Of a stretch of 28,531 nt of DNA, positions 1-28,531 are shown piece after piece. How positions within the stretch are numbered: the stretch's first letter is position 1; each line of letters begins with the position of its first letter. Source of the stretch: an uncultured bacterium (GTDB lineage: Bacteria; Hydrogenedentota; Hydrogenedentia; Hydrogenedentales; JAEUWI01). The notes beneath the pieces were generated by a model. That model saw only the letters and a list, made by a program, of their open reading frames with translations, had not been told where the DNA came from and did not search any database. The stretch is taken from NCBI GenBank assembly GCA_963977445.1, contig CAXBPH010000068.1, positions 1 to 28,531 on the forward strand. Reading direction: 5' to 3'. A program made the translations under genes and the position numbers.

Positions 1-326
1 GTTCGTGTGTGGGCAATGGAGGGCAACGTGTAGTCCATCCGGTTGATTGGTCTGATGTCGACCGCGCTCATGGCAAACGGAGACCTGCGTTCTTCCAGAT
101 ACAGGCACACGAACCGACGTTGTCGGATCGCGTGGCACGAAGAAGAAGTTCCTTCGTTGTGGGTAACGTGGGTGTAGTTGATGGTCGGGGCCGTCCCCCC
201 GAGGGTCATTCCCACTCAGGGGGAACAGCCCCGACGGTTGAGGTTTTCTTTCGTGGGATATGTTTTCGACTGGCACCACGGGGTCAAGTTTGCTTCATGA
301 CGTGATCCGGTCGGTGCAGTCCCCGA
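1..326. repeat. Structured non-coding element (partial, window edge), related at its end to the RAYT-flanking repeats
   Basis: Complementary blocks 1-9/106-114, 124-133/300-309 and core hairpin 184-235; ends in GCAGTCCCCGA (316-326), as do the repeats at 3115-3438 and 4136-4460. Confidence 0.5.
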
Positions 327-329
327 TCT

Positions 330-360
330 AAAACGTGTGGGAGGGGTTTCCCCCTCCCAT
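330..360 (-). terminator. Rho-independent terminator after dnaK
   Basis: Stem GTGGGAGGGG-tttc-CCCCTCCCAT with an A-run at 330-333 (T-run on the minus strand), 27 bp past the dnaK stop. Confidence 0.65.
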
Positions 361-386
361 GTATGCAAACCGGTCTCTACGCCGGA

Positions 387-2276
387 CTAATTGTTGACGA
401 CCGTGTAGTCGGCTTCTACGGTGTCGTCGGCATCTTCATGAGCCGATGTGACGTCGTCCGCTTCTGGTCCGGACTCGGGCGGTGCCTGATACATGTGGGT
501 ACCCATTTCCTGGGCGGCCTGGTTGAGGGCCTGAATGGCCGCTTCAATGGTGAGACCCGTATCCGACTTCAACGCTTCCTTCAACGCCATCGTTTTTTCC
601 TCCACGGTAGCCTTCAGTTTGGCGGGCAGTTTTTCGCCGTGCTCCGCCAGTGCTTTCTCTGTTGTATACACCAGGTTGTCGCCCTGGTTTTTCAGATCCA
701 CAACCTTACGCCGTTCGGCATCTTCCTGGGCATGCTGCTCGGCATCCCGAATGCGCTCCTTAATCTCGGACTCGGAAAGACCCGATGACGCCTCAATGCG
801 AATCTGCTGTTTCTTGCCCGTGGCCAAATCCTTGGCCGATACATGGACGATGCCGTCGGCGTCGATATCAAAAGCCACTTCGACCTGCGGAACGCCCCGG
901 GGCGCCGGTGCCATACCTTCCAGGTTGAACCGACCGAGGGTGCGGTTGTCCTTGGACAATTCCCGCTCGCCCTGCAACACATGGACCGTTACCGAGGACT
1001 GATTGTCCACCGCTGTCGAGAAGATTTCTTTCTTCGACACCGGGATGGTCGTATTTCGGTCGACGAGCTTCGTGCACACGCCACCCAGGGTCTCAATACC
1101 CAGAGAGAGGGGCGTAACATCGAGTAGCAGCACGTCATTTACTTCACCGGACATCACACCGGCCTGAATGGCAGCACCGAGGGCAACCACTTCATCGGGG
1201 TTTACCCCACGATGGGGCTCCGCCTTGAAGAGGTCCTGGACCAGTTTGCCCACGGCGGGCATCCGGGTCATGCCACCCACGAGGATGACTTCGTTGATAT
1301 CGGCAGGCGTAAGCCCGGCATCTTCCAAAGCGCGATAACAGGGTGCCTTGGTCCTTTCGAGCAATTTACCCGCAAGCTGCTCAAAGGTCGCCCGGCTGAG
1401 CGCCTGGTTCAGGTGCTTGGGCCCCGACGCATCGGCCGTAATGAAGGGCAGATTGATATCGGTCTGCAGGGAGGACGAAAGTTCACACTTTGCCTTTTCC
1501 GCCGCCTCTTTCAGGCGCTGCAATGCCATGGCATCCTTACGCAGGTCGACGCCGTTTTCTTTCTGGAAGGCCTCGGCAAGCCAGTCGATTAAGAGCTGGT
1601 CAAAATCGTCGCCACCCAGGTGGGTATCGCCGTTGGTGCTCAGCACCTCAAAAGAACTGTCGTCAATGGCGAGGATGGATACGTCGAAGGTACCACCACC
1701 CAAATCGTAGACCGCGATTTTCTCGCTGGACTTCTTGTCGAGCCCATAGGCCAACGCGGCCGCTGTGGGTTCGTTGATGATGCGCAACACTTCCAGGCCC
1801 GCGATACGTCCCGCGTCTTTGGTGGCCTGGCGCTGTGCGTCGTTAAAATAAGCCGGCACCGTAATGACCGCCTTGTCTACCGTGTCGCCGAGGAAGGCTT
1901 CGGCCGATTCCTTCAGCCGCTGCAGGATCATGGCGGAGATTTCCGGGGGGCGATAGCCCTTGTCCAGGGCCTGAATTTCGCAGTCCCCCGACGGGGCTGC
2001 TTTTACGGTGTAGGGCATGCGGGCGATTTCGTCTCCCGCATCGGCGTAGCCCAACCCCATGAATCGCTTAATCGAAGACAGGGTGTTGGTAGGATTCGTT
2101 ACGGCCTGGCGACGGGCCGCTGCACCGACGAGTCGTTCGCCGTTGCGGGCGAAGGCCACGACCGACGGGGTCGTGCGGTTGCCTTCGGGGTTGGTAATGA
2201 CGACGGGTTCGCCGCCTTCCATGACAGCCACACAGGAGTTGGTGGTGCCGAGATCGATTCCAATGGTTCTTGACAT
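387..2276 (-). CDS. dnaK: Molecular chaperone DnaK (Hsp70)
   Basis: [37 protein letters not shown] and [13 protein letters not shown] signatures; acidic C-terminus; 629 aa. Confidence 0.98.
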
Positions 2277-2356
2277 GATGAGTTATCCTTTCCTGGCTGC
2301 GCCGGAGGCTTCTCCAGGTCGTCAGCCGGTTTCGAGGTTTCTTTTACCTCTAATAA

Positions 2357-2372
2357 GGCAAGGACAATGCCA
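2357..2372 (-). promoter_or_regulatory. Putative sigma54 (-24/-12) promoter for dnaK
   Basis: Minus strand TGGCATTGTCCTTGCC fits TGGCAC-N5-TTGC spacing, about 80 bp upstream of the start. Confidence 0.55.
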
Positions 2373-2679
2373 AGAAAAAAAGTGTCAACGGAATGTAGTG
2401 CTAAATCGTTAATTAACTAGCGGTTGCGCCAGTACAGAATGACAATATTTCGTCAGTGACAGTTGAAGCAGTGTTTTAAACTGGAGCAGTGGTGCTTCGA
2501 ATTGAAACGTCCCAGCCCGTATTTCACGGCTCTGGGGTGGGTGAATACGGGATTTACCCCAATTGAGATATTTTCCTGCAAATGAAACCGAATTGGGCTT
2601 GTCGCGTATATATAGAGTAGAAGGTGCTGAGGTAGTCTGGACACTGCAAATAAAGGACTTAGCCTAATACAGCGATTCT

Positions 2680-2694
2680 TGGCACAGCAATTGC
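2680..2694 (+). promoter_or_regulatory. Putative sigma54 (-24/-12) promoter
   Basis: TGGCACAGCAATTGC, near-consensus with correct spacing, pointing into a gene-free region. Confidence 0.6.
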
Positions 2695-2705
2695 GTAGTA
2701 AGAGT

Positions 2706-3058
2706 TAGTTAAATTAAATGAATAAATCGAACGCAAAGCGCGTTAAGTATGCATAGACAGTTGAATAAGACATACGCACTCTAAAGAGGTTCCCAATGCG
2801 TCGAATGTCTCCCCAATCATGTCGGATCCCCCGATTGCCCCACACCATCCGACATGCAGCGGTTCTCTCCCATAAACACAAGCCGCAACATTCGGCGTGG
2901 TCTCCCCCGAGCCACTCCTCCCTCCCCCATCGCTCGGGGGAGACCCTCTCCTCTTTTTTTATATTCAAGGCGTAAGAACGGTTCTCGGAATTTAAGATGT
3001 TCCTTCCTTCCCTTCGTTCAAGGCCCCCCAACCACTCCGGTGATTGGGGGGCCTTTTT
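2706..3058 (+). ncRNA. Candidate multi-hairpin sRNA with C/U-rich loops
   Basis: Hairpins 2818-2856, 2859-2886 and 2899-2945 with loops CCCCCGATTGCCCC, CTCTCCC and CACTCCTCCCTCCCCC; lies between a sigma54-type promoter and a terminator; no credible ORF. Confidence 0.5.
3020..3058 (+). terminator. Rho-independent terminator
   Basis: AAGGCCCCCCA...TGGGGGGCC followed by TTTTT. Confidence 0.75.
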
Positions 3059-3114
3059 CGTTCATCTTTTTACTACCCACGTCTTCGTGTTTGCTTCCCC
3101 GGGCGAAATTCTCA

Positions 3115-3438
3115 GGACTGTCTCGCCCCCAGGCACCATGGCTTGGAAAAGAACACGGTGAAATGACTTATCACGTCGCAGCACCATGGTCCATGTAGAC
3201 GGGCGTGATTGTCCCGTTTTTGGCGAAAACGTCGTTGGACGAAAGGATACGTTCACCTTGGCGGAGTACCGTTGAGACGGTGTTGCTACCGCCGTGGTTG
3301 AGGGAGCCACAACGTCGACCATGGCAACAACGGGACAGCCACACCGATCATCATTTGCTTTAGATTTTTTCCGTCGAAGTGCTAGCCCACCCGCGTCCCT
3401 CGCCTAATTTCGACGTGTGGTGAGGCAGTCCCCGAGTG
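3115..3438 (+). repeat. Long structured RAYT-flanking repeat, copy A (324 bp)
   Basis: Direct repeat of 4136-4460 (about 43 differences by hand alignment); terminal inverted repeats GGACTGTCTCGCC / GGTGAGGCAGTCC. Confidence 0.9.
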
Positions 3439-3452
3439 TCGCGCTCACTAAT

Positions 3453-4088
3453 TCACCTCCCCTTTCTCCAGATTTCGACTTGCTTGAGGAAAGCGGCGTC
3501 TCGACCGAGTGGTTGACCTTTCTGGGTGTGGCGACGAACTGCCTCGGCTGCTGCGGTATTTTTGCTAAGTCCGCCTAAAGCCTCACGCCATTCCTCGCCA
3601 GAATAACGGTCAAACCATCGTCTCAGATTAAGCAACCGGTCCCCTTTTCCACCTATGTGAGCGGGTGCGCTGGACCACGGATACAACCACGCGTCAGAAA
3701 CCATATGTGCACGTACGGGATTGAGCTCGGCATAGGCGATGGCATTGACCGTGTGTTCGAGGTCCATAGGACACGAAAAAAATCGGCTTTGCCACACGTG
3801 ACCGCTTCTCAAATACTTGGCGTTAAAATAATCTGCGTATTGCTGGTGGGTTCGGCTGGCGGTGTCGGCGAGTGACGTCTCCGTATGGGGGATAGCAACC
3901 AAGTGCAAATGATTGGACATAATGCAGTACGCAACGATTCTCGTACGGAAGAGTTTGCTGTGGCAGTGCAGCAGGTCGAGATACTTCTCTCTGTCTTCGT
4001 TATCGACAAAGACGTCTTGTTTGTTGTTGCCCCGTTGCGTCAGATGATGTGCTACGCCGGGTATGACGATACGCGCGGATCTTGGCAT
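3453..4088 (-). CDS. REP-associated tyrosine transposase (RAYT, HUH/Y1 family)
   Basis: MPRSARIVIPGVAHHLTQRGNNKQDVF, YCIMSNHLHL (HUH), GHVWQSRFFS, AYAELNPVRA (catalytic Tyr), YPWSS; start trimmed to the MPR Met at 4088 (211 aa). Confidence 0.92.
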   Translation of the reverse strand: MPRSARIVIPGVAHHLTQRGNNKQDVFVDNEDREKYLDLLHCHSKLFRTRIVAYCIMSNHLHLVAIPHTETSLADTASRTHQQYADYFNAKYLRSGHVWQSRFFSCPMDLEHTVNAIAYAELNPVRAHMVSDAWLYPWSSAPAHIGGKGDRLLNLRRWFDRYSGEEWREALGGLSKNTAAAEAVRRHTQKGQPLGRDAAFLKQVEIWRKGR

Positions 4089-4094
4089 GCAACG

Positions 4095-4123
4095 AGAATA
4101 ACGACTATTGCGGGATTGGTCAA
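4095..4123 (-). promoter_or_regulatory. sigma70-type promoter giving a probably leaderless RAYT mRNA
   Basis: TTGACC-N17-TATTCT followed by 6 nt and then the ATG; no Shine-Dalgarno. Confidence 0.55.
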
Positions 4124-4135
4124 GAAGAAAATGAG

Positions 4136-4460
4136 GGACTGTCTCGCCCCCATGCACCACGGCTTGGGAAAGAATACGGTGAAATGAGTCATCACGTCGC
4201 AGCACCATGGTCCATGTAGACGGGCGTGATTGTCCTGTGGTTGGGGCGAATGTCGTTGGACGTAGGGATGGCTTTTACCTTGGCGGAGTACCGTTGAGAC
4301 GGTGCTGCTACCGCCGTGGTTGAGGCAGCCACAACGTCGACCATGGCAACAACGGGACAGCCATACCGGTCCTCGTTTTCTTTCTCTTTTTTCCGTCCGC
4401 GTGCTCGCACACCCGTTTGTTTCGCCTCTCTTCGACGTGTGGTGAGGCAGTCCCCGAGTG
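4136..4460 (+). repeat. Long structured RAYT-flanking repeat, copy B (325 bp)
   Basis: Direct repeat of 3115-3438 with the same terminal inverted repeats; the GGCAGTCCCCG end motif is repeated again at 4461-4471. Confidence 0.9.
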
Positions 4461-4484
4461 GGCAGTCCCCGTCCGCCACAATAG

Positions 4485-4525
4485 AAAACGTGCCACGCAG
4501 TGCCCTTGCGGGTCTGCGTGGCACG
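4485..4525 (-). terminator. Rho-independent terminator after the oxidoreductase gene
   Basis: CGTGCCACGCAG...CTGCGTGGCACG 12-bp stem with AAAA on its left (T-tract on the minus strand). Confidence 0.7.
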
Positions 4526-4557
4526 GGATGCCGTTGATGTTCGTAGCCCTTTAGCCC

Positions 4558-5937
4558 TTAGCCTTCGAGAGTCCATCCATCGCGGTAGGGGCGCTTGAGG
4601 AACTTGTTGGCGCCCTCGTCGTTGGTGATGCGACCAGCGACGGGATCGTAGTCAATCTTGCCGCCGTGTCGATAGGCCACCAGGCCCAGGAGCATCTGTT
4701 CAATCATGTTGGAGCTGTATTCAAAGTTACAAGCCGTGTTGAGATCGCCGCCTTTACACGCGTCGAGCCACTGCTTCTGGAAATGGCCCAAGGGCGGGAT
4801 GATTTCCGCAGCGGGACGGGGTTTGTAATAGGTCATGTCCGTCGACGCGCCATAAGGGTAAAGCATGCGCGTGTCGAAGTCGCCGATGAGATAGCCATTG
4901 CTGCCACGGAACATGACACCATGGTCAATCTGGTTCAGGTCGACAAACTTGACCGGCGACGCGGGCATGTCGCCCCCCTGGAACCATTGAACGTTGATGG
5001 CTTCACGCCACGCATTCGCCGGGTGCTCAAAGGTCGACGTCATGCGGACCGGGGTCACTTCGGGGTTATACTCTTCGCCCACGCCCGTGATGGAAGTAGG
5101 TAAGGTCGCGTCGATAGCGTTCCAGGCAATGTCCATCGTGTGGCTGCCCATGTCGCCCACCTGGCCGACGCCGAAATCCCAATACATATTCCAGCTGAGG
5201 CAGTTTACACCGGCAGGCTTTTCGAAGTATTCAGGATTGTAGGGATGGAAGGGCGCCGGTCCGAGCCAGAGGTCGTAGTGGAGATTCTTTGGCGGTTCGC
5301 CGGCGGCGGGGAGATAGCCGGGCTTCGGAAGCTGGCGATTGCCCCATACGCTGACCTCTTTCAGATCGCCGATGGCACCGTCGATGATCATTTCGCGAAT
5401 GCGGTTAAAGTTTTCGTTGGCATGACGCTGCATGCCCACCTGGGTAGCGAGCTTATCTTTCTTTCTCATGTAGGTGCCCCGCACCAGCCGCGCTTCTTCC
5501 ACGCTGATGGCCAGGGGTTTTTCGCAATAGACGTGGAGGTCGCGCAGCATGGCCCAGTTGGCCACAAAGGCGTGGGTCTGATCGGTGGTGCAACATACGA
5601 TGGCATCCAGTTCGGGATGTTCGAGGCACTCGCGCCAATCTACATAACGTTTCGCATCGGGAAACACGGCTCCGGCGAAATCGAGATGTTCTTCGTCGAC
5701 ATCACAGATCGCCACGACGTTTTCCGTCTTCAATGCGTCGTAGTGGGCCCGCGCCCGACCATCGGCGCCGATGAGTGCAATGTTCAACTTATTGCTGGGC
5801 GCACCGGGAGCGGCGAAGGTACCACTCGGCAGAATCAAAAATCCTGCGCCCACGGCGGCCGTCTTCAGGAAATCCCGTCGTCCCGGCCCCCCGTGTTGCT
5901 GCGGCGTTCCTGATGTTGATGTGTTTGAAGTCTTCAT
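4558..5937 (-). CDS. Gfo/Idh/MocA-family oxidoreductase with Tat signal
   Basis: GRRDFLK twin-arginine motif, LNIALIG Rossmann start, [18 protein letters not shown]; start at 5937 after AGGAG. Confidence 0.9.
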
Positions 5938-6013
5938 GGACTTCGCTCCTCGTTCGGTTGCTCTCTCGATTACATCAAAGGGGTACGCCAACGCGTGTCC
6001 CCGGTCTATTCTT

Positions 6014-7045
6014 TTACGTACGATTCGCAGGTGCCTGGGTCATCAAAGATTCGATGAGTACCCTGACCTCCTCTACAGGCGCGCGTTGTACAAGATAGGC
6101 ATGCTCCCTATCCGGTGAGTCACGCCAGTAATTTACGCCATCTTCCTGCACGTCGTTGTATCCCGACGATACCACATCCCACCACGATGCCGCGCCCCGG
6201 ACGGCCACCAGCACGGCAGTCTGGTCCCAGCTCTCCCGTCGGGTGGGCCGCTTTTCTCCCTCACCTAAAAACAAGCGATAGGCCCGGGCCACGGGGTTGT
6301 CGTCTGAATCCTGCAACAGGGTGCTTCCTGTCATAACTTTGGCACCAATTTCCCAACCAGAAAAAATCGCGGGAACGGGGCAGTTATCCACTGCTTTCTT
6401 ACTGTATCCCGCGCCGCCATGGGTAACAAAGTTGGCCTCGCTCTTGCCCGCATCATTGGGATAGCGCCCCCCCATGCACACCCATTTCAGGACTTTCTTC
6501 TCCACGAGCGCCCGGCCATCGAGGCGGCTGATCGCATCGGCCGGAGATTCCAGTAAATCGACGAAGGCCTTCAGGCGGCCCACCGTAACGATCGTAACGC
6601 TCCCATCGGGCTGGTCGGCCAGAAGTTGACGATAGACGGTGACGTGGTCGGGAACGTCTTCCTTGGTGACCACATCGTGGCCATAACGTGCCGTGTCTGT
6701 TGCAATGGCTTCGAGATAGCGGCTTTCCGTGCGGCCATAGATTTCTTTGATGGTGCCAATGGGGAGATCGCCGCGACCATAGTAGGTGTTGATGGCATCC
6801 ACGCAACCCGCCACATAGGGGTTGCCGCCATAACTGGCAATACAACCGAGTATTTCTACCTCACCCTGATCCGCCAGGGCATGCAACACAGCCAAAGCGC
6901 CGCAGTCATCGCAATCGCCCGTCATGTCAGTGTCAAAAATGACACGGGGTACTTCCGCAGCGGAAACTGATGAATGGAGTAGGGCGAGCGTTAGGAGTAG
7001 TGCACAAACGAGTCGATACAAAGGCTTCGGCCTCCAGCGTTTCAC
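6014..7045 (-). CDS. Secreted nucleoside hydrolase-like protein (IU-NH fold)
   Basis: Signal peptide followed by [36 protein letters not shown]. Confidence 0.8.
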
Positions 7046-7450
7046 TCAGGTTAGGGAGGAACAAGTTCCACCGTGTGGGGGTGTGGCTTGTAACACGCAC
7101 CCATTGATTTAAGCAGATAGCACCCAACCAGTCAAGATGCATCCATTTCGTTGGCCCTATCTACACATTATTACATACGCTGCGGTCCCTGTAGTGCTTG
7201 ACAATTAGGTCGTTCTGTGGAAGACTAAAAGACGAAATATGGCCCTGTGACAAAGCGTATTAGCACGGGGCGATTGCCGCGCTGTGAATGGATTTTTTCT
7301 CAACCGGTACGGGGCGCACGGGTTCGTTTCGATCGGGGCGGGCGGCTAAACACCCGTTTTAATTGCTACATTCATAGCAAGCAGCGGGCCGCCTCCACCT
7401 TGCAGGAAAGCCCAGGCAAGCTACGTGGACCAAGCTGTGGGAGGGTTCCT

Positions 7451-8758
7451 ATGTCCGAAAAAAAACTACCATTTTTCATGAAAACCCATTCTTGCCCTGC
7501 GTGCGGCACTTCTGGATCTCACCGTCAATTTCGTAGTCGGACCTTTGCGCCTGCCACGATAGAGTCCGACTCCCACCCCCTTACCTATACGTGGAGCGAC
7601 CCCCAGCTGGTCCAAGTTCATCCTCCCCTGTACTTCCTCTATTTTTGTACGTCCTGTTTTTTCGCCTCTCCCTCAGAAAACTATGTTGACCCCGAGAGCG
7701 TGCTGTACAACCGGGTGGGCAACAGGGCTTTCACGCATGCCCGGGCCAACAACGACAAAATAATCGAATTACTCGGCCAGCGTATCGACTATGACAAGCT
7801 AAATTTTGAATCTGCACTGTGGATGCACCTGCTCGCTATCTACACCCAGTTGCTGCGCGAAGAGGAGCTGCGCGACCACTACACCATTGCCCGGCTCTAC
7901 CTCCGGATGGCGTGGCTGTATCGCGAAGAAAACAGGGCGAAATGCAGCAAGACCGAGACACCCGTAGAGGAAAAAACCGAAGACTCCACACAGACCGCCG
8001 TGCTCGAAGCCCTCTCAGCCTTCGACGCTATCCTGCATCAGGGTAATGAAGGGCGAAACCAGGTTGCTACGACCCTCAAGGCCGATGCACCCCGTCGGCG
8101 GGGAAGAAATGCTGACGTCTATATGAAATCGCTGACGACCATGGAACGCCTCTTCGAAGCCCTTCATTCAGAGGCCTATCGACTCAAGTCAACCTTCAAT
8201 CAATCCTACGTCACAGCCATGCAGACCAGCGACAAATCCTATGACACCGCCTTTCTTGACGAGATCAAGACTTCCTGGGTCTATGCGCCCGTGGAAGAGG
8301 CCGAAGCCCTCCGAAACGCCATTGAGCATTTTGAAAAAGCCATTGCGTCGGACTCTCGTTTAAATAGTCCCGACGCCTTCTTCCGCACCTCCGCACTGAT
8401 CGTGGACCTGGAGCTGCGGTGCAATGACTTGGACGCCGCCTTCAAGAAGGTCCGGGGAATCATCGGTTCCATCATGAAAGATCGGCAGAATATTCTCGCC
8501 AAGATCAACACCACGGAAAACATGAGTCACAAAATGGAGCTTCAAAAACAGCTTAGTTCCGCCAACCGCTCCATCGAACGGGCCACAGACCTCCACTATC
8601 AGATAGTTGATATGGTGGTTGAGCGGGAAATGCCAAAAATAAATGCGATACTGAAGGAGCATACCCAGAGCACGACCGGTCAGAAAAAAGTAGCCCTCCT
8701 GGCCAACGGTATCAGCCATGGCATCATCGAACACCTGCAGAAGAAAAAAGTCGTATAG
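7451..8758 (+). CDS. DUF2225-like protein (Zn-ribbon plus TPR-like helices), extended
   Basis: CPACG ... HPPLYFLYFCTSCFFA and ARLYLRMAWLYR; start placed at MSEKK (7451) after GAGGG. Confidence 0.7.
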   Translation: MSEKKLPFFMKTHSCPACGTSGSHRQFRSRTFAPATIESDSHPLTYTWSDPQLVQVHPPLYFLYFCTSCFFASPSENYVDPESVLYNRVGNRAFTHARANNDKIIELLGQRIDYDKLNFESALWMHLLAIYTQLLREEELRDHYTIARLYLRMAWLYREENRAKCSKTETPVEEKTEDSTQTAVLEALSAFDAILHQGNEGRNQVATTLKADAPRRRGRNADVYMKSLTTMERLFEALHSEAYRLKSTFNQSYVTAMQTSDKSYDTAFLDEIKTSWVYAPVEEAEALRNAIEHFEKAIASDSRLNSPDAFFRTSALIVDLELRCNDLDAAFKKVRGIIGSIMKDRQNILAKINTTENMSHKMELQKQLSSANRSIERATDLHYQIVDMVVEREMPKINAILKEHTQSTTGQKKVALLANGISHGIIEHLQKKKVV

Positions 8759-8765
8759 CCAGCGA

Positions 8766-9530
8766 TCAGGGTTTGATAAACCAGACAGCATGGCCGTCAA
8801 TAGGTTGAAGTGTCAGCCCATGGAGCCCCGCTTCACCAAAGTAATCGTGGACGGCCCGGCGACAGCCCGACCAACTGCCGTAGTCGTCGATGACCACCAC
8901 GCCCCCAGGCACTACCTGATAATAAAGCGTTTGGAATACTGTCGTAACCGAATCATACCAATCGGCATCGACGTGAAGAAGGGCAATAGGCCCGATGGCT
9001 TCGGCCTGCTTCGCCAGCGTTTCGTTGAACCAGCCAGGGATGATTTGGAGAGATGATGGCACCGTTCCGGCAAGGCGGTGAGCCTCCTCCACCCGAGCCA
9101 CGGCCCCCGTGCACCAGCCAGGGAAATAGCCATCCCGCACCACCGCATCGTCGTTCTCGGTGGGTTCCGGGAGGCCCTCAAAGGAATCGAAAAGCCAGCA
9201 AGGTCGCGTCGCCCCATGTTGCGAGAGCCCCGCAGCGACCATGGCTGACGATCCCCCATTCCACACACCACACTCCACCACCGCACCCTCGGGCCCCTCT
9301 TGTGCCAGCAGGCCACCCAGTTCATAGAGCTTCTTCAGTCGGGGAAGGGCCACCATGGTGTATTGGGGCACGAGTTTCCGGGCCAGTTTGAGGAAGTGTG
9401 GGTCGACCCGTTCGCCCGCGAAACCCAGGCCCCATCGTTGCCACTCGAGACGTGCGCGCAAGAGCAGTTTGCCAAAGGGCGTGTCGGGTCCAGTAAGTTG
9501 ATAGCGGTTCATGGGCGGCTTCCTGTGCAT
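8766..9530 (-). CDS. TylF/MycF (macrocin O-methyltransferase) family protein
   Basis: VVECGVWNGGS, LFDSFEGLP, GWFNETL, LLHVDADWYDS, IDDYGSWSGCRRAV; start may be 9512. Confidence 0.88.
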   Translation of the reverse strand: MHRKPPMNRYQLTGPDTPFGKLLLRARLEWQRWGLGFAGERVDPHFLKLARKLVPQYTMVALPRLKKLYELGGLLAQEGPEGAVVECGVWNGGSSAMVAAGLSQHGATRPCWLFDSFEGLPEPTENDDAVVRDGYFPGWCTGAVARVEEAHRLAGTVPSSLQIIPGWFNETLAKQAEAIGPIALLHVDADWYDSVTTVFQTLYYQVVPGGVVVIDDYGSWSGCRRAVHDYFGEAGLHGLTLQPIDGHAVWFIKP

Positions 9531-9603
9531 GTCGTCCGGGGTGAACGAGCTAAGGGGGATAGCCTACGACAAGCGCACGGGAGTAACCAAATTGTCTACG
9601 AAT

Positions 9604-9619
9604 GGGTGACTGTACCCGG
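9604..9619 (+). repeat. REP-like palindrome GGGTGACTGTACCCGG (copy 1)
   Basis: Identical 16-mer at 10544-10559. Confidence 0.6.
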
Positions 9620-9649
9620 ATAGGGAGGCGATTTTCTCTTACAACCGAG

Positions 9650-10069
9650 TTAGGACCAAGGATTGTAGATGCCGATACCGCTACGTTCGAAGTCACCCCT
9701 ATTTCGCGTGACCACCGTCAGATTGTGTGTCCGTGCTGTGGCACAGAGGAGGCCATCAATACTTGGGAGGGGCGTGCCCCCTTTTTCCAGCGATGCCTGG
9801 ATGCGCGCCCACGTGATCGCGACTTCCGCATCGATATCCAGAATGCGCCCCGCGAAGCGACGCCGGAGATCGCGGTCCAACCAGGACTGAAGGGCGTTGC
9901 GTCTTTTTCCAGGCGCGAGTTTCTCGATGCCCTTCTGAATCTCTCCCAGCGTAAGGACACTCATAAACAGGGTGCTTTCGTCACAGGATTCCATCCAGGC
10001 GAGGACGCCCCGGTTGGGGCGGGCACGGACCATCTCGGAGAGCACGCAGGTGTCGATCAGGTAGTTCAA
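9650..10069 (-). CDS. vapC: Type II toxin, PIN-domain ribonuclease
   Basis: YLIDTCVLSE, LGEIQKG, DGLLCATA, VVTRNRGDF; 4-bp overlap with the antitoxin gene. Confidence 0.92.
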   Translation of the reverse strand: MNYLIDTCVLSEMVRARPNRGVLAWMESCDESTLFMSVLTLGEIQKGIEKLAPGKRRNALQSWLDRDLRRRFAGRILDIDAEVAITWARIQASLEKGGTPLPSIDGLLCATARTHNLTVVTRNRGDFERSGIGIYNPWS

Positions 10070-10311
10070 AGCACGACGTCGCGGGGCAGATCGCGGGGGC
10101 GTTCCAGTTCGAGGCCGCGCAGCGGAGACTTGCGGAAGAATTCCACGAGGCTATCCGGACCCCGTTGCAAGCGCTCATAGTCCTCACAGGAAACAACGAC
10201 CACCGCCTTCTTGCCGTGGCGCGAGACTTCCTGTGGCCCTTCCTTGAGCGCGCGGTCAACGACCTCACTGAATCGATTCTTGGCTTCTTGCAGTTGCCAC
10301 GTTTTTTCCAT
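10066..10311 (-). CDS. Type II antitoxin, Phd/YefM family
   Basis: WQLQEAKNRFSEVVDRA...GPQEVSRHGKKAVVVVS. Confidence 0.92.
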   Translation of the reverse strand: MEKTWQLQEAKNRFSEVVDRALKEGPQEVSRHGKKAVVVVSCEDYERLQRGPDSLVEFFRKSPLRGLELERPRDLPRDVVL

Positions 10312-10335
10312 GGTGGGTGCTCCGTTGCTTGAAAG

Positions 10336-10362
10336 TCTAGCCAGACTGTCTAGATTGTATCA
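10336..10362 (-). promoter_or_regulatory. TA operon promoter with palindromic operator
   Basis: Minus-strand extended -10 TGaTACAAT abutting the imperfect palindrome TCTAGACAGTCTGGCTAGA, typical of Phd-type autorepression. Confidence 0.55.
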
Positions 10363-10457
10363 TGCATCTTTGGCATTGGGAAGTTCCCCGGCAACAAAGA
10401 ACATGAGGAACTCGTCGGGTGGCACGGACAAGTCTGCAAGACTTGCCCGTGTGTTGT

Positions 10458-10559
10458 GGGGACAGTATCCCGCCTTCGGCGCGTCTTCGACCCCCGTAGC
10501 GGCAGCGACGTTGCACGTCAGTGGAATGGAGACGTCAGCAAGGGGGTGACTGTACCCGG
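10458..10559. repeat. REPIN-like inverted pair GGGGACAGTATCCC ... GGGTGACTGTACCCGG
   Basis: Arms pair at 11/14 positions; the right arm is the exact copy of 9604-9619. Confidence 0.5.
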
Positions 10560-10564
10560 TGCCG

Positions 10565-10638
10565 ACTCTTCGTGTCTTCTCCGTGTCTCTGTGGTGCAAT
10601 CTTTATTGGAACCACAAAGAACGCAGAGAACACAAAGT
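10565..10638. repeat. Imperfect palindrome of the ACCACAGAGACAC(A/G)GAG type
   Basis: Left arm CTTCGTGTCTTCTCCGTGTCTCTGTGGT, right arm ACCACAAAGAACGCAGAGAACACAAAG. Confidence 0.6.
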
Positions 10639-10727
10639 AAGCAAGCCAGACGTCAGGGGCTGCCCTTTTGGCGTACAGGATCCCTCGCACTTGGCGGGTT
10701 GTTTCACGCTTTCGCGGCTGAGGTCAC

Positions 10728-11369
10728 CTAGCACCCAAGCTTATTTCGCCCGAGCCGAATAAAGAAGTCATAACACTCCACGACATCATTTGCGAGTTTA
10801 TTGGCCTCCTGCACCTTGGCTCGCCAAAACTCCGAATCAGGTCCTTTAGAATCCGGATGAATGGCAGAAAATTTAAGATCGTTGTCCAAAGAAAAAGAGT
10901 TAATGTTCAAGAACTCCATGTAACGTCGCACAGCTCTGTAGAGTTCAGACCGGCTATTCTCTAATTCCAGTTCTAGAAACTCATGGTCAGGGACGTCCCA
11001 TTTGTTCAAGAACTCATCGACCTCAACCAATTTATCCCATTCGATTCGTCCGCCCATATCACAATTTCGCAAAAACATGTAACTGGTTCCACCGGGCGGT
11101 ATGGTCTGCAGGAAATCTTGAAAGAGCGCCAAGTCGGTCGCTGTCTTCACCTCCGATTTCTGACGCTCACACTGCAGTTCTTGGAGAAACTTCTCACGTT
11201 CCTTCGCAATCTCACCTTTTACAGTCTCGAACTGGCATGCATACTCGTGCTTGACCGATTCGTCTATTCGTATGCCTATCCATCGTTTGAGAACAAAACT
11301 CAGCAACCCGACCGAAAGTGAAGTGCCACCAAGTATTCCAAGTAGTACGGTTTTCACGGTGGGATCCAC
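10728..11369 (-). CDS. Hypothetical protein with N-terminal membrane anchor and coiled coil
   Basis: 213-aa ORF, GTG start after AGGAGA, hydrophobic residues ~7-27, AT-richer codon use than flanks. Confidence 0.75.
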   Translation of the reverse strand: MDPTVKTVLLGILGGTSLSVGLLSFVLKRWIGIRIDESVKHEYACQFETVKGEIAKEREKFLQELQCERQKSEVKTATDLALFQDFLQTIPPGGTSYMFLRNCDMGGRIEWDKLVEVDEFLNKWDVPDHEFLELELENSRSELYRAVRRYMEFLNINSFSLDNDLKFSAIHPDSKGPDSEFWRAKVQEANKLANDVVECYDFFIRLGRNKLGC

Positions 11370-11643
11370 TGTACAATCTCCTCTAGTCCTTCAACAACAT
11401 CACTCGGGAAGTTGGCTTCTACTTTTCGAGAACGGGGGCTCAACCTGCACTTTTAGGTTACGGATGAATCATTCAGAACAAGTGATTCTCATCTCAAATA
11501 GCAGCGCTGTCTAACCAAGATCTCATAGATTGACGTCCCTAACCCTAAGCTAGAGAGAAAACACATCTAACATATATTGAAAATATAGACAGGCACACAT
11601 TTGATTTGTGCCTCGTCAAAATCTCTCGAACCCGGTATGGGAC

Positions 11644-12573
11644 TCACACTACGGTGAAAGGGAAATCCCACTTTTCAGGATAGCCATCCGTACTGAACGA
11701 GACTAGCAATTCCTTGTGCTTAATTGCTCGCGCTCGAGCGCCAGGCCAAAGATCTGTGCCGGACTTTCCGACCCTCACTGCATTTGACCGTTTCAGGTCG
11801 TATTCGGCCCACTTTCCATCGGGTCTTTTTAATATTCGCCTAATTCTCAAGTCCGCGTCAGTTATGGTGCTATTGCCAGTTAGATGTGCTTTATCTCCAC
11901 AAAGCATCTTGTCGAATGCGCTGGTAATAAGCACGTCGAACCCGACCGCGAGGGCATATGATTCTCTTACGAACGCCTGTAAATCGCTCGGATTCACCGA
12001 GGCGTTCACATTGTGAGCTGCGTCGTGCCTCCGAAGTGTGGCATTAATGAAAGAAGTCTTTGCATTTGGGATAGCCATATCTAGTCGGCTGGACAATGAC
12101 GTAATAAGGTTCCAAGCATCCTTTACTCCGAAAGTTTTTAGAATAGACAGGGTTTCTTCGTCCGTGAGATTGGAGCCCTCGAAACCAAGGGAGTATCGGG
12201 ATAACGCGAAAGATGTCGAATTGGAAGACGCAACAATTGCCGACTCTTCTTGAAGGAACTTTATACCATCCGCAGAGTATTTTTCCCTCTTGAGTATGCC
12301 TTGAAGGGCACCGCGTGTAGCAGCTTTTTTGAGCCTATCGGGCAGGTCATCAAATGGAATACATACTCTGTGAAACGAATCTAGGATCTCCCCGGTTCGA
12401 CGTCTAATAAAATGTTCCAACACCGCGAAACCAAGAATTGCTATGCCATTTCGAAAGGTCTTGGCACGCAGGTTGTGGTCTCTGTCCGATGGTGCGTTGT
12501 CTACAATATCTTCGTGCTCAAGAGCGAGTCTGAATCCGAGCATACCCGAGAGAAAATCAGACTGGGCACTCAT
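11644..12573 (-). CDS. HEPN-like nuclease (MAE_28990/MAE_18760-type) with C-terminal extension
   Basis: ILGFAVLEHFIR helix and RRHDAAH (Rx4H) motif; 4 bp downstream of the DUF262 gene. Confidence 0.72.
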   Translation of the reverse strand: MSAQSDFLSGMLGFRLALEHEDIVDNAPSDRDHNLRAKTFRNGIAILGFAVLEHFIRRRTGEILDSFHRVCIPFDDLPDRLKKAATRGALQGILKREKYSADGIKFLQEESAIVASSNSTSFALSRYSLGFEGSNLTDEETLSILKTFGVKDAWNLITSLSSRLDMAIPNAKTSFINATLRRHDAAHNVNASVNPSDLQAFVRESYALAVGFDVLITSAFDKMLCGDKAHLTGNSTITDADLRIRRILKRPDGKWAEYDLKRSNAVRVGKSGTDLWPGARARAIKHKELLVSFSTDGYPEKWDFPFTVV

Positions 12574-12577
12574 AAAG

Positions 12578-13657
12578 TTACACCGATTTCAACATGTTTG
12601 TAAGCGTCTTAATTCGAGATACAATTCGATCCGGATTTGAGGTAAATTGCCTTACGGCGTTCTCAAACTCGGAATTATCTCTTAAAAGGTCAATCGTCAA
12701 TTTGACGACCTGTTTCCTCTGAGTCACAGCCCTCTGTCGCTGCTTAATCGTGAGCAGTGAAGCGCTAATCATTTGCGCGTCATACATCCCTGCCAGCACC
12801 AAGTTTCGCCATTGCCCTTCATTGAATCGCTTGAATGCATTCGTTCCCCAGATTGACGCACAAAACTTCAAACTTGTGTTGAATTTATCCCGGAGTCTGT
12901 TTATGTAAGGAGACTTCTCGTGCTGATGAGCGTACATGAACATGTCCATGGAGAATCGCATCTTGCCTGAGAAATTCTCCCAGTATTCCGACAGAGTGAA
13001 GAAGCGGAGTACATACTCCGCATCCATCATTTCTCGATAGGCCTTTGCGCTATTGTCCGTTATTTTCAGTTGCTGTTTCAGGAATGGGTTTTCAGCCAAC
13101 TCGAATACTAGGTCATTGAGTTTTCCCCGATAGGCCACGTTCCTTATTTCTTGCGGCAAGAGAGGCTCTCCACCAGTATTCAGCCTTGTAAAGACCTCGT
13201 ACTTTATCTCGGGGTCTGATTGCTTAAGCAGAGTTACTACTCGCACATAGGGACGTATGTTCAATGCGTTCATAATCGATTTCGGCAAGTCTTGGAATTT
13301 TGCTCCCGTAAGTTCCTTGAATCTGCTTAGTGGAGCCAAAGAAAGGTCTTTGCGGAGAAACAAATAGATCGCAGTAAGTCTCTGCTTGCCATCGATTACA
13401 GAATAATTCCCGTAGTCGTCCTCCGCCAAATAAACTGGCGGAATTGGAACATTCAAGATGAAGGACTCTATCAATGCGGATTGCTTGTGGACATTCCAGC
13501 GCTCTCGTCGTTGATACTCTGGCTCTATATCGATCGCTTTACTCTCGATCATATCAGCCAAGGTTGCCAATGAAAGATCTGACGATTGGAGTACTAAACT
13601 ATCTTGAGCCTTCTTGAATCTAGCTTCAACCTTGTCTTTATCAATTACCTCGATCAC
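12578..13657 (-). CDS. DUF262 (ParB/Srx-like, GmrS-type) protein
   Basis: PEYQRRERW, LIESFILNVPIPPVYL, VIDGKQRLTAI, VFTRLNTGGEPLLPQEIRN. Confidence 0.9.
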   Translation of the reverse strand: MIEVIDKDKVEARFKKAQDSLVLQSSDLSLATLADMIESKAIDIEPEYQRRERWNVHKQSALIESFILNVPIPPVYLAEDDYGNYSVIDGKQRLTAIYLFLRKDLSLAPLSRFKELTGAKFQDLPKSIMNALNIRPYVRVVTLLKQSDPEIKYEVFTRLNTGGEPLLPQEIRNVAYRGKLNDLVFELAENPFLKQQLKITDNSAKAYREMMDAEYVLRFFTLSEYWENFSGKMRFSMDMFMYAHQHEKSPYINRLRDKFNTSLKFCASIWGTNAFKRFNEGQWRNLVLAGMYDAQMISASLLTIKQRQRAVTQRKQVVKLTIDLLRDNSEFENAVRQFTSNPDRIVSRIKTLTNMLKSV

Positions 13658-13774
13658 GACTTTACCTCCCGCATCAGTATCCGGCTCAAGAGTGTTGATC
13701 GGCTTGCGCGCGTCAATACCGACACTACTTAGTTACGTATACTACACTACTTTTGGCCGATTAGCATATGCCCG

Positions 13775-15298
13775 TCAGCCCAACAACCCACCCATGGCCT
13801 TAAACCTCGGTGCGAGGGCCTGGTAGTTGGCCTGATATTCGAGGAACCAGGGTTCGTAGGCCGCCGCAGCCGTTTTGTTGGCTTCGAGACGGCTTACTTC
13901 TTTGATGATGTTGTCGCAGCCTTCTTCCACGGTCTTGTAGAGCCCTGCCGCTACGCTGGCAAGAATCGCCGCGCCGTAGGCCGGGCCTTCGTCGACGTTG
14001 ATGGTGACCATGGGGGCGTTGCCCGTGTCGGCGAGCATCTGACGCCAGAGGGTGCTTCGTGCGCCGCCGCCGGAACAGCGGACTTCGCTCACGGGAACGC
14101 CCATGGCGCGCATGACTTCGAGGCTGTCGCGCATGCCGAAGGAGACGCCCTCCAGGACCGACCGGCTCATGTGGGCCCGGGTGTGGCGAAGGGAGAGTCC
14201 GATAAAGGCCCCTTTCGCATCGGGGTCTTTGTGGGGGGTCCGTTCGCCCGTGAGGTAGGGCAGGAAGACAAGGCCTTCGGAACCGATGGCAATATCGGCG
14301 GCTTCGGCGGTGATGTATTCGTAGGGGTCTTTACCTTCCGCCTTACCTTGGGCGATGAGATCCTGGCAGAGGGTGTCGCGGTGCCAGCGGAGGGAGCCGC
14401 CGGCGCTGAGCATGACGCCCATGACGTGCCATTTGCCGGGGACGCTGTGGCAGAAGGTGTGGACGCGGCCGAGGGGGTCGGTGCTTACGTCGTCGGCAAA
14501 GGCGAAGACCACGCCACTGGTGCCGAGGGACGAGGAAATAACGCCCGACCGTACGATGCCGCAACCCACGCCGTTGGCCGCCTGATCGCCGCCACCGGCC
14601 ACCACGGGTATACCGGCGGGGAGGCCCGTCTTTGCGGCGGCCTCGGCAGTGAGGGTGCCCGTGATTTCGGGGCCTTCAAAAGCGGGGGCCATAAAGGTGG
14701 TGTCAATATCGAGGAGTCCCATGAGCTCCGTGTGCCAGCAGCGGTTTTTCACGTCGAAGAGGAGGGTGCCCGAGGCATCGGCCACGTCGGTGGCGAATTC
14801 GCCGGTGAGCAACAGGCGGATATAGTCTTTGGGCAGGAGAACTTTCTTCACGCGCTCGTAATTGGCCGGCTCATTATCCCGCAGCCAGAGAATCTTGGGC
14901 GCGGTAAAACCCGTGAGGGCGGGGTTAGAAACCATGTCGAGGAGTTGGTTCTCCCCCACGATATCATTGATGGCCTGGCACTGGGCGGTAGTCCGCTGGT
15001 CGCACCAGAGGAGGGCCGGACGGATGACCTCGTTGTTGCCGTCGAGGAACACACTGCCGTGCATCTGCCCCGTGAGGCCAATGCCCTTTACGTCGCTTGC
15101 GTCGATCTTACTGGCGAGTTGGGCGAGGGCGTCATAGGCGGCCTGGGCCCAATCGGCGGGGTCCTGCTCGGCCCAGTTGGGCTTGGGGGTGTGAAGGGGA
15201 TATTCCACCAGGGCCGAAGCCAATAATTCGCCTTCGGCATTCATGGCGATGGCTTTTGTGCCGCTGGTTCCGACGTCGACGCCCAAAACGATACCCAT
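13775..15298 (-). CDS. xylB: Xylulokinase (FGGY family)
   Basis: LGVDVGTSGTKA, GLTGQMHG, LWCDQRT, GGGDQAA, FLPYLTGERTPH; start at 15298 after AAGGAGAG. Confidence 0.92.
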   Translation of the reverse strand: MGIVLGVDVGTSGTKAIAMNAEGELLASALVEYPLHTPKPNWAEQDPADWAQAAYDALAQLASKIDASDVKGIGLTGQMHGSVFLDGNNEVIRPALLWCDQRTTAQCQAINDIVGENQLLDMVSNPALTGFTAPKILWLRDNEPANYERVKKVLLPKDYIRLLLTGEFATDVADASGTLLFDVKNRCWHTELMGLLDIDTTFMAPAFEGPEITGTLTAEAAAKTGLPAGIPVVAGGGDQAANGVGCGIVRSGVISSSLGTSGVVFAFADDVSTDPLGRVHTFCHSVPGKWHVMGVMLSAGGSLRWHRDTLCQDLIAQGKAEGKDPYEYITAEAADIAIGSEGLVFLPYLTGERTPHKDPDAKGAFIGLSLRHTRAHMSRSVLEGVSFGMRDSLEVMRAMGVPVSEVRCSGGGARSTLWRQMLADTGNAPMVTINVDEGPAYGAAILASVAAGLYKTVEEGCDNIIKEVSRLEANKTAAAAYEPWFLEYQANYQALAPRFKAMGGLLG

Positions 15299-15403
15299 GG
15301 TGTGTGCTCTCCTTCGTAAGAATTCGGGGGGATGAAAAACTCTCGTAGTTATACCGGGAGAGTTTAACACGACGCAAGGACAGGAAGGCACGCGGGCCCT
15401 GTA

Positions 15404-15504
15404 GGGACTGCCTTCGGCCGTGGGGTATGTGGGTAGGACAAAGGAATGTGCGCCAGCCTGTGGAAGACGCTGTCGGACGAGTTTTTCGGGGCCGAGGCTG
15501 TCCC
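15404..15504 (+). repeat. ~100-bp REPIN-like element, copy 1
   Basis: Ends GGGACTGCCTTCGGCC / GGCCGAGGCTGTCCC are inverted repeats; direct repeat of 15679-15778. Confidence 0.85.
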
Positions 15505-15678
15505 GGCTGTGTTGATTGTCGTCGGTTATTTCACAGGGAACTTCAAGACAGGAGCATCCACCCACATTGCGCGGCCTGAAAAGGTCGTTGTGAAATCTAC
15601 TACGTTGGCGTAATCCGCGGCATAGGGTATTCGGGGGTCTTGGATGTCCTGAAGAACGCTGGAATGATTTCTAACGAC

Positions 15679-15778
15679 GGGACTGCCTTCGGCCCTGGGC
15701 ATGTGGGTAGGCTAGAGGAATGTGCGCCAGCCTGTGCACGGCGGCGGCGGGCGTGTTTTCCGGGGCCGAGGCTGTCCC
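15679..15778 (+). repeat. ~100-bp REPIN-like element, copy 2
   Basis: Same ends as 15404-15504; shared ATGTGGGTAGG and AGGAATGTGCGCCAGCCTGTG blocks. Confidence 0.85.
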
Positions 15779-15781
15779 AAC

Positions 15782-15813
15782 AAAAAGGAGCCATCGGAAA
15801 TCCGATGGCTCCT
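15782..15813 (-). terminator. Rho-independent terminator after the esterase gene
   Basis: AGGAGCCATCGG-aaat-CCGATGGCTCCT perfect stem with an A-run on its left. Confidence 0.8.
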
Positions 15814-15839
15814 CAGCGATGGCAATTTTTGGCTGTTCG

Positions 15840-17381
15840 TTACTTGGCATCAACCGTGATGCCAGGCCAATCGTCGGTGCGGAACGGGTGGGCGGGCAAC
15901 CCGGCTTCGTTGTAGAGGGTCGACACAGGATTGTCGGCCCAGGCATAGCGCACGGAAACCGGATTGGGTACCTCGGGAGAGGATACGAGGACTTTCTTGC
16001 CCTTGACCACGGCGTCGGCCCAGACAAAGTTCTTGTCTTCGCCGGCAATCATGAATCCCGCCAATTCGCCTTTTTTGGGGTGGAGGCCCTTGGCAAAATC
16101 AAAGGAAAGGGTCACGGTGCCGTCTTTGCTGATCTTGTGGGACTTGTAGCGGGGACCACAGGGAACCACATCACGCATACCGTAGTCATAGCGAAGTGCC
16201 CAACGGGCGAGACGACGGCCCACGTCCTGCTTGTTGCGGGGGTGGATGTCGTCGGCCTGACCAATGTCGATGGCCGAAGCGGTGCCCGTGTTTTTGAGGG
16301 CCAGGGTCATGTTCTGGGCTTCCCGGAGTTCCGCCCAGTCGCTGTCGGGGGTCGGCTCTTCCGAACGGGCACGGTAATTGGCCAGTTCCACGAGGTAGAA
16401 GGGGAAGTCGCCCTGATCCCAGTGCATGCGCCAATCTTCAATCATGGCAGGGAAAATGGTCCGGTATTGATAAGCACGTCCAGCGTTGGATTCGCCCTGA
16501 TACCAGATGGCGCCCTTGATGCCAAAGGGCACGATGGGGGCAATCATGCCATTATAAAGGCTGGAAATGCGGTGGGGATGTTCGGGGCCCATGGGTGCCC
16601 GAGGCTTGTCTTTGTCGGTGGCTTCGCCTTTGTCTTTTTTGGCCTGCCACTCGGCAACTTTCCCATCATAATCTGCTTTGGTCTGGGGATAGTTGGCGAT
16701 GATGTCTTCCCAGCGTTCGGTAATGGGCGCGAAAGCGTCTACCTTCTCCACCGTCTCCTGGCTGGTCCACGACTCCGACGGCGTACCGCCCCAGGAGGTG
16801 TGAATCATGCCCACAGGAATATTCAGCTTCTGCTGCAATTCGCGGCCATAGAAATAGGCGACCGCAGAGAATCCGGGAACGGTTTCCGGGGTACAGGCCT
16901 GCCAGGTGCCTTCGCAATCTTCCTGGGGCGTGTCGGCGGTGACCCGGGTCACATAAAAGAGGCGCAGGTTGGGAAAGTTGGCCGCCGCAATCTCTTTTTC
17001 GGCGTCGTTGGAGTTGCTTACGGTCCACTGCATGTTGGATTGGCCCGAAGCGACCCAGACTTCCCCCATGAGGATATCGTCGAAATAGAGGGATTCGGCA
17101 CCCTGGCTGACCCGGAGGTCATAGGCCGTCGTGCCCGCAGGCAGGGATTTCAGGGTGGCCATCCAGTGCCCATCAGCCCCCACGGTGACTTCCTGGCTTT
17201 TTCCGGCGAATTCGATCGTCAGGACGGCACCAGGGTCGGATTTACCCCAGATGGGATTCTTTTGTTTCTGCTGCAACACCATGTGGCTGCTGAAAATGCT
17301 GGGCATCCATATTTCCGCCTGGGCGCTTACACCCAGAACGGCGACAACGGCCATCAGGCCGAGTTGACGAAGTAATCGCAT
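15840..17381 (-). CDS. Sialate O-acetylesterase-like (SGNH/SASA) carbohydrate esterase, secreted
   Basis: Signal peptide; GEVWVASGQSNMQ, WGGT, IWYQGESN, DIHPRNKQDVG, VRYAWADNP. Confidence 0.9.
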   Translation of the reverse strand: MRLLRQLGLMAVVAVLGVSAQAEIWMPSIFSSHMVLQQKQKNPIWGKSDPGAVLTIEFAGKSQEVTVGADGHWMATLKSLPAGTTAYDLRVSQGAESLYFDDILMGEVWVASGQSNMQWTVSNSNDAEKEIAAANFPNLRLFYVTRVTADTPQEDCEGTWQACTPETVPGFSAVAYFYGRELQQKLNIPVGMIHTSWGGTPSESWTSQETVEKVDAFAPITERWEDIIANYPQTKADYDGKVAEWQAKKDKGEATDKDKPRAPMGPEHPHRISSLYNGMIAPIVPFGIKGAIWYQGESNAGRAYQYRTIFPAMIEDWRMHWDQGDFPFYLVELANYRARSEEPTPDSDWAELREAQNMTLALKNTGTASAIDIGQADDIHPRNKQDVGRRLARWALRYDYGMRDVVPCGPRYKSHKISKDGTVTLSFDFAKGLHPKKGELAGFMIAGEDKNFVWADAVVKGKKVLVSSPEVPNPVSVRYAWADNPVSTLYNEAGLPAHPFRTDDWPGITVDAK

Positions 17382-17598
17382 GTGATTTGTTCCTTCCATT
17401 ATTTCCGGTCAGTATTGAATTAATACGCAAGAGAGGCAGGGTAGCAAAAAGTGGGCAAAAGGACAAATCAGAGGCCCGGTGGAATTACGCCATTCATTGC
17501 CGATGTGACTTTTCGCTATAACTGGACAAGGGAAAGAGATGCGCGTTAAAATCTTCTACGTAGCAAAAACCCTTTCATCGGTTGAGGAGTGTCTACTT

Positions 17599-18534
17599 GT
17601 GAGTGCGATTGTCACAAAGAACTTGAGCAAGATCTACCGAGAGCTCGGCAAGGCCTCTGTGAAATCGTTGGACGGTCTCGATCTCACCATCGAGAAGAAC
17701 GAGGTCTATGGCTTTCTTGGCCGTAATGGCGCGGGAAAGACCACCACGATTAAGCTCTTGTGTGGCCTGTTGAAGCCCACATCGGGCGAGGCCACGGTAT
17801 TCGGCGAAAGCGTGCGGACGCCCCAGGCCCGACGGCTCATCGGTTATCTTCCCGAACAGCCCTATTTCTATGAGTACCTGACGCCCAAGGAAACCATCGA
17901 TTTCTATGGTAAGCTCCAAAAGCTGAGTCCGGCAGAGCGGGCCCATCAATGGGACAAGCTTTCGGAGTTGCTGGACCTCCGCGATATCGCCAATCAGCGC
18001 CTCAAGGGCTTTTCCAAGGGCATGCGCCAGCGTATCGGTTTTGCCGTGGCCCTGGTGGGCAACCCGCCCCTGCTGATTCTCGATGAACCCATGAGTGGCC
18101 TCGACCCCATTGGCCGGCGCATGATTCGGGATCTCATCATGCGCTGCCGGGATGAAAAGAAAACGATATTCTTCAGCTCCCACGTCATGAGCGATGTGGA
18201 GCAGATCTGTGACCGCGTGAGTATCATGGTCAAGGGCAAACTGACCCACCGTGGTCGCATTGACCAGCTCCTGGCGCAGAAAACCAAGGCGGTGGAAGTC
18301 ATCGCCGTGGGCCTGAGCGAGGAACTTCGCACCGCCCTGGGTGGTATTGCCCAGAGCCATCGCCCCCTGGATGAACAGGATATTTTTAACTTTGCCGACG
18401 AAGGCGAGGCCAACGATGCCGTTCAGCGCATTCAGCAGGGGGGCGGGCGCATTGTTCAATTCTCGCCCATCCGGGAATCCCTGGAAGACTTTTTCCTGCG
18501 TCAACAGGAACCCACGGTGGAGGAGGTAGTCTAA
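17599..18534 (+). CDS. ABC transporter ATP-binding protein (PilH-like)
   Basis: Walker A GRNGAGKTT, signature FSKGMRQR, Walker B LILDEP, SSH; GTG start after GAGGAG. Confidence 0.92.
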   Translation: MSAIVTKNLSKIYRELGKASVKSLDGLDLTIEKNEVYGFLGRNGAGKTTTIKLLCGLLKPTSGEATVFGESVRTPQARRLIGYLPEQPYFYEYLTPKETIDFYGKLQKLSPAERAHQWDKLSELLDLRDIANQRLKGFSKGMRQRIGFAVALVGNPPLLILDEPMSGLDPIGRRMIRDLIMRCRDEKKTIFFSSHVMSDVEQICDRVSIMVKGKLTHRGRIDQLLAQKTKAVEVIAVGLSEELRTALGGIAQSHRPLDEQDIFNFADEGEANDAVQRIQQGGGRIVQFSPIRESLEDFFLRQQEPTVEEVV

Positions 18535-19295
18535 TGCGTATCCTGGCGATTGCTCAAAACACCTTTCGGGAATCGATCCGCGATAAGGTCCTCTATGTAT
18601 TGCTTTTTTTCGCGGCCGTAACCATATTCGGCTCAAAGGCCCTCGGCTGGATAAGCATCGGGCAAGACATCAAGATCGTCAAGGATATCGCCCTCAGTGC
18701 CACGTCGATCTTTGGCATTTTGATTGCCATTTTCGTCGGCACCAGCCTGATTTACAAAGAAATCGACAAGCGGACCCTCTACACCATTCTGGCCCAGCCC
18801 ATGCACCGTTATGAATTTATTCTGGGCAAATATCTCGGTCTGGTGGCACTCCTCGCGGTGGTCACAGTCACCATGGCGCTTGTGTCTTCCCTCTACATCT
18901 TGATGCTGGGCGGCACGCTCCAGGTCACCTTCTTTCTGGCCATCCTGTTGATCTATGGAAAGCTCCTGCTGATTACGGCCTTCGCTGTGCTCATGTCTTC
19001 CCTTACGTCGCCTATACTCGGCGCCATCATCGTTTTTTCCGTGGCGGTCTTTGGCCATGCCACCGAAGTCTTTCGCGACTTGCCCCCCCAATTTGAGGGC
19101 ACCTCGGCCAAGGCCATCCTGGAGGCGGTCTACTATGTGGTCCCTAATCTGAGCAACTTCGATCTGGCCCAGGAAGCGGCCAACGGCATCGAAGTCTCCG
19201 GGGCCTATGTCATCTGGGTCATGGCCTACGGCCTCCTCTACACGGTGATGCTGCTCATTCTCGCTGCCCTGGCCTTCCAAGAGAAGGACGTATAG
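18534..19295 (+). CDS. ABC-2 type permease (PilI-like)
   Basis: AIAQNTFRESIRDK, KEIDKRTLYTILAQPMHRYEFILGKYLG; about 6 TM segments; 1-bp overlap with the ATPase gene. Confidence 0.88.
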   Translation: MRILAIAQNTFRESIRDKVLYVLLFFAAVTIFGSKALGWISIGQDIKIVKDIALSATSIFGILIAIFVGTSLIYKEIDKRTLYTILAQPMHRYEFILGKYLGLVALLAVVTVTMALVSSLYILMLGGTLQVTFFLAILLIYGKLLLITAFAVLMSSLTSPILGAIIVFSVAVFGHATEVFRDLPPQFEGTSAKAILEAVYYVVPNLSNFDLAQEAANGIEVSGAYVIWVMAYGLLYTVMLLILAALAFQEKDV

Positions 19296-19297
19296 CC

Positions 19298-20317
19298 ATG
19301 AAGGCCCGCGCCATTGCCGCCCTGGTCGCTGTCGCCGTTTTTTTCGGTGCCGTGGGGGCCCAGCGTCAGATCCATCAGGCCCAGGAGGCCGATCGGGGTG
19401 AGGATATTCTATTCCTGCCCAACCAGAAACTGCTCAATCACTTTACGGGCGGTTTAAATAATATCGTGGCCGATCTGCTCTGGCTCCGCTGCATCCAATA
19501 CATCGGGACCGAGTCGAAGGGAGATCGCAATTTCACCTGGCTCAATGAGATGGTGAACGCCGTGGTCCAACTGGATCCCCATTTTGGCGATGCCTATCGC
19601 TATGGCGGTATGTTTCTCGCCGCCCTGAAGTCCGACGATGACTCGGGCATCAAATTGCTGGAGCGGGGCGTTGTGGCCAATCCCCGAAACTTCCAGTTGC
19701 CCTATGAACTGGCCATGATTTTCCTGCTGAACCGCAAAGATGAACCGGGCTCCAAGGAGCGCGCCACCTACTACCTCAGCATGGCCGCCTCCATCGATAC
19801 GTGCCCCGAATTCGTCCGCGATCTGGCCACGACCTTACAGGGTCAATACAACCTGGACGAAGTCGAGATCGGCATGTGGAATCGCATGGCCGACAGCGAA
19901 GACAAATTGTTGCGGGAGCTCGCCCAACGCAAACTGGTGGAAGTGGATATTCGAAACACCACGGAAACTCTCAACAAGGCCATGCTTACCTTCAACGGAC
20001 GGGTAGGCCATTTCCCCAACAACCTGGAAGAACTGGCGGCGTCCGGCATCACGCCGGTGCCTGTCAACGACGCCTTGGGTGGCTATTTCGTTCTCGGTGA
20101 TGACGGAGTAATTCGGAACACCACGCTCCTCGATGGCGAAAAAAAGAATTTGCTGAAAAGCCTGCAGAAGCTGGTGGAACGGTACAAAGAAGATAAGGGT
20201 GAGTGGCCCCCGTCGTTGCAGGCGCTGGTGGATGGGGGGATTACGGATCAGTTACCCGAGCACCCCTATCACGACGAGACGTGGCATTACGATCGGGCGA
20301 CGGGTCTGGTGAGTTGA
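19298..20317 (+). CDS. Membrane-anchored TPR-like accessory protein (PilG/XapA-like)
   Basis: N-terminal hydrophobic segment; ADLLWLRCIQY, LDPHFGDAY, LLERGVVANP; operonic with the ABC pair. Confidence 0.7.
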   Translation: MKARAIAALVAVAVFFGAVGAQRQIHQAQEADRGEDILFLPNQKLLNHFTGGLNNIVADLLWLRCIQYIGTESKGDRNFTWLNEMVNAVVQLDPHFGDAYRYGGMFLAALKSDDDSGIKLLERGVVANPRNFQLPYELAMIFLLNRKDEPGSKERATYYLSMAASIDTCPEFVRDLATTLQGQYNLDEVEIGMWNRMADSEDKLLRELAQRKLVEVDIRNTTETLNKAMLTFNGRVGHFPNNLEELAASGITPVPVNDALGGYFVLGDDGVIRNTTLLDGEKKNLLKSLQKLVERYKEDKGEWPPSLQALVDGGITDQLPEHPYHDETWHYDRATGLVS

Positions 20318-20513
20318 TGGTCTCCGGGGATCAGGGGGTAGTGCCTACTGGTTGCACAATCACGACGACGCATTCGTTCATTTATTGAGCAATAGCGCGC
20401 ATAATTCGCCGCCAGGGCCCTCCTTCTTGACGGTACGATGGCCAAGCCGTATAGTGCGGTAACCTTATGTAATCGGGTGCCGGTTGGGGAGGACGACATC
20501 GCTTCCATGTCCT

Positions 20514-20529
20514 TGGCACGCGATATGCA
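20514..20529 (+). promoter_or_regulatory. Putative sigma54 promoter for PEPCK
   Basis: TGGCACGCGATATGCA matches TGGCACG-N4-TTGCA with one mismatch, 75 bp before the start. Confidence 0.6.
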
Positions 20530-20604
20530 CATAAAGAGAGAGAGTAGCTGGGCTTCCGCCCCCCTTGTCGGCGCGCGGTCCGGCCTTATGAAAGCGAGGA
20601 ATAT

Positions 20605-22455
20605 ATGGAAACCCCGACCTACGTGAAGCACACGCGACTCATCAGCTGGGTCAAGGAAATAGCCGACCTCTGTAAGCCCGATTCGGTGAACTGGTGCGAT
20701 GGCTCCAAGGAGGAATACGACCGCCTCATGGGTGAGATGGTCGCTTCGGGCATGGCCACCAAACTGGCCGAGGACAAACGGCCCAACAGCTATCTGTTTC
20801 GCTCCGACCCCAAAGATGTAGCCCGCGTCGAAGACCGGACCTTTATCTGCAGCCGTCGCGAACAAGATGCCGGGCCCACGAACAACTGGATGAAGCCCGA
20901 GGACATGAAGAAGATGCTCAATGAGCTCTTCGATGGCTGCATGCGTGGTCGGCCCATGTATGTCATTCCCTTCTGCATGGGCCCCCTCGGTTCTGACATA
21001 TCCCACATCGGTATCGAGATCACCGATTCGCCCTACGTGGTGGTGAACATGCACATCATGACCCGTGCGGGCAAAGCCGTCATCGAACAATTGGGTGAAG
21101 AGGGCGAGTTCGTCCCCTGCGTCCATTCGGTGGGCCAACCCCTGGCCGACGGACAGAAAGACGTGCCCTGGCCCTGCAACAACGACGAAAAATACATTGT
21201 CCATTTCCCCGAAGAACGGGCCATCATGTCCTATGGCAGTGGATACGGCGGCAATGCCCTTCTGGGCAAGAAGTGTTTTGCCCTGCGCATCGCTTCCTGT
21301 ATGGCCCGGGATCAGGGATGGCTCGCCGAGCACATGCTGATTCTCGGTGTCACGACGCCTGCGGGGGAAAAAACCTACGTGGCCGCCGCCTTCCCGAGTG
21401 CCTGCGGCAAGACCAACTTCGCCATGCTCATACCCCCGAAGGGACTGGATGGCTACAAGATCACGACGGTGGGTGACGACATTGCCTGGATCAAACCGGG
21501 AGAAGATGGCAAACTCTACGCCATTAACCCGGAGGCCGGTTTCTTTGGCGTCGCGCCGGGAACGTCCTATGAGTCCAACCCGAACGCCATGGATTCCATC
21601 AGGTCGGACTCCATCTTCACCAATGTGGCCCTTACCCCCGATGGCGATGTGTGGTGGGAAGGCATGACGGAAACCCCACCCGCCGAGCTGACGGACTGGA
21701 ACGGCAATGCGTGGACCGCAGGCTGTGGCCGTCCCTCGTCCCATCCGAATTCGCGTTTTACCGCACCGTTGGCCAATTGCCCCTGTGCCGACCCGGCCTA
21801 TGAAGACCCCAAGGGCGTGCCGCTGGAAGCCTTTATTTTTGGCGGGCGACGGAGTTCTACCGTGCCCCTGGTCATGCAGGCCTACAACTGGAATTACGGT
21901 GTTTATCTTGCCGCCACCATGGGCTCTGAAACGACCGCAGCCGCCACGGGAGCGGTGGGCAACGTTCGGCGCGACCCCTTTGCCATGTTGCCCTTTATCG
22001 GCTATCACATGGGCGACTACTGGAGTCACTGGATGGACATCGGCCGCTCCATTTCCAATCCGCCCCGTATCTTTGGCGTTAACTGGTTCCGGAAAGACAA
22101 AGAGGGCCAGTATGTGTGGCCCGGATTCGGCGACAACATGCGTATCCTCAAGTGGATTGTCGACAAGGTGCATGGTCGCACCTATGCCGAAGAAAGCCCC
22201 CTGGGTTGGGTGCCCCGCTATGAAGACATTGATTGGACTGGACTGGACTTTTCAGAAGCCGAGTTTGACGAAATCATGTCGATAGACCGGGCCACCTGGG
22301 AAGCGGAAATCCTCTCCCACGAAGAACTCTTCATCAAGCTCTACGATCGCCTGCCCAAAGAGTTCATGATGCTCCGCCAGCTCACCCTGTCGCAGCTCTG
22401 GCGCGCTCCAGAACACTGGGAACCCACCCACGTCACCGCGCCCTACGTAAAGTAA
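20605..22455 (+). CDS. pckG: Phosphoenolpyruvate carboxykinase (GTP)
   Basis: [57 protein letters not shown]. Confidence 0.97.
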
Positions 22456-22468
22456 ATCAGGTACCCTT

Positions 22469-22504
22469 AAATCGTCCGGTGGACTTCCACCGGGCGATTT
22501 TTTT
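22469..22504 (+). terminator. Rho-independent terminator after pckG
   Basis: AAATCGTCCGGTGG-actt-CCACCGGGCGATTT followed by a T-run. Confidence 0.85.
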
Positions 22505-22946
22505 GTTGATGCGATGAGCAATTAGTAGGGATGATTTATTCGATATTTCAAGTGCAGGAGTTATAAGGATGGCTCGATGGGTTCTTGCGAATCATGTCGT
22601 CACGTAACTTTTTGCAGATAAAACGACAAACCATGGACGTGCCGCGCGATCTGGTACTCCAGTTCGTGCGAAGGGGCTGTGGGACGTCGTTGGGATCTAT
22701 GTAGTTGTGGGAAGTCTTCAAGAGGTCATTGGGAATAGAGCATTGTGCTTGTGCTTGGCCTTGATGTGGAGACGTAGTCATACCTCCTAATCCGCGCACG
22801 AATCCTCCTGCGGCGCATCTTCGACCGGAAATACCGGATCGCGCGGCACGATTGGTGGGTTCCGTTTGTTTTGGCGGAGTGAGTCTTTGTTGGTGCCCAT
22901 GAATTGCCCATGAATCTTTTTTTATAGGTGCGACAAGGTGGGGGCG

Positions 22947-24071
22947 TTATTTGTTCTTGTGCAGACTCCGGGCGGCATCCAGGGCTTCCAGCACAACCGC
23001 CTCAAGTTGGGCACCTACCGCTTCCGGCCGATGGTGTTGCTCCACGGTGCTCCGAGCGGCATGGCCAAGGCGCCCCCGAAGTTTGGCATCGGTCAGCAGG
23101 TCATAGAGGGCGGCCGCAAAGGAACGCACGTTGTCATCCTGGACCACCACGCCATCGACGCCGTCAGTGAGGGGATAAGCCGCGCTCTGGCAGGCGACAA
23201 TGGCCTTACCCGCCGCCATGGCGTTCAATAACTTGATGGGGTAGCCCGACCAGGATACCCGGGGCATGGCGAGGACAGAATCCTGCGCGAGAAGGCGGTG
23301 CAGCGAATCAAAGCCTCGAATCGACACGACTTCCGCATCGGGGAAATGGGCCTTTTCCGCAGTGGCTATCTGGAGTCGGGCATCGGGAAGGCGTTTCCGC
23401 ACCAGCTCCATGGCGGCGAAGAGGAGCCCGAGGTTCTGGTAGGCGTCCAGATTACCCGTATAAAGCACGGGTGGAATGGAATCGCCAACGACGCTGGGCT
23501 CAAAGTCACCGACACGAATGGGCGGCGGAATAATCACTACTTTCGTGTGGTCACAACCCCGCACGATAAGGTGGCCCGCCAGACGACGGTGGGGCACGAT
23601 GACCCGGTCGGCGCGGTGGGGAAAGGTCCGGTCGAGCCAGCGCCCCAGCGTGTGGGCCAGCTGCGAACCTCGGAAGTAATAGGGCAGCTCGTCAGACATG
23701 GCGTTGTGGGCATGGTAGATGAGGGGGCGTTTCCCCGCCAGCAAACCCACCAGCAAGGCCTCGTAGTTGTGGGCAATGACCACGTCGATACGTTCTCGGC
23801 GCACCACGTCACGGAGGGTCTTGGCGAGGGCCAAATCCTGCAGGGGCTTGAGCAGCGACGGCCCGGCCTTCGTTTTTCCTTCGCCGGGTATACGTCGGCA
23901 CCGATGAATCGTGAGACCGCTGTGGTCCCGCCCTTCGCCAAAGCCATAGACCACCAGGTGCACCTCGTGTCCCCGTGCTTTCAGCGCGAGGGCATTGTCC
24001 CGGAGAAAAATCTGAGAGCCCTGGGGCACCGGGAAGGGACAGGCACCAACGAGTGCAATACGTAACTTCAT
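22947..24071 (-). CDS. GT4 family glycosyltransferase
   Basis: RGHEVHLV, LYTGNLDAYQNL, PIKLLNAMAAGKAIV; GT-B pattern; ATGA overlap with the upstream gene. Confidence 0.88.
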   Translation of the reverse strand: MKLRIALVGACPFPVPQGSQIFLRDNALALKARGHEVHLVVYGFGEGRDHSGLTIHRCRRIPGEGKTKAGPSLLKPLQDLALAKTLRDVVRRERIDVVIAHNYEALLVGLLAGKRPLIYHAHNAMSDELPYYFRGSQLAHTLGRWLDRTFPHRADRVIVPHRRLAGHLIVRGCDHTKVVIIPPPIRVGDFEPSVVGDSIPPVLYTGNLDAYQNLGLLFAAMELVRKRLPDARLQIATAEKAHFPDAEVVSIRGFDSLHRLLAQDSVLAMPRVSWSGYPIKLLNAMAAGKAIVACQSAAYPLTDGVDGVVVQDDNVRSFAAALYDLLTDAKLRGRLGHAARSTVEQHHRPEAVGAQLEAVVLEALDAARSLHKNK

Positions 24072-25648
24072 TCGAAATACCCCAATGCACGCATTCGTGC
24101 TTCAACGACCGCTTCTTCTTCGGCCGTGTAGGATTGTGGCCCATTACCCGAGTCTAACGGGGCCACGTCGTGGGCCACACCGAGGAGGGGTTGTCCATCC
24201 ATGGACGGCCCGGAAACACCCAGCACGGCGAGGACCGTGGGCGCAATATCGGCCAGCGATGCCTCCGTGGCCCGGGTGGGTTCGGAAAGAAAAAGGATGC
24301 CCGGATCACGGTGGGTGCCATTCATGCCGCGCTCCTTGCCACCCAGCGCTTCATCCGGTCGAATACGTCGAAAGGCCGGTCCCCCCGGCGTGCTCCGAAG
24401 GGTGGAATGACTATATCCCCCTTCCAGTGCGAGTTCCAAGATGATATCGGGGGCGCGAAACACTTCCGGGCCATCAAAGATGTCGGCTCGGGGCCACGCA
24501 TGGGCCACCACCTCCCAGGACTCCAGCGCCGTGCAGAGGGTGGCAACGAAGTCGTCGTATGCCGCCGGGTCAATCTGCCCCAGGGGTTCCCGCCCAGCCA
24601 GGTTGAGTCGGATAGAGGGAAAGTAGTTCAACTCCTCCGACCAAGCCGTGGTTTTGGACCAATCAATGCGTCCGAATCGCGACTTCGATTCCGCCTGAGC
24701 GGCAAGCCCCGTAAAGCGGCGGAAGAGGGCACCCCGCCACGATTCTGGCGTCAGGGAAAGGGCGAAACGTTTCGCGAGACTCTCACGGCCTGCGGGGTTC
24801 CACTGCAAATAGCCCTGTTCGGCCAGCCAGTTGTTGAGATGGACCACCCCCGTGCCGGCACCGCCGAAACCATGATCCGACACAATGCCGACAACCGTGT
24901 CCTCGGGGGCGGCGGCCATCAGTTTCCCAATCGCCCCATCGAGTCGTTGATAGACCTGCAGGATGGCGTCATCAAAGCCCGGTTGGTGGCGGGGAGAGTG
25001 TTCATCGTGAAAAAGCCAGAAATGATGGGCCACCGTGTCGGACTCGCCATAGACCAGCATGAAGAAGTCCCAGTCCTCTTGCTGAAGCAGGGATTCTGCC
25101 ATGCGGGTCTTGCTGTCGATACCGGCGAGAAGTTTTTCGAGGGCCATTGCGTGCCACCCCGGGCCAATATGGTGCTCCTGAAAGTCGGCGAAGCGCCAGT
25201 CTTTCACGGCGGTGTAGTTTTCGGGGGGATACACAAAAGAGCGATCCACACCCGTGGTCACGGGCGAATCAAACCCGGACACCATCATGCCGTTGAGGGG
25301 TTCCGGCGGATAGGTGCCCGGCACGCCCAGTACGCAGGAACGCCGGCCCGCTGTATCGAGTATATTCCACAGGGCGGGTGCCTTGCGGTGACTCTGATTA
25401 ACGAAGCCAATGCCATAGGCTCCCGCCTTCATTTCGGTAAAGTCGAAGACGCCATGACGCCCGGGATTCACGCCTGTGACGCAGGTCGTCCACGCCGGGA
25501 AGGTTACGGGAGGACGGGTGCTCGCCAGGGGCATGAAGGTGCCCCGATCACGAAGGGCTGCCAGGTTGGGCAGGTGCCCCCCGTCCATCCAGGGCTGAAG
25601 CAACGAGGCTTCGCCACCATCCATGCCTATGAGTAAAAACCGCGCCAT
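24068..25648 (-). CDS. Alkaline-phosphatase superfamily / type I phosphodiesterase-like protein
   Basis: LLIGMDGG, PPVTFPAWTT, TGVNPGRHGVFDF, VSDHGFG, GTHRDPG, C-terminal RMRALGY. Confidence 0.85.
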   Translation of the reverse strand: MARFLLIGMDGGEASLLQPWMDGGHLPNLAALRDRGTFMPLASTRPPVTFPAWTTCVTGVNPGRHGVFDFTEMKAGAYGIGFVNQSHRKAPALWNILDTAGRRSCVLGVPGTYPPEPLNGMMVSGFDSPVTTGVDRSFVYPPENYTAVKDWRFADFQEHHIGPGWHAMALEKLLAGIDSKTRMAESLLQQEDWDFFMLVYGESDTVAHHFWLFHDEHSPRHQPGFDDAILQVYQRLDGAIGKLMAAAPEDTVVGIVSDHGFGGAGTGVVHLNNWLAEQGYLQWNPAGRESLAKRFALSLTPESWRGALFRRFTGLAAQAESKSRFGRIDWSKTTAWSEELNYFPSIRLNLAGREPLGQIDPAAYDDFVATLCTALESWEVVAHAWPRADIFDGPEVFRAPDIILELALEGGYSHSTLRSTPGGPAFRRIRPDEALGGKERGMNGTHRDPGILFLSEPTRATEASLADIAPTVLAVLGVSGPSMDGQPLLGVAHDVAPLDSGNGPQSYTAEEEAVVEARMRALGYFE

Positions 25649-25693
25649 GACGGGATCGTAGCAGATTCGAGGCAACGTGCTGTAGGTAAGGGA

Positions 25694-25720
25694 GCGGGCA
25701 CGTCTCAAAGACGTGCCCGC
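25694..25720. terminator. Perfect hairpin (terminator or REP-like) downstream of the sulfatase
   Basis: GCGGGCACGTCT-caa-AGACGTGCCCGC; no clear U-tract. Confidence 0.45.
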
Positions 25721-25746
25721 AGCAACCTGAATTCTTGTAGGGTCGA

Positions 25747-27114
25747 TTACTTCATGGTGTAGAGTTCGCCCACGGGGTAGTCGGGCGAAGGGGTCACCGC
25801 TGCCTTCATGTGGGCTTCGATTTGCTTCACGACGTCGGGGTGCGCCGCAGCCACATCTTGGGTTTCACCGAGATCCGTCTTGAGATCGTAGAGCGCAATT
25901 GGGGCATTCTGACCAACACGGATACCCTTCCAATCACCCATCCGAAGGGCCTGCTGATAGACCTTACGACAATGTCCGTAGTCCCAATAGAGATAGTCAT
26001 GGGATTCGGGCTGCTCCTGGCCCAACAGCGTAGGTAGCATGGAGATGCCGTCGATATCCTGGGGTGCCGGAAGCCCCGCGATTTCGGCGAAGGTGGGCAG
26101 GACGTCCCAGAAGGTCCAGACCTGATCACTCGTTGCCCCGGCGGACACCTTACCCGGCCACCGTGCGACTAGGGGCACACGAAGTCCCCCTTCGAGGAGA
26201 TCCCGCTTGTAGCCGTTAAAGGGACCATTACTGTTAAAGAAATCAGCGTCATGATCATGGGTATCACAGGGTCCGTTGTCACTTGTGAATATGATTAGGG
26301 TGTTGCTGTCGAGTCCCAGTTCTTTCACCAAGGCGGCGATGCGCCCCACATCGCGGTCCATTCGGGTGACCATGGCCGCATAGTTTTTTTCCGTCTGGGG
26401 CCAGTCCTTGTCGGTATAGGGCGCGTCACTGGGCACTATCTGAGATTCGGGGGTGTCCCGGGGATAGTCCGACCAGTGGGGAATCGTGTAGGGCAGGTAG
26501 AGGAAAAAAGGTTTCTCTTTCTTGGCTTCGATGAATTCGAGGGCGCGCTCGGTGAAGAGATCGTGTGTATACGTGCCCGTCTTCGCACCACGGTTTTTAG
26601 GCAGGAGCATGATTTCATCGTTGTCCCACAGGTAATCCGGGTAGTAGAAATGGGCCTGATCCTGATTGAGGTGCCCGAAGAAGGTGTCAAAGCCCTGGTA
26701 ATTGGCCACGCCCCAGGTGCCGGGATTGCCGAGACTCCATTTACCAATGGCCGCTGTGGCATAGCCCGCCTGCTTCAGCACTTCACCGACTGTCACATCA
26801 TCGGGGCGCAAGAATACGCCGTGGGGGATATTGTCGCGAAGTCGATTGTGTCCATTGTGCATACCCGTCATAAGGGAAGAGCGGCTTGGCGCACAAACAC
26901 TGGAACCGGCATAGACCTGGGTAAACCGCGTGCCCTCGGCGGCAAGTTGATCGATATGGGGCGTCAGAATTTTCTCCTGACCGAAACATCCCAAATCGGC
27001 ATAGCCCAAGTCATCGGCCATGATAAATATGATGTTGGGCCGCATGCCGGGGCCGTCTGCCCGCGCGGCATGAAGGGGAATCATAAGAAGCGTAAGAGCG
27101 ATGAGCAGGCGCAT
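25747..27114 (-). CDS. Arylsulfatase-family (S1, Cys-type) sulfatase, secreted
   Basis: Signal peptide; PNIIFIMADDLG, CAPSRSSLMTG, GKW, FTSDNG, EGGLRVP. Confidence 0.93.
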   Translation of the reverse strand: MRLLIALTLLMIPLHAARADGPGMRPNIIFIMADDLGYADLGCFGQEKILTPHIDQLAAEGTRFTQVYAGSSVCAPSRSSLMTGMHNGHNRLRDNIPHGVFLRPDDVTVGEVLKQAGYATAAIGKWSLGNPGTWGVANYQGFDTFFGHLNQDQAHFYYPDYLWDNDEIMLLPKNRGAKTGTYTHDLFTERALEFIEAKKEKPFFLYLPYTIPHWSDYPRDTPESQIVPSDAPYTDKDWPQTEKNYAAMVTRMDRDVGRIAALVKELGLDSNTLIIFTSDNGPCDTHDHDADFFNSNGPFNGYKRDLLEGGLRVPLVARWPGKVSAGATSDQVWTFWDVLPTFAEIAGLPAPQDIDGISMLPTLLGQEQPESHDYLYWDYGHCRKVYQQALRMGDWKGIRVGQNAPIALYDLKTDLGETQDVAAAHPDVVKQIEAHMKAAVTPSPDYPVGELYTMK

Positions 27115-27210
27115 GGATAATTTCCTTGAAGGTCGTGGTGCAGCATCATTACCTTAGGAAATTCATGGTGGAAAATCAACGTCGCGACAAGGATGCCCGC
27201 AGCGCGCTAC

Positions 27211-28530
27211 TTATTCCCGCAGGACATCCACGGCAAATATGCTCGCCTTCTTGAGGTGGATACGGAGCAAATAGGATCCATCCGGCAGGTCGGCCAGACC
27301 GCGTTCATTCCAAGCGACTTCGTGGTGAAGAGCGTCTCCGGTGATGACCTGCCCCTCGTCTTTCGTGTAGCCCGCAACGCGATAGCCGCGGGCATCCAGG
27401 AGCTCCACCCGAATCTCACCCTCCGAAGCGTCTGCGTTGAGCTGTATGCCCGAGCAGTCGCTCAGGTCCAGCGCCGTTAAGGTGACTTGTCCCGTGTCGT
27501 GGAGTGCGTCAACGAGGGTGGGCTGATTACTCAGGGGTACCGTGCGCAGTCCGGCGAAGCGGTCCCGGGGAATGGTGAAGAATCCAATGCCACTTCGCTG
27601 TTCGTTGTCGTTGGCATCCGTCGCACCCTGGGAATAGGCTCCATAATAAAATCGGATTTCCTCGTCGAGAACGATGGGTGAGGCATTGGTAAAGATGGAG
27701 CCCGATTCGAAGGCCTTGCCACCGGCCCGGCTCAGGAAAAACTGGTCGCGAAAGGGTCGGGTAAACTGGAGGCCATCCCAGCTGAGCATAAGCTCGATAT
27801 CAATGACGCCCCCGCCTTCACCGCGGTTGAGCACCTGGGCAAGGGAGAGGTAGTAGTCTCGATAGAGGAAAACCGATGCCGTGTGAAATTCCATGTAGGG
27901 TGGGTCGAGTTCGTCGGGGGTGACAACCAGTTCCGGCTGAGACCAGTGGATAAAATCTTTGCTCTCGGTACGGCCGACACCATGCTTCCAGAACATGCCC
28001 CCATCGGGACCGTCAATCCACATTTTCGCGTAGTCTGCGAAGACGCCCCGTTTGGCGTCGTAGAACACATCGTGTACATCCGAAATGGACAGGGGCACGG
28101 AAAGTTCCCGACCCGGCTCCCCCTGGAGTGGCACGGTATCGCCGAAATTGCCATACGCCGTGGATTGAATGGGCATGGGCACATCGGGCCGGGTCCAATG
28201 GATGCCATCGGGCGAGAAGGCCACGTGAAGCCCCGGCATGCTGGGGCCTTCTCCTGCGCTGAAATCGAAGTAGGCCATTTTATAACGGCGGGTTGGATCG
28301 GGGTCCCGGGGATCGACCACGACGGAGTTGCCATAGCGGATCGATCGGCCACCGTTGCCCACCATGACGATATTGGTGTCTTCTTCCGCGCCATAGGGGA
28401 AAAGGCCGAGATTGGGCTTGGTCCAATGGATGCCGTCCTTCGATTCCGCGTAGCAGGTGACACACTGGAGCTGGGGCGAATCGCTGCCGCCATAGGCCTG
28501 ATACCAGAGCTGATAGCGGTCCGCGTCTTT
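27211..28530 (-). CDS. Beta-propeller glycoside hydrolase-like protein (5' end outside window)
   Basis: Frame is open to the window edge (KDADRYQLWYQAY...CYAESKDGIHWTKP); repeated SxDGxxW motifs; C-terminal beta-sandwich-like region. Confidence 0.75.
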   Translation of the reverse strand, partial: KDADRYQLWYQAYGGSDSPQLQCVTCYAESKDGIHWTKPNLGLFPYGAEEDTNIVMVGNGGRSIRYGNSVVVDPRDPDPTRRYKMAYFDFSAGEGPSMPGLHVAFSPDGIHWTRPDVPMPIQSTAYGNFGDTVPLQGEPGRELSVPLSISDVHDVFYDAKRGVFADYAKMWIDGPDGGMFWKHGVGRTESKDFIHWSQPELVVTPDELDPPYMEFHTASVFLYRDYYLSLAQVLNRGEGGGVIDIELMLSWDGLQFTRPFRDQFFLSRAGGKAFESGSIFTNASPIVLDEEIRFYYGAYSQGATDANDNEQRSGIGFFTIPRDRFAGLRTVPLSNQPTLVDALHDTGQVTLTALDLSDCSGIQLNADASEGEIRVELLDARGYRVAGYTKDEGQVITGDALHHEVAWNERGLADLPDGSYLLRIHLKKASIFAVDVLRE

Positions 28531-28531
28531 G

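Follow-up and report, generated by a model that had tools for sequence, protein, structure and literature searches.

The closest described relatives of the locus that is analysed here are the TIRtron/TIRYT genes (Di Nocera et al. 2013, PMC3733652), which correspond, as far as the accessible text of the sources goes, to subclass 2.1 of the TnpA-Y1 superfamily (PMC6006769) and to the Group 1 RAYTs (PMC5581495); the equation of subclass 2.1 with Group 1 RAYTs, and probably also with TIRYTs, is made in PMC6006769. TIRYT genes are described as being flanked by terminal inverted repeats (TIRs) with the motif GGGGWSAS, and the moderately abundant TIR families occur as singles, dimers or groups (accessible text of PMC3733652). 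The key motifs of subclass 2.1 are NH[VYF]H, W[EQ], Y[IV][EH]LNP and SS, together with a C-terminal extension (Table 1 of PMC6006769); a C-terminal HTH-like domain (Bac_DnaA_C, HTH_23, HTH_28) is reported for subgroup 2.1.2 and for the 20 TIRYTs that fall into subclass 2.1, and the accessible part of PMC6006769 describes another conserved C-terminal extension for subgroup 2.1.1.

In the portions of the literature that are accessible to us, REP-like sequences are not found for subclass 2.1 (PMC6006769), REPINs are assigned to Group 2 and 3 RAYTs only (10.1101/2021.07.10.451892), and Group 1 goes with inverted repeats (10.1101/2020.03.09.984088). Subclass 2.1/Group 1 is the largest RAYT-like group, and its REP-like partner, within the same portions, consists only of the TIR families of PMC3733652; in the literature consulted for this branch, we have found no biochemistry (binding, cleavage). 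For RAYTs, a resident nuclease with repeats that turn over has been described (PMC5581495, accessible text), and E. coli TnpA-REP is reported to need an unpaired stem position and to act on one strand (PMC8266576, accessible text).

Here, we have analysed a stretch of 28,531 nt, referred to as “the window”, that contains a nuclease gene of this branch; positions are those of the whole stretch, and the genome that it comes from is referred to as G000.

The nuclease gene and its surroundings

The nuclease gene (3453..4088) runs on the minus strand, from its ATG at 4088 to 3453, and encodes a protein of 211 aa; genes for DnaK and for a Gfo/Idh/MocA oxidoreductase adjoin it. A copy of a long repeat is located on each side, at 3115-3438 (left) and at 4136-4460 (right), the gaps to the gene being 14 nt and 47 nt, respectively; the copies have the same direct orientation, are 87.1% identical over 325 aligned columns (E 4e-110) and are spaced by 1021/1022. 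An earlier note on this DNA had described same-orientation copies of about 87% identity with a period of about 1021, located 14 and 47 bp from the gene, and had remarked on the absence of tnpB; our measurements agree on each of these points, with no match to the TnpB family among the 19 ORFs of the window that were scanned, 13 of them beyond the neighbours of the gene. The 13-bp terminal inverted repeats that it ascribed to each copy are present and are imperfect, with 11 Watson-Crick pairs and two G-T pairs among the 13 (plus strand).

The encoded protein is a member of the TnpA-Y1 superfamily (HUH/Y1): it matches PF01797 (Y1_Tnp) with 42.5 bits (cut-off 23), and the catalytic residues of the HUH fold, H60, H62 and Y119, are conserved without exception among the 30 proteins aligned. 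The motif residues comprise H60-x-H62, W99, Y119 (in YAELNP) and S139-S140. The predicted model (pLDDT 94) has TnpA-REP (4er8) as its top Foldseek match (E 1e-7), followed by IS608 and ISDra2, and a sequence profile search ranks TnpA-REP and IS608/ISDra2 in the same order. The name RAYT, used in the earlier note, is apt only in a loose sense: the score against NF047646 (REP_Tyr_transpos equivalog) is 56.9 bits, below the cut-off of 80. Judged by its motifs (NHLH, WQ, YAELNP and WSS; family consensus NHVH and YVELNP), the protein appears to fit subclass 2.1 / TIRYT / Group 1 RAYT, not the classic RAYTs.

The C-terminal extension of about 70 aa is helical in the predicted model, and the Pfam HTH families Bac_DnaA_C, HTH_23 and HTH_28 are absent from 30 of 30 aligned proteins at E <= 0.5. 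Most relatives, the TIR-flanked ones among them, end in a basic tail (LGRRLRALPVGRP, the GRP tail), which we take to resemble an AT-hook; this tail is missing in 18 of 18 proteins of the clade to which the window protein belongs. As a strict marker of the flanking hairpins (arms) that are described below, the loss of the tail is contradicted by one homologue (L255), which is flanked by arms and has kept the tail. The flank motif GGGG[AT][CG]A[CG] is matched at seven of eight positions by the inner ends of the window's arms (CGGGACAG), the outer ends carry a T at the position of the A, and the motif is exact in many relatives with simple TIRs. A promoter-like site (4095..4123, minus strand; TTGACC-17-TATTCT), located 6 nt upstream of the ATG, could yield a candidate leaderless transcript; the site is a consensus match only, of which two are found against 1.4 expected, and TTGAC is present at the equivalent place in most of the relatives shown.

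Several other features of the window are recorded here. A candidate for a conserved, C-rich, structured small RNA with a terminator-like hairpin at its end is located at 2790-2965 (plus strand); it is 78-85% identical in all five relatives searched, has compensatory changes in 6 of 39 pairs and has no Rfam match at gathering level. No Y1 gene occurs beside it in the five relatives, so the candidate is separate from the nuclease locus; in metatranscriptome X1 (contigs, 6% of words), one contig, the only one for the window, is identical over 2801-2937, outside the gene and the repeats, whose lack of cover in these data carries no information. At 11644-13657 (minus strand), a gene with a GmrSD N-terminal domain is followed by a weakly matching HEPN (RiboL-PSP) gene, possibly a defence pair, and at 22638-22850 an inverted pair of another abundant genomic repeat is found, with 21-mers that occur up to 38 times.

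The repeated unit is an arm of about 101 nt

The basic unit of the flanks is an arm of about 101 nt, not the 325-nt repeat. Each 325-nt copy is a doublet of two inverted arms, in which four motifs occur in the order GGGACTG ... CTGTCCC ... GGGACAG ... CAGTCCC on either strand; motifs 1 and 2 close one arm (ends GGGACTG...C[TC]GTCCC), and motifs 3 and 4 close the inverted arm. In the left doublet (3115..3438), arm 1 (3114..3215, plus strand, 102 nt) has the outer end (A)GGACTGTCTCGCCC and the inner end GGGCGTGATTGTCCC, closed by an imperfect stem of about 15 bp around a loop of about 72 nt; it is followed by a spacer of 116 nt (3216..3331), bounded by both inner ends, and by arm 2 (3332..3432, minus strand, 101 nt), which reads GGGACTGCCTCACC...GGTGTGGCTGTCCC on the minus strand and has a stem of 14 bp, in which positions 6 and 10 are T-T mismatches, and a loop of about 73 nt. 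In the right doublet (4136..4460), arm 3 (4135..4236, plus strand, 102 nt) is a copy of arm 1 with 8 substitutions, the spacer (4237..4353, 117 nt) differs from the first one by 13 substitutions and one indel, and arm 4 (4354..4454, minus strand, 101 nt) is a copy of arm 2 with 21 substitutions; neither arm has indels. A partial extra outer end (GGGACTGCCCACTC on the minus strand) adjoins at 4455..4471. The same order of the four motifs is found around the closest homologues, where the sequence between the motifs is unrelated, and a DNA search with the whole repeat has matches in 3 of 40 relatives, each of at most 30 nt, i.e. the repeat sequence is not kept between genomes. The earlier suggestion of a giant class of REPIN comes near the mark, with the arm rather than the 325-nt copy as its unit. 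Two further arms of about 101 nt, from another subfamily (GGGACTGCCTTCGG...CCGAGGCTGTCCC) and in direct orientation, are located at 15404-15504 and 15679-15778 (plus strand).

G000 contains 161 arms of 98-105 nt, 28 of which belong to the window's subfamily; in the histogram of arm lengths between 20 and 260 nt, the main peak lies at 100-104 nt and minor ones near 205-229 nt, where the ends of doublets would fall. Across nine genomes of the genus, the arm pattern has 161, 68, 18, 193, 53, 218, 43, 141 and 68 matches, against 0-2 for the reversed pattern, while 32 genomes outside the genus have 0-5; spacings of 106-135 nt yield only 7-19 matches per genus genome (2-10 in controls). Of the whole 325-nt doublet, G000 contains just one other complete copy, with 70-72% identity. 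Doublets and longer, BIME-like arrays are built from arms that alternate in orientation; 5' of the stem, CG or CA is found in most cases, and no GTAG is conserved. At 28 doublets, the lengths of candidate target duplications are as in shuffled pairs, with none above chance. In G008 (L313-L342) and G001, the doublets consist of an arm, a spacer of 101-103 nt and an arm, about 100 nt each, the spacer also being fixed in length in that lineage.

In the following analysis of the pairing of the arm ends, arms within a genome share descent, and the counts overstate their independence. Position 6, where any base was allowed, is non-Watson-Crick in 190 of 195 motif pairs and Watson-Crick in five; read from the outer end, its mismatches are mostly T-C and T-T, with 24 G-T. 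In 93 de-duplicated arms, selected by their 7-nt ends alone, positions 8-14 contain 25 G-T pairs against 4 A-C pairs, a one-strand bias that is also seen in G008 and G047 and that fits single-stranded DNA and RNA alike, so that it cannot separate the two. In the same arms, positions 12-15 covary within subfamilies: they pair in 258 of 332 cases, against 213 +/- 6 when the ends are shuffled within subfamilies, and in 121 of 160 (92 +/- 5) without the largest subfamily. Ends pair better within arms (191/232) than across the doublet (75/116 and 79/116), as they do in G008 (48/48 within, 18/24 across), which indicates that the arm folds on the strand that reads from the outer to the inner end, and thus that the two arms of one doublet fold on opposite strands. 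The doublet in the window has an alternative, nested fold on the plus strand, outer end with outer end and inner end with inner end.

Between the stems, length is kept and sequence is not: arms measure 101.4 +/- 1.4 nt, while the identity of their interiors is 0.45, against 0.43 when shuffled, and the information outside the stem is at most 0.7 bit per position. The multi-domain folded partner of 325 nt and the associated structured RNA that had been proposed earlier find no counterpart in the interiors, whose folding, be it as RNA or as DNA, does not exceed that of shuffled sequences (mean z -0.03 to -0.26; RNA alone -0.22 and -0.10; 60/93 arms); as a whole, the left copy is structured in DNA folding (z -2.44) and the right one is hardly so (z -0.75). 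The covariation term of a consensus fold of three copies is only -0.52 kcal/mol, and no Rfam family is matched, neither over the repeats (E <= 5) nor at gathering score in eight homologous loci. The G+T skew of the interiors tracks the local GC skew (rho 0.57, 149/161 arms) and exceeds that of 1813 other intergenic windows (0.056 vs 0.021), as expected of unconstrained, possibly more exposed DNA. The folding strand is C-rich in 73 arms and G-rich in 45, the arms being too dependent for an inference on replication orientation, and in a crude intergenic test mechanical ORFs cover 83 of 161 arms, against 85% of random windows. Two other accounts of the interiors have been rejected: captured spacers are at odds with the gradual divergence of the interiors within subfamilies, and hypermutation with 61 arm pairs in which 410 of 849 substitutions are transitions and 56 indel events occur. 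The net length difference is at most 1 nt in 60 of these 61 pairs, where compensating indels may be artefacts of alignment, and the 90th percentile of their identity is 94%, i.e. young, near-identical pairs exist.

A shorter class of arm occurs across the phylum, with 29-176 matches at 69-98 nt in 17 of 135 genomes (controls 2-21). We have measured the loops column by column in ten families from seven genomes, several of the sets being small (5-19 arms): the medians are 69-74 nt in four families (G000 twice, G008 and G027), with arms of 99-106 nt, and 33-35 nt in six (G037, G047 twice, G032, G011 and G053), with arms of 70-87 nt and stems of 17-27 bp. In the shorter class, the arm totals vary (70, 72, 75 and 87 nt) around a loop that is constant at 33-35 nt; that the loop stays constant while the stem varies speaks for a footprint on single-stranded DNA and against duplex spacing. 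A consensus stem is absent in 2 of the 12 arm families measured, and a permissive stem search in individual sequences returns the same two modes of loop length, with a wide scatter around each.

Arms, gene clade and the history of the locus

We have gathered 121 homologues, of which 62 enter the tree (identity of at least 41%, at least 195 aa, plus 6 outgroups). The window protein belongs to a clade of 18 members with modest support (82/83), which contains a subgroup of seven (100/98); when 135 genomes of the phylum were searched with a profile, no additional clade member came up above 329 bits. That close homologues share such flanks, as the earlier note would have it, is borne out: a direct repeat of 97-656 nt joins the flanks of 16 of the 18 clade genes, the upstream flank being disrupted or cut by the contig end in the other two, and at least one arm is located beside the gene in 18 of 18, with end sequences that vary from gene to gene. 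Direct repeats occur in 5 of the 44 tree rows outside the clade (L016, L102, L103, L108 and L139), not counting L003, where a flanking gene is duplicated, and L132, where the repeat is distant. In L101 and L130, the gene sits between inner ends, so that what stays constant is the arm and not the direct repeat, and the alternating order of the arms makes the direct-repeat layout a by-product.

The link of one gene with one family of arms is not general, since only one of 29 homologues from ten genomes rich in short arms is flanked by arms (L255, with the tail kept) and since no gene has been assembled next to the 74-nt arms of G046-G048 and G054. More distant relatives carry plain, near-perfect TIRs, mostly of 17-41 nt. 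Among the matches listed, the metagenome and viral relatives number 92, 85 of them with complete frames, 78 of which have the tail; at identities of at most 55%, a direct repeat of at least 60 nt is found in four of the matches listed and a T-type arm in none. Plasmid matches are distant (eight records, at most 37% identity). Two loci are noted for their duplications: in L003, a homologue of the simple TIR type, 290 nt of flanking coding sequence outside the TIRs are duplicated at 90% identity (upstream -499..-210 and downstream flank), and in L125 (G008:C1:5990341-6000413) two close copies of the clade gene lie 5.5 kb apart, each between direct repeats of 625-656 nt.

In G000, the nuclease gene is single-copy, its nearest paralogue (54% identity) being located on contig C184 with repeats of its own. 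In G003, the closest orthologue (65%) and the same oxidoreductase gene are 4.9 kb apart, a sign of long residence. Directly after that oxidoreductase gene, the same type of arm is found in G003 and G007, and no repeat is found in G005. At the sites of two other homologues, the gene is present in 0 of 4 and 0 of 3 informative relatives, often with arm remnants left; at the former (L095), repeat remnants stay in place and one collapsed piece ends at the same junction. No recent insertion with a clean empty site has been found among these comparisons. As read from the sequences, the pattern appears to be that of a resident nuclease with repeats that turn over, not that of a jumping 1.3-kb element.

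Three further places bear arms or their relatives. In G003 (L152, G003:C54:3000-18800), ordinary genes lie between arm arrays, from the oxidoreductase gene to the nuclease gene, and one of them seems, to judge by its N-terminus, to be paralogous to a gene located 8 kb away. On contig C363 of G000 (about 200-280), an arm-like element of another family is located inside a broken nuclease homologue, where several codons are replaced, which suggests an insertion that removed target bases; on contig C173 (2500-4050), a homologue that has an internal deletion and simple TIRs adjoins a mosaic array, whose arms belong to two or more families.

Weighing the explanations and comparison with known systems

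The explanation that we consider probable, on the whole of the analysis, is a REPtron-like arrangement in the TIRYT branch: a long-resident, single-copy Y1 HUH gene within a short array of its cognate, non-autonomous, REPIN/BIME-like single-stranded DNA hairpins, which would have been spread by these nucleases. The arm would fold when the DNA is single-stranded, into an imperfect stem of 14-15 bp with a fixed pyrimidine mismatch at position 6 and an unstructured loop of about 70 nt; arms in alternating orientation give doublets, and a doublet on each side of the gene reads as a direct repeat. By analogy with the biochemistry of TnpA-REP and IS608/ISDra2, the protein would recognise the mismatched stem on one strand, nick near the GGGAC foot of the single-stranded arm through Tyr119 and, with the strand rejoined elsewhere, the arms would be copied and reshuffled. 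With less weight, the loop may be a measured single-strand footprint of one or two units of about 35 nt.

The arms could instead be duplex, MITE-like elements, whose ends are double-stranded binding sites at a set distance and whose movement would be due to this protein, working on duplex TIRs, or to a different transposase. A fixed spacing is typical of duplex geometry, and the distant relatives do have plain, near-perfect TIRs. Inverted ends with a free interior are, moreover, the layout of MITEs (accessible text of PMC3733652). We nevertheless regard this account as unlikely: near-perfect TIRs and target duplications are the marks of a MITE, whereas the ends of the arms are systematically mismatched, with position 6 avoiding perfect symmetry and a G-T bias on one strand (in G047 and G008 as well), and target duplications are at chance level; duplex phasing would also not yield a constant loop of 33-35 nt within total lengths that vary from 70 to 87 nt. 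Rather less credence is given to the account in which the arms, once spread by the nuclease, are now kept for a host function, e.g. as landmarks of the replication fork or the nucleoid or as 3' end signals, the fixed loop reflecting that function. It would suit interiors that are saturated yet kept in length, arms that are abundant in genomes without an assembled flanked gene, and repeats that persist where the gene is absent; the end sequences, however, differ between genes together with the flanks, and the young, near-identical pairs are as expected of ongoing copying.

A transcribed repeat, i.e. a structured RNA that serves the nuclease as partner or guide, is improbable in our judgement, even though the wobble bias (of G-U type) fits RNA too, arm 2 is located 20 nt past the stop codon in its folding polarity and could be included in the mRNA, and a nested consensus fold of three copies has 6 of 89 pairs changed on both sides. 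Against it stand the shuffle-like folding and the low information of the interiors, their composition, which follows the local replication skew, the weak covariation term and the negative Rfam searches; in addition, a single transcript has only one arm of a doublet in the right polarity, given that the two fold on opposite strands. Still more improbable is a composite mobile unit, in which the gene and both doublets would excise as a circle of about 1 kb through the direct repeats. Homologues do occupy different loci, the L125 homologue is tandemly duplicated between 625-nt repeats, and the L095 site is gene-less in four of four relatives, with the collapse at the same junction; ordinary homologous recombination, however, accounts for both loss and duplication, the single gene copy and the orthologue near the same oxidoreductase gene speak for residence, the two flanks have diverged at 13% of their sites, and the L101 and L130 loci are not bounded by complete doublets.

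The surprising part of the explanation preferred here, a resident nuclease with its hairpin arms, is the loop rule: loops measure about 34 or about 70 nt, whatever their sequence and however long the stem. E. coli SSB occludes 35 or 65 nt (10.1101/2020.12.05.412478), and attC hairpins are shaped by their interplay with SSB (PMC5737091), according to the accessible text of both sources. It is conceivable, if doubtful, that the loop is measured single-stranded DNA, the stem closing one or two units of about 35 nt, as around SSB in its 35- or 65-nt mode, with the Y1 nuclease recognising a protein-filled hairpin at the replication fork and the hundreds of sites forming a host-level system of single-stranded DNA landmarks in the phylum; the match to the site sizes of SSB is numerical only and the link speculative. 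Should the loop be the footprint of a protein, this would amount to a recognition principle new to the HUH enzymes. For its part, the window's clade offers a candidate DNA substrate with many natural variants of strand, mismatch, stem and loop size, so that what domesticated nucleases cut becomes testable with short oligonucleotides. The enzyme family and the TIR repeats are already known; the fixed-loop rule is apparently new, in that we have found no account of fixed-loop arms in the literature covered, which consists mainly of journals outside subscription and of PMC3733652 apart from its Figure 9 and Additional file 5. A GGGACAG(N)15TGTCCC motif of Bifidobacterium (PMC5217627) was set aside, having a 15-nt gap and no link to a transposase.

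Among the known systems, the IS200/IS605 elements (IS608, ISDra2) share with the locus the Y1 HUH fold and imperfect hairpins that mark one strand; unlike them, the window's gene is single-copy, lacks tnpB and has Y-x-x-x-NP instead of Y-x-x-x-Q, and its hairpins are much larger and in inverted orientation. Integron attC sites resemble the arms as folded single-stranded sites with unpaired bases, strand choice and a variable interior; they are read, however, by the tyrosine recombinase IntI, not by an HUH nuclease, and their length varies widely, whereas the loops of the arms are fixed. The likeness to REP/REPIN/BIME sequences and their RAYTs (E. coli TnpA-REP, PDB 4ER8; Pseudomonas REPINs) extends further: a single-copy resident Y1 gene whose flanking repeats are also dispersed, a unit of about 100 nt with conserved ends and a variable middle, as in REPINs, arrays of alternating orientation, a conserved stem mismatch, no target duplication and several gene-repeat families per genome. 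Yet the arms have no GTAG/GTGG foot and are not the classic palindromes of 20-40 nt with 5' GT[AG]G, their two unlike ends pair across a loop of 34 or 70 nt instead of forming separate small palindromes, and the protein lies below the NF047646 cut-off, unlike the classic RAYTs of Groups 2 and 3. With the TIRYTs, the locus shares the HUH, WQ, Y-x-ELNP and SS motifs, the C-terminal extension, a flank motif similar to GGGGWSAS and, going by the accessible text of PMC3733652, the occurrence of the repeats as singles, dimers and groups; it differs from them in the absence of a Pfam HTH domain (30/30 proteins), in the loss by its clade of the basic tail of the TIR-flanked relatives, and in flanks that are doublets of imperfect hairpins of about 101 nt, with unlike ends, a fixed loop and 18-218 copies per genome.

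Follow-up and report, generated by a model that had tools for sequence, protein, structure and literature searches.

REPINs are inverted doublets of REP sequences, which are thought to be mobilised by RAYTs and which flank RAYT genes (PMC3116915, PMC3337134, PMC6006769). Folded single-stranded DNA serves as the substrate of Y1 transposases, as described for IS200/IS605 and for TnpA-REP of E. coli (PMC6006769), and in the same paper the BIMEs of E. coli are named as alternating REP arrays. RAYT-like genes flanked by terminal inverted repeats, designated TIRYT and TIRtron, have been described by Di Nocera et al. in 2013 (PMC3733652). According to that work, many of the terminal inverted repeats of TIRYT share the sequence GGGGWSAS, and members of the repeat families are found singly, as dimers, and in clusters. 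Quentin et al. in 2018 (PMC6006769) equated TIRYT with subclass 2.1 of TnpA-Y1, for which Table 1 of their paper has the entry 'REP: no' and lists the motifs NHVH or NH[YF]H, W[EQ], and YIELNP or Y[IV]HLNP. For the flanking 16-mers of Group 1, about 12 occurrences genome-wide are given by Bertels et al. (PMC5581495). The works of Di Nocera (PMC3733652) and Quentin (PMC6006769) were the only ones found in the literature on TIRYT or TIRtron, and no paper joining Hydrogenedentota or Hydrogenedentes with RAYT or REPIN was found among the matches listed.

The window, i.e., the whole stretch of 28,531 nt of DNA that was analysed, contains a RAYT-type Y1 HUH transposase gene (3453–4088, minus strand) between two copies of a repeat, copy A (3114–3433, plus strand) and copy B (4135–4454, plus strand). 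The block is flanked by dnaK (387–2276, minus strand) and by a GFO/IDH/MocA oxidoreductase gene (4558–5991, minus strand). All four genes between 387 and 5991 are carried by the minus strand, and the repeat copies are located in the gaps between them. The locus is likely to be of a REPtron- or TIRtron-like kind, that is, a RAYT-type gene between direct copies of its cognate, non-autonomous, REPIN-like dimers, and would thereby belong to a type of selfish bacterial DNA that is already known. The 'nested conserved fold', as which the repeat was described in an earlier, sequence-only reading, is the in silico fold of such a dimer: the nest appears because the repeat is an inverted dimer of units, the ends of which are near-identical.

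Copies A and B are direct repeats of ~320 nt (the ~325-base repeat of the earlier description) with a mutual identity of 87–89%, and a 1-nt indel separates one from the other. Each is composed of a left unit X, a centre, and a right unit Y in inverted orientation. In copy A, unit X (3114–3215, plus strand, 102 nt) has its left end at 3114–3127 and its right end at 3202–3215. The first G of this left end is mutated to A, and mismatches are found at positions 6 and 10 of the 14-bp end pairing. The centre of copy A (3216–3331, plus strand, 116 nt) lengthens the inner palindrome and holds two hairpins (3260–3293 and 3294–3310). Unit Y (3332–3433) is read from left to right end on the minus strand, and its end 14-mers are at 3332–3345 and 3420–3433. 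Copy B consists of unit X at 4135–4236, the centre at 4237–4353, and unit Y at 4354–4454; just past it, at 4460–4471 on the plus strand, there is a fragment that resembles the final bases of the dimer (GGGCAGTCCCCG). The GGGACAG/CTGTCCC-like core that had been noticed at the ends of the repeat and again internally corresponds to the four unit ends. A protein-coding reading of the repeat was rejected, as the overlapping ORFs (2714–3031 and 4052–4576) have no Pfam match and the two copies differ by the indel.

The transposase ORF matches the IS200-like Y1 domain of Pfam (PF01797) with 42 bits (cutoff 23). Its best match in NCBIfam is NF047646, 'REP-associated tyrosine transposase', with 56.3 bits, which is under the cutoff of 80. 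The translation contains the motifs NHLH (HUH), WQ, and YAELNP (tyrosine). The likely start is the Met at 4088, from which a protein of 211 aa is obtained; the 251-aa frame given by the ORF finder (to 4208) overlaps copy B. Promoter-like hexamers (TTGACC-17-TATTCT, 4095–4123, minus strand) lie between copy B and this start, as a consensus match from a scan in which 2 promoter-like sites were found vs 1.5 expected. The protein has a tail of ~60 aa beyond the core. A Pfam search with E up to 5 detected no C-terminal helix-turn-helix, returning Y1_Tnp and a chance-level match only, and a PDB sequence search gave no match at E up to 0.01.

Three transposase matches are present in this genome, and the other two are 55% and 48% identical to the window's gene at the protein level, so that there is no near-identical second copy. 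Homologues occur in eight of the nine genomes of the genus, with 2–7 matches in each of those eight. The nearest homologue (genome G003, 65% protein identity) is on the same contig and strand as the orthologue of the GFO/IDH gene (86%), at a distance of 4.8 kb vs 470 nt in the window, i.e., the synteny is partial. Because this homologue keeps the neighbour gene and the strand, vertical inheritance of the transposase is suggested. Among 30 transposase loci, oriented alike, 16 have the gene between direct repeats that are at least 98 nt long, and these flanking repeats are made from the same kind of ends. Paralogues at 44–50% identity are directly bracketed by GGGACAG-N7 ... N7'-CTGTCCC. In six loci for which the two flanking dimers were compared, the 14-mers are 93–100% identical, the centres 68–88%, and the interiors 55–92%. 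In this fragmented assembly, no transposase gene was found with the commonest unit family at its flanks.

The unit consists of a 14-nt left end (GGGACTG followed by 7 variable bases), ~74 variable bases, and a 14-nt right end (7 matching bases followed by C(T/C)GTCCC). The end motif GGGACTG(C/T)CTC occurs 55 times in the genome vs ~10 expected, and the spacing from GGGACNG to the next CNGTCCC peaks at 93–97 nt (57, 51, 38, 21, and 13 pairs per bin vs ~1.8). This genome has at least 194 units of 98–104 nt with exact 7-nt ends, compared with 9 matches of the control pattern. The figure is a lower bound, as the window's own left units, with one end base mutated, are missed. Across the genus, the unit pattern has 73–273 matches in nine out of nine genomes (reversed-pattern controls, 5–10), and in 32 genomes from other genera of the family and order it has 0–10 (controls, 0–18). 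The unit population is restricted to one genus among the genomes searched.

The window's subfamily, of 325 nt, is represented in this genome by just three full and three partial copies. The third full copy, on contig C297, keeps the unit-centre-unit layout at 70% identity, and contigs C24 and C267 carry single X units without a Y partner. A search of 40 relatives with the 324-nt repeat returned, outside this genome, 28-nt pieces only, three of which are the right end of the dimer and one the junction of the centre and unit Y. The long centre occurs in A, B, and C297 only, and the C297 locus is a tandem of an end fragment, a full dimer, and the next left end; on account of this tandem arrangement and of the confinement of the centre to the three copies, it is the dimer itself that behaves as a repeated entity in this subfamily. 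The inner palindrome of the subfamily is extended by GT(C/T)GTT-type bases after the right end, which add 6–7 out of 8 possible pairs. GTAG precedes the right end in four of the five left-unit copies of the subfamily and is absent from that place in the L092, L094, and L095 families; the tag of GTAG-tagged REPs (Di Nocera et al., 2013), an unpaired GTAG at the base of a short stem-loop, is not what is seen here. Two units of the commonest family are linked at their right ends by a hairpin of 22–24 nt (CCTGAGGG-loop-CCCTCAGG) and meet at like left ends across a gap of 2 nt, resulting in arrays with a period of ~231 nt. Units and dimers without a gene are far commoner than those with one.

The locus shares several features with REPIN–RAYT systems: inverted repeat doublets lie on either side of a RAYT-type Y1 gene, other parts of the genome are enriched in the repeat (the 194 units vs 9 in the control), from which a long hairpin can form, every paralogue of the transposase comes with a repeat variant of its own, and tandem clusters occur. 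Other features set it apart. The unit is 98–104 nt long with non-palindromic ends of 14 nt, whereas a REP is a self-folding palindrome of 20–40 nt; the ends of the unit pair with each other and not within themselves, and are thus not short palindromes in the sense of a REP. REPINs are ~100 nt long, compared with 230–325 nt for the dimers here. Several diverged transposase paralogues are present per genome, and the motifs of the enzyme fit Group 1 of Bertels, or subclass 2.1, rather than Groups 2 and 3, with which REPINs are associated. Group 1 itself differs in abundance, since the 73–273 copies per genome are far above the ~12 reported for its flanking 16-mers (PMC5581495).

With TIRYT and TIRtron, the locus has in common a RAYT-like gene that has terminal inverted repeats, and not REP hairpins, on its flanks, moderately abundant families of inverted repeats that occur as singles, dimers, and clusters, and a G-rich end motif. 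Of the two end types, the right-end type with its preceding G, GGGGACAG, fits GGGGWSAS, whereas the left-end type GGGACTG, which is nearest to the window's gene, does not. The NHLH, WQ, and YAELNP of the window's protein are close to the signatures of subclass 2.1 but not identical to them, and the C-terminal tail of that subclass (Bac_DnaA_C, HTH_23, or HTH_28) is not detected here. Moreover, the window's gene is located between two direct copies of a dimer, not within one inverted pair. The fixed length of the unit is unusual for the REPtron- or TIRtron-like kind.

In the BIMEs of E. coli, REPs of 35–40 nt alternate in orientation and are separated by two kinds of linkers of fixed length. 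The commonest family here is similar in that left ends abut with the 2-nt gap and right ends are joined by the 22–24-nt hairpin, and it differs from BIMEs in having 102-nt units vs 35–40-nt REPs and in the subclass of its transposase. IS200/IS605 elements are comparable in their Y1 HUH transposase, in left and right ends that differ yet are related, and in the recognition of single strands, which is expected here. In contrast to those elements, the ends here lack subterminal hairpins, near-identical copies of the gene are missing, and the tyrosine motif is Y-x3-NP of the RAYT type, not Y-x3-Q (PMC6006769, Table 1).

The pairing of the ends was assessed in 155 distinct units, for which the T at left-end position 6 set the orientation; 34 of the 194 could not be oriented clearly and were left out. 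The ends pair over exactly 14 positions, and the level is that of chance from position 15 on. The identity of the pairs varies along the stem: CG 135, GC 7, TA 1, and AT 1 at position 8; CG 105, TA 17, AT 3, and GC 1 at position 10; GC 132, AT 12, and CG 4 at position 12; AT 82, GC 43, and CG 24 at position 13; and CG 124, GC 8, and AT 9 at position 14. The Watson-Crick counts at these positions are reached by none of 2000 partner shuffles, and the result is the same when the 48 end combinations are counted once each. The inner four bases of the ends exist in 16 variants. Position 6 is mismatched in every unit, partly through the orientation rule used, and position 9 is mismatched in 114 of the 155. 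For the 103 units of the commonest family, the consensus fold is the end stem alone, and the interior shows nothing beyond a weak CGTGG motif at its middle.

Dimers in which the two units have differing ends allow pairing within the units to be compared with pairing across the nest. There are 18 such dimers among 25, of which five were dropped as duplicates, leaving 13 non-redundant dimers with 28 differing positions. Within units, 45 of the 56 cells are Watson-Crick, with 3 G-T and 3 A-C. The nested outer pairing is Watson-Crick in only 2 of 28 cells (G-T 6, A-C 12), and the nested inner pairing in 8 of 28 (G-T 11, A-C 4). Therefore, complementarity in the superfamily is maintained within units and not across the nest. 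In the differing-end dimers, an outer-stem wobble typically has an A-C as its counterpart in the inner stem. The window's subfamily shows the same pattern: the outer G-T at position 12 has an inner A-C as its counterpart in A, B, and C297, and so does the T-G at position 8 in A and B. The units give a hint of strand specificity, with a ratio of G-T to A-C of 33:7 in cells, or 18:5 when each end combination is counted once, on the strand in which the left end is read before the right end. This excess of G-T at the level of the unit could reflect selection for pairing on that strand, or a C-to-T bias at position 11.

Much of the nested structure described in the sequence-only reading is present in copies A and B, including the terminal stem with two G-T pairs, the inner stem TTGTCC(C/T)GT/ACGGGACAG, and both central hairpins. 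All of its 58 pairs are standard in both copies (52 Watson-Crick and 6 G-T in each), and the RNAalifold analysis that had been suggested recovered the overall nest when run on A, B, and C297. The plus-strand RNA fold of the repeat has a z of -3.14 against dinucleotide shuffles, with 1 of 100 shuffles as good, vs -0.92 and 15 of 100 for the minus strand. Separate dinucleotide shuffles of A, B, and C297 with RNA parameters gave z values of -3.7, -3.3, and -3.7 for the plus strand and -1.15, -1.0, and -1.4 for the minus strand; with DNA parameters, the values are -3.4, -1.7, and -2.3 for the plus strand and -1.25, 0.0, and -2.5 for the minus strand. The complementarity and the plus-strand advantage are real for the window's subfamily.

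The interiors of the units do not contribute to this energy. When both interiors are shuffled and the ends and the centre are kept, the energy is unchanged (z -0.07, -0.03, and -0.12 in A, B, and C297, respectively), while shuffling of the centre weakens the fold (z -2.55, -1.6, and -2.4). The middle stems that had been nested between the ends, CACGTCG/CGACGTG, AGCAC/GTGCT, and GACGG/CCGTC, do consist of standard pairs but, by these interior shuffles, add no stability. The complementarity between the interiors of X and Y is at the level of chance in A (106 of 500 shuffles reach the score) and B (304 of 500), and is marginal in C297 (7 of 500). The contention that variation avoids paired positions was borne out, with differences between A and B at 2 of 116 paired vs 41 of 205 unpaired positions and a concentration of them in the interior of the right unit (20 of 73). 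Similarly, 3 of 33 middle-stem positions are changed in C297 vs 46 of 114 other interior positions (Fisher p 0.0006). The same left-unit segments, however, are conserved in the partnerless X units of C24 and C267 (3 of 16 vs 18–20 of 58), and the conservation of the middle stems therefore need not come from pairing.

Applied to the three copies, the structure of the sequence-only reading has 94.3% of 174 cells paired. With no more than three full-length homologues to draw on, its covariation lacks significance (a score as high is obtained in 57 of 500 shuffles), and the pairs changed on both sides number two, both in the central hairpin 3265–3284. Two outcomes together had been named as refuting the fold, a lack of significant covariation and an energy no better than that of dinucleotide shuffles; the former was obtained, yet the energy is better than that of the shuffles. 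For the unit-level structure, 85.1% of 141 cells are paired in the same copies, and 189 of 500 shuffles reach the score. The outer- and inner-stem cells in A, B, and C297 are 100% paired vs 83–86% for the unit stems, and nested pairing exceeds unit-level pairing by ~10–25 kcal/mol (RNA) or 9–11 kcal/mol (DNA) if the whole element is single-stranded, the constrained-fold energies of copy A being distorted by a forced non-standard (A-C) pair. Over the full 14 bp of the outer and inner stems, the ratio of G-T to A-C is 3:3 in A, 5:2 in B, and 5:1 in C297; whole-arm alignment gives 6:13, 9:5, and 5:5, but the interiors align too poorly for these to be informative. The inner stem of the sequence-only reading consists of standard pairs, but as drawn it ends immediately ahead of two A-C mismatches.

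The preference for the strand antisense to the gene is not general. Ten other transposase-flanking dimers, oriented so that their gene is on the minus strand, give good folds on either strand (z -0.9 to -8.2), and the lower z belongs to the plus strand in four (L092a, L092b, L093a, and L105a) and to the minus strand in six. Since a dimer reads left end ... right end, right end' ... left end' on either strand, no general rule of the form 'antisense to the transposase' can be derived. The centres of L095-type dimers from three species have 41 predicted pairs, none of which shows a compensatory change, and their two strands are alike in folding (-63.0 vs -65.7). No Rfam 15 family was found inside the repeat with E up to 1, and the sole match over 2300–4700 is a chance-level miRNA outside the repeat.

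These results bear on the proposal that the repeat encodes a ~325-nt structured RNA on the plus strand, antisense to the transposase mRNA, and that the nested fold is under selection. In its favour are the plus-strand z of the three copies (-3.3 to -3.7 vs -1.0 to -1.4 for the minus strand), the G-T pairs within the stems, the conservation of paired positions, the weakening of the fold when the centre, home of the two hairpins, is shuffled, and the two two-sided pair changes, both of which are in one central hairpin. Nevertheless, the proposal is very improbable. The strand bias of three copies amounts to about one observation because of their shared ancestry, and it is not repeated in the ten other dimers; the energy owes nothing to the unit interiors; the outer G-T at position 12 is mirrored by the inner A-C in all three copies; and the repeat belongs to a dispersed superfamily of ~200 copies, the conserved parts of which are the 14-nt ends. 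Furthermore, the covariation is not significant, Rfam has no matching family, and the promoter scan gave no promoter-like plus-strand site ahead of either copy. The ~325-nt antisense RNA is thus unsupported. Alternatively, the dimers may have been adopted by the host as punctuation in minus-strand RNA or DNA, e.g., as stabilisers of mRNA 3' ends or as insulators, between the GFO/IDH gene, the transposase gene, and dnaK. Such a use would resemble the reported roles of E. coli REP sequences, among which mRNA stabilisation and termination are mentioned by Di Nocera et al. (PMC3733652), and it agrees with the location of the dimers in the gaps of a run of four minus-strand genes (387–5991). It is unlikely, however, as the minus-strand fold of the repeat does not surpass that of shuffles (z -0.9 to -1.4), neither copy is followed by a T-run on either of the strands, the terminator-like sites of the scan are elsewhere or are short pieces of the repeat ends, and the association between repeats and transposase paralogues across the genus would be left unexplained.

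It is similarly doubtful that copies A and B form the two ends of a single composite transposon of ~1.34 kb (3114–4454), IS200/IS605-like but with unusually long ends. The flanking copies do share their orientation, as the end hairpins of IS200/IS605 do on the active strand, several transposase paralogues exist per genome, and inverted ends directly bracket the more distant of them. On the other hand, a near-identical second gene is missing (the other matches are at 55% and 48%), the conservation of neighbour gene and strand around the closest homologue (65%) in G003 points to vertical inheritance, and gene-less units and dimers far outnumber the gene-bearing ones. The REPtron- or TIRtron-like reading, with a RAYT-type gene between its cognate dimers, is preferred.

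With the architecture, the abundance, the restriction to the genus (among the genomes searched), the association with RAYT paralogues, and the covariation of the ends established here, a mechanism may be proposed. Because Y1 (HUH) transposases act on folded single-stranded DNA, a single-stranded fold of the repeat is probably relevant as DNA for the transposase. To this extent the earlier suggestion of selection on a single-stranded fold may hold, although not in the form of one nested plus-strand fold, which is not supported. In the single-stranded state of the DNA, an imperfect stem of 14 bp with fixed mismatches would form between both ends of one unit, or between like ends of a dimer's two units. 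The transposase would recognise and cut this stem, in the way that the TnpA of IS200/IS605 and the TnpA-REP of E. coli do with their hairpins. The copies adjacent to the gene might then result from action of the enzyme near the site of its synthesis, or from placement of the gene inside a tandem array of dimers.

A more specific reading is possible, although we would not go so far as to call it probable: that the genus has a large population, of 73–273 per genome, of lineage-restricted 'panhandle' elements of fixed length (~102 nt), which are served by several subclass-2.1-like RAYT paralogues. Their ends would be matched by base pairing on one DNA strand, this matching would be read in part by nucleic-acid pairing and not by protein alone, and the interior of ~74 nt would be constrained in length but hardly in sequence. 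The 'panhandle' reading rests on the 14-bp stem, the mismatches at positions 6 and 9/10, the 16 inner variants, and the 33:7 ratio of G-T to A-C.

The analysis removes a candidate structured RNA and accounts for the numerous repeats with GGGAC(T/A)G ends at which this assembly is broken into contigs. The part worth following is the architecture of the unit, i.e., its fixed length and its imperfect, covarying 14-bp end stem in hundreds of copies. If the unit-level reading is true, the subclass 2.1 RAYT (TIRYT) enzymes, which have been little studied, gain an abundant substrate with natural covariation, and recognition by these enzymes becomes directly testable. REPIN-like populations would then also reach an uncultured phylum and a RAYT group that has been thought not to maintain them.

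The same superfamily is represented elsewhere in the window by two units of another subfamily, one at 15404–15504 and the second, 174 nt further on, at 15679–15778 (both plus strand). In G005, in an alignment too diverged for boundaries or a clean empty site to be placed, the intergenic region corresponding to 15317–15783 of the window is 240 nt shorter and is free of units.

The 14-bp stem formed between the two ends of one unit is asymmetric with respect to strand. On the strand reading from the left to the right end, the 155 oriented units in the genome that carries the window (G000) contain 33 G-T cells versus 7 A-C cells, and the excess is due mainly to T-G at position 11 (22 versus 2). 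The preponderance of G-T over A-C in the stem speaks for either strand-specific selection or biased mutation.

Units of the commonest family in G000 have the central CGTGG motif as the sole common feature of their interiors. Genome-wide, for example at C8:47678-47906 and C343:39-498, the right ends of paired units are linked by a conserved hairpin of 22–24 nt (CCTGAGGG-loop-CCCTCAGG), and abutting like left ends are separated by a gap of 2 nt. Because the right ends are joined by the hairpin and the left ends abut, arrays with a period of about 231 nt are generated. In the G000 assembly a large number of units are no more than a few hundred bases away from the end of a contig, and therefore the unit repeats are probably responsible for much of its fragmentation into 464 contigs. 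The assembly yielded no transposase gene with units of the commonest family on its flanks; such a gene is present in a second genome, G003 (locus L107). In G003 (L131; G003:C54:5500-17500), the transposase homologue is separated from the GFO/IDH orthologue by 4.8 kb, a stretch without a counterpart in the window, and dnaK is not adjacent.

Two intergenic units in the window, at 15404-15504 and 15679-15778, are 174 nt apart and belong to one subfamily (GGGACTGCCTTCGG ... CCGAGGCTGTCCC), different from that of copies A and B. In a third genome, G005, the orthologous intergenic region is shorter by 240 nt and contains neither of these units, with a divergence too high for an empty site to be delimited. 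A short duplicate of the last bases of the dimer, GGGCAGTCCCCG, is located at 4460-4471, 6 nt past copy B, and may be a remnant of another unit end.

The stretch from dnaK to copy A carries two hairpins on the plus strand (2936-2954 and 3035-3049) that have T-runs and resemble terminators, yet the adjoining genes are on the minus strand. A 32-nt inverted repeat with 72% complementarity, whose arms are 17 kb apart (2605-2636 and 19770-19801), is probably due to chance.
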